64,000 bases of DNA from Candidatus Binatia bacterium (GTDB taxonomy: Bacteria; Desulfobacterota; Binatia; Bin18): positions 64,001 through 128,000 of the forward strand of contig CAXXHG010000024.1 of NCBI GenBank assembly GCA_963666315.2. The letters are read 5' to 3'. The position numbers and the translations under genes were made by a program. Positions within the stretch are counted from its first letter, which is position 1, and every line of letters begins with the position of its first letter. The notes under the pieces were generated by a model. It did not search any database. It was not told the origin of the DNA and was given only the letters and a program-made list of their open reading frames with translations. Positions 1 to 64,000 of the stretch are shown here, piece by piece.

Positions 1-770
1 TGTTTTTCCGCGAGCAGTTTCTTTTGTAATTTATACGCTGGCCTCGCCTGCTCTCGCTCACCGCGGATGAGGTAAAATCGAACCGCCTGTCCCAGCGTTT
101 CTATCGCTTTATCCCGCTGGTCGGTTTTACTATAGGCGACGCCTAAGCCATCGTGGGCAACAGGATCGCGAGGATTTTGCTTAATGACCTCTTGGTACGC
201 CTGGATAGCCTCTGGGTATTGTCCTATGCCCGTATAAGCCGCAGCCAGGTGGGTATGGGCCGTACTCTTGTCTGGATCGAGGCGAATGGCCGCTTGATAT
301 TCTTGTATGGCTTGATTTATTTGGCCATGGCGTTCTAACTCCTGACCCAGTTCAAAATGGGCGGCCGCTGATGAGGCATTAATACCCAGGGCCTGTTGGA
401 AAGCCGCGCGTGCCTTGTCAAATTGCTTTTCTCGGCGGAATGCCATCCCTTCGTTGACGTAATAGCCTTCGAGGTATCTGCTCGCGCCTGAGTGGCCGGG
501 ACTGAGCCGCAGGACGGTTCGATAGGATTGGAGAGCATCCTCAATTGCCCCAACTTTTTCACGCACGACGCCCAGTCGGTAGTGGGCATCGACATGATTG
601 GGGTCAATCTCGGTGAGAATCCAATGGTATTCTGCCATGGCTTCACCCCAGCGCATTTCGGCCTCAAATTTCTGACCACTATCGATGTAATGCTGGGGAT
701 CGGCTCCCATCAGAAGAAAAGCACTGAGGCTTATCCCGAGTGCAAGCCGACTGACATATCTTCGTTTCAT
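1..770 (-). CDS. Secreted/periplasmic TPR-repeat protein, runs off the left edge (3' partial)
   Basis: Not in the ORF track because it has no stop in the window. Manual translation from ATG at 770 (GGAGG RBS) gives MKRRYVSRLALGISLSAFLLMGA (signal-like), then TPR units such as HVDAHYRLGVVREKVGAIEDALQSYRTVLRLSP and AAAHFELGQELERHGQINQAIQEYQAAIRLDP. Confidence 0.85.
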   Translation of the reverse strand, partial: MKRRYVSRLALGISLSAFLLMGADPQHYIDSGQKFEAEMRWGEAMAEYHWILTEIDPNHVDAHYRLGVVREKVGAIEDALQSYRTVLRLSPGHSGASRYLEGYYVNEGMAFRREKQFDKARAAFQQALGINASSAAAHFELGQELERHGQINQAIQEYQAAIRLDPDKSTAHTHLAAAYTGIGQYPEAIQAYQEVIKQNPRDPVAHDGLGVAYSKTDQRDKAIETLGQAVRFYLIRGEREQARPAYKLQKKLLAEK

Positions 771-870
771 ACGACCTCCAGTGTGTGTGTCCTGAGCCGA
801 GCAACCAGATAACCCCGTCCGGAGCTCTTTTCATCAGAGCCTCTTTTCATTCCCCTAGTCAAGCCCAAGT

Positions 871-1035
871 GTATGCCTGTGTATGCCTGTGTATGCCTGT
901 GTATGCCTGTGTATGCCTGTGTATGCCTGTGTATGCCTGTGTATGCCTGTGTATGCCTGTGTATGCCTGTGTATGCCTGTGTATGCCTGTGTATGCCTGT
1001 GTATGCCTGTGTATGCCTGTGTATGCCTGTGTATG
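871..1035. repeat. Perfect tandem repeat (GTATGCCTGT)x16 plus a partial copy
   Basis: Read directly: 16 identical 10-mers at 871-1030, then GTATG. Confidence 0.97.
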
Positions 1036-1127
1036 ATAGATGAAAGCGAGAACCCACTAGGCGCTGCGAGGGAGGTCGGCTACAATATGTTCCTATGGCA
1101 ATGTCATCAAACGTGACGGAGGATCGG

Positions 1128-1349
1128 ATGGCTTCGTGTGAGCACTTAACGCATGCTGAAGAACAAATGCGGGACTTGCTCCGTGTCATTAACGATCATC
1201 TCAAGCTGTATGAACCTGAAGAAGATGCGTATGGTTCTCTGCTGTCGGTCGCCCATCATCTGAACGAAGGGCTCCGGGAGCTGACCTATTTGCTGGATCA
1301 AACCGATGAAGCCGGAGTGCAAGGCTTTGTCAAAGAAGTGGGCCATTAG
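1128..1349 (+). CDS. Small acidic helical hypothetical protein
   Basis: GGAGG RBS before ATG 1128, TACAAT -10-like box at 1081, protein-like composition. Confidence 0.65.
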   Translation: MASCEHLTHAEEQMRDLLRVINDHLKLYEPEEDAYGSLLSVAHHLNEGLRELTYLLDQTDEAGVQGFVKEVGH

Positions 1350-1611
1350 ATACGTATGCACGGGAAGGTAGCCGAGACGATACTAAGGAAGATGGTACGA
1401 AACATTCAGCCGCGCAGCCACAGAAGCAACAACGTCTCTTAACGGTAAAAAAGGGGTTCGTCTTGCACATCTCCCCACGGACGAAACCCAAAGAGGTCAC
1501 CATCTCAAAATCGACAGGCCCGCACGTTATTTACGGAATCTGGTATGCCTAACCTATCCCCATGCCTGTAACACTGAGTAATTGAGGATCGGCAACAATT
1601 TCTTACGCGCT

Positions 1612-1938
1612 TTAGCCTTCGTAGATCATCACCGATTTGCCTGCTGATTGGCATACGATCAAGGTCGCTTTTTCGAAATCGATAGCCACTTTTGCGGGAG
1701 GCAGATCGGGAATATTTCCCGGGGTGCCATGGAAGGGACGGCAGAACAATACCAGTTGCTCCGCCACTTCTTCTTCAACAAAAGATTGGTGGCACAGGGG
1801 ACAGACTAAGGCGGGAATATTCCAAATCGTGATCTCGGCTCGGCTGCCGGGCTGGCTGAAGCGTTGCTTGACCCGGTGGGGACGCGGCTGGGCTGCACAC
1901 CCTGCCGTGCATTGCTGCAAAACTATATTCATATTCAA
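1612..1938 (-). CDS. YgiT/MqsA-type zinc-finger protein
   Basis: CTAGC...ITIWNIPALVCPLCHQSFVEEEVAEQL matches the YgiT-type finger; ATGA overlap with the upstream gene. Confidence 0.7.
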   Translation of the reverse strand: MNMNIVLQQCTAGCAAQPRPHRVKQRFSQPGSRAEITIWNIPALVCPLCHQSFVEEEVAEQLVLFCRPFHGTPGNIPDLPPAKVAIDFEKATLIVCQSAGKSVMIYEG

Positions 1939-2204
1939 TGCATGGTTGGGAATGGAAACAAATAGCCGGTCTGCTCATCAAGCACAGATATCTTGGGCCG
2001 AGTGCCGGTCCGTTCCGTTGGAGGCAGCGCGCGCGCAAGATACTCTGCCGCGGCTTTGCGCGGAATGCGGTATGAGCGTCCGATTCGCAAGGCCGGAATC
2101 TCTCCCGTACGGCTTAAATCTCGAACACGGCGAGGAGAGAGTGCAAAAGCCTGGGCAAACTCAGCAACGGTATAGACTTTTGGTCGGATGCGAGTCTGGT
2201 GCAT
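1935..2204 (-). CDS. Excisionase-like HTH_17 DNA-binding protein
   Basis: YTVAEFAQAFALSPRRVRDLSRTGEIPALRIGRSYRIP is the HTH_17 pattern. Confidence 0.8.
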   Translation of the reverse strand: MHQTRIRPKVYTVAEFAQAFALSPRRVRDLSRTGEIPALRIGRSYRIPRKAAAEYLARALPPTERTGTRPKISVLDEQTGYLFPFPTMH

Positions 2205-2401
2205 GATCTCCTCGGGGGAGACTCCTTTCGTGCATCGCGGTTAACGCGTGCAGCGCGGTCAACCGCGGGGCGCCTTGCGACGCCCCGCCCGGTACGTGAC
2301 CGGCCCACTGGAGAGGACCCTCAGCTTCCTACCCCGCATGCAGCTTGCCTCCCTTTCCCCACAACGAAGCTTCCTCCTGCGCTGTATGCGCATATGGAGG
2401 T

Positions 2402-5230
2402 TTATGAACAACCGCTGGTTGATCCGCAGTCCAAACATTTGTAACACGAGCCGTTACGGATCATGATGGATCCACAATCCGCACAACTCGGAGCATCAGC
2501 CTGGGATTGCCAGGTTGGTTTTGTATATCCCGTGGCTGCTGGCGACTGAGCAATGGCTGACAAACGGTCATTGGCTATGGTTTTCGCGGCATCCTTGATC
2601 GGTAGGACAAGCGTGGACGGCTTAGGTTCGGCTTCTGTCAGCCCGGCTTCCTGTTTCTGCTCGGTGGACAAGAAGCGGCTGCCCAGAAAACGGAAAATAT
2701 AGTCCGTGAGTGATTTGGCAAATGGGATATCCGGGTTCTTAGTGAATCCCGAGGGCTCAAAACGCACATGGCTAAACTTACTCACCAAGGCTTCGAGCGG
2801 CACGCCGTACTGTAAGGATACGGAAGTCAACGTAGCGATTGTGTCCATCAGACCCGAGATGGTACTACCTTCTTTCGCCATGCGAATGAACATTTCTCCA
2901 GGGGTGCCGTCTTCGTAAAAGCCGACGTGGATATAGCCCTTATGTCCGGCAATCTCAAACTTATGACAAATCGCTTGCCGATCCTCGGATAAGTGGCGAC
3001 GCACCGGGTTGGGCCCTGCAGCGGCAGCCGTCTGGTCCTGGGGCTCTTCGGTTTGCTTTTTCGTCCCGAGCGGTTGGACCCGTTTGCATCCATCTCGATA
3101 GATCGCAACCGCTTTCAAGCCGAGCTTCCAGGCCCCTATATACGCGTCGGTAATCTCTTCGACGGTCGCATCGTTGGGCATATTGATGGTTTTCGAGATG
3201 GCTCCGGAGATAAAGGGCTGCGTCGCACCCATCATGCGCAGATGTCCGAGGTGGTGGATCGTCCGGCTGCCGTTGGCAGCCTTAAAGGCACAGTCGAACA
3301 CCGGTAAATGCTCGTCGCGCAAATTCGGTGCGCCTTCGATGGTTTCCTGTTCATCAATATACTCAACGATGGCCTGTACTTCTTTACTGTCGTAACCGAG
3401 CCGTTTGAGCGCTCGCGGGACCGTATTATTCACGATCTTGAGCATGCCGCCACCAACGAGGCGTTTATATTTCACAAGGGCAATATCGGGTTCTATGCCC
3501 GTAGTATCGCAATCCATCAAAAAGGCGATGGTTCCCGTCGGAGCCAATACGGTCGCTTGGGAATTGCGATAGCCGGCCGTTTCTCCCAACGCCAAGGCTT
3601 CATCCCATACCTTTCGGGACTCAGATAACATCTCGAGCGGGACCAGCGCGGGATTGAGCTTGTGTGCGTACGAGCGGTGCTGATCGATGATCTTCAACAT
3701 AGGCTTGGTATTGACTGCGTAGCCTGCAAACGGGCCCATTTGTTTGGCAATACGGGCGGACTGCAGATAGGCTTCGCCCGTCATCAGGGCCGTGATAGCA
3801 CCAGCATACTGTCGACCGGCTTCGGAGTCGTAGGCCAGACCGAGCGACATGAGCAATGCCCCCAGGTTGGCATAACCTAGGCCCAGCTGACGAAAGGATT
3901 TCGCATTCCGGGTGATTTCTTCGGTTGGGTAACTGGAGTTATCAATAATGATGTCTTGAGCCGTGATGCTGATATCGACTGCGTGCTTAAACGCTGCCGT
4001 ATCAAATCCGCCGTCTTCTCTGGCAAATTTCAGCAGATTGAGAGAGGCCAGGTTGCAGGCACTATTGTCGAGGTGCATATACTCCGAACAGGGATTCGAG
4101 GCGTTAATGCGTCCGCTATTCGCACACGTGTGCCAGTCGTTAATCGTGGTATCAAACTGCATGCCCGGATCACCACAATGGTGCGTCGCTTCGGCTAGAA
4201 TCTGCATGAGGTCGCGAGCCTGGAAAGACTCACACGCTTCGCCCGTTGTAACAAAGCGGGTTTGCCATTCCCGGTCCTTGACAACCGCCTGCATAAAGCC
4301 GTCCGTTACCCGGACCGAATTATTCGCGTTCTGAAAGAAAATCGAGCCATAGGCATCACCGTCGATGGAGCCATCATAGCCGGCTTCAATCAGGGTCCAG
4401 GCTTTTTTCTCTTCGTTCGCCTTACACCGGATGAATGCGACGATGTCCGGATGATCTGCATTGAGCACCACCATCTTGGCTGCTCGCCGAGTTTTTCCGC
4501 CCGACTTGATTACTCCGGCCGAGGCATCCGCCGCACGCATAAAAGAGACCGGCCCGGACGCGGTTCCACCGCCGCCTAATTTTTCTTTGGATGAACGGAT
4601 GTGGGAAAGATTGACCCCGGCTCCTGAGCCACCTTTGAAAATGAGACCTTCTTTGCGATACCAGTCAAGAATGGAAGCCATGGTGTCGTCGACTGACAAA
4701 ATAAAGCAGGCCGAGCACTGCGGGTGGGGCTCGACGCCAACGTTGAACCAGACCGGGCTGTTAAACGCGAGTTTTTGTTGGACGAGCAGATGGGTCAGAT
4801 CGTCAGCAAAATTTTGGGCATCCTCATTGCTTGCAAAGTATCCGTCTCGTTTCCCCCAGGTGGTAATCGTCTGCACCACCCGACTAATCATTTGGCGTAC
4901 GCTGGACTCTCGTTGCGGAGTCCCAAGAGGACCACGGAAATATTTTGAGACAACAACATTGGTCGCGAGCTGTGACCAGGGTTTCGGAATCTGTACATCG
5001 TGTTGTTCGAAAAAAACTTCTCCTTTTTCGCCTGATATAACGGCACTGCGTTGCTCCCATTCCACCTCATCGAACGGGTCGACCGTCGGCTGCGTAAAAT
5101 AGCGTGAGATCGTGATGCCCTTCTGTTCGCGTGCTGTCTGCTGTTTGGGCTGTTCCGTCACGGGTGTCCCCTCTGCCTTGGCCGTGAGCGTTTCCTCCAT
5201 CCGAGCTTTCCTCCGCACCTTTGTTGCCAT
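2402..5230 (-). CDS. nrdJ: Adenosylcobalamin-dependent (class II) ribonucleotide reductase
   Basis: FNSPVWFN, QCSACFI, NASNPCSEY, ACNLASLN and LAPTGTI motifs; C-terminal TSCPD-like region with CxxC...CxxC. Confidence 0.95.
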   Translation of the reverse strand: MATKVRRKARMEETLTAKAEGTPVTEQPKQQTAREQKGITISRYFTQPTVDPFDEVEWEQRSAVISGEKGEVFFEQHDVQIPKPWSQLATNVVVSKYFRGPLGTPQRESSVRQMISRVVQTITTWGKRDGYFASNEDAQNFADDLTHLLVQQKLAFNSPVWFNVGVEPHPQCSACFILSVDDTMASILDWYRKEGLIFKGGSGAGVNLSHIRSSKEKLGGGGTASGPVSFMRAADASAGVIKSGGKTRRAAKMVVLNADHPDIVAFIRCKANEEKKAWTLIEAGYDGSIDGDAYGSIFFQNANNSVRVTDGFMQAVVKDREWQTRFVTTGEACESFQARDLMQILAEATHHCGDPGMQFDTTINDWHTCANSGRINASNPCSEYMHLDNSACNLASLNLLKFAREDGGFDTAAFKHAVDISITAQDIIIDNSSYPTEEITRNAKSFRQLGLGYANLGALLMSLGLAYDSEAGRQYAGAITALMTGEAYLQSARIAKQMGPFAGYAVNTKPMLKIIDQHRSYAHKLNPALVPLEMLSESRKVWDEALALGETAGYRNSQATVLAPTGTIAFLMDCDTTGIEPDIALVKYKRLVGGGMLKIVNNTVPRALKRLGYDSKEVQAIVEYIDEQETIEGAPNLRDEHLPVFDCAFKAANGSRTIHHLGHLRMMGATQPFISGAISKTINMPNDATVEEITDAYIGAWKLGLKAVAIYRDGCKRVQPLGTKKQTEEPQDQTAAAAGPNPVRRHLSEDRQAICHKFEIAGHKGYIHVGFYEDGTPGEMFIRMAKEGSTISGLMDTIATLTSVSLQYGVPLEALVSKFSHVRFEPSGFTKNPDIPFAKSLTDYIFRFLGSRFLSTEQKQEAGLTEAEPKPSTLVLPIKDAAKTIANDRLSAIAQSPAATGYTKPTWQSQADAPSCADCGSIMIRNGSCYKCLDCGSTSGCS

Positions 5231-5288
5231 AACCTCCTCCTCTCCTCACCTCGTAGTTGGAATAAAACGGCGACGAAAACTTGATTAC

Positions 5289-5336
5289 ACACTATATATA
5301 GTATTGTCAAGTTTTGAGGGCCGCAAGACTTGGGGG
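5289..5336. promoter_or_regulatory. Tandem NrdR boxes upstream of nrdJ
   Basis: ACACTATATATAGTAT (5289-5304) fits acaCwAtATaTwGtgt. A weaker box CCGCAAGACTTGGGGG lies 32 bp away (5321-5336), with a minus-strand TTGACA at 5305-5310. Confidence 0.75.
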
Positions 5337-5387
5337 GTGATAAAATCTCTTCTCTTTTCGCGGGCTTTGCTTTATTCTCGATGAGAC

Positions 5388-5861
5388 ATGAGCGAGAGAG
5401 CCAAGAATCAGCACTGGAATTCTGCTGCAGCGATCCTCCGCACGGTCTTTCCGGACAGTGCTGAACCCGAGAAATTGCGGGTGTATCGGGTGTGGGAGGT
5501 CTGGCCCAAGGTGGTCGGTGCAGCGAATGCACGCGGCGCACAGCCGACCAAATTTCGGAATGGAAAACTTTTTGTGACGGTCTTTCATCCCGCCTTGATG
5601 CAAGAGCTTCAGTTTGTGAAGGCGCGCATCCGAAAACGTCTCAATCACTATATTGGGGCAGACCTGATCTCCCAAATCTACTTCGTACGCGGATCGGTGC
5701 GACCTGATGACCTGCCGCTGCAATCAGTTCCCCAACGGACACTGCCCGAGTTTCGCGATGTGGTTATTCCGCCCATAGAGAATCCGCAAGTCAAAGCGGC
5801 CTTCGCCTCTCTCCTGGCCGCTCACCGTCGCCGTGTGGCAAAGATACAGTCGGGTGAATAA
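5388..5861 (+). CDS. dciA: DciA/DUF721-family replicative helicase accessory protein
   Basis: VWEVWPKVVG..A..AQPTKFRNGKLFVTVFHPALMQELQF..I...LN is the DUF721 signature. Confidence 0.75.
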   Translation: MSERAKNQHWNSAAAILRTVFPDSAEPEKLRVYRVWEVWPKVVGAANARGAQPTKFRNGKLFVTVFHPALMQELQFVKARIRKRLNHYIGADLISQIYFVRGSVRPDDLPLQSVPQRTLPEFRDVVIPPIENPQVKAAFASLLAAHRRRVAKIQSGE

Positions 5862-6069
5862 GGCTCAGCCCCGCAGTCCGGCAGCCCGGTTGGCTCGGCT
5901 ATTTCGCACAGCCGGCGTGTTTCTCGCAAAAGGGAATATGTTGCAGGGCCTCAAAACTTTTCGTGCTTGCGAGAGCCTGGCGCAAACCCTGGGTGATGAA
6001 GAAAAGCTGGCCCTCTTTCGGCAGGAGATTGCACGCCGTGCGACACGAGATAGAGCGTCGATGCCATAA
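5854..6069 (+). CDS. Small helical hypothetical protein (single TPR-like unit)
   Basis: GTG start overlaps the dciA stop; amphipathic helices. Confidence 0.4.
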   Translation: MNKAQPRSPAARLARLFRTAGVFLAKGNMLQGLKTFRACESLAQTLGDEEKLALFRQEIARRATRDRASMP

Positions 6070-6400
6070 CCCGATGCGGTAGCGGTGATCGCCCTCCTGT
6101 CCTTTCGGAGTGTGGCTGTTGCCATCTCATGTAGCTGCGCATGATCGGTTTTATCCCCGCGTCGATAACGGTAGTACTCGTCCGTTCGTACTCGCGGTAT
6201 CCGCAGCTCAGCTGATGAGACATGGGTACGAATATATGCGGACACTCTCGATGCAGAACAGCCTGCATAGCCAGTTTGTGCTGCGGGGTGGCTATACGAC
6301 GAATCCAACCCTGTAGAAAGCTGTTGGATTTCTTCTCCTACGGTTGGGGACTCTGCTGGAGGGGCGGGGGGGGAAGGGTGCGATCTGCGAGTCGGGTAGG

Positions 6401-6590
6401 CTGGAGGTGCTTCAGAAAGACAGCCCCGCAAGGAGGATTGAGAAGCAGGCAAAAAAAACGCCGCGTGATTCGCGACGGGATCTTTGCAGCATATCAAACT
6501 TTCGTCCCAAAAGTCAAATGGAAACAGAAGTAGCTGATTTGACTAGCCTTATTGTTCACCCTTTTGGTTGAGGGTCTGGAAGGAAGACAA
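6401..6590. repeat. ~190 bp non-coding direct repeat, copy 1
   Basis: Aligns by eye with 7249-7438 (shared blocks include ACGCCGCGTGA, TATCAAACTTTCGTCC, AAAGTCAAATGGAAACAGAAGTA, TTCACCCT.TTGGTTGAGGGT). Confidence 0.9.
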
Positions 6591-6619
6591 TTCGTACATG
6601 AGGAAAGGGCATCTCATTG

Positions 6620-6647
6620 TTGCTATATGTATATACATTAGTATAGT
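6620..6647 (+). promoter_or_regulatory. brnTA promoter with palindromic operator
   Basis: TTGCTA-N16-TATAGT enclosing the palindrome ATGTATATACAT (6627-6638), typical of TA autoregulation. Confidence 0.6.
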
Positions 6648-6656
6648 GATTGCGCT

Positions 6657-6974
6657 ATGGTGAAGCTACGGATAGACGGATTCGATCGGGATGAAGGTAA
6701 TCGGGAGAAATGCCAGAACCACGGGGTTTCCATTGCGGAGATCGAAAACGTTTCCAGCAAAGATCCCCGCGTTGCGGCTGATATGAAACATTCAGCAAAC
6801 GAGGACCGTTTGCTTGCCGTTGGTCGAACAAGCAAGGGCCTCCCTGTGTTTGTTGCCTTCACCTTGAGAACGAAGAAGGGGCGACGATCGGTCCGCCCTG
6901 TCAGCGCTCGATATATGCATTACAAGGAGATTGCGGCCTATGAAGAGGAAAGTGCCAAGACTGAAGACCGATAA
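6657..6974 (+). CDS. BrnT-family toxin
   Basis: GFDRDEGNREKCQNHGVSIAEIE...HSANEDR..AVG...VAFTLR...VRPVSARYMHYKE. Confidence 0.85.
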   Translation: MVKLRIDGFDRDEGNREKCQNHGVSIAEIENVSSKDPRVAADMKHSANEDRLLAVGRTSKGLPVFVAFTLRTKKGRRSVRPVSARYMHYKEIAAYEEESAKTEDR

Positions 6975-7194
6975 GGAAGCGGAAGCGTTTCTAGCGCAAG
7001 ATCTGTCAGACCTTGATTTTTCTCAGTTCAAGCCTGCCCGGTTTGAATTTGAGAAAAAATCCGCTCAAATTAACATGCGCGTTCCCCGGCCTTTGCTTGA
7101 AGCCGTGAAGGCGCGGGCAAAGGCGCGCGGTATTCCTTACACGCGGTTTATCCGTGAAACCCTCGAACAGGTCCTAATGACAAAGGGATCGTAG
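6940..7194 (+). CDS. BrnA/CopG-family antitoxin
   Basis: KTDKEAEAFL..DLSDLDF...KSAQINMRVPRPLLEAVKARAKARGIPYTRFIRE (ribbon-helix-helix); AAGGAG RBS. Confidence 0.85.
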   Translation: MKRKVPRLKTDKEAEAFLAQDLSDLDFSQFKPARFEFEKKSAQINMRVPRPLLEAVKARAKARGIPYTRFIRETLEQVLMTKGS

Positions 7195-7248
7195 GGATAC
7201 CCCCTTTTTTTCACCTGATTGGGCTAAATCTCCCTGTTCGTATTGTGC

Positions 7249-7438
7249 CTGGAGGCGATTCAGAAACCCGGCCCGCGAGGAGGCTTGAGAAGCGGGCATA
7301 GAATAAACGCCGCGTGAGTCACGATAGTATTCACTTAGTATATCAAACTTTCGTCCTGAAAGTCAAATGGAAACAGAAGTATATGATTTGACTGGGCTTA
7401 TTATTCACCCTGTTGGTTGAGGGTTCAGAGGAAAGATG
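7249..7438. repeat. ~190 bp non-coding direct repeat, copy 2, containing a minus-strand sigma70 promoter
   Basis: Paralogous to 6401-6590. The minus strand reads TTGACT-N18-TATACT (7366-7337) around the palindrome ACTTTC-N5-GAAAGT. Confidence 0.9.
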
Positions 7439-7478
7439 AAAAGAGGGCCGAATAGAGGCCCTTCTAGGATTCCAAGTA

Positions 7479-7697
7479 GTGCCCAGTCCAGGCGAAAGCG
7501 GGATGTGGCGTCTGCTAATAAGGTCACCGAGAGGCTCAGTATTCAAGAAGAATTTTCTTGAGAATATAGGAAATTTCCTATATATGTGCCATGCCTTCAG
7601 AAAGAAATCAAAGAAAGGGATCACTACACCAAAGTCGGACGTTGACCTGATCAAACAGCGCTACCAAGAAGCACAGGAGCTTGTGAAATATGGGTAA
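7479..7697 (+). pseudogene. RelE/Gp49-like toxin, C-terminal remnant
   Basis: YMCHAFRKKSKKGITTPKSDVDLIKQRY is the Gp49-like RelE C-terminus; the N-terminal half is not recognisable. Confidence 0.7.
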
Positions 7698-7943
7698 GCA
7701 AAAAGGGACATCGTCTTTGAAGAAAGTTCAGGCAATATTTTTGCAGATCTGGGCCTAGAGGACGCTGAGGAACTCCAGGCGAGGGGTATGATTGGGTATC
7801 ACGTGATCTAACTGTTGAAGGCTCAAGACCTGAAACAGCGTGAAATTGCGGCTCGGCTTGGAATTAAACAGGCTGAAGTATCTCACCTGTTAAACGGTCA
7901 TTTTAGCCGTTTTACGACGGATAAACTGCTCGACTTCCTCTGA
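7690..7943 (+). pseudogene. XRE/HTH_37 antitoxin pseudogene
   Basis: Frameshift after MGKQK, then DIVFEESSGNIFADLGLEDAEEL...YHVI*LLKAQDLKQREIAARLGIKQAEVSHLLNGHFSRFTTDKLLDFL* (in-frame TAA, truncated C-terminus). Confidence 0.85.
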
Positions 7944-7944
7944 C

Positions 7945-8400
7945 CGGGCCAAAACGCTGACGGAGGCAAAACAACGAGCTATTGAATTACGCACCGATCT
8001 CCTGGCCCGAAGTGTTCACCCCGATGTTATCGCCTTTTGCCCGGAGGAGCTGTTAGCAGATAACTACTTTCATGCCGTTCTTGAGGCCACAAAGAGTATT
8101 GCCGACAAAATGCGGACGCGTACCGGGCTAACAGATGACGGAGCGCTTTTGGTGGACAGGGTATTAGCCGGGGATATTCCTATACTGGCTATTAATTCCC
8201 TGGAAACGGAGAGCAAGAGGAGCGAGCAAAAGGGCTTTGCTAATCTTGTAAAGCGAATTTCTGGAATGTTCAGAAACCCGACCGCGCATGCCCCAAGGGT
8301 ATCCTGGGCCATGGAAAAGTCAGATGCAGAAGACCTTTTATCCCTGGTCACTTTAGTACATCGGAGACTTGATAGCGCCCATATGCCGCCCCGCGTATGA
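7945..8400 (+). pseudogene. TIGR02391 (Ymh-like) protein, N-terminally truncated
   Basis: RAKTLTEAKQRA...VHPDVIAFCPEELLADNYFHAVLEATKSIADKMR...SEQKGFANL...MFRNPTAHAPR; no start codon, abuts the broken HTH gene. Confidence 0.75.
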
Positions 8401-8493
8401 GAGTTGGCCAAGGAGAGCAAAACCTTGTCTGATAACGTCCGTTATGACTAACAGGGGTTCTCTCAAAAGGTTTAGCCTTACTTCCCCATGACC

Positions 8494-10143
8494 CTACACC
8501 GTCTTCAGACTCCCCACTGCCTTGACTTTGATCCGTACCGCATTCCCAGGCAGATAGGCGAGCGGAATTTCTTCCAGATCAAGAATCTCAACGGTGTCCG
8601 GATCAGCACCTGCGGCTTTTGCACGTTTACGAGCAAAAGCCGTGGCTTCGTCTATGGCCTCCGTGCGACTCATCTTCTCGAGTGAAAAAACTCGATCGAT
8701 CGTCCCGCTGACTTGCGCGATGGCGACGCCTATCGCATTGGCCACGCCTGCATGCTCAGGACGGATAATCTGCGACACACCACGAAGTACATCCGGAAAA
8801 AGAATGCTCCCGCCGCCAACGGCCACAACCGGGAGCGGCTCGGCCGACAGTTTCATGCGGTCGATGTGGTCTTCGAGGCTGTGCTGAATATAGGCGAGAC
8901 CCTTCTCTATCGTTGTCTTCGAGACGGTTTCGACTTTCGAGGCGTCGCCCAGCTGTACGTGGCCGGCTGCTACAGCCAGATCGGTGGCGGTCAGTTGCCG
9001 ACCGCCGAATACCTTGGCTTCTTGTGTAAGCCGATACCCGACGCTATCCGGTCCAACCCGCACCTCATCTGTTCTATGGACTCGACTTCCCCCGCTTAAA
9101 CCTATGGAAATCAGATCCGGCATGGGGAAGTTCGTTACGACCCCGCCGATTTCAACCGCTAATTGCGACTCACGCGGAAAGCCCTTGTGCAGTACGCCTA
9201 TATCGGTTGTCGTACCCCCAATATCAACCACAATTGCGTCCTGCGCGTCCCCCAGTTGGCCCAGCGCCGCCGCCCCGCGTATGCTATTGGCCGGGCCTGA
9301 AGCAATAGTAAAGATCGGATACTGCAAGGCATAGTCAAGAGACATCAGGCTGCCGTCATTTTGGCCCAGGAAGAGCGTGGCAGGAATGTTGAGCTGGCGG
9401 ATGGCCTGTTGAAAGCCTGAGATGGCCGCATGCGCGACTCGAATCAAGGCGGCATTTAGCACGGTTGCATTTTCTCGTTCCAGCAGATTCACGCTGCCGA
9501 TTTCGCTCGACAGACTGACCGGAATCTCTTCACCCAGCTCAGCCTGCAGGATCTCGCGGGCGCGCAACTCATGCTCTTGATTGACTGGCGAGAAGACTCC
9601 GGTCACCGCAACGGCTTGGACCTGACCTTTCATTTGACGCGCAGTCTGACGAACTTCCTGCTCGTCCAGCGCAGAGAGCGGCTCACCGTTATATTCGTGT
9701 CCGCCGTGCAGAATCGCGTGTTGCGTACCGACGATCCGGCGAAGATCGGCCGGCCATGTACGCAAGGGTTCCACTGCGCGGGTTGCCGGTGCGCCCAGAC
9801 GGATGATTCCGACTGTATTCAGTTCACGCCGGGTGACGACCGCATTCGCGCAGTGCGTGGTCCCGAGCATGGCGTACCGCAGCGCAGACGCGGGTAGCCC
9901 GGATGTCGTCAACACGTCCTGTAGCGCTTGTACTATGCCGGCTGTGACATCCGGCGTTGTTGGCGTCTTGGTGCTTGCGACTACCTGATCTTGGGCATCA
10001 AGAATCACCGCATCGGTATTCGTTCCGCCGACATCAATACCTAAGCGAAACTCTGGGCCAAGCTGGCTGTCAGGTTCCTCATGTTCAATGTGATCAATTT
10101 GGTTTTTTTGCTGATTTTCTTGATCAGCTTTGGAGTGGGACAT
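8494..10143 (-). CDS. Hydantoinase/oxoprolinase-family protein (start could be 10161)
   Basis: RLGIDVGGTNTDAV, GTTHCANA, ASGPANS and VDIGGTTTDIG motifs. Confidence 0.92.
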   Translation of the reverse strand: MSHSKADQENQQKNQIDHIEHEEPDSQLGPEFRLGIDVGGTNTDAVILDAQDQVVASTKTPTTPDVTAGIVQALQDVLTTSGLPASALRYAMLGTTHCANAVVTRRELNTVGIIRLGAPATRAVEPLRTWPADLRRIVGTQHAILHGGHEYNGEPLSALDEQEVRQTARQMKGQVQAVAVTGVFSPVNQEHELRAREILQAELGEEIPVSLSSEIGSVNLLERENATVLNAALIRVAHAAISGFQQAIRQLNIPATLFLGQNDGSLMSLDYALQYPIFTIASGPANSIRGAAALGQLGDAQDAIVVDIGGTTTDIGVLHKGFPRESQLAVEIGGVVTNFPMPDLISIGLSGGSRVHRTDEVRVGPDSVGYRLTQEAKVFGGRQLTATDLAVAAGHVQLGDASKVETVSKTTIEKGLAYIQHSLEDHIDRMKLSAEPLPVVAVGGGSILFPDVLRGVSQIIRPEHAGVANAIGVAIAQVSGTIDRVFSLEKMSRTEAIDEATAFARKRAKAAGADPDTVEILDLEEIPLAYLPGNAVRIKVKAVGSLKTV

Positions 10144-11194
10144 AGTCAACGTCATACCCAAAATATCGAGGTCCTACCAGCTTGAGACCTTGGGCCGTGC
10201 GCCACTGCTCATAACACGGAAAGCCGAGCACGGCGATGCGCAAACCATATTTGAGTCCTTCGGTCGTAATCGGGAGCCCGGTCTGTTCGTCAACCACAGT
10301 AATCAAATCCGGGACAGTCACCTCGGGCTGGTCACCGTTCCAGAAGACGAGATTCTCATTCTGAAACGAGAGGCGAAACTGCTGTCCGGCATCTGGACCC
10401 AGCCCCAGGATCTGGAGCTCCCCGCGCGCAAACGCGCCTTCAGTCCTGCGCTGGATATCCGTAATTTTGCCTTCACACAGCTGCCGGCCAGACAGCAGCG
10501 TGGTGAGTGCCTGAATAGGATGAGTCTTTTCCTGCTGACACCTTTTGAGCGTCCGCCCGATTTCTTGGGCAAGTGACAGCGTTCCTTTGACCAGCGCACG
10601 TTTGGCTATCTTGCCTTGCATGGCGTATAAGGCAACGCAGGTCGAGCAGCCCATTTGAATAGTCACCGCCCGTGAAATCCGCTCGGCCCACAGATTGTCT
10701 GGGGTTTCGAGCAGGACGTGATTGCCCTTTTCATCAGCGACAGCCATGGGCGTGGCCGCCACACCGTGCAGGGTTGGAATGACCATCTGGATTTCTGGAA
10801 ACGCCCGGCCCATGCCATCCGCGTCAACAATGGGCAGCCCAAACGTTGCGGCAACAACCATGGGGATCATGGAGTTTACGCCCCCGGCTTCAATAGAAAA
10901 GGTTGCCACCGCTCGGCACTCAAGCCGACGTTCGACCATCCGAAACGCGTCCAATACCTCCGTGCCGCTCGGAATCTTTTCCACTAAGACGGTTGGCGCA
11001 CCCATCATTGCAGTGGGGATAATCCACTCCTCGTCTGCGATCTGATCCAGAGAGATCAACGAAATCGGGCCGTGTTGGGCGACTGCCTGCTGGGCCATCA
11101 GCTTACCCAGGGTGGGGTCGCCGCCACCGCCGGTTCCCAGGACGGCTGCTCCCACGGCAATATCTTCGAGTGCGTCTACATCAAGCTGCGTCAT
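10124..11194 (-). CDS. DUF917-family protein (S-methyl-thiohydantoin desulfurase-like)
   Basis: GAAVLGTGGGGDP, MMGAPTVLVEK, EAGGVNS, VDADGMGRAFPE, FQNENL, VPDLI and PRYFGY motifs. Confidence 0.9.
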   Translation of the reverse strand: MTQLDVDALEDIAVGAAVLGTGGGGDPTLGKLMAQQAVAQHGPISLISLDQIADEEWIIPTAMMGAPTVLVEKIPSGTEVLDAFRMVERRLECRAVATFSIEAGGVNSMIPMVVAATFGLPIVDADGMGRAFPEIQMVIPTLHGVAATPMAVADEKGNHVLLETPDNLWAERISRAVTIQMGCSTCVALYAMQGKIAKRALVKGTLSLAQEIGRTLKRCQQEKTHPIQALTTLLSGRQLCEGKITDIQRRTEGAFARGELQILGLGPDAGQQFRLSFQNENLVFWNGDQPEVTVPDLITVVDEQTGLPITTEGLKYGLRIAVLGFPCYEQWRTAQGLKLVGPRYFGYDVDYVPLQS

Positions 11195-12323
11195 GGTGTA
11201 AAAATCTCTTATACGACAGAAAATCAATTGGCAGACGTGTCCGTCCGTCAAGCACCAGCTCCGTGAGCGCCTCGCCCAGCACGCCGACAAACTTAAAACC
11301 ATGTCCGGACAGCCCGGCCGCAAAAGCGACCTGGGGATGCTCGGGATGACGATCGACAACGAAATGCTCGTCAGGACTCATGGTATACATGCAGGCCACA
11401 TGCTTGAGACACGTGCTCGTCGCACTGGGCATATAGTCGTGTAGGAAACGTTCAATACGACGCTGATCGTCAGTGTCAATGGCTAGATCGAGATTGAGCG
11501 GGTCTGAAACCGGCTGCCCACCTGTGTGCTCGGCGATTTTCAGTCCAAATTGGTCAGTGTGAGGAAATCCGTAAAAATCGCCCTCAGGCAGCTCGTAGAA
11601 AAAAGTTGGACAGCCCGCGTCCACGGCGTACTCTCGATTATTGACGCCATACCAAAACAAGGCCTTGCGTCGTACTGCAAGCGGAACGTGCAGGGCGCTC
11701 AAGAAGTCGGCCGCCCATGCACCGACGGTAATGATAATATGCTGGGCTGCATAGCGCTCCTGGTCTGTGACAACAATGACTCCAGAGCCGTCAGTCTGCC
11801 AGCCCAGAACGGTTTCACCTGTCCGGACCTGCGCGCCCAGTTTGACGGCTGCATTTGCATAGGCCAGCACGCAGGCTTCCACTCGTAAATATCCGGCCCG
11901 AGGGTCGAGGACGGCGCTCATGGACTCAGGCACCCGAAAGCCGGGGAAGCGCTGCTCGACTTCGGTGCCAGACAGCGCTTCGATGGTCAGTTGGTGCTGG
12001 CGGGCGCTGGCGAGCGTACCCTGGACAGTCGGGCCGTTGCTCGGCCCGATCTGTAGAAAACCGGTTTCGCGATACAGCTGCTGTCCCGTGTGCTGTTCGA
12101 GTTCCTCCCAGAGCACAAAGGCACGCCGCAGGAGGGGCACATAATCGGGATGCTCAAGATAGGCCAGTCGAATGATGCGTGTATCACCATGTGAACTACC
12201 GCGGTCATGACCCGGGGGAAAGCGATCTAAACCGAGTGCGTGCACACCACGCTTTGCAAGTTGATATAGCACTGCACTGCCAACGCCGCCCGTACCAATG
12301 ACAATACAGTCATACTGCTGCAT
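11181..12323 (-). CDS. solA: N-methyl-L-tryptophan oxidase/monomeric sarcosine oxidase family
   Basis: VIGTGGVGS, GSSHGDTRIIRLAY, CMYTMSPDEHFVVD and GLSGHGFKF motifs. Confidence 0.88.
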   Translation of the reverse strand: MQQYDCIVIGTGGVGSAVLYQLAKRGVHALGLDRFPPGHDRGSSHGDTRIIRLAYLEHPDYVPLLRRAFVLWEELEQHTGQQLYRETGFLQIGPSNGPTVQGTLASARQHQLTIEALSGTEVEQRFPGFRVPESMSAVLDPRAGYLRVEACVLAYANAAVKLGAQVRTGETVLGWQTDGSGVIVVTDQERYAAQHIIITVGAWAADFLSALHVPLAVRRKALFWYGVNNREYAVDAGCPTFFYELPEGDFYGFPHTDQFGLKIAEHTGGQPVSDPLNLDLAIDTDDQRRIERFLHDYMPSATSTCLKHVACMYTMSPDEHFVVDRHPEHPQVAFAAGLSGHGFKFVGVLGEALTELVLDGRTRLPIDFLSYKRFLHHDAA

Positions 12324-12422
12324 GACGTTCTCGTACGATTGGTCCAGCCAGATGTCAAGCCAACCCGGCGGCCATAAATTTTCTGTTTGCCCTCAAAATT
12401 GAAAGCTGCTAGCTGAGGGCTT

Positions 12423-13289
12423 ATGAAACCAGCTCCATTTATGTATGCGCGCCCTGACTCTGTGGAAGAGGCCTTAGCCCTGCTGCAGGCTGGTGGGGAT
12501 GAAGCAAAAGTGCTTGCCGGGGGACAGAGTTTCGTGCCGCTGCTCAATCTGCGTATAGCGTCGATTGATGCCGTGGTCGATCTCAACCGTTTGTCTGAGC
12601 TGGCATATATTAAACGAGACGCTGACACTCTGTGCATCGGTGCCATGACGCGTCATCGACAGGTCGAGGTTTCTGAAGAGGTGCAAGCGGTTCAACCCCT
12701 TCTGGCTCGCGCCGCCGCAGAGGTGGGGCATTTGGCGATTCGCAATCGAGGTACAATCGGAGGCAGTCTGGTCCATGCCGACCCAGCGGCTGAATGGCCT
12801 TTGGTGGCGGTCATGCTGGATGCGCAACTCGTTATGCGCTCACACCAGAGCACGCGCACGGTTGCCGCGCGTGAGTTTTTTCTTGGGCCGCTTATGACGG
12901 CTATCGAGCCAAACGAGATTCTGTGTGAAGTGCGCTTTCCGCTTGCTCCTCCCAGCGCGGTGTGGGGTTTTCAGGAGTTGTGCCGTCGGCCGGGTGATTT
13001 TGCCATTGTGGCGGTGGCGTGTCAGCTCTCTCGTGGTCACAGCGGAATATGCTCGGCTGCTGCACTCGCCGTTGGCGGAGCGCATGCAACTCCGCTGCAT
13101 ATTCCTGAGGTCGAAACAGTTATCTCAGGCAGCAAAGGCGAGGACGCTGTGATTGCTGCGGCCGCAGAAAAAGCTGCTGCTGCGGTTGATCCATCGGGTG
13201 ACGTGCATGGCTCAGCCGACTATCGACGTCGCATGGTCAAGGTTCTCACCGCACGAGCGTTGAAAGAAGCGTGGGGGAAGGCGGCGTAG
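12423..13289 (+). CDS. Molybdo-hydroxylase FAD subunit (CoxM/XdhB-like)
   Basis: MKPAPF.Y.RP, LAGGQS, IRNRGTIGGSLVHADPAAE motifs. Confidence 0.92.
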   Translation: MKPAPFMYARPDSVEEALALLQAGGDEAKVLAGGQSFVPLLNLRIASIDAVVDLNRLSELAYIKRDADTLCIGAMTRHRQVEVSEEVQAVQPLLARAAAEVGHLAIRNRGTIGGSLVHADPAAEWPLVAVMLDAQLVMRSHQSTRTVAAREFFLGPLMTAIEPNEILCEVRFPLAPPSAVWGFQELCRRPGDFAIVAVACQLSRGHSGICSAAALAVGGAHATPLHIPEVETVISGSKGEDAVIAAAAEKAAAAVDPSGDVHGSADYRRRMVKVLTARALKEAWGKAA

Positions 13290-13301
13290 GGGCAATGAAA
13301 A

Positions 13302-13793
13302 ATGAATAACTCACAATTTACAGAACGGCTAACCATACACGTACGCGTCAACGGTCAAGATTTTGAACGTGAAGTCGAGGTGCGCAGACTCCTGGCGGAT
13401 TTTCTCCGCCACGATCTCGGCCTGACTGCAACGCATCTGGGTTGTGAGCACGGCGTGTGCGGCGCATGCACAATTATGATGGACGGCGAGAGCGTTCGGT
13501 CGTGTCTGCTGTTTGCCGTGCAAGCTGACAGGGCGGAGATTCTCACGGTTGAGGGGTTGGCACAGGGCGACGACATGCATCCACTTCAGCAAGCCTTTTG
13601 GGATAAGCACGCCCTCCAGTGCGGTTTCTGCACGTCCGGGTTTTTGATGAGTGCGTATGATCTCTTGCAAAAAAATCCTCATCCAACACAGGATGAGATT
13701 CGGCACGGACTCTCAGGCAATCTGTGTCGCTGTACGGGCTACGCCAATATTATTAAAGCCGTGCAGGCAGTGGCAGATCAGTCACACTCATAA
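13302..13793 (+). CDS. Molybdo-hydroxylase 2x[2Fe-2S] subunit (CoxS-like)
   Basis: GCEHGVCGACT, QCGFCTSG and NLCRCTGY motifs. Confidence 0.95.
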   Translation: MNNSQFTERLTIHVRVNGQDFEREVEVRRLLADFLRHDLGLTATHLGCEHGVCGACTIMMDGESVRSCLLFAVQADRAEILTVEGLAQGDDMHPLQQAFWDKHALQCGFCTSGFLMSAYDLLQKNPHPTQDEIRHGLSGNLCRCTGYANIIKAVQAVADQSHS

Positions 13794-13801
13794 GCGCAGG
13801 C

Positions 13802-16201
13802 ATGGGCACCGGGGTAAAGAATATGGAATCAACGCAAGGTGGGACCGGAAAAATGATTGGCGCCCGGGTGCGCCGGGTTGAAGATCCACGCGTCCTGTTG
13901 GGCAAAACCCTGTACGTGGATGACCTTGATCTGCCTGATGCCGTCGCCCTGGCTTTTGTCCGCAGCCCGTACGCCCACGCACGCATCACCGGCATTGATG
14001 TGAGCGCGGCACAGGCGCACTCCGATGTGCTCTTGGTGTTAACCGGGACAGATGTCGCCGGCGTGATTAAGCCGCTCCGGGTCGAGTACGAGGCGAGTAA
14101 GGCTCCTACGCATAAGCCCTGTGACTGGCCGGTCCTGGCTCAGAAAAAAGTGCGCTTTGTGGGCGAGGCAGTTGCAGTTGTGGTTGCCACTGATCGCTAC
14201 ACTGCCGAAGACGCTGCGGACCTGGTTGATGTCGAGTACGAGGCCCTGGATACAATCTGGGACGTGGAGCAGGCGCTCGACCCTAACTCTCCGCTCGTCC
14301 ACGAGGAGTGGGGCGACAACGTTATGCAAACCGTGCAGGTTGAGATTGGAGCGGTCGGCAGCGCGTTTCAGGAAGCAGACTGTGTTGTTTCGGAACGCTT
14401 TGAGACGGGCCGCCACATGGCGTTGCCCATGGAAACACGCGGCTGTGTGGCCAGCTTTGAGCCCAGTCGAGATGCTTTGACGCTGTGGTCCTCAACGCAG
14501 GTGCCGCATGTCTTACGAACGCATATCGCGGCCTTGCTCGACTTCCCGGAGCATCACATTCGCGTGGTGGCACCTGATGTTGGCGGCGGGTTTGGACAGA
14601 AGGCTCACGTCTTTCCTGAGGAAGTGGTTGCGTCGTATATTGCCCTACAGCTTAAAAAACCGGTCAAATGGATTGAAGACCGGCGTGAGAATTTGTCGGC
14701 CTCAATGCACGCCAAGCAGCAGGTAGTACACGCCGAGCTGGCCTTCAACAAGGATGGCACCATCCTGGCAGCTAAAGGCCGTTTTGTGGCTGATGTTGGT
14801 TCGTATTCCGAATTTCCCTGGGGGTCGGCGTTTGAGGCCGGCCATGCGGCCTCCACCATGCCGGGGCCATACAAAGTCCCGGCGTTCAGTTTCGAGGCCG
14901 TCTCAGTCGCGACCAATAAAACCACCATCGGCGTATACCGCGGAGTGGGCTTGCCCATCGGCGTTCTCACCATGGAGCGCCTCATGGATATGGCTGCCCA
15001 AAGACTCGGTCTTGATCCGGCTGAACTCCGCTTGCGTAATATGATACGCAAAGAAGATCATCCCTATACCACCATTGTAGGCGCGGAGATTGAAAGCGGC
15101 AGCCATCAGGAATCCTTGCAAAAAGCGTTAGATATGCTGGGCTATCAAGGTTTCCGAACGGAACAGGCGCAGGCGCGACAGCACGGCCGCTATCTGGGTG
15201 TCGGCATCGGCTGTTATGTCGAGGGGACTGCGCCTAGTTCGGTGGCCTTCGAGTCGATGGGCCTGAACCTGGGCGGCTATGAGTCGGCAACGGTTCGTAT
15301 GGATGTTGCCGGCAAGGTAACCCTTTTGGTTGGCACTCACTCGCATGGACAAAGCCACGAGACAACCTATGCCCAGGTCGCGGCTGACGAACTGGGGGTG
15401 CCTGTGGCTGACGTCCGAGTGATTGAGGGTGATACGACCGCCGTGCCGTACGGCATGGGTACCTGGGGCAGCCGCAGTGCAGTAACCGGAGGGGGGGCGA
15501 TCTCCAAGGCGTCACAAAAACTGCGCAATAAGATGCTGCGTATAGCGGCGCGTCTTTCCGAGGTGCCGGATGACGACCTTGAGCTGGCCGAGGGACTGAT
15601 CCGGCGCAAAACCGATGGGACCCCGTTAATGCCGATCAAAGACCTGGCGCAGCGTATCCTCATGAGGCCCGGCGGTTTACCCCCGGATGAAGAACCCGGC
15701 CTGGACATGACCGCCCACTATGAACCTCCCCCCGCAACGCACGCCAATGCGAGCCATGTGGCCACGCTCGAAGTGGATATTGAAACCGGACAGATCACTC
15801 TGCTGCGCTATATTGTGGTCGAAGACTGCGGCACCATTATCAATCCCATGGTCGTTGATGGCCAGATTCAAGGCGGCGTGGCGCAGGGGATAGGCACGGC
15901 CATGTATGAACACGCCATCTATGACGAAAACGGTCAATTTCTGACCGGCACGTTGATGGACTATCTCATCCCGACTGCAGTCGACGTGCCCCAGGTGGAA
16001 ATCGGCCATATCGAAAGTCCGTCTCCGCATACGCCGCATGGCATTAAAGGCGTAGGCGAGGGCGGCGCTATTGCCCCGCCTGCGGCTATTGCCAATGCTG
16101 TGGCGGACGCATTGTCGCCGTTTGGGGTACGGGTAAACGAGATTCCGCTCACACCTGAGCGAGTGCTGACCCTGCTTGATGGGGCGAAGTCGGAGCAATA
16201 A
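13802..16201 (+). CDS. Xanthine dehydrogenase-family molybdopterin subunit (CoxL-like, not a true CODH)
   Basis: DVGGGFGQK, HGQSHET, GQIQGGVAQG and KGVGEGG motifs; active-site loop is VYRGVG. Confidence 0.92.
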   Translation: MGTGVKNMESTQGGTGKMIGARVRRVEDPRVLLGKTLYVDDLDLPDAVALAFVRSPYAHARITGIDVSAAQAHSDVLLVLTGTDVAGVIKPLRVEYEASKAPTHKPCDWPVLAQKKVRFVGEAVAVVVATDRYTAEDAADLVDVEYEALDTIWDVEQALDPNSPLVHEEWGDNVMQTVQVEIGAVGSAFQEADCVVSERFETGRHMALPMETRGCVASFEPSRDALTLWSSTQVPHVLRTHIAALLDFPEHHIRVVAPDVGGGFGQKAHVFPEEVVASYIALQLKKPVKWIEDRRENLSASMHAKQQVVHAELAFNKDGTILAAKGRFVADVGSYSEFPWGSAFEAGHAASTMPGPYKVPAFSFEAVSVATNKTTIGVYRGVGLPIGVLTMERLMDMAAQRLGLDPAELRLRNMIRKEDHPYTTIVGAEIESGSHQESLQKALDMLGYQGFRTEQAQARQHGRYLGVGIGCYVEGTAPSSVAFESMGLNLGGYESATVRMDVAGKVTLLVGTHSHGQSHETTYAQVAADELGVPVADVRVIEGDTTAVPYGMGTWGSRSAVTGGGAISKASQKLRNKMLRIAARLSEVPDDDLELAEGLIRRKTDGTPLMPIKDLAQRILMRPGGLPPDEEPGLDMTAHYEPPPATHANASHVATLEVDIETGQITLLRYIVVEDCGTIINPMVVDGQIQGGVAQGIGTAMYEHAIYDENGQFLTGTLMDYLIPTAVDVPQVEIGHIESPSPHTPHGIKGVGEGGAIAPPAAIANAVADALSPFGVRVNEIPLTPERVLTLLDGAKSEQ

Positions 16202-16228
16202 CTACCGTTCGCATCCGACACCCATCCC

Positions 16229-16259
16229 GTAAGGCTGGTTAACGGAGCGTAACCAGACA
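16229..16259. repeat. REP-like palindrome between convergent genes
   Basis: GTAAGG-CTGGTTA-ACGGAGCG-TAACCAG stem-loop. Confidence 0.5.
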
Positions 16260-16284
16260 TCGGGCTGAGCTATAATCAATCTCA

Positions 16285-17202
16285 TCAATCTAGCCCCTCT
16301 CGCAGGGGCGTATGCGGAACACGCTCTTTCCAGGGTGTGTAGGTACGCGCGTTTTCTTGGGTGATGAGCCGCCCCAGCGCAGCGATGGACAGTTCACCTT
16401 GCAGATCTTCCTTATCAATCAACACGCGCGTGACTAAGTCCCCAACCGTAGCGCCAATATCAGTGATACCAATATCCCAGGTCCCGTGGCAGCGTCCGGC
16501 TACAACCGCCTCAACCGCTTTGGGGCTCCCATTGCGAGACACGAGTTTCATTTCTCCTGCGCGTCCGACCTCTTCAATGGCATCTAGGGTTACCAGCATG
16601 GTTTCGTCGTTAAACGGAATCAGGCCATCTAAACGACCAAAATCCGCTAACACCCGCCGGGCCGCTGTACGCCCGCCCTTGGCAACGTCTTCCAGATTCC
16701 GATAATGCGCTTCAAAAGGATCGTTCAGCAGCGTGAGACCGCTCTGTTTCACCCCATGTACAATGCCGAGAACCAGCTCGCTATCATCAATGACTTCCGG
16801 ACCACCGATCACGACCACCTCCGCTTTGGGGGACAGCAGCGAAGCCAGATACTCCGCCATATACACCCCGTGATTAAAGTTCGCGTAGACCAGCGACGCT
16901 GCGACCGGGTAACGTGGCCGCTCAAAGGTAAACACCGGGATGCCGTGCGTGCGCGCGGCCGCAACGGCATCGGCCGGTTCCAGCGGGTCCAAGACGTAGA
17001 CGACGATCGCGTCTACGCCTGCAGCGATCCCGCGCTGAACCGCTTGTGTCTGGCCCTCGATCCAACCGGACTCGCGTACGTCAACCGTGAGGGTGCGTAA
17101 CTCAACGCCAGATTGTTGCAGCCGGTGATCCAGGCCGTGGGCCAGCGCGTCCAGACCGGGATGGGCGCCGTAGGCCATGACATTGACGTATAACACCTGC
17201 AT
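16285..17202 (-). CDS. Type-1 periplasmic-binding-fold (sugar-binding-like) protein lacking a signal peptide
   Basis: AGVDAIVVY, ARTHGIPVFT, LIPFNDETM and NGSPKAVEAV..G motifs. Confidence 0.8.
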   Translation of the reverse strand: MQVLYVNVMAYGAHPGLDALAHGLDHRLQQSGVELRTLTVDVRESGWIEGQTQAVQRGIAAGVDAIVVYVLDPLEPADAVAAARTHGIPVFTFERPRYPVAASLVYANFNHGVYMAEYLASLLSPKAEVVVIGGPEVIDDSELVLGIVHGVKQSGLTLLNDPFEAHYRNLEDVAKGGRTAARRVLADFGRLDGLIPFNDETMLVTLDAIEEVGRAGEMKLVSRNGSPKAVEAVVAGRCHGTWDIGITDIGATVGDLVTRVLIDKEDLQGELSIAALGRLITQENARTYTPWKERVPHTPLREGLD

Positions 17203-17230
17203 GAATTCCCCTTCTTACAGTCCAGCTGTC

Positions 17231-17995
17231 TTACAGTCCTATCGACAGCGGCGTCCAACTAACGCGCTCCGACCACGGTCGCCAAACATCGATATTGTCC
17301 TGGGTGATGATTCTGCCGACCGGACCCACGGTCTGAAATCCTTCAAACACTTCTTTGTCGACCAGATGTCGGACAATGACCTCTCCGAGCGTCGTGCCTA
17401 TGCCCGAAGCATCTAGGTCCGAGGTACCAACTATACGGCCCGCGCGCACGGCTTCCACTGCTGCCGGCGAACCGTTACGGGAAATGATTTTCATCTCCTT
17501 GGCCCGCCCGGCTGCTTCAACACATGCCAGCGCGCCGAGCATGGTCTCATCGTTATATGGAATCAGGCCGTCGATACACGGAAATTCCTCCAAAATTCTC
17601 AGTGTTGGTTCCCGCGCACCAGCGGCTATATCTTTGTGATTACAATACCGTTGCTCGCCTGGATCGTTCAGTAGCTGGCAATGGCTGCGTTTGAGGGTAA
17701 ACACCAAACCTGCCAGTTCTTCAGAGTCATCGACGGAATCCGGTCCGCCTATGATGGCCACCTTGCTGCCGTCGGCCAAGATCGAGGTGAGATATTCGGC
17801 CATGCCGACACCATGGTTAAAGTTCGGATACACCACAGACGCATTCACGGCGTAGCGTGGACGCACAAAAGTAAAAACCGGAATACCGGCTGCCCGGGCT
17901 GTGGTGACGGGCTCCTCAAACGCCGTAAGATCAATGATGTACACTATGATCGCATCGACCTGCGCCCGCTCTAGCTCTGAATCCGGCCCTAGCAC
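17231..17995 (-). pseudogene. Paralogous sugar-binding-like protein, N-terminally truncated
   Basis: Clear paralog of 16285-17202 (VDAIIVY, GIPVFTF, YPNFNHGV.MAEYL, YNDETM) but missing the N-terminal segment. Confidence 0.7.
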
Positions 17996-18034
17996 GCGGG
18001 GTAGCCAGGCGCAAGTCAGACCTGCTGTATCGTA

Positions 18035-18940
18035 TCTTCAATTTGTGAATCGCGCTGCGAACGACGCGGGCCGAGCGTCGAAAATCACGCTTTTCCTTGC
18101 CGTTGAGCTGAGGATGAAGCTGGCGAACGATGCCATGGCGGCCGATGCCGACGGGAATTGAGAGGCACACGTCCTGCACGTCTTCAAAGCCGTCAATAAG
18201 CGTCGATACCGGCATGGTGCGATGGGCGTCGTGCACGATGCTGTCAATAATAAGCACAGCCGCTGGCGCAACAGTAAAATTTGTATGGCCTTTGTGCTGA
18301 ACGACTTCATAACCGGAACGGACAGTTTGTTTAAACAGGCGGCGGGCAGCGTGATGCCCGCCGACCCACTCCCCGCCGCTTAAGGTAAGACTTAAAGCCG
18401 GAAACTGGGTGTCTTCGTGCTCACCCAAAACATACGTCCGCAAGTCGTCCGGGTGGATGCCGACTTCTTGGCTCAATAACCCGCGAAACCGAGCGCTATC
18501 GATAATAGTGCCGGTACCAAAAACACGCTGGGGTTCCACACCCGACAGCTTCCATGCCACGTAGGTCATCACATCGACCGGATTCGTAATGATCAACACA
18601 CACGCGCGAGGACTGTACTCGACAAGTTCGGGGATATATTGGCAGAGAATTTCTACGTTGCCCGCTGCCAGATCATGCCGCGTTGTGTGTTGTGGTCCGA
18701 GCGGCACGGACGCGCACATCACGATGATCTCCGATTGCTGCGTATCCGCGATCCTGCCTGCGTGTATCTGTAACGGGTTCAGACACAAGCGTGCTGGCAT
18801 GGGCTCAAATCGAGGGCTTCGCCCACCGCGACTTGGTGAGACCGATTGACGAGGACCAGCTCGTCGGCGAAGCCCTTTACCACCAGTGCAAAGCCGAGTG
18901 TCGAACCAACCCGGCCCATGCCGATAAGAGCGATCTTCAT
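18035..18940 (-). pseudogene. L-lactate/malate dehydrogenase, frameshifted
   Basis: MKIALIGMGRVGSTLG...GEALDLS from 18940, frameshifts near 18800, then ITNPVDVMT, GTGTIIDSARFR, VLGEHED and KGHTNF. The frame reads through into the next gene. Confidence 0.85.
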
Positions 18941-19017
18941 GGCTGGCCCTCACTGGCCCCACATTCTCTGTTCCGAATCTGAGGGAGCTGTCTAGCGCTT
19001 GCTTGCACCAGTAGCCG

Positions 19018-19386
19018 CTAGCCAGCCTTGGGCGTGACCGGTCGATGATAATCGCGCAGTTCTTTGATCTTGCCGTCAACGATACCGGCAATCTCAGCTC
19101 CCAGTGCTTCGACGACCTTGCCCACGCGCGGACGTGTCCCGTGGAAGAACGATTCGGCGACGGCATGACCGTCATGGCTAGTGAGAGTGTGCAGGTCGCA
19201 GTGGCCGTCAGGGAACAGGGCAAAAGACGTCTCATACGAGCGCCGGACCTCATCCTTACCCTCTATCTGGCGTCCTTGGGAATCAATAATGCGAGCGGAG
19301 TCGTGAAAGCAGGCCATGACTCCTTCGATATCGTGACTGTTAAAGGCGTCGAAATACTGTTGGATGAGCGTTTCTTCTGGCGTCAT
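19018..19386 (-). CDS. SnoaL/NTF2-like protein
   Basis: YFDAFNSHDIEGVMACFHD...GKDEVR..Y...FPDG...DGKIKELRDY; GGAGGG RBS. Confidence 0.85.
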   Translation of the reverse strand: MTPEETLIQQYFDAFNSHDIEGVMACFHDSARIIDSQGRQIEGKDEVRRSYETSFALFPDGHCDLHTLTSHDGHAVAESFFHGTRPRVGKVVEALGAEIAGIVDGKIKELRDYHRPVTPKAG

Positions 19387-19732
19387 GGTGATTCCCTCCC
19401 TGCTCCGATATTAGCGCGGTTTTCACTTGGCCGGAACCTCGCATGTGCAGGACTTCGGTAAAGCCTCTATGTTCCGTGTAGAGGGACGTAGGGTCAGACC
19501 ATTTGTCACACCTTCGGGGTGGAGTCCGGCTTTTTGGTTGTGAAGCGACGGTCTGGGTGCCTTCTCCCTGAAGGGAGAAGGCTAGGATGAGGGGGAAAGA
19601 AAGGGTGGTATTCCTTATTTTCTCATTCCTCAGGGAAGCGAGGGGTAATATGAGTTCTCGAAAGGGAAGGGCTATGCTAATCAGCAATTAAACTGGCAAA
19701 CTGGCAAACAGGAACGAATGTGAGAGAAGATA

Positions 19733-20074
19733 ATGAGTGAAAGCAATACCAAAGGCATAGTCTCTGACTATCAAGAGACGATCTCTAAATTCGGCACGCA
19801 TGAACCACGTCCCTATGGTTTGGGACTAGCGCATGGCTCTATGTACACCTTGGTCTACCGTCCACCCAATCCAGACGATCAGCAACCGCACGATCAAGAC
19901 GAGCTATATATCCCGATGAACGGCAGCGGGACGCTCGTCGTTGGTGATGAGTGCCATCCGTTCAAGACGGGAGATATGTTGTTCGTCCCAGCTCATGCAG
20001 AACATCGCTTTGAGGACTTTACGGTTGGGCTGATGCTGTGGGCGGTTTTTTATGGCCCGAAGGGCGGGGAGTAG
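19733..20074 (+). CDS. Cupin-domain protein
   Basis: QQPHDQDELY...GSG...GDMLFVPAHAEHRFEDF...WAVFYGPKGGE. Confidence 0.88.
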   Translation: MSESNTKGIVSDYQETISKFGTHEPRPYGLGLAHGSMYTLVYRPPNPDDQQPHDQDELYIPMNGSGTLVVGDECHPFKTGDMLFVPAHAEHRFEDFTVGLMLWAVFYGPKGGE

Positions 20075-20143
20075 GGGGAAACCCGCCCCGGCGCCACGCG
20101 CCACCCCTCCAAGGAGGGGATTTATGATATTCGATCTGAGACT

Positions 20144-20338
20144 ATGCTGCTCTTGGCCCTTTTGCTCTTCTTCTCCGCCTGTGATCTCTCTGATTCAAAT
20201 GAATCAAACCCGCCCGCCAAATGCACCAAGATCGGAGCCCTGTGCCAACTCCCGGACGGTCCGCTCGGCGTCTGCCTATCCGCTCCATGCTCCGGAGATG
20301 AAACTCCGCCGTGCTTTGCTTGTACCCCGCAGCACTAA
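20144..20338 (+). CDS. Small cysteine-rich lipoprotein
   Basis: Hydrophobic leader with lipobox FSA-C, followed by six Cys. Confidence 0.6.
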   Translation: MLLLALLLFFSACDLSDSNESNPPAKCTKIGALCQLPDGPLGVCLSAPCSGDETPPCFACTPQH

Positions 20339-20353
20339 AGGAAGCTCCCCATC

Positions 20354-20641
20354 TTATTCTGGACTTTCTTGAGTCAAGAATTCACGCAGCAGCTCATAGA
20401 CCGTCTGTCGCGGTCCCACATAGATAATCAGGATCCTCGTGGTCTCGATCTGATAAAAAATCCGATAGCGGGCAACAGGGAAAGACCATAGGCCTGAGAG
20501 TGCTCTTTGGAGGGGTCTCCCTTTGCGTGAATTTTTGGCCAGCTCATCCATTGTCCTGCGCAGAATTCGCTTGAGATCAGGATGAAGATGGCGGAGAACG
20601 CGCTGCGTTGTTTCTGAAACAAATACGGGAAGTCGCTTCAT
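20354..20641 (-). CDS. RelE/ParE-family toxin
   Basis: KGRPLQRALSGLWSFPVARYRIFYQI...IYVGPRQTVY. Confidence 0.85.
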   Translation of the reverse strand: MKRLPVFVSETTQRVLRHLHPDLKRILRRTMDELAKNSRKGRPLQRALSGLWSFPVARYRIFYQIETTRILIIYVGPRQTVYELLREFLTQESPE

Positions 20642-20904
20642 TCGTCGAATGCGTCAGCAAGGCGAACGACTCGGCCAGCCTGAACGTCCTTTAGCCCAGC
20701 TCGGATTGCTCGTACCGCCTGTCGACCGGCGAGAATATCAATAGTCTCTAACAGACCTGAGAACTCTTCGTAGTTGAGGAGAACGGCTTTTGGCAATCTA
20801 TTGTTGGTAATCACAATATTCTCGTGCTCGTCTTCAACCCGACGTAACAATTCGAGCAATTTAGCCTTAGCCAACGAGACCGGAATATGTTTCTCAATAT
20901 TCAT
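20638..20904 (-). CDS. Phd/YefM antitoxin
   Basis: IPVSLAKAKLLELLRRVE...IVIT...AVLLNYEEFSGLLETIDIL; ATGA overlap with the toxin. Confidence 0.88.
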   Translation of the reverse strand: MNIEKHIPVSLAKAKLLELLRRVEDEHENIVITNNRLPKAVLLNYEEFSGLLETIDILAGRQAVRAIRAGLKDVQAGRVVRLADAFDE

Positions 20905-21053
20905 AACAGCCTAGTCATTTAAATGTCTGTTATTCTGTCTGTAGCAAAAACCCGGTACAGTCAATGAAATAGCCTCCATAGCTCCTAAGTTGACCATCAC
21001 CGCCTGGTATGATTAGCGGCTAGGTTGAGCTTTGCAATCGGGAGAAAACACGC

Positions 21054-22406
21054 ATGAGCAATTACGATTATGATTTCTTTGTCTTAGGTGCCGGTTCCGG
21101 TGGGGTGCGGGCGAGTCGGATTGCGGCATCGTATGGGGCTAAGACTGCGGTTGTTGAAGAACGCTATCTGGGCGGAACCTGTGTGAATGTGGGCTGTATC
21201 CCCAAAAAACTGCTCGTGTATGCCTCGGAGTTCAACGATCATTTTGAGGATGCAGCTGGCTTTGGCTGGACCGTGGGCGAACGCAGGGTCGATTGGAAAA
21301 AGCTGATCGCGAACAAAGACAAAGAAATCAATCGGCTCAATGGCGTGTACCGCAATCTACTGGAAGGCGCCGGCGCGGAGATTATCGAAGGTACGGCACG
21401 CCTGACCGATGCGCATACGATAGAAGTGGAGGGAAAGCCGTATACTTCAGAATATATTTTGATTGCCACTGGTGGCTGGCCGCACTTCCCCCCAACCCCG
21501 GGCATCGAATATGCCATCACGTCCAACGAAGCTTTTCACTTAGACGAGCTGCCCACACGCGTCATCATTGTCGGTGGCGGTTATATTGCGGTCGAGTTTG
21601 CAACGATTTTCCACGGCCTTGGTGCACGAGTAACAGAACTCTACCGGGGCGCGCTGTTCTTGCGTGGCTTTGATGTGGATGTGCGCGAAATGTTGGCTGC
21701 TGCAATGCGCAAGCGCGGTGTGGGTCTACGCTTCAACGCGGACGTGAGTCGCATCGAGAAAACCGCAGATGGTATCAAAGCCTCTCTCCAGGACGGTAGC
21801 GAGCTCGAAGCCGATATCATCATGTACGCTGCCGGCCGTTTACCAAATACAAAAGACCTGGGTCTTGAGCAGGCTGGCATTGAGATGAACGATATCGGCG
21901 CGGTGTTGGTAGACGAATACTCCCGTTCCCGCGTGCCGCATATCTTTGCGGTCGGCGATTGTACAGACCGGCTGAATCTTACCCCGATGGCCGTTGCCGA
22001 GGGCCACGCAGTTGCTGAAACGCTGTTCAATAACAATCCAACCCGGCCAGATCACATGAATGTGGCGACAGCGGTCTTTAGCCATCCCAATATTGGAACA
22101 GTGGGCTTGACCGAAGAAATAGCTCGCAAAGAATACGAAGCTATTGACGTGTATACATCCGCCTTCCGTCCGCTGAAGCACACCTTGAGCGGGCGAGACG
22201 AAAATACGTTTATGAAACTGGTTGTCGATCAAAAGTCAGATCGGGTGATTGGCTGCCATATGGTCGGCCCGGATGCCGGGGAGATCATTCAGGGCATTTC
22301 TATTGCTGTCAAATGCAATGCAACTAAAGCCCAGTTCGACGCCACAATCGGCATTCATCCCACATCGGCGGAAGAGTTTGTGACCATGCGCCAAAAGGCG
22401 GCGTGA
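21054..22406 (+). CDS. gor: Glutathione-disulfide reductase
   Basis: GAGSGGVRASR, GGTCVNVGCIPKK, GGGYIAVEFA and GIHPTSAEEFVTMR motifs. Confidence 0.95.
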   Translation: MSNYDYDFFVLGAGSGGVRASRIAASYGAKTAVVEERYLGGTCVNVGCIPKKLLVYASEFNDHFEDAAGFGWTVGERRVDWKKLIANKDKEINRLNGVYRNLLEGAGAEIIEGTARLTDAHTIEVEGKPYTSEYILIATGGWPHFPPTPGIEYAITSNEAFHLDELPTRVIIVGGGYIAVEFATIFHGLGARVTELYRGALFLRGFDVDVREMLAAAMRKRGVGLRFNADVSRIEKTADGIKASLQDGSELEADIIMYAAGRLPNTKDLGLEQAGIEMNDIGAVLVDEYSRSRVPHIFAVGDCTDRLNLTPMAVAEGHAVAETLFNNNPTRPDHMNVATAVFSHPNIGTVGLTEEIARKEYEAIDVYTSAFRPLKHTLSGRDENTFMKLVVDQKSDRVIGCHMVGPDAGEIIQGISIAVKCNATKAQFDATIGIHPTSAEEFVTMRQKAA

Positions 22407-22430
22407 ACCGCAGGCTATCGGCTCACGCCC

Positions 22431-22453
22431 GGGCGAGGTGACCTCGCCCCTAC
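22431..22453 (-). repeat. GTAG-type REP palindrome
   Basis: Reverse complement GTAGGGGCGAGGTCACCTCGCCC; near-identical copy at 25282-25304. Confidence 0.65.
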
Positions 22454-22461
22454 ATCATTAA

Positions 22462-23151
22462 TTACGGCCAAATAACCCGGACTTCTTCGACCAGCAGGCC
22501 GACTGAATTTCGAATATCAACAAAATTCGGTACGTCGTTAAACTGCTCGACTTGCATCTCGTCAGAATGCCAGCCTTTTTCAAATGAGGCCATATCCGCC
22601 CAGGACAGTTCGGCGACGCCGTCGTACTTGGGCGTTTCGGCTCCATATGTCTCCGGTGCCACGTGGCATTGGACGTAGCGCTGCAGTCCAGGAGTTTTGG
22701 GAACTATGGGTGCATGTTTATTATGCCAATAATCCTGGAACTCGGCGACACTCAGGCCTGGTTTACGCTTGATCAGGAAAAGTGCTTTCACCCCGGGTGT
22801 GTCTTTGGCAAGCTCAGGTCCAGGTACGACCACATTCTCGCGCGTCATTAAAAACGACGGGCCTTCGTCAGAAATAAAATTCGGCTCATCCGCGTACGCG
22901 CCGTTAATGTAATCAGGATTGTCTCCCAGCCCCTGGCCCGTCTGCACATCTTCAAACCAAATTTCAGCCAAGCCTTCGTACGGACTGGTCGTAAAACCCG
23001 GAATATCTTGCGGAATCCGATGGCTCTGGACGTAGCGCTTGAGAGCCTTGATGCGCAGCGCCAACGGTGCGTGCACCTCACGCCAGTGACGGTGGAATTG
23101 TTCGAGGCTGATGTCCGGCTTTTTGGGAATGAGGGCATATCCTTTAATCAT
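22462..23151 (-). CDS. Tandem EthD-domain protein
   Basis: Two repeats of K.KP..S..EF..YW...HAP......L.RYVQ.H...Y.G.AE. Confidence 0.88.
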   Translation of the reverse strand: MIKGYALIPKKPDISLEQFHRHWREVHAPLALRIKALKRYVQSHRIPQDIPGFTTSPYEGLAEIWFEDVQTGQGLGDNPDYINGAYADEPNFISDEGPSFLMTRENVVVPGPELAKDTPGVKALFLIKRKPGLSVAEFQDYWHNKHAPIVPKTPGLQRYVQCHVAPETYGAETPKYDGVAELSWADMASFEKGWHSDEMQVEQFNDVPNFVDIRNSVGLLVEEVRVIWP

Positions 23152-23225
23152 TGTTCTTCCTCCTTACGAAGCGAAACCTTAGGGCAGGCTGAGTTTTTCA
23201 TGCGGGGCGGGGGATTGCAAGCAAT

Positions 23226-24388
23226 TCACTCAAACAAAGCCTCAAACAAAGCCTCAAACCACGGCAACACTAGCTCTTCGTTTATCGAGTATGTATACCG
23301 TGACCCCAATCGGCTAACTTTTTATAGGTGACTTCGGCAAACCCGTTCCCGATGAGGGTGGCGTTCGCCATGCGGGCGGTCATGAACGGAAAGATGAAAT
23401 CCTGCGCGCCGTGGATAATCAGAATAGGCAGAGCTCTGGCCTTTTTGACATCAAACCAGGGTGGCAGCACGCCTGCGATAGGGGCAACACCACCAAATAG
23501 GTTCGGCCGGCTTGAGCCTAGGGTGTAGGCGAAGGTTCCGCCGTCAGACAAGCCGGTAACGAGAATCCGATCCGGGTCTATGGCGTACTCTGCGCGGATG
23601 CGATTGAGCATGGCTACTATTGAGAGCACATCTGAGAGCACATCGGGATCTGGGTTTTCGATCGCCCAGGTGCGACCCAACGACTTCGGGGCAAGCACGA
23701 TATAGCCTTTACTCTTCGCCTGCCGCAGCCACGTCAACAGATATTCATCATCCATCCCACTCCCGCCGTGCAGGGCTATAATCAGCCGCCAGTGCCGGTC
23801 TGGATCATAGTTCTCCGGCACATACAGGGAATACGCGCCGTGGTTACTGGATCGTGGCTGGTGCATGAAACCGACTTTTCTCTTCTGATTGGCAGCTCTT
23901 TTTTCGAGAGCTGCGAGGCGGGCGACTGCCTCCGGCAGCACCCAATACTGCTGCAGGGTCGGTGTGTATTGACGAATGGCGTACAAGCGGTAGCGGGCGC
24001 GGGGAAACGCAGCCCGACTTTGCAAAAATGCGCCAATAAGACTGGACCGATCACTCCGCACGAAGATGCCATACGTCGTATCCAGCAGACCTATAGCTGC
24101 ACGCCAGGTTTGGTCGAAATCCTCCAGTTCCGGCAGAGACGTCAGCTCATTCAGGTCCGCTCGAATTTGGACAAATTGATTGCCGACGGTTTTTGAGAGA
24201 ACGGATTGGAGTTGGACGAATTTTGCGGGGTGTAGTTGTTCCTGAAGGGCTTCGAATGTTCTCAGGAATTCAAGCACCGGCTTCTCTTGACCGGCAATCA
24301 CTGAGCGGTATGTGTCGCTCGCATAGGTGGGGGTGGCGAGCAGGGCAAGTATGGTTAATGTGGTTAGTACGGCTATGGGGAAGCGCAA
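23226..24388 (-). pseudogene. Secreted alpha/beta-hydrolase (carboxylesterase-like) with a frameshift just after the catalytic His
   Basis: ALHGGSG, GLSDGG nucleophile motif, IHGAQDFIFP and DWGH; the natural tail YTYSINEELVLPWFE lies in another frame, ending at 23226. Confidence 0.7.
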
Positions 24389-24510
24389 CCAGTGTAGCTG
24401 GTGTGACAGTGTGCTGAGCCTGGAGCATGGTCCTCGCTTATATCAGAGATTCGACCAAAGATGAGACGGGACTGGCTACGCCTGACTGATCCTTCTTCCC
24501 AGGCAGCTTC

Positions 24511-25159
24511 TTACGACCCCGACGCGGCAACCTGCCACTCTTTGAGTTTGAGAACAACGCGGTCTTTAAGGGTTGGATGGATGCTGAAGCTGCCTTCAAC
24601 ATGTGGAAACGTTTCATTCCGCATAACCACACCTACGCCGGGTGCATAATGCGTAACGATGGTGACCGTCTCGCTGGTATTTTTATACGTGATTTCGACA
24701 CAGTGTTGAAATGTTCCGGCAGGAACTATGAGCTTTTTATCTATAGCCGTTACCCCAAAATGTCCCTCTTTATTCCGCCAGGTTGCTCCAGCCGGTGAGG
24801 GCGATTTGAGGATAAATGGGAACTTGGGGATGGTGTTGTCTAGGAGGTCGGGTTCGTACATGGAACGCCGGATCCCGCTCGGGGTCGGGACAAAGAACAA
24901 CTCAAAGCCGTTTCCCCCCAGGGAGCCTGGTATCACGCGTACGACCAACGCGTCCTCCTCCTCTCGGAGTACTTCCCAGGATTCATCCGTGACTCTATCA
25001 TCCGGATATTCAGTGGACTCGTAGACCCAGCGATTGCCGACAGTAAGTGGAAAATATTGAGCTGCCCGAGTCTTCCATTCCCGACGCAGGGCTAGCGATG
25101 AGCACGCCGCCGAGTGCAATCAGGGCCAAAGAAAAACTGAGACAAGACCTACGTTTCAT
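24511..25159 (-). pseudogene. Secreted hypothetical protein with the signal peptide out of frame
   Basis: MKRRSCLSFSLALIALGGVLIASPASG from 25159 (GGAGGG RBS) shifts frame near 25066 into YFPLTVGNRWVY...VPAGTFQHC...YAPGVGVV. Confidence 0.65.
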
Positions 25160-25281
25160 AATGGAATCCCTCCGGACGGAATAATTCTCTTTGATAGATG
25201 CTCGTCCCAGGAAAAGCGTTACCCAAAAAGGAGGACGGTATGTGATCGTTCGTGAATGTCGGTGAAACTGCGTGAACCGCT

Positions 25282-25304
25282 GGGCGAGGTACCCTCGCCC
25301 CTAC
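25282..25304 (-). repeat. GTAG-type REP palindrome
   Basis: GGGCGAGGTACCCTCGCCCCTAC, same family as 22431-22453. Confidence 0.65.
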
Positions 25305-25372
25305 AAGGTGAAGATGCCAAGATGCGAACATGCATGCCGAGATTGCCAAGATTATATACATCCGCGCTGCCG

Positions 25373-25817
25373 TTAATGGGCCGCTTTTTTCTTCTTCTTG
25401 CTTTTGCGTTTGGCCGGCGTGAGTAGCGAGACATAACTGATACCGTCTCTATTGTCCGCAGTCGTCGGCAGATTGGCCGCCTTCCAGCCAGGCATTGCCG
25501 GCTTCCATAATACTGACGTTGGTATAGCCTGCAGCAGTCAGCTTCTCCGCGGCTTGTTTCGCCCGCGGACCCTTTTCGCAACCGACGATCAGTGCGGTCT
25601 CTTTGGGACAGACGTCGTCCATAACCAGGTCAAAACTCTCATTCCGAAAGACTTCGTCCGTTGTAGGATGAAAGAACACAATGGGGACGTTGATCGTTTT
25701 GCCTTTTGGGTGGCCCTGGACGAATTCGGCCACGGTGCGCACATCGACATAGGTCACCGCAGAGTCATTATTCAGGCGCTCAAACGCTTCTTGTGGGGTG
25801 AGGGTCGCGAGACTCAT
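25373..25817 (-). pseudogene. Rhodanese-like protein with +1 frameshift near 25495
   Basis: YVDVRTVAEF.QGHP...LIVGCEKGPRA; the conserved MEAG-MPGWKAANLP tail continues in another frame to TAA at 25373. Confidence 0.78.
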
Positions 25818-25828
25818 GCGACAGCTCC

Positions 25829-26095
25829 TTACGCGGTTGGAAATTCCGGTGGGTCAAACTCACGGACAAATGGAGGAATAATGCGGCACCGTTCTCGTCC
25901 GTCTTTCGGTGCTGTGCCGGTCAGCGTGTACTCAATCCCAGCGTCTATTTCTCCACTACTCTCGCCGATACTGACTTCTTCTAGGTGATGATGCACGATT
26001 TTCCCGTTGGGCGACAGCGCAAAGATACACTCCAAGACCTTCCGGGCCGGCAGGCGGCCGTATTCAGAGTGGACCAGAGTTTCACGTTTTTTCAT
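25829..26095 (-). CDS. Hypothetical protein
   Basis: Protein-like ORF directly upstream of the rhodanese gene. Confidence 0.55.
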   Translation of the reverse strand: MKKRETLVHSEYGRLPARKVLECIFALSPNGKIVHHHLEEVSIGESSGEIDAGIEYTLTGTAPKDGRERCRIIPPFVREFDPPEFPTA

Positions 26096-26223
26096 GCCTG
26101 TTCCCATCCCCGGCCAGGGTACACACCGGCGCGCAATGATCCCATGTACTTACGGGGTTTTGTCTTGACAGGCAAACGACATCAGGCATAGCATCGCAAG
26201 CAACGAGGAGGGACCGCATTACT

Positions 26224-26874
26224 ATGCCTGATGTCAGACAGAAAGAACTCGTGAATGGGGAGGTCTGGTACCAGCCCGGAGACGAGGTGCCGAATGTTCC
26301 GACCAAGCTCTTCGCACTCCAAAATCTGTGCACCGATTGCAAGATGTGCGAGATCGCATGTTCTCTGATCCACTCACCCGATGGCATGCTGAACCCGGTC
26401 TGGACACGTATTAAAATCGACCACGCGCCCCAGGTCTCTCGGGTGTCAAAAGACGGCTTCGGATTCATGCCCGCGCTATGTCATCACTGCGCTAATCCGC
26501 CTCCGTGCGCCGAAGTCTGTCCGACGGATGCGTTCTATTATGATCCGAAAACACAAGCCGCAGTGATAGACCAGGATAAATGCATTCAGTGTATGGAATG
26601 CGTCCCCGGCTGTCCGTTTGACACCGTCTTTGTTGCTCCGACCGGTGAGCTGCTCAAGTGTGATCTATGCGGCGGCGACCCGGTTTGTGTGAAAGCCTGC
26701 TCCACCCGGCCTGAGATGTTAAATAAGGGTAAACAGTATTCTCGACTGCCCGTTCTCTTTTATGAAGATAAGGCCGCGTTCGGAAAAATCTTACGCCAGA
26801 AGCCGGAAGCGCGGGACGAAGTCGGCCTCATGCAGGCGATGTTATCAAAAGGAAAAGTGAGCTCAGCGGCGTAG
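26224..26874 (+). CDS. 4Fe-4S polyferredoxin (AorA/DmsB-like)
   Basis: CTDCKMCEIAC, CHHCANPPPCAEVCP, CIQCMECVPGCP and KCDLC...CVKAC motifs. Confidence 0.92.
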   Translation: MPDVRQKELVNGEVWYQPGDEVPNVPTKLFALQNLCTDCKMCEIACSLIHSPDGMLNPVWTRIKIDHAPQVSRVSKDGFGFMPALCHHCANPPPCAEVCPTDAFYYDPKTQAAVIDQDKCIQCMECVPGCPFDTVFVAPTGELLKCDLCGGDPVCVKACSTRPEMLNKGKQYSRLPVLFYEDKAAFGKILRQKPEARDEVGLMQAMLSKGKVSSAA

Positions 26875-26951
26875 CAACGTGGGCGCCTGTGGAGTGGATT
26901 ACCGAAGACGTCTGTGGAGCGGAACACAGGGAAGACAAAGGAGCCGCCATC

Positions 26952-28979
26952 ATGGAAAGTGGATTATTACGGGTAGATCTATCAACGGGAGAAATTAAAC
27001 GCGAAATACTTCCGCATTCCATGTTCGAACGCTGGGTGGGCGGCTCAGGCATTAATGATTGGCTGTTGTGGGAGCATTTCCTCAAGCATGACATCACGTG
27101 CGATGCGCGTAGTCCGGACAACGTGCTCATCTTCGGTGTGGGTCCCCTGGCTGGTGTGGGCTCAGGAATCGGAGTCAAAGGTCGGCTGACGTTTAAAAGC
27201 CCGTGTTACGGGTCTTTTGGCGACTCGACCGGGGGTGGCAAATTTCCGTATATAGTCCGCTTTAGCGGCTATGACTATATCGTTGTGACCGGCAAGGCGC
27301 CCCGACCCGTGTATATTCATATTTGCAATTCAGAAGTGACTATCTGTGACGCGACGCATCTGTGGGGCAAGGACAGCACCCAAACGCATGAAGCCCTGAA
27401 AAAAGAATTAGGCGATTATCCGTCAGAAGCGTATACGCTCTCGATAGGCCAGGCGGGTGAAAATCAGGTTGGTATCGCCGGGGTGATCTCTGACGGCTGG
27501 CGCATTCATGCCCGCTGCGGCGGCGGCGCTGTCATGGGTTCAAAGAACCTCAAAGCCATTGTTACCCAAGGTACGCAGGGCATTAAGATTGATAACCCAG
27601 CGGGTCTGCTCGAATGGTCGGATGACTTTCGCCAGAAGCTCGACGCGAACGAAGCCGCTTACGGCTTTAAGCGCCGCGGCACGCTGGGTGCAGTCGAGAT
27701 GTACCAAAAGATCGGCGGCAATTTCTGGCGCAATAACCAAGGGGCGATGTTTCGTGGTGACGAAGTGAACTCCGACAACTGGGTTAAAAAATATCATAAA
27801 TACTCGGAGGTGTGTTCGTCCGACTGCTATATCGCCTGTGACGGGCGCTATAAGATCGAAGGCCATGAATCAGACAAGGCCCAAAAGTATATTGGCGAGT
27901 CTTTTCGCCATCCGGAATATCTGACGACGGGCAGTAGCGCTGGTGCCTTGGATGTCCGCGACTGGGCAGAGGTCGCCCATTGGGGCAAGATTACCAACGA
28001 ATACGGCATCGATAATCAGGATTTAAGCTGCTCGATTAGTTTCCTCATGGAGCTCAAACAGCGTGATATTATTTCTGATCGCGATGTGGAAGAGCTGTTC
28101 GGTAAACCCCAGAGTTTGGAATGGGGCAACATGGAAGACATCGAAGCCCTGGTTGAAGATGTGGTCTATCAGAAAAATCCTTTTGGCTGGTTGTTCCGGG
28201 ATGGGGCCTATCATGGCGCCCTGCGCTATTCGGAACAAAAGGGCCAGAATTTTATGAAGTATGCCATGTATGGCAAGGGCGGTGCGAGTTTTACCGAAGA
28301 GATGCGGGCTTTCCCGACCTGGATGAACAATATGGCCGTGGCTTCGCGTGGTGCCGACCACCTGAAGGGCATCGGCCTTATCGAGAAATTTCAACGCAGA
28401 GATTTGTCCAAGGCCTACTTCAACGGCCGGACGGAAGCTGCCGATCCGACGATACCGGATCTCAAAGGAGCCAGTTCGGCTGTCCTGGAAAATCAGGTAG
28501 CGCTGCTTAATTCCTACGGAGTATGCCTGTTCCACTGGCTGCTCGATCCGCTCAGTTATGCGCCGGAGAGCTATTACGGTGAGGTGTATGCGGCAGTGAC
28601 CGGCATTGATCGGACCAAGGAAGAACGCATGCTGGACGGCGAGCGCATTTGCAATCTCGAAAAGGCATTTAACTCGCGCATAGGGATGCGGCGTGAGCAC
28701 GATACGATCTGCGAGCGCTGGATGCATGAACCATGTCCCGAAGGACCGTACAAAGGCCGTGTAGCTGGCGACATGTTTGAGCAAGTCCTGGACGAATATT
28801 ATGAGTGGCGTGGCTGGGACAAGGACACTGGTCTGCAAACGCGTAAAAAAATGGAAGAGCTAGGCCTGGAAGATGTTGCCGACGTGCTGGCAGCCGACAA
28901 TGCCATGGCAGGCGAAAGCCGCAGCAGTCGAGCGGTGCACGTCAAGGTCAACGTCTCTGATGTCGGTATTCCAGATTGA
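26952..28979 (+). CDS. Aldehyde:ferredoxin oxidoreductase family (tungstopterin) catalytic subunit
   Basis: LRVDLSTGEI, SIGQAGEN, GAVMGSKNLKAI, CSSDCYIAC, SRGADHL, GERICNLEKAFN and YYEWRGWD motifs. Confidence 0.93.
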   Translation: MESGLLRVDLSTGEIKREILPHSMFERWVGGSGINDWLLWEHFLKHDITCDARSPDNVLIFGVGPLAGVGSGIGVKGRLTFKSPCYGSFGDSTGGGKFPYIVRFSGYDYIVVTGKAPRPVYIHICNSEVTICDATHLWGKDSTQTHEALKKELGDYPSEAYTLSIGQAGENQVGIAGVISDGWRIHARCGGGAVMGSKNLKAIVTQGTQGIKIDNPAGLLEWSDDFRQKLDANEAAYGFKRRGTLGAVEMYQKIGGNFWRNNQGAMFRGDEVNSDNWVKKYHKYSEVCSSDCYIACDGRYKIEGHESDKAQKYIGESFRHPEYLTTGSSAGALDVRDWAEVAHWGKITNEYGIDNQDLSCSISFLMELKQRDIISDRDVEELFGKPQSLEWGNMEDIEALVEDVVYQKNPFGWLFRDGAYHGALRYSEQKGQNFMKYAMYGKGGASFTEEMRAFPTWMNNMAVASRGADHLKGIGLIEKFQRRDLSKAYFNGRTEAADPTIPDLKGASSAVLENQVALLNSYGVCLFHWLLDPLSYAPESYYGEVYAAVTGIDRTKEERMLDGERICNLEKAFNSRIGMRREHDTICERWMHEPCPEGPYKGRVAGDMFEQVLDEYYEWRGWDKDTGLQTRKKMEELGLEDVADVLAADNAMAGESRSSRAVHVKVNVSDVGIPD

Positions 28980-29013
28980 TGTCGGTATTCCAGATTAAGG
29001 AAAGGACACCAAC

Positions 29014-29295
29014 GTGATTACAGTCCAAGCTGAGTATATGGCTCGTTTTAAAGAGATTACGCAGGTCACGCGCGAGACCATCCAACTGGAGCAGCCCAGC
29101 ATGGCGGAGCTGGCGCAGATCCTGACGACCAAATATGGTTCGGTGATGGAGGCGTTGCTGATTGATCCGAATACGAAAGACCTGAACACCAATGGCACTC
29201 TGTTTATGGATTCAACCGGACGCCGCTTGTTTATTGAGGATAGCTTGGCAGATGGTGAAACCGTCTCCTTCATGGTTGGTATAGCCGGGGGCTAG
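29014..29295 (+). CDS. MoaD/ThiS-family ubiquitin-like protein
   Basis: LADGETVSFMVGIAGG C-terminus; follows the AOR gene. Confidence 0.85.
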   Translation: MITVQAEYMARFKEITQVTRETIQLEQPSMAELAQILTTKYGSVMEALLIDPNTKDLNTNGTLFMDSTGRRLFIEDSLADGETVSFMVGIAGG

Positions 29296-29334
29296 ACGAC
29301 TCCTCAGGAGGGGCACCCGTCTGGTTTCGGGTGT

Positions 29335-29362
29335 GTAGGGGCGCAGCTTGCTGCGCCCCTAC
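29335..29362 (+). repeat. GTAG-type REP palindrome
   Basis: GTAGGGGCGCAGC-TT-GCTGCGCCCCTAC. Confidence 0.7.
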
Positions 29363-29395
29363 GTTGTTGTGCCGTATGAAAAAAGTGTAACGAAT

Positions 29396-30814
29396 ATGTC
29401 CGAACCCATCCCCGAAATAGACTGCGACGTTGTGGTCATAGGCGGTGGTATTGCCGGTCTCTCGACTGCTGTCAGCGCACTGAACGAAGGTGCTGAGGTC
29501 ATCTTGCTCGAAAAGGCCCCCAAGCTCCAACGCGGTGGCAATTCGGCCATTGCTGACGCCCAAATTCGGTATCCGCATGAACCCGACGGATACTGCCCGA
29601 CTCGACAAACCAAAGAAGACTTTTTTAACGCCTTTATGCGGATGTCGCGCGGTCGGGCGAATAAAGAACTCATTCAGGTTGTTGTCGATAACGCGGCTGA
29701 CGCGGTCGATTGGCTGACCGAGATGGGCATCGAATGGGAGAAGGGCTATCCCAATGTTGCGGGCTATCGCCGTCAACCGGTTGGCGGTGGCTGGCAGTTG
29801 GTGGATACGCTGTACAAGCATATTGAGCGGGCTGGGGTGCATATTGCCTACGAGACCGCTGCTGAGAAGCTCTTGACGGATCGTAGCGGGCGCGTAGTCG
29901 GGGTACGTGTGCTTGAACCCGATGGGTACACGGACATCAAATCCCGAGGCGGCGTTGTCATTGCCTGCGGTGGCTTCGAAGCCAACGTGGAAATGCGCGT
30001 ACGGTATCTAGGCCGTCATATGGATGGACTCATTCTTCGCGGCAGTCGTTATAACACAGGGGATGGTCTGCGGATGGCCTTAGAAATTGGGGCCATGCCT
30101 GCAGGCCAATGGGGAGATTTTCATTCAGCTGTGATTGATGCCCGCTCCACGCCGTTCGAATGTGGTGTGACTGCAATCTATATCTTTCAGCTGGGCTTAT
30201 TCCTTGATGAAGACGGCGAGCGCTTTATGAACGAAGGCGAAGACTTTCGTGATCAAACCTATGTCAAATTCAGTAAGACGATCATGGCCCATAAGAGCGG
30301 CGTCGCGTTTAATGTGTTTGACAATAAGCCACGCGCCGAAGATCCAGAAGCATGGAAGCGGGCGATTCGAACAAAAGAGGACGCGTTTGAAGCCCCGAGC
30401 ATTCGTGAGTTAGCCGCGTGTATCGAAGTCCCAGCTGACCGCATGGAACGAACGATAGAAGAGTATAACGCTGCCTGCCAAACCGGGACATTTGATCCGC
30501 TCAAACTCGACGGCCTGGCCACGCAAGGACTCGCCGTCGACAAAACCAACTGGGCCCGTCCGCTCGACAGCCCACCGTATCTTGCCTATCCCGTGACCGG
30601 CGGAATCACCTTTACCTTCGGCGGTCTCAAGTCCGATTCGAAAGCCGAGGTCATCCACTCCACAGGCCGTATTATTCCCGGTCTGTATGTCGCTGGTGAA
30701 CCTATGGGCGAGCTGTATTACTACAACTACATGGGCGCGACGTCTGTTTTACGAGGCGTGGTATTTGGGCGGATAGCGGGCAGAGAGGCGGCCAAGCCGA
30801 GTCGGGAAGAGTGA
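29396..30814 (+). CDS. FAD-binding oxidoreductase (TcuA/flavocytochrome-c flavin-domain family)
   Basis: DVVVIGGGIAG, RGGNS, ACGGFEAN.EMR..YLG, NTGDG, GITFTFGGL and GLYVAGE motifs. Confidence 0.85.
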   Translation: MSEPIPEIDCDVVVIGGGIAGLSTAVSALNEGAEVILLEKAPKLQRGGNSAIADAQIRYPHEPDGYCPTRQTKEDFFNAFMRMSRGRANKELIQVVVDNAADAVDWLTEMGIEWEKGYPNVAGYRRQPVGGGWQLVDTLYKHIERAGVHIAYETAAEKLLTDRSGRVVGVRVLEPDGYTDIKSRGGVVIACGGFEANVEMRVRYLGRHMDGLILRGSRYNTGDGLRMALEIGAMPAGQWGDFHSAVIDARSTPFECGVTAIYIFQLGLFLDEDGERFMNEGEDFRDQTYVKFSKTIMAHKSGVAFNVFDNKPRAEDPEAWKRAIRTKEDAFEAPSIRELAACIEVPADRMERTIEEYNAACQTGTFDPLKLDGLATQGLAVDKTNWARPLDSPPYLAYPVTGGITFTFGGLKSDSKAEVIHSTGRIIPGLYVAGEPMGELYYYNYMGATSVLRGVVFGRIAGREAAKPSREE

Positions 30815-31065
30815 AGTTGGTTACTCACATCTATCCGGAGAACCCCGTAAAAAATAAGTGGAAATACGAAATTATTCTTTGCTGGAGTGACGAGGACCAA
30901 GCCTATATTGCTGAGGTGCCAGAGTTGCCAGGCTGCATAGCAGATGGACTGACTTATCAAAGAGCTCTCGCTAACGTTGAAGTAATTATCCACGAATGGA
31001 TCGAAACGGCTAAAGAATTGAATCGGTCAGTCCCGGAACCAAAGGGTCGGCTCATGTACGCCTAG
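30811..31065 (+). CDS. Orphan HicB-family antitoxin
   Basis: KYEIILCWSDEDQAYIAEVPELPGCIADGLTYQRAL...WIETAKEL.R.VPEPKGRLMYA; start uncertain, no hicA nearby. Confidence 0.75.
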   Translation: MKLVTHIYPENPVKNKWKYEIILCWSDEDQAYIAEVPELPGCIADGLTYQRALANVEVIIHEWIETAKELNRSVPEPKGRLMYA

Positions 31066-31098
31066 CATCGTCAGAAAATCGTGCGGTCCTGCTAACCC

Positions 31099-31551
31099 TC
31101 ACTCATAATCCGCCCCAGGATTAAACCCGGCGTCTTTGGCTAACACGCCTTTACCTGGAACGTGATTCACCTCGATCCGGCTGCCGTCCGGGTCTTCAAA
31201 CAAGACAGAGTAATATCCCGGTGCCCAAGGGCCTTCTTCGGGTGGGGTGATGATTTTTGCACCCATCTCTTGGAGCAGGCTGTAGATCTGGTCGACATCT
31301 GCTGTGGAACGTGCGCGAAAACAGAAATGGTGTAGACCGACGCGAGTCTGGATAAAGCGCTCGTCTTGATGCTCAGGGGCGCAGCGCCGTATGCCAACGG
31401 CCGTCCGGGCGCCTACGTGGTAGCACATGTCTTTACCGTCAAAGACCAGCTTTAAGCCCAGAAACGGCAAGAGCTTCTTATAGAACTTCTGGCATTCTTC
31501 GAACTGACTGACGGTCAGAATAATATGCGCAATGCCGTTCACTTCGACCAT
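31099..31551 (-). CDS. VOC/glyoxalase-family protein
   Basis: GIAHIILTV, VGLHHFCFRA and YYSVLFEDPDG.RIE motifs. Confidence 0.9.
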   Translation of the reverse strand: MVEVNGIAHIILTVSQFEECQKFYKKLLPFLGLKLVFDGKDMCYHVGARTAVGIRRCAPEHQDERFIQTRVGLHHFCFRARSTADVDQIYSLLQEMGAKIITPPEEGPWAPGYYSVLFEDPDGSRIEVNHVPGKGVLAKDAGFNPGADYE

Positions 31552-31739
31552 GCTGATTTCTCCTCTAATCTCGTTAGGGCTCGCTGGAATTCTTGCGTCG
31601 TGACCTGAAAGCGTTGGAACAAGCGTCTTGCGTCAATCAGGTCATGCGACTGGCGCAGTAAGTGTTGGGCCAACCGTTCGGCAGGGTCATCATCCTGCGT
31701 GCCCGAGGCTGATACAGGCTGGTCAGGGTCTGACATCAA
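31539..31739 (-). CDS. Small hypothetical protein
   Basis: AAGGAG RBS; overlaps the VOC gene start. Confidence 0.5.
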   Translation of the reverse strand: MMSDPDQPVSASGTQDDDPAERLAQHLLRQSHDLIDARRLFQRFQVTTQEFQRALTRLEEKSAWSK

Positions 31740-31895
31740 TGTTTCTCCTTCTTTTATTTTTTCTTGTCATAGGATGTACTTATATCATCAGAATCGGAAG
31801 TCCCCTGCGCTGCTTACAGCTGCAAAAGGTTGATTTTTGAAGTTTTGCGGGCCTAGTCGTCCGCCAATGTGGCGCCTGCGTTAGTCTGTGGAATC

Positions 31896-33026
31896 TCAGG
31901 GGGCCTTGAGGCCGAACACCTCTGCGGTGTGCTCTCCCAGCTTGGGTGCGGGTGACCGAAAATTCGGCCGTTTGCCGTCTATCGAAAAGGGTAAAGCCAT
32001 GATCTCAAGGTCGGCTCCGGGCACAGGCCGCATGATGTCCAGAGCCTGCGTCTGAGGCTGGGCAAGGACTTCCGGAATGGTGAGTATGGGCGCGCAAGGA
32101 ACGCCGGCTGCTTCAAGCCGTTCCATCCAGACTTCTTTTGTCTCTTGCAATATATGTGACTTGATCTGTTGAATCAGATGTTCGCGATGTTTCATCCGAT
32201 TTGCATTCGTTTGGTAGCGGGGGTCTGTCGTCCATTCTTCACGGCCGAGCACCTTGGCCAACTTAAAAAAAAGACGACTATTCGCCACGCCCAGCACTAA
32301 GGGACCGTTTTTGGTTTCAAATGCCCCAAAGGCGACCTGACGCGGACTTCCGGTTGCGTGTCGAGCCGGGGCTTTGCCCGTCTTTTTATATTGCACCAGA
32401 GCCGTGCTGATTAAGAAGACGGCCGTTTCAAACAGTGATGTCTGGATGACACAACCGCGTCCCGTCTTATCCCGTTTGCGCAGTGCGGCCAGCGCCGCAA
32501 TGGCCGTCCACATGCCGGTTCCATAATCTACCACCGACGTGCCCATCCGGACGGGCGGACCGTCTTCCTGACCGGTCAGACTCATGAGCCCGCCAAACGC
32601 CTGGAGCAAAATCTCATAGCCCGGTTTTTGCTTCAGTGGTCCTGTGTGTCCAAAGGCGGTCACAGCGCAATAGATGAGTTGGGGATTGCGCGACAGCAGA
32701 ACGTCTGCTTCTAAGCCGACTTGTTCGGTCACGCCAGGTCGTAAGTTGTGTAAGAAAATGTCCGTCCCCTCGATGAGGGTCTACAGGCGTTCCATTTCTT
32801 CCGGATTTTTGAAATTCACCACAACCGAACGTTTGTTGCGATTCATATTGTGGAAGGGCAGGGCGGCATCGTCAACAAACGGAGGACCCCAGGCACGGGC
32901 GTCATCGCCGGTTTCCGGTCGTTCAACCTTAATGACATCCGCGCCCAGATCGGCCATGATGACCCCGGCTAAAGGACCGGCTAGATTGAGTCCGACCTCG
33001 ACGACTTTCACTCCTGAGAGCGGCAT
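31896..33026 (-). pseudogene. CaiB/BaiF class III CoA-transferase with in-frame TAG at 32781-32783
   Basis: PLSGVKVVE...LAGP...LGADVIKVE...NRNKRS...ERL*TLIEGTDIFLHNLRPG in one frame, ending APKLGEHT. Confidence 0.9.
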
Positions 33027-33106
33027 GTAGTGCTCCGTTTCATTCTATTTTTATAGGTGACTGTCATAGCTGGACTGCTCTTTTTTTGAAAAAACTACGG
33101 GATAGT

Positions 33107-33403
33107 CTATTGCATCCAAAGATCCGGCTTGAAGAATAGGATTAAAGCGGCGCACACCCCGAGGAAGAGGAGGGCGCCCACAATGACCACGCCACAGCCC
33201 AAGGTTGTACCAGCTGTGCCAGCTGAATCTTGATTGTGAGTGAGCTGACCGTCTTCTGACACTTGTAAGGCAGCAAGGCTCGGCCTAGTTGGTTTACCGG
33301 TCCGTAAATCATAGCCACAATAACGGCACACCACTGCCCGGCGCTTAATGGTCTCGGCGCAATACGGGCAGTTTTTTGTGCTGAAGGACAGGATGCTGGC
33401 CAT
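33107..33403 (-). CDS. Zinc-ribbon (UPF0547-like) membrane protein
   Basis: KNCPYCAETIKRRAVVCRYCGYD plus a C-terminal transmembrane helix. Confidence 0.75.
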   Translation of the reverse strand: MASILSFSTKNCPYCAETIKRRAVVCRYCGYDLRTGKPTRPSLAALQVSEDGQLTHNQDSAGTAGTTLGCGVVIVGALLFLGVCAALILFFKPDLWMQ

Positions 33404-33636
33404 TGTTGTAAGGGTTTCTTTTATCTTGAATGCCGCGACAGTATCTTTTCCGCAATTCCCCCTTGCCCGCTGCGTTGGTAACATCACGCGTCACTTGCTA
33501 TTTTAAGGAAACTGCCTGGGTTGAATAGAATGGCATATATGGGGGTGGCCGCGTACTGGGTACGGGCTTCTCCCCTCAAGGGAATATCCAAGGGAATATC
33601 AAAGGAAATATCAATGTGGAGGGGGATGACGTCACT

Positions 33637-34851
33637 ATGGAGCAATTATTAACAGACCACGATACACGCCACACGATAGACGGACTCATACACGATCGCA
33701 GATGGCAGGATACCTCTGCGGCTGCTCTCATCCTTGAACGAGAGGCTGACGATGTCATAGCGGCAGTGCTTGAGAGGCTGCACGGCCCCTAGGTGTTGGA
33801 TCTGCTGGAATGGCTCCCGACGGACCGTGTGGCCACAGTTCGTGCTGCAACCACTCCTGACAAACTCGCACAATGGGAAGTCAACGCGCGCTATCCAGAA
33901 CACAGCATAGGCCGTATTATGGAACTTCCCGTCGGCGTCATGAATGCCCATACCACCGTGGCCGAAGCTATTGAACAACTGCGTCACGCAGTCCGAAAAG
34001 CATTCATCACCTATTTGTATGTGACCGACGAGCAGGACAAGCTGATCGGTGTCGTGGTCATGCGTGAAATGCTCCTCGCAGACCACAAGCAAAAATTGGC
34101 AGACATTATGCTGGGTGATCCGTTCAGTTTTTCCCCTGATTTGTCTGTAAGCGATGCGATGAAGCTCGGCGTTGCGCGCCATTTCCCGGTCTATCCGGTG
34201 TGCGATGAACAGGGACGACTTATCGGCTTGATCCGGGGCGAGAATCTGTTCGAGCAGAACGTCTTTGAGATTATCGTCCAGGCCGGTAGCATGGTCGGCG
34301 TCGAGAAAGAGGAGCGTGCTTCAACTCCATGGCCGCGCTCGCTCAAGATGCGCCACCCTTGGCTCCAGCTCAATTTGCTGACCGCCTTTGTGGCTGGGGC
34401 CGTTGTCGGCATTTTCGAAGAGACTATTGACCAGGTTGTGGTGTTGGCCGTCTTTCTGCCCGTCCTCGCCGGACAGTCCGGCAATACCGGCTGCCAGGCG
34501 CTTGCCGTGACGCTGGGTGACTTGGCTGAGGATTCCCCCGGGGCGATGGTTTGGAAGGAGGCCTTTTTAGGCTTACTCAATGGCGCGATTGTTGGCCTGG
34601 TCGCAGGCGGGGTGATGTATTGGTACGCCTCTAATGCAGGAAACCCGGCTGCGTTGACTCTGAGTCTGGCGGTCTTGCTGGCCATGACTGGGAGCTGTAT
34701 GGCCAGCGGAATATTTTGCACGCTCGTCCGCATCGTTCTGAAGAGAATGGGTGCTGACCCTGCCACCGCTTCCAGCATCTTCCTGACCACGACAACCGAC
34801 GTGATCAGCATGGGACTCTTACTCGGTCTAGCGAGTCTGTTGGTGTTGTAA
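33637..34851 (+). pseudogene. mgtE: MgtE magnesium transporter with in-frame TAG at 33790-33792
   Basis: CBS pair, RHPWLQLNL, LAGQSGNTGCQA and DPATASSIFLTTTTD motifs; the N-terminus from 33637 is in frame across the TAG. Confidence 0.85.
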
Positions 34852-35028
34852 CTGACTCGCTCTGAGAAGCGGTGTCTTACCACCAATGTTTTCTTGCGCG
34901 TTTCTTTGTGCACCTCAGTTTGGCCTTGGCGTCTGGCTCGATGCTGAAAACGATTGTCGCTGCGTGTGGCCCGCTTCCGATAGGGCCGTGGGGCTTGAAA
35001 GCAGCCGGTTCGGCTGGCCGACTATAAA

Positions 35029-35169
35029 AACGGCAGACTACTGCCCGGCGCTTGATAGTCTCAGCGCAATAAGGACAGGTCTTTAGATTCAGTGAAACGA
35101 TTTTTCGCATTGCTTGTGTGTATGTCCTGTGTCTTGAATGCCGGGACGTTCGCGTTTGCGCAATTCCCC
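35029..35169. repeat. Diverged direct repeat of 33322-33461 (zinc-ribbon gene start)
   Basis: The minus strand again encodes CPYCAETIKRRAVVCR; TCTTGAATGCCG and CGCAATTCCCC blocks are shared. Confidence 0.85.
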
Positions 35170-36393
35170 TCGTCTTTGTTTTCCCAGGAGACACTCAGTG
35201 GCGACTGGAGTGGTCTCCGTTCGACCTTGCAAGAGCGGGGACTCACGTTTGAGCTGGGTTATATTGGAGAAGTGTGGTCTAACCTGAGCGGCGGGCGCTC
35301 TCGAAAAACCGCCTACCTGGATAACGTCGACCTGCAATTGACCCTGGATGCTGAGACGGCATTCGGCTGGCAGGGGGCCAGTATCTTCGTGTATGGCCTC
35401 GGCAACCAGGGTGATGACCCGAGTAGTTTTGTCGGAGATTATCAAACCATTAGTAATATTGAGGCGCCGGCGACGTGGAAATTGTTTGAAGCCTGGTTCC
35501 AGCAAAACTTTTTCGATAATAGATATTCCCTCCTCGTTGGTCTGTACGACGTGAATGCCGAGTTTGACTATGCTGAGTCGGCGCAGCTGTTTCTGCAGAG
35601 TTCATTTGGGACAGGTCCTGATTTTTCACAGAGCGGTATGAATGGGCCATCGATTTTTCCCACCACATCTTTCGGCGTGCGTCTTGCTGCCCGTCCTCTT
35701 GCCCGACTGTATTTCCAAGCTGCTGTCCTTGATGGCATTGCGGGTGATCCGAACGATCCGCACGGCACCCAGATTATCTTTGGCAGCCATGACGGTCTGC
35801 TCGTTACAACCGAAGCCGCGTATCTGATTGGGACGGATGAGGAGGAATACGGACGAGGCATAGGACGGGGATATGAGGTCCCGTACCGCGGAAAGATTAC
35901 TGTGGGCGGGTGGTTTTACACGGAAAAATTCGATGGTATTCGGACGATTGCGGACCAGGGAAAGACATATAAACGGAGGGGTAATCACGGCGTCTACGGC
36001 TTAGCCGAATATACAGTCTGGAACGAGCCGGAGCACCAAGATCAAGCCTTGACATTTTTTGTCCGCATTGGCTTCGCGGACTCAGCGGTAAACCAAATCT
36101 CACTCTACACCGGTGGTGGGGCCGTCTATACTGGCCTACTGCCCGGGCGTGATGAGGATGAGGTTGGCTTTGGTATTGCGGCAGCGCACAATGGGCGCCG
36201 TTTTAAGCAGGCCCAACGTAGGCTGGGCAGTCCGGTCGAGAATTCGGAAATCGCTTTTGAATTGACCTACCGGGCACAGCTCACACCCTGGCTCGCGCTT
36301 CAGCCGATTTTGGCCTACGTGGTGAACCCGGGGACAGACCCCCACCTCCACGATGCCGTTGTCTTTGGCATGCGCTTTGAGATGGCTCTGTAG
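35092..36393 (+). CDS. OprB-family carbohydrate-selective porin
   Basis: LSGDWSGLRSTLQERGL, EAWFQQ, GLLPGRDED..GFG and ELTYRAQLTPWLALQP..YVVNPG motifs. Confidence 0.92.
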   Translation: MKRFFALLVCMSCVLNAGTFAFAQFPSSLFSQETLSGDWSGLRSTLQERGLTFELGYIGEVWSNLSGGRSRKTAYLDNVDLQLTLDAETAFGWQGASIFVYGLGNQGDDPSSFVGDYQTISNIEAPATWKLFEAWFQQNFFDNRYSLLVGLYDVNAEFDYAESAQLFLQSSFGTGPDFSQSGMNGPSIFPTTSFGVRLAARPLARLYFQAAVLDGIAGDPNDPHGTQIIFGSHDGLLVTTEAAYLIGTDEEEYGRGIGRGYEVPYRGKITVGGWFYTEKFDGIRTIADQGKTYKRRGNHGVYGLAEYTVWNEPEHQDQALTFFVRIGFADSAVNQISLYTGGGAVYTGLLPGRDEDEVGFGIAAAHNGRRFKQAQRRLGSPVENSEIAFELTYRAQLTPWLALQPILAYVVNPGTDPHLHDAVVFGMRFEMAL

Positions 36394-36409
36394 TTGGATT
36401 GCTTGCTCT

Positions 36410-37195
36410 TTAGCGTCCGCGGAAATTTGGTTTACGTTTGGCCAGAAACGCACTCACGCCTTCCCGAAAATCTTCGCTCATATAGGCGCGGACAATGAGA
36501 TCCTCTCCCAGCATGTCCTCGCCGATCGATCGCCGATACTGTTGTAAGCGTCGGACGGCTTCCTTGGTGACTTGGAGGGTAATGGGTGCATGCTGAGAGA
36601 TTTCCTGGGCGATGTGACGGACCTGGTCAGCAAGCTGGCTCGCTTCAAAAATATCATTGACCAAGCCGAGTTGCAGTGCTTGGTCCGCGTTCACCAATCT
36701 CGCCCGAAACATCAGTTCTTTGGTTCTGGCTGGGCCTATGACGTCAACAATGCGGGCATGGATGGCAACCGTGAGGCAATTCCCCAAAGTGCGCGCAATC
36801 GGAAATCCAATCTGGCTGTCTGGGCTGCAATAACGTAAATCACACACCAGGGCTAAGGCGGCGCCTGCGCCCACGGCAAAACCTTGAATGGCGGCGATAG
36901 TGGGCTTCTTGACGGTTTCCAGCCGGCTGATGAGACGCTCCAGCTTTTGCTCATATCCGATGGCATCTTGAGCCGTTTTGAATGCGGTGAACTGGCTGAT
37001 GTCGGTGCCTGAGACAAACGCCTTGTCACCGGCGCCGCGGAGGATCAGGACTTTGATCTGATCGTCTTGATCGACACTGTCACAGACGTCTTCTAGTGCT
37101 TGGTACATACCCCAGGTCAGGGCATTGCGCGCCTGAGGACGGTTAAAGGTCACAGTGGCGATTGATCCCTCGCGTTCAAAGAGCAGTTCACTCAT
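36410..37195 (-). CDS. Enoyl-CoA hydratase/isomerase family
   Basis: FNRPQARNAL, AFVSGTDI, KPTIAAI.G.AVG and SEDFREGV..F..KR.P motifs. Confidence 0.92.
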   Translation of the reverse strand: MSELLFEREGSIATVTFNRPQARNALTWGMYQALEDVCDSVDQDDQIKVLILRGAGDKAFVSGTDISQFTAFKTAQDAIGYEQKLERLISRLETVKKPTIAAIQGFAVGAGAALALVCDLRYCSPDSQIGFPIARTLGNCLTVAIHARIVDVIGPARTKELMFRARLVNADQALQLGLVNDIFEASQLADQVRHIAQEISQHAPITLQVTKEAVRRLQQYRRSIGEDMLGEDLIVRAYMSEDFREGVSAFLAKRKPNFRGR

Positions 37196-37225
37196 AGTTG
37201 GGTTCCGTGTACGGGTCGCCCGCCC

Positions 37226-38854
37226 CTATGAATCTGGTGACGAGGCGTGGAGCTGCAACTTTTCTCCTTCGCTTGTTGCCATGACCGTGGTCACGGCTAA
37301 GTCCCCGGTCACATTGACTGCCGTCCGAAACATGTCAAGGATCCGGTCAACACCGAGAATCAGGGCCAAGCCGATAGTCGGAATGCCAGTTGAAGTGAGA
37401 ACCAGGGCGAGCGTAATCATGCCCGCACCGGGAACGCCCGCCGCGCCTATGGAGGCCATTGTGGCTGCCAGGACAATGCTGAGTTGGCTACCTAACGAAA
37501 GGTCGGTTTGAAAAACCTGAGCAATGAAAATCGCGGCAACACCTTGGTAGAGCGCTGTGCCATCCATATTGACCGTCGAACCGAGCGGCAGCACAAAACT
37601 GGCGACGGGCTTGCTTACGCCAATATTTTTTTCTGCGCATTCCATGGAAACAGGCAGAGTTGCGGATGAAGACGACGTGGAAAACGCGATGAGTTGAGCC
37701 GGACGAGCCGCGCGCATGAATGCGCCCCATGGAATGCGTCCGATAAAGCGCACCAAACCGCCATACACAATGCCGGCATGGATGGCGAGGCCGAGCAGCA
37801 CAGTGCCCGCGTATACCAGCAATGCGGTCAAGACGCTGACCCCGCTGGTGCCGATTACTTCTGCGACAAGAGCCGCCACGCCATACGGAGCCAGCTCCAT
37901 CACCCATTGGATGATAACGATCATGGCATTCTGGATTTTTTCGAAAAGAGTGATGACAATCGCGCCCTCATCCGGTCCCAGCGCAGTAATAGCCACCCCA
38001 AGAATAATGGCAAAGAAAATAATCTGCAGCATATTGCCGCTGACGAGAGATTCGACCGGGTTGGTTGGGATAATCGATAATAATGTGTCTATTGTCGACG
38101 GAGCGACTGCGGCGGCGGTCAGTCGATCTCCGGCTGCTGTACCGAATTGCGCCAGGAGGAGCGTACGATCGGCGGGATCAATAAATTGGCCGGGTTGAAT
38201 CACGTATGCGCAGGCAAGGCCTATGGAGACGGCAATGGCTGTCGTGCCAAGGTAGAGGCCGAGGGTGCGACCGCCGAGGCGTCCGAGTTTGCGTATGTCG
38301 CCTAAGCCGGCGACGCCAACAAAGAGGGAGGCAAAGACCAGTGGGACGACGACCATTTTGATCAGCCGCATGAATAACTGACCCACTGGTCGCAGTACGG
38401 TAATGACTTGATCGCCAATTTGGCTGATCGGGCGTGGCGAAGAGGCAAATCCACCACCTTCTAACGGGGTGGTGTTAATCTGCAACCAACCTTCGACTTT
38501 GTTTCTTGGTGAGGCAACTCTGAGCCGCTGACTGAGTTGGCCGGACTGGTCAGCCAGGGCGAGTTTTCTACTAAAGGGAAACTGGACTTTGGCCCAAACG
38601 GGAACCTCTGTCTCTTCCCCGATGAGATCCTGACGTGTCTCTCGGCGGGTTTCGAGCAGCATCATACGGATTGGAATACCCGCCGGGAGCTGAGTCCGAG
38701 AGGACTGATCGGCTGGGTCTTGCTGAAAGACGGCGCGCGCGGGGTCAGGAATCTTATACAGATCGTGGGTCAGGAAGAGAGAATTGGGTCCAAGAAAAAT
38801 ACCCAGTAGGGTACCGACTACCATCCCAATGAGAATCTTGGTGTAAATTTGCAT
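37226..38854 (-). CDS. Dicarboxylate/amino acid:cation symporter (DAACS) with a large inserted domain
   Basis: FMRLIKMVVVPLVF, AFSTSSSSATLP, NMDGT, AAGVPGAG and DRILDMFRT.VNV.GD motifs. Confidence 0.93.
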   Translation of the reverse strand: MQIYTKILIGMVVGTLLGIFLGPNSLFLTHDLYKIPDPARAVFQQDPADQSSRTQLPAGIPIRMMLLETRRETRQDLIGEETEVPVWAKVQFPFSRKLALADQSGQLSQRLRVASPRNKVEGWLQINTTPLEGGGFASSPRPISQIGDQVITVLRPVGQLFMRLIKMVVVPLVFASLFVGVAGLGDIRKLGRLGGRTLGLYLGTTAIAVSIGLACAYVIQPGQFIDPADRTLLLAQFGTAAGDRLTAAAVAPSTIDTLLSIIPTNPVESLVSGNMLQIIFFAIILGVAITALGPDEGAIVITLFEKIQNAMIVIIQWVMELAPYGVAALVAEVIGTSGVSVLTALLVYAGTVLLGLAIHAGIVYGGLVRFIGRIPWGAFMRAARPAQLIAFSTSSSSATLPVSMECAEKNIGVSKPVASFVLPLGSTVNMDGTALYQGVAAIFIAQVFQTDLSLGSQLSIVLAATMASIGAAGVPGAGMITLALVLTSTGIPTIGLALILGVDRILDMFRTAVNVTGDLAVTTVMATSEGEKLQLHASSPDS

Positions 38855-38927
38855 ATTTTGAGTAATGAGTCAGGCAAGAGCGCATCAGCCAGCCTGGCGC
38901 GTATCCGAGTTCTGGTCGGCGCAGACT

Positions 38928-39836
38928 CTAGGATTCGTTGGCGTCGTCCCACGTCCCGCGTACGGTTGTTTGCGTTTGCTGCTCTAAGGCTTTAATAGTC
39001 GCCAGCACGTCTTCTTGAGCAAACCCACTCGACTGATAGCCTTTGAGGAGTCCTTCTGCGGCCTTGGCAACCGTGAGGGGGACGTCCAGCTCTTTGGCTA
39101 GGTCGCTAGCCAGGCCCATATCCTTGCAGGCCAGGTCTATCGTAAACGTCGGAGCGAGGCGATCGCGCAAGATCGCCCGCGTCCCGGACTCCCACACAAA
39201 GCTATTGCCGCTACTCGCTTTCACAATCTTCCACAATGCATTGGGGTCGACTCCGGCCTTCGCTCCGAGAATCAACGCTTCAGCACTGCCCATCATCTGA
39301 ATAAAGGCCAACATATTGTTGACCAGCTTGGCCACATTGCCGGCGCCAATATCCCCAACATGAAAGACATTGTTGCCCATGCACTTGAGCACGGGCTCGC
39401 AGCTGTCATACACAGCTTTGTCCCCACCAACCATGATGGCCAAGGTTCCTTTTCGAGCGCCTCGCACCCCGCCGCTTACTGGTGCGTCAAGAAAGGCGAC
39501 ACCCTGGTTATTGGCCTTTTTGGCGAGCTCTTTCACCACAGTGGGAGCATTCGTACTCATGTCCACAATGGTTTTTCCGCTGGCGATGCCTGCCAACACG
39601 CCAGTGTCAGACAGGACGACGGCTTCGACATGCGCCGGCATGGGTAAGGACAGGAATACTGCTTCCGCGCCTTCTGCAGCTGCCTGCGGGCTGTCGGCCC
39701 AGGTTGCGCCGTCTTCTATCAGGTTTTCTGCAGCCTCACGCTTGATGTCGTGAACGTGTAAGGAATGGCCACCTTTTATGAGATTCAGTGCCATGGGATT
39801 GCCCATATTGCCAACGCCAATAAAGCCGAATTTCAT
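38928..39836 (-). CDS. 3-hydroxyisobutyrate dehydrogenase-family oxidoreductase
   Basis: GFIGVGNMGNPMA, DAPVSGG and GAGNVAKLVNN motifs. Confidence 0.92.
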   Translation of the reverse strand: MKFGFIGVGNMGNPMALNLIKGGHSLHVHDIKREAAENLIEDGATWADSPQAAAEGAEAVFLSLPMPAHVEAVVLSDTGVLAGIASGKTIVDMSTNAPTVVKELAKKANNQGVAFLDAPVSGGVRGARKGTLAIMVGGDKAVYDSCEPVLKCMGNNVFHVGDIGAGNVAKLVNNMLAFIQMMGSAEALILGAKAGVDPNALWKIVKASSGNSFVWESGTRAILRDRLAPTFTIDLACKDMGLASDLAKELDVPLTVAKAAEGLLKGYQSSGFAQEDVLATIKALEQQTQTTVRGTWDDANES

Positions 39837-40399
39837 GCTGTCCTCCTTTGTTCGTGTGCAGCGACTGGTGTGAGGTCTATATGAATATGTAAGTCATCTG
39901 CAATATGGTCCAGTCGTTCACGCAGGGTGGTCTCGTCAACGAGGCTCGGAACATCCAGTGTGATCCGCATATTATAGATCACTGTCCCGCTCCCAGGCTC
40001 GGGCTGGGCGGTGGTATGCATTTGAACGATATTAGCCCCGTGTTCGGCTAAGCAGCGGGCGACACGGGCTACGATGCCGGCTTTATCGACACCGGTCGCC
40101 AGCAGCTCATAGTGCAGCGTATCTTGACCGGCTCCGTAGCGCAGGGGCTCTTCTTCGAGTGGCCGAAAGAAGACAGTCAGGCGTTTCTCCCATTCGAGCC
40201 GCTTGCAGGCTGTGGACAGGCGCTGGTCGCTATCCAGACTCTGGCCTGACAGCAGCAGCAGAACGGCAAATTCTCCGCCGAGTATGGTCATGCTAGAGTC
40301 TTCGAGATTGCAGTCGCATTCGTAAATGAGCTCGGACAAGTCCGCCACAATGCCGGGCCGATCTCGACCGATTGCAGACAGCGCGAACCAGTGTTTCAT
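39833..40399 (-). CDS. GcvR-like double ACT-domain protein
   Basis: AIGRDRPGIVA...NLEDSSMT.LGGEF; second ACT domain GVDKAGIV. Confidence 0.85.
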   Translation of the reverse strand: MKHWFALSAIGRDRPGIVADLSELIYECDCNLEDSSMTILGGEFAVLLLLSGQSLDSDQRLSTACKRLEWEKRLTVFFRPLEEEPLRYGAGQDTLHYELLATGVDKAGIVARVARCLAEHGANIVQMHTTAQPEPGSGTVIYNMRITLDVPSLVDETTLRERLDHIADDLHIHIDLTPVAAHEQRRTA

Positions 40400-40423
40400 C
40401 GGGATGCCTCGTTTGTCTATTCT

Positions 40424-41212
40424 CTAAGCGCGTTTGGCTTTCAGTGTTTCTACGAGCTGACGCAAGATGGGTCCGGACGAGCCACGCAGACTGACCGTAC
40501 ACAGCGGAGTCAACTCACTTTCGTATAAATTGACTTCGATGAGGCTGCCGCCTTTGTCGCGAACGGCCATGGGAAACGCTGCGGCCGGATACACGGTGGC
40601 TGATGTTCCGGCCACGATCATGCAGTCGCAAAATTGTGTTTCGCTATAACATTTCTCTATCGCGTCTTGTGGAATGGGTTCGCCAAAAGAAACAGTATCG
40701 CTTTTGAGGATGCCTGTGCACTTGGGACATTCCGGTGGGAGCTTGTGCAGCGGCACTTCTGCACCTGGAAAACGAGAATTGCATTCGATACAGCGCACGA
40801 GCGTATAATTGCCGTGGATTTCGATGAGATTCTGACTCCCAGCCCGACGGTGCAAGTTGTCGACATTCTGGGTAATCATGCTACGCAAGATGCCCATATT
40901 CTCCAAGTCAACAAATGCGCGATGCCCGTCATTCGGTTCTGCCGTTCCGATCGTTTGCCATATTTCTTTGCTTGGCCCTGACGGAGACAGGCGCTCTTCC
41001 CAGGCTTTCTTGGGATCTTGCAAAAAGATCTCGTAACCGTTCATGGGAGGTTCGCCGTATTTCGTCCACAGCCCACCCGGACCACGAAAGGGCGGGATGC
41101 CGCTTTCAACCGAGATGCCAGCACCGGTCATGGCCATGACATAATTGGCCGAGAGCAGTAGCCGAGCGGCTTCTTCGATGGCTTCTTGTTGTCCTGTTTC
41201 TACTTCCGCCAT
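40424..41212 (-). CDS. cobB: NAD-dependent protein deacylase (sirtuin)
   Basis: TGAGISVESGIPPFRG, ITQNVDNLH, EIHG, CxxC...CxxC and GTSATVYPAA motifs. Confidence 0.93.
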   Translation of the reverse strand: MAEVETGQQEAIEEAARLLLSANYVMAMTGAGISVESGIPPFRGPGGLWTKYGEPPMNGYEIFLQDPKKAWEERLSPSGPSKEIWQTIGTAEPNDGHRAFVDLENMGILRSMITQNVDNLHRRAGSQNLIEIHGNYTLVRCIECNSRFPGAEVPLHKLPPECPKCTGILKSDTVSFGEPIPQDAIEKCYSETQFCDCMIVAGTSATVYPAAAFPMAVRDKGGSLIEVNLYESELTPLCTVSLRGSSGPILRQLVETLKAKRA

Positions 41213-41386
41213 AGATATCCCTCTTTTTTTTGGGTCTATTCCCTCACTACTATCTTCTTCGCCACCAGTCCCCACTGGTCCCCTCGCCCTGTGGGAGAGG
41301 GTGCGGCCACAGAGTGGACGCGGGTGAAGGTTCTTCCTTGTCTTAACAACCAAAGTCCGAGTAAATCACAAAGAGAACACGCCCAC

Positions 41387-42145
41387 TCATTTCCCCTGCC
41401 ACTGCGGATCCCGTTTCTCGGCAAAGGCCAGCGCGCCTTCGCGTGCATCCTCAGTCTCTTGCAGCTCACTATACAGCTTACGCTCCAATTTAAGCCCTTC
41501 TTCGAGGGAGACATCCAAACCGCGTAAGGCAGCTTGTTTGATATGCTGAACGGCAAGCGGCGCGCTTTTGCAGATCTGTTGCGCAATCTCTTCACACTTA
41601 GGCATCAGCTCGCTCATGGGAACGAGGTGATCGACCAGACCCAAACGGTAGGCTTCTTGGGCTGAAATGCGCGCACCTGTGTAGAGGAGTTCCAATGCCT
41701 GCCCGAGAGGAATAATGCGCGGCAGACGCTGGGTCCCGCCTGCGCCTGGCAGCCAGCCTAGACGCACTTCGCCAAAGCCGAACTGCGCGTGCTCGGCGGC
41801 AACACGAATGTCGCAGGCCAAGGCTTGTTCCAGGCCGCCGCCGTTGGCGTGGCCGTTAATGGCGGCGATGATGGGTTTGTATAAATCGAACAGAACAGGG
41901 AAGAGGTTGTTGCTCTCGTCTGCCGGACGATTGACATAATTGGCCTTGATATCACTGCCGGCGCTAAACGCTCGTTCGCCCGTTCCGGTCAGAATACCGA
42001 CCCGTAGGCTGGAATCATCTCGAAATTCCTTCCAGATGTCGGCCAGCATATTATAGGTTTCATAGTCACAGGCGTTGAGGCGTTCTGGGCGGTTCATGGT
42101 AACATAGGCGATGTGGCCTTTTTTCTCAAAGAGGACTTTCGACAT
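41387..42145 (-). CDS. Enoyl-CoA hydratase/isomerase family
   Basis: MNRPERLNA, FSAGSDI, GGGLE, EVRLG..PGAGGTQRLPR motifs. Confidence 0.93.
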   Translation of the reverse strand: MSKVLFEKKGHIAYVTMNRPERLNACDYETYNMLADIWKEFRDDSSLRVGILTGTGERAFSAGSDIKANYVNRPADESNNLFPVLFDLYKPIIAAINGHANGGGLEQALACDIRVAAEHAQFGFGEVRLGWLPGAGGTQRLPRIIPLGQALELLYTGARISAQEAYRLGLVDHLVPMSELMPKCEEIAQQICKSAPLAVQHIKQAALRGLDVSLEEGLKLERKLYSELQETEDAREGALAFAEKRDPQWQGK

Positions 42146-42245
42146 ACTTCTCCTCCCTTGGTAAGCAAAATAAACGGCTTGCTGCTCGCCGTCAGCTATC
42201 AGGTGAGACCCGGAGAAGGCAAGGGTTCAGTTTGTTAAGGAGTCC

Positions 42246-42277
42246 CGTAGGTCAGATTAGCGCAGCGTAATCCGACA
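42246..42277 (+). repeat. GTAG-type REP element
   Basis: CGTAG-GTCAGATTA-GCGCAGCG-TAATCCGAC. Confidence 0.65.
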
Positions 42278-42495
42278 CTTCCTGTGGTAGCGAGAATCAA
42301 AGCTCGCCAGGAGCTCGTTTTTATACTCCATTTGGGTCTTTCAATCGACGAGTAACCTGTTCTTTTCAATATGTCACTTCTCAGATTTCAACTGCGGTGG
42401 CGACTAAGCAAGCTCGTCTTTCCTGAGCGACACTGGATCTTCGGACTTTGCTGAATGTGATTTGGATGTTGCCCCTAGTGCACGACGCCTGCTCC

Positions 42496-43641
42496 TTATT
42501 TTTGACTGAGACGGTCAAGAGCTTGGCCGAGGCGTTGGCGTTTGTGGTTGGTTTGCGAGGAGGAAGTAAACAGGTCGAGCTGGCTGACGGCCTGCTCGCC
42601 TTCCATATTGCTGGTGTAGATACCAGCCAAACGAACTGCGCGGGTTTTGCGCGGTACGGACTGAAAGAGCAGGGCGGCGACGCGGTAAATCTCTGAGGCG
42701 GCGTTTGTTGCTGCGGGCAGGCCGAGGCTGCGGGCGTACATGCGGAACTTCCCTCCCCCAAGACGTTTGGCAAGTTATATTTTGACCGTGATGGTTTTCG
42801 CGGCGAGTTCTCGTTTTCTGAGACGCCGGGCAACGTCTTGCGCTTGTTGCAAAAGAACAGCCTGAATTGTGTCATTATCCCGTAGGTCTCGGGCAAAGGT
42901 TTCTTCTTTACCGATGGACTTCACTGCACGCTGGGGGTTCACCGGCCGGTCATCAATCCCGCAGGCAAGCTCATAGAGACGTTGTCCGTGCGTACCAAAG
43001 CGAGACAGCCGTGTGTGCTGCGGAAACCGTGAGAGGTCGCCTATGGGTTTAATACCGAGGTCTTGGAGGCTTTTTGCTGTGACCTTTCCGGCTCCCCATA
43101 TTTTTGTCACGGGCAGGGGGTGCAGAAAATGGAGTATGTCGTGTGCTTGTACTTCAAACAAGCCATCAGGCTTGCGCATATCGCTAGCGATTTTGGCTAT
43201 AAACTTACTCGGACCAATACCCGCGGAGCCGGTCAGGCGTGTTTCTTGATGAATTCTATTTCTTATTTGCTGGGCGATCTCACGCGCCGAACCAAAGAGT
43301 TCATGACTATCGGTGACATCCAGAAAAGCTTCGTCAAGAGACACGGGCTCAACCAGTGGCGTGTATGAACGCAGGATGCGGAAGACGTGACGTGAGACGG
43401 CAAGATAGCGCTCGCGACGAGGCGGAACGATAATCGCCTGTGGACACAGTTTGCGCGCCTGGGCCATGGGCATAGCCGAATGCACCCCATGTGGCCGCGC
43501 TTCGTAAGAAGCCGTTGCGACGACCCCACGGGCGCTATCCCAACCAATAATGAGCGGCTTACCGCGGAGGTGAGGATGGTCTAACTGCTCAATCGCCGCG
43601 TAAAAGGCGTCCATGTCGAGATGGATAATAGCTCGATGCAT
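42496..43641 (-). pseudogene. dinB: DNA polymerase IV with nonsense lesions in the little-finger domain
   Basis: HLDMDAFYA, ASYEAR, SLDEAFLD and AKIASD.RKPDG motifs. In-frame TAA at 42775-42777 (TVKI*LAKRL) and further stops near 42496. Confidence 0.9.
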
Positions 43642-43666
43642 GCGCCCGTCCTTCGTTGGTACGTTT

Positions 43667-44533
43667 TTATTCAGGCTCGTTCGCAAGCGCTTCGGCTTGC
43701 TGCGCTTCTTGCTTCAATTGTTTTTCCGACTTAACCATGATGGCGCCGGTATCGGTCACACGCCGGGCCACCATGATAAAGCCCGTGTGGGCGACCATAC
43801 GATGTTCCGGTCGGATGGAAATGTCTTTGACGTGCCAAAAACGGAGCATATTCTCCATGACTTCTACACTCTCAAAGACGGGATCTGCGTGGAGGGCATC
43901 AACGAAAGATTTCACCTGCAGCACGGTGGGACTATAGCCGACTAACACGCCTCCTGGGCGCAGCACTGTACGTGCATGCGGCAGGACCTGCCACGGTTCG
44001 GGCAAGTCAATAAAAATTCGGTCGACGCTCCGGACGGGTAAACCACGGTAGGCATCCGTTTGGGCCAGCGTCCAATTCGGAGTCGGACCGACGAAGCGTT
44101 TGATGTTATTGCGTGCCATCTTGCAGTGGTCGGCGCGTATATCGACGGTGAGCAGGTGTCCGGCGGTTCCTATCGCTCGCAGCAGCGCCATGGTTAAGGC
44201 CCCTGGTCCCGATCCGATTTCCAGGACGCGCGCGCCGGGATAGACGTCGCCCCAGAGCAGCATAGGACCGACGTCTTTGGGGTAAATGACTTGGGCTTGA
44301 CGGGGGAGGTTGGGGATTAGGTGTGCGTAGGTTGGTCGCAAGATGCGAAATAGATCGCTTTGGCCAACTCGGATTGAACTGCCTTCCGGAAGCCCAATGA
44401 ACTGCTCCGCCGGGATATTTCCCCCGCGCAGAGCGATGACACTGCCAGGGCGTAAGGTCCGTAAATATTCGCGCTCTTTATGGTCGATGAAGAGCACGCT
44501 TTCGCCTGCTTGGATAGTTGCTCGATCGGTCAT
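43667..44533 (-). CDS. trmI: tRNA (adenine-58-N1)-methyltransferase
   Basis: RPT...LPRQAQVIYPKD, LEIGSGPGALT, DLPEPW and RPEHRMVAHTGF motifs. Confidence 0.92.
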   Translation of the reverse strand: MTDRATIQAGESVLFIDHKEREYLRTLRPGSVIALRGGNIPAEQFIGLPEGSSIRVGQSDLFRILRPTYAHLIPNLPRQAQVIYPKDVGPMLLWGDVYPGARVLEIGSGPGALTMALLRAIGTAGHLLTVDIRADHCKMARNNIKRFVGPTPNWTLAQTDAYRGLPVRSVDRIFIDLPEPWQVLPHARTVLRPGGVLVGYSPTVLQVKSFVDALHADPVFESVEVMENMLRFWHVKDISIRPEHRMVAHTGFIMVARRVTDTGAIMVKSEKQLKQEAQQAEALANEPE

Positions 44534-44607
44534 GACTGCCTTGACTGTCTGCAGAAAGGGGTCGCGTTGTCTGTGCTTTGGAGAGAGTGTGGTTTGGCCC
44601 AGAGCAG

Positions 44608-45594
44608 TTAATGGACTTCATGAAGATGTGGCTGCTCGGCTCGGTCGGTCTGCTTGGAGCTGTGGGCTTCGGGCTTTGAAGTTGACTGAGCTTGCTCATG
44701 TTTGCGCTCAACTTCGCTTACCAGACTGCAGAAAGAACACACCGGAGCGTAAGACGGCATGCCGCATTTTTCACACTCACGTGGCGGGCTGTCTTCAGGC
44801 ATGACAAACAATGACTGGGCCGAGTGTATGAATTTTTGGACAAGATTCCGTTTGCTTCCCGGCATCTTGGCGTCTATCCTGTTCATTATATCCTTGTAGA
44901 AAAGCTGCGTTGCGCCTGCGCTGTTGGGGCATTCTTCGATAATATAATCAATGCCCTGAAAGAAGGCGTAGGCTGCCGTTTCCAACTCGCTCAGACGATA
45001 CAGCGGCCGGACTTTTCGGACAAACTTGGGATGGCTGGGCTCAAGGACTGCTTTCTGTCGCGCCAGATATTCCGTCTGCCAATACAGGACATTGCCCAGT
45101 AGCCGTGCGGCTTCGTCGTCAAGATTATGACCGGTGGCAAGAACGTGAAACCCGCCGTCATGGGCCGCTTGGTCAAAGAAATGTCGCTTCATGGTGCCAC
45201 AGGCTGAACATGCCGGCCGGCGTGTGAACTGGGCCGCACGCGGTACCGGAACGGCTTCCTGCTCTAATTGGACGATACGCAAGTTGACCTGTCTCTTTTT
45301 GGCGAATGCTTCCGCTTTTTGCTGAGACTGAGACGAATATTCAGCAATACCGAGCGCCAGGTAGAATCCCTCAGTCTGATAGCCTTGCTCAATAAGAATA
45401 TCCCACAAAGCCAGGCTGTCCTTTCCGCCCGACACGGCGACGAGAATGCGTTCGTCCGGGGTGAACATTTTGTCCTGCCGAATCGTGCGTTCGACTTGGC
45501 GCTGGAAATAGATGAGAAAACAGGCGCGACAAAATGCTGCATTATGAGATCGCAGCGCAAGTTCGGCCCGTTCCCGGCAGCGGGTACACTTCAT
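44608..45594 (-). CDS. ttuA: TtuA/NcsA-type tRNA 2-thiolation enzyme
   Basis: N-terminal Zn finger, VAVSGGKDS, CSACG, ATGHNLDDEA, ECP and a C-terminal Zn finger. Confidence 0.88.
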   Translation of the reverse strand: MKCTRCRERAELALRSHNAAFCRACFLIYFQRQVERTIRQDKMFTPDERILVAVSGGKDSLALWDILIEQGYQTEGFYLALGIAEYSSQSQQKAEAFAKKRQVNLRIVQLEQEAVPVPRAAQFTRRPACSACGTMKRHFFDQAAHDGGFHVLATGHNLDDEAARLLGNVLYWQTEYLARQKAVLEPSHPKFVRKVRPLYRLSELETAAYAFFQGIDYIIEECPNSAGATQLFYKDIMNRIDAKMPGSKRNLVQKFIHSAQSLFVMPEDSPPRECEKCGMPSYAPVCSFCSLVSEVERKHEQAQSTSKPEAHSSKQTDRAEQPHLHEVH

Positions 45595-45788
45595 ACGCCC
45601 CCTGATATCACCGAGCGGATCTCGATAGTATCGTCTGCTTGGATACGCTCTTCTTCTGTCAAGAGACGCGTTCCGCGAATAACCATGACTGATTCGGGCA
45701 AGAGGTCGAGCTTCTTGAGCAGAATACTCACGATCATACTCCCCGAGAACGTAAGCATTTGATTTTGCGGGAGAAGTTTGACCTGCAT
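45591..45788 (-). CDS. ttuB: TtuB/ThiS-like sulfur carrier
   Basis: MQVKLLPQ...DDTIEIRSVISGGV; overlaps the ttuA start. Confidence 0.8.
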   Translation of the reverse strand: MQVKLLPQNQMLTFSGSMIVSILLKKLDLLPESVMVIRGTRLLTEEERIQADDTIEIRSVISGGV

Positions 45789-45830
45789 GATGCCGACAGT
45801 ACCACGCGGAGCATGGACCGACAAGAACCC

Positions 45831-45896
45831 TTGACAGTCGGATAAGCTATCCCCTATTCTACAGACAGCCGCCGGCAGTCGCCGGCTATTTTTTAT
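45831..45896 (+). promoter_or_regulatory. Sigma70 promoter plus leader hairpin and T-tract
   Basis: TTGACA-N18-TATTCT, then GCCGGC-AGTC-GCCGGC-TATTTTTT. Confidence 0.55.
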
Positions 45897-45925
45897 AGCA
45901 ACCGAGTATTTCGGAGGATTATGAT

Positions 45926-46096
45926 ATGGCAGGAAAGGCAAGAACTGCGCAGAAAGGTAAAGCCGGAGGAGCAGTGAAGCGCGAATGTCGGACTTGCGGT
46001 GCTGATAGTCGGGTGGTTCAATTCGCCGGATTCGGTAAAAAAGGGTTCTACTGGGTGTGTGAGAAAAATGTCGAGCATGCGGTGAAAACACACTAA
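45926..46096 (+). CDS. 56-aa basic zinc-finger microprotein (below ORF-track cutoff)
   Basis: GGAGG RBS; MAGKARTAQKGKAGGAVKRECRTCGADSRVVQFAGFGKKGFYWVCEKNVEHAVKTH. Confidence 0.7.
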   Translation: MAGKARTAQKGKAGGAVKRECRTCGADSRVVQFAGFGKKGFYWVCEKNVEHAVKTH

Positions 46097-46111
46097 TTCG
46101 GGAGTGAATGA

Positions 46112-46471
46112 ATGCCGCGGGCGAAAAAGACAAACAAAGGGAAAAAAGAGTTTGGTCTGTTTGATGAGGATGAAAGCGGGGAGGGTATAAACGAGGAAGA
46201 CTTACCCAAAGATACCGCAGGTCGATTAAAGATTAAACGGCGGTATGAAGAGCTGCTCGGGATCCGCACTATGAAACTGCGCGGCCGGGTACTCAATCGT
46301 GAGCGCATCAATAAGACGATTGAAGGCATTTATTTTGTCTGTGCCGAATGCGCCAAGGTGTGCCACAGCTTAGACGAGGGGATCGTGGAAGATCCTGACA
46401 ATATTGAGAACATGTGCTCAGAGGAACATCGTAAACAGTGTCAACATGGAAAAGCCGAGATAGCCATATAG
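46112..46471 (+). CDS. Hypothetical Cys/His-rich protein
   Basis: CAECAKVCH...CSEEHRKQC; follows the microprotein. Confidence 0.65.
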   Translation: MPRAKKTNKGKKEFGLFDEDESGEGINEEDLPKDTAGRLKIKRRYEELLGIRTMKLRGRVLNRERINKTIEGIYFVCAECAKVCHSLDEGIVEDPDNIENMCSEEHRKQCQHGKAEIAI

Positions 46472-46572
46472 TCTCGGCATAATCTCAGGATAGTCTCAGC
46501 GAACGGGGAATCTTCCCTGTGCCGACGCTCAGAAGTTCCGATCTCCCGTCAAAGAACTTTCCCTTTTCTCAG

Positions 46573-47475
46573 TTAGTCAGCCCGAAGGGAGCGAAAAATT
46601 TGAGGCAGCGGGCTGACTATGCGTATCTGGCGCACCTGCTGCATCGAGATGGGGTGACGGAATCCTATGACATGTGCGTGGAGATGGAGGGCGTCTTTCT
46701 GGACGCGACTCCCGTACAGCCTGTCTCCCCAAATGGGATGTCCCAGGGCTGAGAGATGGGCGCGAATTTGATGCCGCACGCCCGTTTCTATAACGATCTG
46801 AACCAGCGTCCAGTCTGCTCCAGATCGCAACGAGACATAGGTCGTGCGGGCTTCCTGTGCCGCAGTGTTTTGTACGACCTGCATTTGCCGGCGGTGTGGT
46901 CCTCGGGGAGCTAGGAAAAAACGAAAGGCGCCCGTGGGCTGGAAATGACCTTCGACCACAGCACGATATTCTTTATACACACTGCGCTGGTTAAATTGGG
47001 TGCGTAGGTGGGTGTAAGCGACAGATGTTCGGGCGGCTATTAGTACGCCTGAGGTATCCGTGTCGAGTCGGTGGAGCAAGCCTGCTTCGCGCCGAGCTGA
47101 GCCCACGCTCAGCGTCTCTGGAAAGCGCGCAGCCAGAAAGTTCGCGATAGTCATGGTCTCAGAGTGGCGTAGGGCGAGGCTGGGCATGCCTGCAGGCTTG
47201 TCTATAGCGACGAACGCGTCATCGGCAAACAGGACAGCCAGATCAAGCTTGGGGTTGGGGGCAAGTCCGGTGTGCAGATGCGCGCCGACGATATCGCCCC
47301 GAGTCAGGCGTCGGCCTTTGCGTGCCGGGTAACCGTTTACAAAGACGGTCTTCAGCGCAATGAGTTCAGACAGTTCGCGACGAGAAAGGGAGGGCAGGCG
47401 GGTGGCGAGAAAACGGTCCAGGCGGATATCTGTTTCCGCTTGAGAGACGCCCCATTCGAAGTGTTGGATGTCCAC
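46573..47475 (-). CDS. RluA/RluD-family pseudouridine synthase
   Basis: S4 domain RLDRFL, DKPAGM, LHRLDTDTSG, TGVRHQIRAH and LHLHA motifs. Confidence 0.93.
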   Translation of the reverse strand: MDIQHFEWGVSQAETDIRLDRFLATRLPSLSRRELSELIALKTVFVNGYPARKGRRLTRGDIVGAHLHTGLAPNPKLDLAVLFADDAFVAIDKPAGMPSLALRHSETMTIANFLAARFPETLSVGSARREAGLLHRLDTDTSGVLIAARTSVAYTHLRTQFNQRSVYKEYRAVVEGHFQPTGAFRFFLAPRGPHRRQMQVVQNTAAQEARTTYVSLRSGADWTLVQIVIETGVRHQIRAHLSALGHPIWGDRLYGSRVQKDALHLHAHVIGFRHPISMQQVRQIRIVSPLPQIFRSLRAD

Positions 47476-47795
47476 TGAATTACCTGATTCATTCCCTGAA
47501 TTATCTGATTAATTCTCAGACCAGGCGACCTTGATCCAGTCTAGTGTTCTTGTGATGCTGTCGCGAAAAATGGGCTGGTCGCCAAGACTCAGCTCCCAGA
47601 ATATGTTCTGTGCGCGATGTAGGAGAAGTTCCCTCAGCTTGCCTTCTGTCTGTATCTTGCTCATAGGAAGGGATTATACTAGCAAGGAGAAAAGGGTGAC
47701 AAGTAGAAAGACACGCGTAGCTCGGAATCTCTGGTTATGGAGTAGGGTCATATGATCAACCCTCAGATGGAGTAGGCGTGATGAGGACACACCAG

Positions 47796-48602
47796 ATGCA
47801 ACGCCATATTCTAAATCGGCTCTTATCTCTTTCCTTCCATGTTGTCCTCGCCGGTCTCTTGTGGTGCGTCGTCTGGACCATGCCCAGCGCTGCATGCGCT
47901 GAGGAGCTGCTTCAGGTGCAGGTGCGCCACGTCGGGTTTGATAGGCAGGCGAATTCACCCGTTGTCATTCTTGTAGATGCGGACCAGGCGCGCTTTCTGC
48001 CTATCTGGATCGGCCCCTTTGAAGCGCGGGCCATTGCTATGGAACTTGAAGGTGTCCCCGCTCCGCGGCCGCTCACCCATGACTTAATAAAAAATATCCT
48101 TGAGCAGGTGGGCGTCCAGTTTCAAAAGATCGTGGTGAGTGCGCTCAGGGAGAATACGTATTATGCACGCATCCACCTGACGTCAGCAGACGGACAGGTC
48201 GAGATTGATAGCCGCCCGAGTGATGCGATTGCTCTCGCCCTCAGATTCGGCCGGCCGATTTTTGTTGCGCCAGGCATATTTGAGGAAGCAGGCGCAGCGC
48301 ACCCGACTTCCCCACGACCCCTCAGTGCCAAGGTGGGGGGCGTTGAGGTGCAGAATCTGACGGCTGAACTGGCTGACTATTTCCATCTCCCGAATGCCGA
48401 CGGCGTGCTGGTTACGGACTCTGCGCACCGGCGGGGAGAACTCCAACGCGGTGATATCATCCTTGCGCTAGACGGCGAACCGATGCGTAATGTCTCGGAC
48501 TTTCGGAAGAGAATGCAGAGCGAAGATCGGACCGTACGGCTGCTGGTGCGACGCGCGGGTCGTGATGTCGGCATAAAGCTGACTCCGCAGGATGGGAAGT
48601 GA
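47796..48602 (+). CDS. DUF151 bifunctional-nuclease domain with N-terminal signal/TM and C-terminal PDZ
   Basis: LPIWIGPFEARAIA, RPLTHDL and IDSRPSDAIALALR, then GVEVQNLT..LA..F...GVLV...LQRGDIILALDG (DegP-like PDZ). Confidence 0.85.
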   Translation: MQRHILNRLLSLSFHVVLAGLLWCVVWTMPSAACAEELLQVQVRHVGFDRQANSPVVILVDADQARFLPIWIGPFEARAIAMELEGVPAPRPLTHDLIKNILEQVGVQFQKIVVSALRENTYYARIHLTSADGQVEIDSRPSDAIALALRFGRPIFVAPGIFEEAGAAHPTSPRPLSAKVGGVEVQNLTAELADYFHLPNADGVLVTDSAHRRGELQRGDIILALDGEPMRNVSDFRKRMQSEDRTVRLLVRRAGRDVGIKLTPQDGK

Positions 48603-48637
48603 TGAGCAGTAATGAAAAATGAGGGAGAGGAGAGCCC

Positions 48638-49045
48638 ATGAGTGTACTAGAGGAGAAGGATGCCATTCGAGACTTGATGACGCGTTACTGTCTAGCGATA
48701 GACGCCGGTCGCGATGAGGAATGGGCGCAGTGCTTCACCGAAGATGGTATTTTTAACAGCCCCATTCTCGGCAAGTTTCAAGGCTGGGATGCCCTGCGGG
48801 CGTTTACGACAAAATATCGTGAATGGACAGGGAATGCGCAGCCGCGGCACTGTGTAATGAATATTTTAATCGAAGTCCAGGGCCAGACTGCCACTGCCGA
48901 GAGCTATCTCCTCCTAACACACGCGGCAGAGGGAAAAACTGAACTCATCATCTCTTGCCGGTATGAAGATCGAATCGAAAAAGTCGGCGACCAGTGGCGG
49001 TTTAAGGAGCGCAAAGTCTGTCCAGATACCAGCCTTGCGGGATGA
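48638..49045 (+). CDS. SnoaL_4/NTF2-like protein
   Basis: EEKDAIRDLMTRYC.AID...FTEDG...RYEDR.EK....WRFKER. Confidence 0.88.
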   Translation: MSVLEEKDAIRDLMTRYCLAIDAGRDEEWAQCFTEDGIFNSPILGKFQGWDALRAFTTKYREWTGNAQPRHCVMNILIEVQGQTATAESYLLLTHAAEGKTELIISCRYEDRIEKVGDQWRFKERKVCPDTSLAG

Positions 49046-49325
49046 CGGGCGAGGGCGTAGCGAAACGAGGGGACACCGTTTCCCGTTATGGATTTGCCCA
49101 ATTCATCGGGACTCGCCCCCCTTCCAAAACAGGAGTATGCGATATAAGACCGGCCACATGGAGGGGTGGCCGAGTGGTCGATGGCGCCGGTCTTGAAAAT
49201 CGAAATTCGCTATTTCGGCAAGCCGCCGTTATTGTTGCTAAATGTTTGATTAGACAGGGGAAACACGGCGTATCTCTCTCTTCATAGTCCTCCCCAGTCC
49301 TCTCCATTCCCCCCGAATCCCCGTG

Positions 49326-49349
49326 AAAGTCCCGCGAATTTTCACAACA
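49326..49349 (+). repeat. Putative integrase arm-type site (22/24 match to 53507-53530)
   Basis: AAAGTCCCGCGAATTTTCACAACA versus AAAGTCCCGCGATTTCTCACAACA, one near each end of the element. Confidence 0.7.
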
Positions 49350-49497
49350 GGCAGGGGGCGGAAAATCGTGTGAGCTTGCCGCAACTACGCCCGCCGACCA
49401 ACCGCGAGGGTTGTAGCAAGGGGAAGGGCGTAAGACTCACCTTTTTGCTTGCTCTGTGGCTGACGCAGTGGAGCCCGCAACGGACCGCTCCTCCTGC

Positions 49498-50016
49498 CTA
49501 CGGTTGACGGACCTGCCATTCCCCGGCGAGTCGTTGCGCCTCCGCCACCTGCTGCGGCGTCATCTTTTCCTCAACAATGGATCTATTGCGAGCGGCTTGT
49601 TCGTGCGTTTCTCCGGTGGAGTTTGCCGCGGCCAGGTTGACCCACTTGTGTGCCTGGACGTAATTCTGCGCAACCCCTTGGCCGGTGAAGTACATGACGC
49701 CCAGACTGTACTGCGCGTTGGCATCGCCTTGGTCGGCGGCCTTGCGGTACCAGACCACCGCTTGTTTGTAATCCTGCACAACCCCTCGGCCTTTATGGTA
49801 CATGACCCCCAGATTGAACTGGGACCAGGTCTCGCCTTGGTCGGCGGCCTTGCGGTACCAGACCACCGCTTGTTTGTAATCCTGCACAACCCCTCGGCCG
49901 TTGCCGTACATGAAGCCCAGACTGACCTGCGCTTCGGCGTCGCCTTGGTCGGCTCGTGCCCGGAGCGCAGCGATGTCGTCCGCGTGGGCGTCCGGGTTAC
50001 AGTGGAGGGCAGTCAC
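49498..50016 (-). CDS. Sel1-like repeat protein (signal peptide apparently frameshifted)
   Basis: ADQGDAEAQVSLGFMY.NGRGVVQDYKQAVVWYRKAA repeats; near-identical 108 bp DNA units. Confidence 0.9.
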   Translation of the reverse strand: MTALHCNPDAHADDIAALRARADQGDAEAQVSLGFMYGNGRGVVQDYKQAVVWYRKAADQGETWSQFNLGVMYHKGRGVVQDYKQAVVWYRKAADQGDANAQYSLGVMYFTGQGVAQNYVQAHKWVNLAAANSTGETHEQAARNRSIVEEKMTPQQVAEAQRLAGEWQVRQP

Positions 50017-50417
50017 AAGGAGGCATATGGTGTCGCATCATCGTGTCCTACCGCAGGTATGGCGGCTTGGGCAAGACATTACATTGATAGTTATTGGTTC
50101 ATAGTGGACGACGGAACCCGGAGGATTGTCCGTTCCCCTCCCACTTACCGGGGGAACAACTTCCTCGATAGTAGGCAATTTGGTATCGCACGTGCCGCGC
50201 CTGCCCGGTGTTCAACTGTTGAACCCCGTGAGACCAGATTCTCGTATATGGGCCATACCTGCTGTTTGTTGCGCCTGGCAATGCAAGAGACGCAATGTTC
50301 CTGCGTCGCTGTGACGTCGACTGATGCCACAACTTTGCAACCGGTAGGGGCTCATTCTCTGGATCACATGCCCTGTGCTCACCAACTGTTTCCTGGTGCA
50401 TCCAGCAGTGGCAGAGG

Positions 50418-50858
50418 TCAGCGTTGAATCGCTTCGATACGAGCCGCCCGCTGCTCCAGTATTGCGGCTTCCCGATCCCGTTTCATGGCTCGATAAAGGA
50501 AGGCCAGGTTGTTCAGGGTGTTAGCCACATCGGGATGGTCGGGCCCCAGCGCCTGCTCCCTTATCGCCAGCGCCCGCTTGTAGAGCGGCTCGGCCAGCGT
50601 GTACTGGCCTTGGGTTCGGTAGAGGAACGCTAGGTTGTTCAGGACCGTCGCCACAGTAGGATGGTTTGGGTCGACGTTTTTCTCGGCAATTTCAAGGGCT
50701 TTTTTTGCAACTATGACGGCACGGCCATATTGGCCCTTATCATACAGGTCCACAGCCTCCTGATTCAGGATGCCCCATTCACTGCCTGCCTCACTGGGCA
50801 AAACCGGCAGCGGCCACAACAGCAACAACACCGTGATGATGGTCGGGAGGTATTTCAC
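50418..50858 (-). CDS. Secreted TPR protein (kinesin-light-chain-like TPR_12)
   Basis: Signal peptide, then HPTVATVLNNLAFLYRTQGQY..AEPLYKRALAIREQALGPDHPDVA. Confidence 0.9.
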   Translation of the reverse strand: MKYLPTIITVLLLLWPLPVLPSEAGSEWGILNQEAVDLYDKGQYGRAVIVAKKALEIAEKNVDPNHPTVATVLNNLAFLYRTQGQYTLAEPLYKRALAIREQALGPDHPDVANTLNNLAFLYRAMKRDREAAILEQRAARIEAIQR

Positions 50859-51185
50859 GGGTCCTTCCTAGCAGAACGGGATCGAGATCGGCAAGAGAAA
50901 ACAGTCAGTGAAAGCCAGCACCGGGCGGCCAGCGGACGCCAAGTGTCGCCTGCACGGGTCGCATTGCGTCCAGGGAAGGTCTTTCCAGGTCCTTGTCTAA
51001 CCAAACTCTGAACGGCACCCAGGTATTCAAAGCCAAGCATTTGATTAACGCACGGAATACTACGATCCCGCGTGGGGCAAATATCACGTTCCATTTACAA
51101 ACAGCGCGTCTAGAAGCAGGGTTTTCCGCACAGGGGGCATTCAGGATGGACAACTCCCCTACAGACTGTCCGTAGGGAGAAGATT

Positions 51186-52016
51186 ATGTGGATTGTCGGC
51201 GTAGCTTTGTTACTTGTGGCATCACCCGCGTTTGCGCAACTCGATCTCGATAGCAATGGGAAAGTCGGCATAGGCATCACCGGCCCCAACGCCCGACTTC
51301 ATGTAGTGCACCACGGCGATACGGCGACCTTACGCCTCGCATCAAGTGGCCTCTATTTGACCATGGTGGAGTTTCAGAATACCTCCAATAATACCTGGTT
51401 TCGGATGCGGGCCGACGGCAGTGCGAGTGCGTTTGCGGGCTCGTGGTTGATGGAGAATGTCACCACCGGCGTCTACGTCATGCGGATCAAGCCGGATGCG
51501 AGCGTAGTCTTTGCTGGTAGCGTCTCGGCGCAGTCATTCGTCCAGACCTCCAGTCGCACCCAGAGGACGGCGATCACGCCGGTCGAGGGCAACGTCGGTG
51601 GGATCTCGGAGCTGGTTGACGTGCTGAACACCGTTGAGCACCGAACGGAAGAGGCGATATTGACCGGCCTGGAGGGAGAAGACGCAGAGTTGGCCGAGCA
51701 GGTGCGCGCCGAGATGTTCACGTTCGAGGATCCGCAAACGGTGGATGACCAGAGTCTGCAAGCGTTAGCGCGGGAGATTGACCGGGACCAGTGGGCTGCG
51801 GCCCTGCGGACGGCAAGTACGGGGTTGAAGGACACGCTCTTCCGGAATATGTCCGAGCGCGCCACGGAGCTGCTGAAAGATGACATGGACGCGGTTGGTC
51901 CCGTGCGGCGCAGCGTGGTAGAGGCCGCCCAGAAAGCCATTTTGGAGACGGCGACGGCACTCGAAGAGGCAGGGACCATCCAGCTCCGCAACCGTACCAA
52001 TGACAGCTTGGTGTAG
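51186..52016 (+). CDS. Chimera: signal peptide + tail-fibre-like beta region + FliG C-terminal domain
   Basis: ASPAFA|Q leader; GKVGIGITGPNARLHV; then GG...LN...E..IL..L...DAELAEQVRAEMFTFED...NMSERA..LLKDDM..GPVR..VEAAQ.I...LEEAG.I; GGGAG RBS. Confidence 0.85.
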   Translation: MWIVGVALLLVASPAFAQLDLDSNGKVGIGITGPNARLHVVHHGDTATLRLASSGLYLTMVEFQNTSNNTWFRMRADGSASAFAGSWLMENVTTGVYVMRIKPDASVVFAGSVSAQSFVQTSSRTQRTAITPVEGNVGGISELVDVLNTVEHRTEEAILTGLEGEDAELAEQVRAEMFTFEDPQTVDDQSLQALAREIDRDQWAAALRTASTGLKDTLFRNMSERATELLKDDMDAVGPVRRSVVEAAQKAILETATALEEAGTIQLRNRTNDSLV

Positions 52017-52102
52017 GGGTGCACCGCGACGAGGCGGCGAGTTTCGCTACCGCTGGGGCTCAGAGGGTTGGTAAACGCCGGAGTATTCGATATCACCACC
52101 GT

Positions 52103-52447
52103 ATGTCCAAGCAACGGCTGGCGACAATCTTGCCCCCAAAGCGCCTGACCGGACAGCAGCTACTGTGGGCGGCGGTACTAGATAATGCTGTTCAGAGTCT
52201 TGAACAGCGCGGTATTTACAACTACGGAAGAGGCAACATACGGGGCCAGAAGCGGACCCTGAGGAACGAGTCGCTGACCTGGTTACGGTCAGACCTCACC
52301 GCACCCGGCAGTTTCATATTTATCTGTGACACATTGGGCATTGATCCTGACTTCCTGCGCGAGCGACTGCTGAAGAAATATGCCGTGGGATCCGGGATTG
52401 CTGAGGCGGAAGGAAGGTTACGCCGATTCCGCGCCACTTTATCGTGA
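52103..52447 (+). CDS. Phage-type hypothetical helical protein
   Basis: LLWAAVLDNAV...WLRSD....GSFIFICDTLGIDPDFLRERL. Confidence 0.6.
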   Translation: MSKQRLATILPPKRLTGQQLLWAAVLDNAVQSLEQRGIYNYGRGNIRGQKRTLRNESLTWLRSDLTAPGSFIFICDTLGIDPDFLRERLLKKYAVGSGIAEAEGRLRRFRATLS

Positions 52448-52601
52448 CGCCCAGGGTATCCTCACCGGCCAGGTAGATCGGCACGGGTTGGGCCCTTGGA
52501 TTGTCGCACAACGAAGGAAGAAAGACACCCTATCGAACGATCAGATCCAGCGATTGGACGCGCTTGGCTTTACCTGGGATGCGAGAAAGAAAGCAGATTA
52601 G
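52400..52601 (+). pseudogene. Helicase-associated (HA) domain fragment
   Basis: LGPWIVAQRRKKDTLSNDQIQRLDALGFTWD; no proper start codon. Confidence 0.7.
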
Positions 52602-52758
52602 ATGACAAGTCACAGCGACCGTCGGCCTCGGGTTCTACGCTTTGTTGGTCGGTCCACTGGGGGCGCACGACGGGATCGGCGCCTTTTTTTGGGGGGGGGG
52701 GGGGGGGTGCTCCTGGCGGTGAGTTTGAGGGGTATCGTCGTACGCGTTGATTCCAGCG

Positions 52759-53013
52759 TCACAAACGCGGCTGTTGCTGCGCCTCCACCAGCCGCTGTTC
52801 CAGGCGGCGCGGAAGATATTTAGATAAATAGCGGCTTTTGCCCGTGTAACGTGGATGGTCCGGCCCGACGAGACTCGCTCCACCGTGGAACTTGCAAGTT
52901 CGCTTGCCAATCGTGGCAGCGCGCCCACATTGCTTCCTCCTCTGCTTCGACAACGCTTGGCAGCGATGGTGTTCGTCATACGGCTCAAACGAGTTGCGGT
53001 CTTGATCTTCCAT
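52759..53013 (-). CDS. HGGxSTG-like zinc-binding phage protein (small-terminase-associated), probably truncated
   Basis: RCQALSKQRRKQCGRAATIGKRTCKFHGGAS; AAAGGA RBS. Confidence 0.7.
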   Translation of the reverse strand: MEDQDRNSFEPYDEHHRCQALSKQRRKQCGRAATIGKRTCKFHGGASLVGPDHPRYTGKSRYLSKYLPRRLEQRLVEAQQQPRL

Positions 53014-53049
53014 GGGGCACCGTCCTTTCACGGAGTACGCACACCATGA

Positions 53050-53574
53050 TTGCACACTTTTCTGTGTGCAGGGGGGGAGACAGGCAACCGACGAGTGCTG
53101 GCACTCACCGCTTGTTTTCTCTTGCGGCCAAAGCTAAAGCCGTGCGAGAATGCGACGGCTCGGTCAGTGCCGATGACAAAGACGTTGGAAGACTTATTGC
53201 GCCCACGAGTATCGGACTCCTTGCGAAACAACTCTACGCGGTTGTTCTTGAATCAGCGCGGGCAACCCTATATATCGTGTCACAGGGCTTTTAATCGCGC
53301 TGCTAAGCAGGCAGACATTCACGACTTACACTTTCATGACCTACGCCATACTTTCGCGAGCCGCATGGTGATGTCAGGCGCGGACATCCGAACAGTGCAG
53401 GAGTTAATGGGGCACAAGACCATAAGCATGACGTTACGCTACGCGCATTTGTCCGCCGGCCATAAACAGCGTGCGATGGATACGATGGACGGAGAGTTTT
53501 CCAAGAAAAGTCCCGCGATTTCTCACAACACGGCCCATTCAGAGTACTTGCCTAAAATCCTAAAAGCTGTGTAA
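53050..53574 (+). pseudogene. Tyrosine integrase C-terminal remnant
   Basis: RSVPMT, LHFHDLRHTFASRMV..GADIRTVQELMGHKTISMTLRYAHL; the N-terminal half is missing. Confidence 0.9.
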
Positions 53575-53586
53575 TATCACAGACAT

Positions 53587-53674
53587 GGAGGGGTGGCCGA
53601 GTGGTCGATGGCGCCGGTCTTGAAAATCGGTAGAGTCTTATAGGCTCTCGTGGGTTCGAATCCCACCCCCTCCG
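53587..53674 (+). tRNA. tRNA-Ser (anticodon UGA), CCA not encoded
   Basis: GGAGGGG/CCCCTCC acceptor stem with G discriminator, CCGGT-CTTGAAA-ATCGG anticodon arm, long variable arm, GTGGG-TTCGAAT-CCCAC T arm. Confidence 0.95.
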
Positions 53675-53805
53675 TTGGCCTGCTTACCCGTTTTCACCTG
53701 CCTTCGAAAATGGCCGTCCTCATGTTGTACTTGCCGCATCACGCTGTAGAAATTCTTGTGAGAACGTCCTGTCAGTGAGGGAAGGCGGCGGCGCGAGAGA
53801 CTTCT

Positions 53806-54531
53806 TTATAGAACGCCCAGTGGAGGCATAAGCACGAGTTCGTCCGTATGAATGCTCGCCGGCTGGGTAATGACGTTCAGCATGGCGTTTGCGACGTCGT
53901 CCGCAGACAGCATCTTGCCTCGATCAAGATCCCCGCCACTTTTATCCCACAGGGGCGTATTCACCGCACCCGGAATGACTGCCGTGACTTTCACGCCGTG
54001 TGATCTGACTTCTGCAGCAATCACCTTGGTGAGACCCAGCGCGCCAAACTTCGAAGCCGTATACGCCGACGATCCGGGGAGTATCATTTGGCTCGCAATC
54101 GACAATACGTTGAGGATATGACCGCTCTTGCGGGCCAGCATGTGAGTGAGTGCATGCCTGCAGCACAGATACATGCCTCGCAGGTTGACGTTCATCAGCA
54201 GATCCCAGTCTTCCGTCCGAGATTCCATTATCGGGCCAAAGGTAGCTTCGCCGGCACTGGTGACGAGAATATCGAGTTGTCCAAATCGCTCGGCCGTTCG
54301 TGTCATGAGGGCCTCAATGTCCGACTCGTTGCCTACGTCCGTCGGAATTGCGAGTGCGTGAGCGCCGCTGTGTGAGCACTCGAGCGCGACTGCTTCCAAG
54401 GTGGTTCGGGTGCGTGCGGCTAAAACGACATGCGCGCCGGCTTGAGACAATGCCCGTGCGGTGGCTCGGCCGATTCCTGAATTTGCGCCGGTGATGACGG
54501 CAACCCGCCCGGAGAGATTTGCGGCTGTCAT
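53806..54531 (-). CDS. Short-chain dehydrogenase/reductase
   Basis: ITGANSGIG, YTASK and PGAVNT..W motifs. Confidence 0.92.
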   Translation of the reverse strand: MTAANLSGRVAVITGANSGIGRATARALSQAGAHVVLAARTRTTLEAVALECSHSGAHALAIPTDVGNESDIEALMTRTAERFGQLDILVTSAGEATFGPIMESRTEDWDLLMNVNLRGMYLCCRHALTHMLARKSGHILNVLSIASQMILPGSSAYTASKFGALGLTKVIAAEVRSHGVKVTAVIPGAVNTPLWDKSGGDLDRGKMLSADDVANAMLNVITQPASIHTDELVLMPPLGVL

Positions 54532-54556
54532 TGCGTCTCCCAAATCACGGTTAATC

Positions 54557-55411
54557 TTACACGGCTTCTTGCCCGTAATACTCGAAGAAGTTCTTGGGAG
54601 TCTCCCAGATACCGACACGAGTCAGCTGGCTGCCCAGGCGGGGGTACAAAAGGTCCCAAATGATCTTGACGATATTCTCTCCAGTCGGATTTAAGCGGCG
54701 AAATTCTTCTGTATCTCGATTGAGATGCTTATGGTCGAAGCGGTCGAGGACTTCTTCTTGAACGATCTGCATAAGCGCTACCAAATCCATGATCATTCCG
54801 GTCTGGGGATCAATCACGCCGTGGACGGTCACCTCAAGTTCATAATTATGCCCATGGCCATGGATATTATTACATTTGCCAAAGATCTTTCGATTCTCTT
54901 CGTCGGAGAGGTCTGGGCTGTGTAAACGGTGTGCAGCGCTAAATCCAAATGATTTGGTGAGTGAGGCCATATTTTTTCCTTCTCCGCCTGTGACATCCGC
55001 CCAGAGTGTAGGCTCTTCGTACAGGCGTACGCGAAAAACTTGGGCGGTGGCACTTTCCGGGTGAACCTTTGCAGAGCGTAGCGTTGCTTCGAGTTCGTCG
55101 CGCATATATGCGACGAGGTTTTCGGTCGTGGGGATACGGGTCTGAAAAGCCGGGTGGTCAAGGTTAATGAATTTGTGATCGAACTGGTTGGTGATGTCTC
55201 TCAGCAGACCGTCCAGCTCCTTGATATTGATCACCATACCTGTGTGTGGATTGCTCTGGCCGCAAACGGTCACGCGGAGTTTATAGTTGTGGCCATGTCC
55301 GTACGGACTGACACATTTGCCAAAGACTTGGAGGTTCTTTTCGTGAGAGAAGGCGGGGTTCCAGTACCGATGAGAAGCCTCAAATTCCACAGATCGAGTG
55401 AGATAATGCAT
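54557..55411 (-). CDS. Tandem-domain 6-pyruvoyl-tetrahydropterin synthase
   Basis: Two domains, FGKCVSPYGHGHNY and FGKCNNIHGHGHNY, each followed by DHK.[IL]N and PT.EN. Confidence 0.92.
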   Translation of the reverse strand: MHYLTRSVEFEASHRYWNPAFSHEKNLQVFGKCVSPYGHGHNYKLRVTVCGQSNPHTGMVINIKELDGLLRDITNQFDHKFINLDHPAFQTRIPTTENLVAYMRDELEATLRSAKVHPESATAQVFRVRLYEEPTLWADVTGGEGKNMASLTKSFGFSAAHRLHSPDLSDEENRKIFGKCNNIHGHGHNYELEVTVHGVIDPQTGMIMDLVALMQIVQEEVLDRFDHKHLNRDTEEFRRLNPTGENIVKIIWDLLYPRLGSQLTRVGIWETPKNFFEYYGQEAV

Positions 55412-55541
55412 TGTTTCCCCGGCGTGTGGATACGGCAGTTAGGATGCAGGAATGGGCTGCGAGGGTCAAGTAGGCGAAGCGAGACAAATTGTGCGGAGCA
55501 GACGTAATTTTTCTGAACGGGAGTTCACCGTGTAGTCGGAG

Positions 55542-56831
55542 TCACGGTGCACCACAGGTCAGGAGGGCTATTTCGCGGGGTGTAAAAAGACGGATCCGTT
55601 GGCCTGCCACACCGAGCCCACGGTTGACGTACAGGAAACAATTATTGTGCTCATACTGGCCGCGGGGAAAGCGAGTAATGAAACGGGCTAAGTTAAAGCG
55701 CTGGGCAGCAAATGGCAGGGCGAATTGGCCGCCGTGGGTATGGCCGGATAGTGTCAGATCGATGCCTAGCTCTGCGGCAAAAGGAAAGATATCGGGACGA
55801 TGGGACAGTAAAATACAGGGCTCATTTGGAGGGACGGATGCTTTCAGACTTGCAAGGACAGCGTCGGACTCCAGACCGCGCGTCCAGTCTTTGCCGCGGT
55901 CGTCTAATCCAATGAGGTGTAGCCGTGTTGCCTGGATTGAGAGATGGACGGCGCGATCGCGGAGGAGGGTAATATCAGTGTGACGGATGAGACCATCAGC
56001 AACGGCTTGTGCGCCGGCGTACCCGTCGTGATTGCCCAGACAGGCGAATACGCCGTAGCGCGCGCGTAAATTATTGAGGTGAGGAAAGAAGTCCGGAATG
56101 TGAGCCGGATTGGCGTCGAGGATATCGCCGGTCAAAATGATCAGGTCTGGATCGAGCGCGTTTGTCTTTTGTACAAACGTTTGCAATTCCTGCTGGGTCA
56201 GGTTCGTGCCGATATGGAGATCGCTTAAATGGACAATATTGAGCGGTGGACCGGTAGGCGGCCAATTGGGTAGTGGCAGGGTGACACGTGATATTTGGAG
56301 CTGTTTTTGGCCCTGGAGGTAGCCGTAGAGGAGCAGCGCGCTGAGGAGCAAGAGACCGCTCGTGGCGGTGACTCTAAACGTGAGCCATACGAGAGCCGGG
56401 ATAGATGTCTGTAGAGGAGAAGCAGTGGGCACCACGGTGAGGAGGAGGATGGGAATGAGTGAGAGAACTGTCCATACAGCTCCAAGCAAGGCAAGAAATA
56501 CGAGGCAAAAGACGGCTATGAGACCAAAGCCAAAATAGATACGAAGAAGAAGTCGTACAGGCGCTGGAAGATTGTCCGGACGAAACGAGGTACGGATGAG
56601 GGTAATATTGAGACTAAAGAATATGAGAGGGAGGAGGAGAGAGGTGTTTGATGCGGGTGGGGGGAGAAGGGGCAGAAAAAGGGTGAACAGCCAAACCGGA
56701 ATGAACCATTGGGCGATACTCATACATACGAGCAAGAGGGTGAAGAAGTTGGCGAAGAAGAGCCGCGCAATCGGGTTGGGCGTATGTGAAGATAATGCGT
56801 ATGTCTTTGTATCTGAGTCGGCTATTGCCAC
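55542..56831 (-). CDS. Membrane-anchored metallophosphoesterase (YkuE-like)
   Basis: N-terminal TM helices; SDLH, TGD, GNHD, LSHRP and SGHTHGGQ motifs. Confidence 0.92.
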   Translation of the reverse strand: MAIADSDTKTYALSSHTPNPIARLFFANFFTLLLVCMSIAQWFIPVWLFTLFLPLLPPPASNTSLLLPLIFFSLNITLIRTSFRPDNLPAPVRLLLRIYFGFGLIAVFCLVFLALLGAVWTVLSLIPILLLTVVPTASPLQTSIPALVWLTFRVTATSGLLLLSALLLYGYLQGQKQLQISRVTLPLPNWPPTGPPLNIVHLSDLHIGTNLTQQELQTFVQKTNALDPDLIILTGDILDANPAHIPDFFPHLNNLRARYGVFACLGNHDGYAGAQAVADGLIRHTDITLLRDRAVHLSIQATRLHLIGLDDRGKDWTRGLESDAVLASLKASVPPNEPCILLSHRPDIFPFAAELGIDLTLSGHTHGGQFALPFAAQRFNLARFITRFPRGQYEHNNCFLYVNRGLGVAGQRIRLFTPREIALLTCGAP

Positions 56832-57000
56832 AATATTGTCCGCTCAATTCTCTTTGCCTCTTTGGACCAGCTGATAGTGAAGAGTAGAGGAGCGAGGACT
56901 GCAAGTACATAGGCGGACGACTATTGAATGGGGTCTGCAAGAGCCTGAAGGATATGCATAACGCGTTGGATCTCTTCTGGCTTCACATCCTCGGGCAATT

Positions 57001-57663
57001 CTATGACAGCACGCCGCGCCGCGCCAAGCGGAATTTCTTGTCTACACAGCGCATTCGTAGGAGGGGGCTGGGGGTCTGCGTATGGACGTGAGACGGGAGG
57101 AGGCGGGACGGCTGTCTCCGGTGAGAGCGGGGGGGGGGAGGAGAGGGGATGGGAGAATTAGCTTGGGCACGCAGGATGCCAAGACCTGCAAAGCGAGAAG
57201 AATCAAGAAAGGCGCGAGAGACAACTTCTGCGTTTTTCTTGGTAAATCTATGTTTTATTATTAGTTGGTTAGCAAGATTTATGTCAGAAGGTAAGCCCGT
57301 CTGTTCATATTGAGCCAGAAGGCGTTGGAATATGGTTGGGCGTCCCAGCGCCTCACGCAGCGCGCGACAACGTTCGGTTTCATCAAGAGCGTGCTCAATT
57401 CGCAGAAAGAGATCGCCTACGCGGAGATCCTTGCCTATTGCTTCGAGGAGCCCGTATTGGCGTAAGCTACTGAGTTTTCTATTAAAAGGTCCGGATTGAG
57501 GGGCCAGACTCAGATGTTCTGATATCGACTCTCGGCTGGTGGCGACCTGGTTTTCTACACGAAAGACCTTACGGGCATCCTCCAGGCACCCTTGGAGGCT
57601 ATAAGCCGGAGCATTTGGGCTTTTGGGTCGGGGTATTTTGGCCTCAAACGGCAGAACGTCCAT
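57001..57663 (-). CDS. Hypothetical winged-helix-like protein with a degenerate C-terminus
   Basis: GGGAGG RBS; SPNAPAYSL...ARKVF...LSSLRQYGLLE; Pro-rich tail runs through a homopolymer tract. Confidence 0.55.
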   Translation of the reverse strand: MDVLPFEAKIPRPKSPNAPAYSLQGCLEDARKVFRVENQVATSRESISEHLSLAPQSGPFNRKLSSLRQYGLLEAIGKDLRVGDLFLRIEHALDETERCRALREALGRPTIFQRLLAQYEQTGLPSDINLANQLIIKHRFTKKNAEVVSRAFLDSSRFAGLGILRAQANSPIPSPPPPRSHRRQPSRLLPSHVHTQTPSPLLRMRCVDKKFRLARRGVLS

Positions 57664-58130
57664 ACTCAACCTCCCAATTTTCACTTATCTACAGGGAAAC
57701 AGGCATGTGGGTACAGCAATACACTATCAAGAAATAGATTTTACTCAAGTAAATATAGTAAACGTTACTAAATTTACATTAATTATACAAGTTTCAAAAG
57801 ATTCGAAAGTAAAGAGGCAGGAACTCTCCGGTTAGCAATTCTCCGCACGTGAATCAAGTATGAACGTGTAACAGACAAGAGAAATAAGATTCCGGGCTAA
57901 AAGCTAACAAATCAGATATAAAAGATAATAAATAGAGTAATTGTATCTTTTAATAGCTCATTTAATAGCTCTTTCTAAAATCTTTTATCACTTTATAATG
58001 CGTTTCAGATATCTTTGCTAAAAAATATAGAAATAGCTGATAAGAAATCAATATTACTCCGAATATGACTCTCAGGAAAGTCTATGTCTGCATATTCTTG
58101 TCTATTCTTGGCGTTTATTGCTTCTCTCAA

Positions 58131-58173
58131 CGGAGCTATATGCTTAGCGCCGTGGCGCACGCATATAGCTCCG
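58131..58173. other. Strong hairpin (13 bp perfect inverted repeat plus inner stem)
   Basis: CGGAGCTATATGC...GCGC-CGTG-GCGC...GCATATAGCTCCG. Confidence 0.8.
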
Positions 58174-58508
58174 CCTCATTCAGCATTGCTCTACATAATC
58201 GCCCGCTCAAAACCACAGCATAGATAAAATGGCTATTTAGGAGGGGAATTCCCCATCTTTCCTTGACCCGAAACGAGAGAGTTCCTATTCTGCAGTAATA
58301 GAGAGGTCAGACACTCGCTCTTGCCCCGATCCGGTCTTTATCTCTCAAATACGCGGATGTGGGAACTAAGTCCCGCGGACGTCGGGACTGCAGTACGCAG
58401 GACGGGTGAATGAGGGTAATATATTGAAGCGCCGTATCCCAAAAATCATGAAGAGTGCGTGGAAAATCACGAAGAATACATGCAGAATAATAAGTGAGGG
58501 GGGACACG

Positions 58509-59237
58509 ATGGCGAGCCAGAATCTGAGTAGAGGAGCGACAAAAAAACGACAAGGCCAAGGGGAAGAGGAGAAGGAGGAGATACCGGAGAAAATCTCGAT
58601 CGCCCTTGTCGACGATCACCCCATTTTCCTATCCGGCTTACAACAGCTCATTAAAAAGCAGCCGGACTTTGAATTAATAGGCGTTGCGGAAAGCATTGAG
58701 GGCCTGGAGAACCTGCTTGAGCAGGCAAAACCACAGGTCATCCTCATGGATGTCGAGTTGCCTGAAGGGGATGGGATCAGTGCGACGGCTTTTGTCCGCA
58801 AAAAGTCTCCGGAGACAAAAGTGGTGATACTGACCGGCTTTGATAACCCAGACCTCATTTTCCGTGCGCTGAAGGTCGGGGCGGTGGGTTATTTGCTCAA
58901 AAATACGCGTTCAAAAGAAATTCTTGATACACTCAGAAAAGTCGCGGCTGGGGAGGTTTTTCTGAACCCGAATTTAGCCAGCGAATTTTTGCGCGAGTTT
59001 CAGCGCGACCAAGAGGTCGAAGAACTGCGTCGACTGGTGCAAACACTGACAAGGCGAGAGGAAGAAGTCTTGCGACTTGTCGCAACCGGCGCCTCGAATA
59101 AAGAAATCAGCCAACAGCTCTTTATCAGTGAACTGACCGTCAAAATGCACCTTGCAAGTATCTTTCGGAAATTGCAGGTGAACGATCGAACCAAAGCCGC
59201 GATTTTGGCCCTCAAAGCAGGTTTGGGAGAAGCATGA
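58509..59237 (+). CDS. NarL/LuxR-family response regulator
   Basis: LVDDHP, LMDVELP, GAVGYLLK, LTRREEEVL...GASNKEI..LFISELTVK.H motifs. Confidence 0.95.
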   Translation: MASQNLSRGATKKRQGQGEEEKEEIPEKISIALVDDHPIFLSGLQQLIKKQPDFELIGVAESIEGLENLLEQAKPQVILMDVELPEGDGISATAFVRKKSPETKVVILTGFDNPDLIFRALKVGAVGYLLKNTRSKEILDTLRKVAAGEVFLNPNLASEFLREFQRDQEVEELRRLVQTLTRREEEVLRLVATGASNKEISQQLFISELTVKMHLASIFRKLQVNDRTKAAILALKAGLGEA

Positions 59238-60694
59238 AGCGTGTGGTAGGGGCCGCCGGCCTGTGGGCCTTCCTCATCCTCTGTAATTCGGATGCAGGAG
59301 CGCTCTCTCCCCGTGAGATGAGGGTGCATGACGTCCTCGCTGAATGTCATGCCGCGTATCTGCGACTCGTCGACTATCAGGGGACGTTACGTCATGAGGT
59401 GTGGGAGGAAGGGGCCATAGCGCGCCATGACATCAGCGTCACGTTTCGTAAGCCGTCCTTTTTACACCTGCGTTGGCAAACTGGTCTGCATGCCGGAACG
59501 ATCCTGCTCGAGCGCCCCACACGCGTCCCAGGACCGATCTTGATCAGGTTAGGCGGCTGGTTTGAGTATATCACGGTGCATATCTCGCCGACGGAGATCA
59601 GCGGCCTCTTTGCGCCTGCTTTGAAGGACGTGAACAAGTGGTTGTATGCGTTGCAGTACTTAGCGCAGCGGCCAGCCGCAGATCGCAGCTTGCAGCTGGT
59701 TGAACTGCATCCCGGAGATCCTCAGTTGGCCGAAGGGCGTGTCATTCTTTCGGTTCCCTCATTTCTTATCCCGCTATGGATTCGAGATGACACGGTGGAC
59801 AGGTATGAATTCGTCATAGAACGGGGAACCGGGATTCCCTTTGAAATGGTGCTGCGCGGCGCGTCGGGTGAGGTCCGGCAACGGCTGACCTATATGGATC
59901 TGCAGGTCAATATCGGTATTCCGCAGCAAACATTTGCGCGTGCCTATGACACTGTAGCGGGGAGCAATCTCCCCCGAACCGGCACGGACCTGGATGTGCG
60001 AGGTTTTACTCAGAGTTGGCAGCGACGCTCTGGCGAAATACGGGACTATACGGGCGTCTGGGTCACCGAGACGCGTCAAGGCAACCAACTCGTGCGTCGG
60101 CAAGCGGCTTTTAAATTTCGGAAGCCTTTTGATGTCTATATGATCTGGGATGGGGAGAGTGGTGAGCTACGGGAAACCCTCTTCCGTCAGGGCTGGAATG
60201 GGGACCGGGTGCGGGTGCGGGCGTCGCTGTTCGGTCTTGCGGTGATCGGCGACCTTGCCCCAGATGGGTACTGGGTGCAACGGGAATCTCATTTCTCAGT
60301 CAAAGAATTTGGATTTGAGCGGATCGTTGAGCGCTTGCAGATCCAACAGGGATGGCTGCAGGGAGAACTGGAAATACAGTTTCGTGGCATCGAGAGGTAT
60401 GATGGCCGCCCGTGTTATGTGCTTGAATACATCTTTCCCAACAGCCAATGGCGTGCGCATGCGTACAGCCGCGTTGTTGTCCATTGGGACATCGTCCACC
60501 GCGTCCCGGTCAGACAAGAGGCGTATGACTGGAGTAATCAGCTCGATGTACGCTATGGATTCCAGGATTTGCGGTTTAATGCATCGCTCGATGATAGAGA
60601 CTTTGACGCGGCAAACCCGGAGTACGGATTCCTCTTGTTCCGCTTGTTCCGCTCTATGCCGTGGCTCGATTGGTTCCTGACGGGACGTGAGTGA
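59234..60694 (+). CDS. Periplasmic protein with two LolA-like/DUF1571-like domains
   Basis: Signal peptide; DY.G...FRKP...W occurs twice; Y.DL..N...F closes both halves. Confidence 0.65.
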   Translation: MKRVVGAAGLWAFLILCNSDAGALSPREMRVHDVLAECHAAYLRLVDYQGTLRHEVWEEGAIARHDISVTFRKPSFLHLRWQTGLHAGTILLERPTRVPGPILIRLGGWFEYITVHISPTEISGLFAPALKDVNKWLYALQYLAQRPAADRSLQLVELHPGDPQLAEGRVILSVPSFLIPLWIRDDTVDRYEFVIERGTGIPFEMVLRGASGEVRQRLTYMDLQVNIGIPQQTFARAYDTVAGSNLPRTGTDLDVRGFTQSWQRRSGEIRDYTGVWVTETRQGNQLVRRQAAFKFRKPFDVYMIWDGESGELRETLFRQGWNGDRVRVRASLFGLAVIGDLAPDGYWVQRESHFSVKEFGFERIVERLQIQQGWLQGELEIQFRGIERYDGRPCYVLEYIFPNSQWRAHAYSRVVVHWDIVHRVPVRQEAYDWSNQLDVRYGFQDLRFNASLDDRDFDAANPEYGFLLFRLFRSMPWLDWFLTGRE

Positions 60695-62196
60695 TGGGCG
60701 AGGAGGCGGCGCTGGGTACGCCAGAAGCCGGCGCTAGCTGGGGCGTGGTCGGCCTCCTTTTGGCTGCGGTTGGCTTGGTTGCCTTTAATCTGGGTTATCT
60801 TGACCTGTATAGTGCCTTTCTGCCGTTACTGTGTATCGGGGTGGTGTTGCGGGTGGAGGTTGGTCTCGACTGGTTCTTATCGCTCTTGCTGTTCGCTGTG
60901 ACGAGCACGCTCTTGTACACGGTGGGATTGTTCGCCCTGCCGCTTATCGTCGGCGGTCTGGTTGCGAGTATTCCTGTGGCCCTGCTGCTGCGACGCTGGG
61001 GGGTTGAGGCTATACCCCAAACCGTCCGGGATGATACCCGACCGATGCGGCGCGTACTTGAATTGGCCGGCCTGTTGCTGACAGCGTTATTTGCGCGGTA
61101 TATCGTCTACCGTTCAAGCGGTGGAAAAATTCCGATTCAGATAGGTGAATTTGAGGAGTTCGCGCGGTTTATGTTGAGTGAAGTGAGTGGCTGGATGGTC
61201 TTTGCCTTGGGCTATGGGGGGCAGCATCGCCGACGGTATGGATCGCTCTATACCAGTGGACTCGACTTTGCCAGCAGTTTTCCGACGATGGTGATAACCG
61301 GCCTCTTTTTAGTGACTCCGTACGTTGCCCTTATGACGCTTGGGGTGAACACGTTTGGGATTGCCGGCCTGTATTTGGGCGCGTTACCGGTCGGTGCCGC
61401 GCACGTGCTGATGCGCACGCTGACACTGCGTAGAAAAGAAATCGAGCGGCAAAATAGCCGTCTCCAACGCATGAATGTGGATATGGCCCATAACGAACGT
61501 ATGGTGGCGATCGGGCAGATGTCCTCGACCATTTCACATCAAATTTTGCAGAAAATTGGACTCCTCGGCCTGCAGTGCGATCTCCTGCGTGTCACTCTGG
61601 ATGAAGCCAGCTCGCCGACTACGGACGCGGGAGATGAGGCGCACGAGCGGCTGGAACAACTGGATGCCGCTATTACGGACTTGAATACCACCTTATCCGA
61701 TCTGCTCGTCTTTTCACGGGATTTTGCCGTCCACTTGGAGCGTGGATCTCTTGATGCCCTGTTGCAGGAAGCCATCCAGGAGGTCCGTCAGGCTGCCCGG
61801 GCACGGAATATTGAGTTTTGCTATCAGTGTGAGGGTGAAGGCGAGGGACGCATACGGAGTATGTTATTTGATCGGATCAAGCTCAAGCAAGCGGTGTTAA
61901 ATCTCTTAACCAATGCGATAGAAGCGTCGCCTGATGCCGGGATGATTACAATTTTGGCTCAGCCTCTGGACGATCAGGTGCAGATTGCTATCCGCGATGA
62001 AGGGACAGGGATTCAAAGTGAGGTGCATGAGCAGATTTTCACGCCGTTCTTCACCACCAAAAAGACCGGATCGGGCTTGGGATTGGCCTTTGCCGAAAAA
62101 ATTGTCGAGCTTCACTATGGCACAGTCGTGGCCCGGAATAATCCGGATCAAGGGGCAACGTTCACCATCACACTGCCGCTGACAGCGAAGATGTGA
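60691..62196 (+). CDS. Multi-TM sensor histidine kinase
   Basis: ERMVAIGQM...SHQI H-box, QAVLNLLTNAIEA, DEGTGI, IFTPFFTTK and GSGLGL motifs. Confidence 0.92.
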   Translation: MMGEEAALGTPEAGASWGVVGLLLAAVGLVAFNLGYLDLYSAFLPLLCIGVVLRVEVGLDWFLSLLLFAVTSTLLYTVGLFALPLIVGGLVASIPVALLLRRWGVEAIPQTVRDDTRPMRRVLELAGLLLTALFARYIVYRSSGGKIPIQIGEFEEFARFMLSEVSGWMVFALGYGGQHRRRYGSLYTSGLDFASSFPTMVITGLFLVTPYVALMTLGVNTFGIAGLYLGALPVGAAHVLMRTLTLRRKEIERQNSRLQRMNVDMAHNERMVAIGQMSSTISHQILQKIGLLGLQCDLLRVTLDEASSPTTDAGDEAHERLEQLDAAITDLNTTLSDLLVFSRDFAVHLERGSLDALLQEAIQEVRQAARARNIEFCYQCEGEGEGRIRSMLFDRIKLKQAVLNLLTNAIEASPDAGMITILAQPLDDQVQIAIRDEGTGIQSEVHEQIFTPFFTTKKTGSGLGLAFAEKIVELHYGTVVARNNPDQGATFTITLPLTAKM

Positions 62197-62202
62197 GTGC
62201 GT

Positions 62203-62961
62203 ATGGCGGATTTGCAAGGAAAAGTCGCTCTGATTACGGGTGCGGGTCGGCGCATAGGGCGCGCCATAGCCCTGGCTTTAGCTCAGGCGGGGGCTGATAC
62301 GCTGCTGCATGTGCATACGTCGTCCGCAGAGGCGGTCCAAGGAGAAATTTCTCAACTCGGTCGGCGGGCGTGGATCGTGCGTGCGGATTTGTCACAACCG
62401 GAGGCTGTGCGTCGCTTGGCCTGTGAAGCTCGGGAAGCAGCGGGCCGGATAGATATTTTGGTCAATAATGCTGCCGTCTTTTTCTCAACCCCAGTTTCTA
62501 CACTGCGGTGCGCCGACTGGGAGCGCACCCTGCGTACGAACCTGTCCGCTCCGTTCCTCTTGTCCTTGTTAGTGGGCAGACATATGTACCGACAAGGCCG
62601 TGGAAAAATTATCTTTTTGGGAGATTGGAGTGGACAACGGCCCAGCCTAGAGTTTCTCGCTTATTGTGTCTCTAAGTCCGGTATACATGCCCTCACACCG
62701 GCCCTGGCGAAGGCATTTGCTCCGCACGTTCAGGTGAATGAGATCGCACCCGGACCGGTGCTGGTGCCTGAAGAGTATGCAGCCAGGCAGCGTACACGCA
62801 TGCGCAAGAACACGCCGCTGCAGCGGTTTGGTGATCCGCAGGATGTCGCCCGAGTCGTTCGTTTTCTGGCTGAATGCGGGGACTTTGTGACGGGGGCAAC
62901 CTACGGTGTGGATGGTGGCTGGTTGGCCAAAGGGGCGGGCGGAAGCGGGACGTCAGCATAG
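62203..62961 (+). CDS. SDR, pteridine reductase/FolM-like
   Basis: ITGAGRRIG, VNNAAVF, YCVSK, APHVQVNEIAPGPVL and VDGG motifs. Confidence 0.85.
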   Translation: MADLQGKVALITGAGRRIGRAIALALAQAGADTLLHVHTSSAEAVQGEISQLGRRAWIVRADLSQPEAVRRLACEAREAAGRIDILVNNAAVFFSTPVSTLRCADWERTLRTNLSAPFLLSLLVGRHMYRQGRGKIIFLGDWSGQRPSLEFLAYCVSKSGIHALTPALAKAFAPHVQVNEIAPGPVLVPEEYAARQRTRMRKNTPLQRFGDPQDVARVVRFLAECGDFVTGATYGVDGGWLAKGAGGSGTSA

Positions 62962-63704
62962 GTGTGTTGGCACGGAGCCCCCGGCGCGAATTGGTAGATA
63001 AAGCGACGCTGTGAGGCGGCATAGGCCAGCAGCGAAGAAGAGCAGGTGCCATACCCGTCAAGATGGACGCACAGTCCGTTGCGTGGATCAGTACTGCGCG
63101 GATCGAGTGGGGTGGCATGATCTGAGAGCAGGGTATGCAGTCTGTGGAAGAGTGCCGAAAGCGAAAAGGGCGTGTTGGTGAGTTGCCCCATTACATCTTG
63201 CACCTGCTGAAAGTGCTGAAAGGACTTGGCAATCCGCGGGCATTGGGGATCGTTGAGGTTGAGATTAGTGAGCAGGTGAACTCCGGGTTCTAGCTTTTGG
63301 ACATGGACTCTGTCTGCAACCGGATGGACGACGTATGCGTCGTCCGCATCCGCTATCAAGAGGTTGAACGGATTATACCGCGTGGCTCGTTCAGCCTGTA
63401 CAAAGTGGGCGGCCGCTTGCGCTGTTGTGTATCCCAAGGCGGCCAAACATAAGAGTCCGCGCGATCGGCGACGTGAATCCGGAGGCTCTGGGGTGTGACG
63501 GTTGAGCAGGCCGGCAACAAGCCCGGATTGGTTTATTCCGAGCCATGTTCCTCCGGCCAATACGTCTTTCCCGCCAAAAATCCAGGGGGCTTCTCGGAGT
63601 AAGAGCGGCGGTGTAGAAGGCCGGGTGAGGGACTCATCGCGGTTGGCCGCGATGACGAGGGGATAGTCGGGAAAAACCTGAAAATACAAAGCCAGCGTAC
63701 ACAT
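62901..63704 (-). CDS. NRDE/TANGO2-family protein
   Basis: MCTL...PLVIAANRDE...GGTWLGIN...SRG...YGTCSS. Confidence 0.92.
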   Translation of the reverse strand: MCTLALYFQVFPDYPLVIAANRDESLTRPSTPPLLLREAPWIFGGKDVLAGGTWLGINQSGLVAGLLNRHTPEPPDSRRRSRGLLCLAALGYTTAQAAAHFVQAERATRYNPFNLLIADADDAYVVHPVADRVHVQKLEPGVHLLTNLNLNDPQCPRIAKSFQHFQQVQDVMGQLTNTPFSLSALFHRLHTLLSDHATPLDPRSTDPRNGLCVHLDGYGTCSSSLLAYAASQRRFIYQFAPGAPCQHTYADVPLPPAPLANQPPSTP

Positions 63705-63825
63705 ATTGCGCGCGCAAGTATAGAATGGACGCAGCGGCGCGGCAAGGGGGAAAACCTGTCTTCGCGTTGAGTTTCCAGACCCCCTATGATAGTGTCTGCG
63801 CGCGCATATCTGCCGAGGAGGAAGA

Positions 63826-64000
63826 ATGTTCGAATCCGTCGATGATGTCATCTCAAAATTCTCAGAACAGAAATATATTTGTAATCGACAAATTGCGACC
63901 GTCGTGTATTTGGCCAGCCAATTGCGAAAACCCATACTGGTTGAGGGGCCGGCCGGGGTCGGCAAAACGGAGCTGGCGAAAGTTGTCGCTGGGGCCCTGG
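63826..64000 (+). CDS. MoxR/CoxD-like AAA+ ATPase (3' partial)
   Basis: Manual translation: MFESVDDV...KPILVEGPAGVGKTELAK; GAGGAGG RBS. Confidence 0.88.
   Translation, partial: MFESVDDVISKFSEQKYICNRQIATVVYLASQLRKPILVEGPAGVGKTELAKVVAGAL

Follow-up and report, generated by a model that had tools for sequence, protein, structure and literature searches.

FliG_C, the C-terminal domain of FliG, is normally a cytoplasmic rotor domain, and the two preceding domains bind other rotor proteins: the N domain binds FliF, and the M domain binds FliM. The protein is represented by the TIGR00207 model, by structures of T. maritima FliG-MC (PDB 1lkv, 3ajc and 4fhr) and by C ring structures (8umd and 8umx). 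It also occurs as part of fusion proteins, namely FliF–FliG fusions, both natural (P0274, 611 aa, PF01514 plus FliG) and engineered (PDB 8z4d). A second set of known proteins that bears on the present locus comprises GxVGIGT-repeat fibre proteins with a Peptidase_S74 (PF13884) end. In the parts of the literature that were available, neither a tail-fibre–FliG fusion nor an orphan FliG family was found. The chimera described here has features of both sets. Its residues 135–276 align end to end with FliG, and where FliG has its N and M domains the chimera has a signal-like peptide and a beta-rich repeat; its residues 18–120 match one repeat unit of the fibre proteins. The fibre proteins carry many units, whereas the chimera has one, with FliG_C as its C-terminal module.

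The window analysed is a stretch of 64,000 nucleotides from a Candidatus Binatia bacterium (assembly GCA_963666315.2, contig CAXXHG010000024.1), and coordinates without a contig name refer to it (Table 1). An earlier note on this DNA had described a single intact ORF with a ribosome-binding site and a set of motifs, and had read it as a chimera in which a tail-fibre-type N half runs on, in frame, into the C domain of FliG. Both statements were borne out: the ORF encodes 276 amino acids, GGGAG lies at 51175–51179, 6 nt 5' of the ATG, every quoted motif was found (MFTFEDP, NMSERA and GPVR..VEAAQ in the FliG half), and profile matches were obtained on both sides of the junction. The chimera is a real gene-level ORF, an in-frame fusion of a tail-fibre-type N half and FliG_C. 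Its N-terminus, MWIVGVALLLVASPAFA followed by Q, has a mean Kyte–Doolittle value of 2.17 over residues 2–17 and ends in A-F-A; as read from composition, residues 1–17 show an h-region and the A-F-A end before Q, with a K/R count of zero. The GxVGIG motif is carried by GKVGIGITGPNARLHV (residues 25–40, 51258–51305), and residues 118–133 read FVQTSSRTQRTAITPV. GC3 changes across the junction, from 0.70 in the N half to 0.78 in the C half. An internal GTG with a GGAG ahead of it could be read from the sequence at codon 146. Promoter and terminator consensus scans of the + strand near the ORF gave no match, an outcome that is uninformative for this organism.

Table 1. Features of the chimeric locus and its surroundings in the window
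Feature	Position	Strand	Remark
47-bp perfect direct repeat, left copy	49156..49202	+	copy of 5' part of tRNA-Ser
Shine–Dalgarno-like GGGAGAAG	51175..51182	+	6 nt spacing, GGAG to ATG
Chimeric ORF	51186..52016	+	276 aa plus stop, single uninterrupted frame
Hydrophobic signal-peptide-like N-terminus, aa 1–17	51186..51236	+	ends A-F-A; lacks a basic n-region
One GxVGIGT..P...LHV tail-fibre-type repeat unit, aa 18–120	51237..51545	+	includes degenerate second-unit start, aa 104–120
Junction zone, aa 121–134, TSSRTQRTAITPVE	51546..51587	+	parent not confidently assignable; TPV common to FliG remnant P0002
FliG Gly-Gly linker (G138-G139), ARM_C and C-terminal helical domain, aa 135–276	51588..52013	+	
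Stretch 84% DNA-identical to the C7 module (205-aa FliG remnant plus 114-aa ORF)	51636..52456	+	
Pfam FliG_C, aa 161–267	51666-51986	+	
114-aa ORF (MSKQRL...)	52103..52447	+	follows both FliG remnants in the host genome
Truncated tyrosine integrase ORF	53050..53574	+	Pfam profile positions 64–170 of 172 left
47-bp perfect direct repeat, right copy	53583..53629	+	overlaps tRNA-Ser(tga) 53586–53675

Support for the junction, which the earlier note had wished to see as reads across about 51590, was obtained from Logan contigs of three public runs in two studies. These bridge the junction with 0 differences (X10, 50811–51719, and X11, 50718–51716, from one study; X12, 50811–51731, from another), at a depth of only 2–3 and with one run possibly being the window's own source sample. 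In X13, 51921–52687 was covered identically and 51004–51671 had no listed cover, an absence that carries no evidential weight. The low depth, the possible identity of one run with the source and the recurrence of the FliG_C part at 84% identity on another contig of the same genome (C7) could point to an assembly artefact, in which unrelated sequences were joined at a repeat. The separately assembled contigs nevertheless cross 51546–51636 without a difference, the reading frame continues through the join, and the sole repeat in the genome, that shared with C7, begins at 51636, 3' of the junction zone. Because independent assemblies cross the junction and the sole repeat begins downstream of it, misassembly is very unlikely, to the point of being almost negligible.

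For the C half, Pfam FliG_C (PF01706) matched over profile positions 2–108 of 108 (E 2.8e-35, 121.3 bits against a cut-off of 23.3), and positions 196–329 of the 338 in TIGR00207 matched residues 135–268. The latter match scored 136.4 bits against a cut-off of 226.7, so that the equivalog cut-off was not reached, and FliG_N and FliG_M gave no match in the chimera. The T. maritima FliG structure 1lkv aligned to residues 135–269. By these three alignments, the retained piece starts at the Gly-Gly linker and keeps the whole of ARM_C and the C-terminal helical domain. On sequence grounds, the assignment of the C half to FliG_C is secure.

The condition of this half was then compared with that of intact FliGs. 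Among the columns at least 90% conserved in 104 full-length FliGs, the chimera keeps 21 of 23, and one of the two missed, L203W, is a family-wide change. Three class violations were counted, one of them private (L183P); among the 104 true FliGs, 6 have as many or more. Two private, non-conservative changes, L183P (in MFxFEDL) and L242R (in GPVRL), fall at sites invariant in eight family relatives. Since the split from the closest relative, P0002, the window lineage has acquired five derived changes and P0002 three (polarised against seven relatives), which indicates no clear acceleration on the window lineage. Between the window and C7 copies, FliG_C gave a dN/dS of 0.20 at a dS of 0.36; the domain was thus under purifying selection for most of the divergence of the two copies, a constraint that is not datable relative to the fusion and may predate all truncations. 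AF2 modelled residues 141 to 270 with pLDDT values of 78–96 in 10-residue blocks. The FliG_C part was clearly constrained over most of the paralogue divergence and is barely damaged, a state that fits a recent fusion and is also compatible with a function. The earlier note had named, among the outcomes that would count against its view, a singleton with a neutrally decaying FliG half, and had pointed to the MFTFEDP substitution: that substitution is indeed the private L183P, and the chimera is a singleton (see below), but on neutral decay the findings are mixed, with a dN/dS of 0.20 and 21 of 23 columns kept on one side and L183P on the other.

As suggested in the earlier note, the N half was examined with HMMER. 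A full scan of residues 1–140 against 1.84 billion representatives recovered the GxVGIGT repeat family as 6204 proteins at E<=0.001, of which the best 150 are mostly giants of about 1000–4850 aa with 5–31 matched stretches each. Unit-length alignments span residues 17–137, 18–127 and 20–122; together with the scan, they indicate that the N half consists of a signal-like peptide and one GxVGIGT..P...LHV unit. The motif G-x-V-G-I-G-T-x-x-P-x-x-x-L-x-V is present in it. BLASTP alignments placed a degenerate second-unit start at residues 104–120, and no tandem array of units was seen in the chimera, only the single unit and this degenerate second motif. PHROG tail-fibre families matched weakly (phrog_9942, E 2e-4). 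Among proteins of 151–483 aa, no close relative of residues 1–135 was found: of 569 candidates, the one that passed is 34% identical. The fold of the N half was modelled at low confidence (AF2 pLDDT 41–74, and below 60 in two AF2 jobs); in the first job, FliG N/M alignment rows probably misled the N-half model into helices.

Peptidase_S74 closes 2 of the 10 repeat-family relatives scanned, and the earlier note had claimed that an S74 chaperone was swapped for FliG-C at its cleavage junction. No S74 signal was found to bear this out. PF13884 gave nothing at E<=1 in the chimeric ORF, where at most about 10 residues of S74 could persist, too short a stretch to test, and no match in the whole host genome. 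Compared by eye over residues 100–150, SSRTQRTAITPV bears a weak likeness to the beginning of S74 in P0151 and P0156, and TPV..NVGG is common to the chimera and the FliG remnant P0002. Judged from the habits of the repeat family, a replacement at the cleavage junction may be called plausible.

Closer relatives of the N-terminus were found within the host genome itself. Residues 1–40 are 65% identical to 229-aa ORFs on C7 (C7:96064-96753) and C46 and to a broken 111-aa ORF. About 110 nt 5' of the chimera can be aligned with the DNA that precedes the 229-aa paralogue on C7. The chimera has in common with these secreted tail-fibre-like paralogues the upstream region, the signal-like peptide and the first GxVGIG motif. 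The paralogues part from it after residue 41, and their C-terminal approximately 90 aa, which belong to no Pfam family, are unrelated to FliG.

The same architecture was sought elsewhere, again following the earlier note. In 5.8 billion clusters, no protein with both halves was found; the 139 matches cover the FliG half only, with the exception of P0112, an ordinary full-length FliG that is 31% identical over 89% of the chimera query. Of 1382 candidates among longer proteins, a single one passed, a protein of the FliF–FliG type. In 60 related genomes, likewise, nothing matched both halves together. The chimeric protein (P0001) had 0 matches in 27 same-genus genomes, in which therefore no FliG-like sequence was found. 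The exact protein is recorded on only 3 contigs. The tail-fibre/FliG_C fusion is a singleton.

No flagellar genes lie near the chimera, as had been stated before, and the check was extended to the host genome (92.4% complete). Flagellin, FHIPEP (FlhA), FliM and FliG_M (PF00669, PF00771, PF02154 and PF14841) gave 0 matches each, and all four matched flagellated control genomes run as positive controls. No stator or rotor partner for FliG_C was found in the host genome.

The chimera lies between the two copies of the 47-bp direct repeat, in 4.4 kb that also hold Sel1 and TPR genes, the 114-aa ORF, a helicase-associated (HA)-domain fragment, an HGGxSTG-like ORF and the C-terminal part of an integrase. 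Many of these pieces are found again on other contigs at 70–96% identity. The truncated integrase, the HA-domain fragment and the direct repeats agree with the earlier description of the element as otherwise decayed. The 47-bp repeat copies the 5' part of tRNA-Ser(tga), and the integrase remnant is oriented towards the tRNA; with tRNA-targeting integrases, the direct repeat usually copies the 3' part of the tRNA. The Sel1-repeat gene has three tandem 108-nt units at 49660–49983(-), inside ORF 49498–50016, with 100, 83 and 69% identity to the reference copy, and fragments of the island Sel1 and TPR genes recur on at least 7 other contigs. A Cys/His-rich ORF of 98 aa at 52759–53055(-) matches HGGxSTG weakly (NF041373, E 7e-4, below cut-off) and is 91% DNA-identical to a copy on C37.

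A 38-nt inverted repeat, 79% complementary, was also seen at 50891–50928 and 53088–53125, enclosing the chimera, the 114-aa ORF and the HGGxSTG-like ORF. A 37-nt end of it is present on contigs C27 and C37 as well, and its right arm coincides with the point at which the integrase is cut. Such a repeat could delimit either an inserted element or an inversion. An invertible segment or shufflon (50929–53087), which this repeat and a resolvase fragment near the C7 FliG copy might suggest, was considered and rejected, the chimera junction being mid-segment and the breakpoints of the FliG family scattered.

These features bear on the reading in which the chimera is a functional exported protein, its Sec signal and fibre repeat delivering FliG_C to the periplasm or surface, where its ARM-like helices would serve as a new oligomerisation or binding module. 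The earlier note had raised this possibility as a new oligomerisation module or a decoy. Such a protein would be in keeping with the intact ORF, its ribosome-binding site and native 5' region, an N-terminus resembling that of paralogous secreted proteins, the confidently predicted FliG_C fold, and the frequent ending of repeat-family relatives in a separate C-terminal module, of which S74 is the example. We nevertheless consider it improbable: the architecture has no second example, the single repeat unit kept has no confident fold, the n-region of the putative signal bears no positive charge, FliG_C carries the private L183P and L242R, and the surrounding island is decayed.

The source of the FliG half was sought among its relatives. 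Exactly two FliG_C matches were obtained in the host genome, the chimera and a 205-aa ORF on C7 in which the FliG N-domain is joined directly to FliG_C. In this 205-aa 'mini-FliG' (C7:103716-104330(-), L002:1471-2088), the M domain and Gly-Gly linker are deleted and the N–C join is in frame. A resolvase fragment lies near it. Further forms were also found: a full-length FliG of 326 aa (P0005, 77% identity), a 207-aa remnant (P0003), a 156-aa form (P0002, 92% identity) that shares TPV..NVGG with the chimera and differs upstream of it, and a 75-aa remnant on a JGI contig (L021), which begins at about residue 191 and then frameshifts. Five distinct sequences, 92–99.5% alike, represent the 205-aa form: P0004, P0006, P0007, P0272 and, for the C7 copy, P0273. 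The breakpoint differs in each form of the family. Outside the remnant family, the nearest complete FliGs are 44–47% identical, whether sought globally or within two genera of the same family; a scan with P0005 against genome contigs returned only alphaproteobacterial FliGs at 30–31%, and a metagenome scan only two short remnants. By sequence relationship, the FliG half belongs to a mobile family of orphan FliG remnants, truncated in various ways, and was not taken from a working flagellar gene. The family flags orphan FliGs that persist in a lineage in which no flagellar genes were found, among them a mini-FliG of N and C domains whose length is constant.

The neighbourhood of the C7 copy (C7:88001-108000, L019) is phage-like or mobile, with an NrS-1-type primase-polymerase, a terminase small subunit, a subtilase and a zincin-like protease. 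It also holds intact and broken tail-fibre-like ORFs, HTH genes, the resolvase fragment and the 205-aa FliG remnant.

Both FliG remnants of the host genome are followed by the 114-aa ORF, for which a start at GTG 52019 was considered and rejected in favour of ATG 52103. Further copies lie at C7:103293-103634(-) and, broken and with no adjoining FliG, at C8:147328-147647. The window and C7 copies gave a dN/dS of 0.51. The family, of which a genome may hold as many as 9 matches, shares the core motif ..AVL.DA..C......EAE.W......PFSF..VC..LG.DP..LR and was present in 15 of 401 phylum genomes sampled, 14 of the 15 (host included) being from the same class. No match to the ORF was found in Pfam, NCBIfam, PHROGs or PADLOC. 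Its relatives elsewhere are placed among unrelated housekeeping genes: at seven loci in other genomes, none of 16 neighbour ORFs is a FliG, and 10 belong to other Pfam families. The varying neighbours and the lack of a family match argue that the 114-aa ORF is not a dedicated FliG partner. PADLOC returned 0 matches for the chimera, the 205-aa remnant, both 114-aa ORFs, the 98-aa ORF (as 97 aa) and the 229-aa paralogue.

In an alternative reading, mobile elements in non-flagellated hosts maintain the orphan FliG_C unit, alone or together with the 114-aa ORF, for a cytoplasmic function to which the fibre part is incidental. The working product could then be that of the full ORF, its signal peptide being non-functional, or could begin at an internal start, for instance the codon-146 GTG, and both the GGAG ahead of that codon and the missing basic n-region would suit it. 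So would the dN/dS values of both genes between the genome copies, the retention of the same pair by both copies, the identical 205-aa length in five distinct sequences and the largely intact conserved residues of FliG_C. Set against this are the different breakpoint of every form and the frameshift in one remnant, the broken third copy of the 114-aa ORF with no FliG alongside, the relatives of that ORF among housekeeping genes in other genomes, the lack of any PADLOC, Pfam or NCBIfam family behind such a system, and a selection signal that may be older than all truncations. We regard a maintained unit as unlikely. A bolder version, in which integrative elements of this non-flagellated marine lineage maintain FliG_C and a 114-aa partner under purifying selection and the present locus, having captured a secretion signal and one fibre unit, re-targets FliG_C to the envelope for extracytoplasmic re-use in binding or oligomerisation, is a long shot.

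We favour instead, as the probable account, that the chimera is a recent by-product of illegitimate recombination in a decaying island, and that it probably has no function. Illegitimate recombination or deletion would have struck inside the decaying integrated element and kept the 5' part of a gene for a tail-fibre-type secreted protein, with its native upstream region, ribosome-binding site, signal-like peptide and one repeat unit. An in-frame fusion would then have linked it to the 3' part of a relic fliG, which travels with the 114-aa ORF on mobile DNA in a non-flagellated lineage. The product, if made, would contain a complete FliG_C and neither the N nor the M domain. Because the FliF- and FliM-binding domains are absent and no partner was found in the genome, the chimera is most likely functionless or neutral. 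In this account, the anatomy, the reality of the junction, the paralogues, the remnant family, the singleton status and the lack of flagellar genes are shown by the data, and how the fusion arose, how recent it is and its want of a function are inferred.

Counted in favour of this by-product origin were the scattered breakpoints, the singleton status, the 4.4-kb decayed island, the lack of flagellar partners, the two private substitutions, the GC3 shift, one repeat unit as compared with 5–31, and an N half with no confident fold. Counted against it were the intact ORF, the good ribosome-binding site and native upstream region of the tail-fibre-like family, together with the conserved columns, the pLDDT of 78–96, the dN/dS of 0.20 and the absence of clear acceleration in FliG_C. 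Between a new machine and an accident of mobile-DNA decay, the chimera looks like a recent accident.

As read here, the locus is a clean example of decaying mobile DNA yielding new in-frame domain combinations, and the differently truncated sister copies document the process by which such combinations are made. A function in any orphan FliG or in the chimera would mean that the torque-generating domain had been put to an unusual new use, an idea that the evidence does not favour for the chimera. The domain combination is unique and is most probably a by-product of mobile-element decay. FliF–FliG fusions join cognate cytoplasmic or membrane rotor partners and retain every FliG domain; the chimera does neither. 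In non-flagellated bacteria with flagellar gene remnants, such as Lysobacter enzymogenes (PMC9927559), flagellar genes are retained in a lineage devoid of flagellar motility, as they are here. The present case differs in that a FliG fragment persists alone, on mobile DNA, in several truncations and one fusion.
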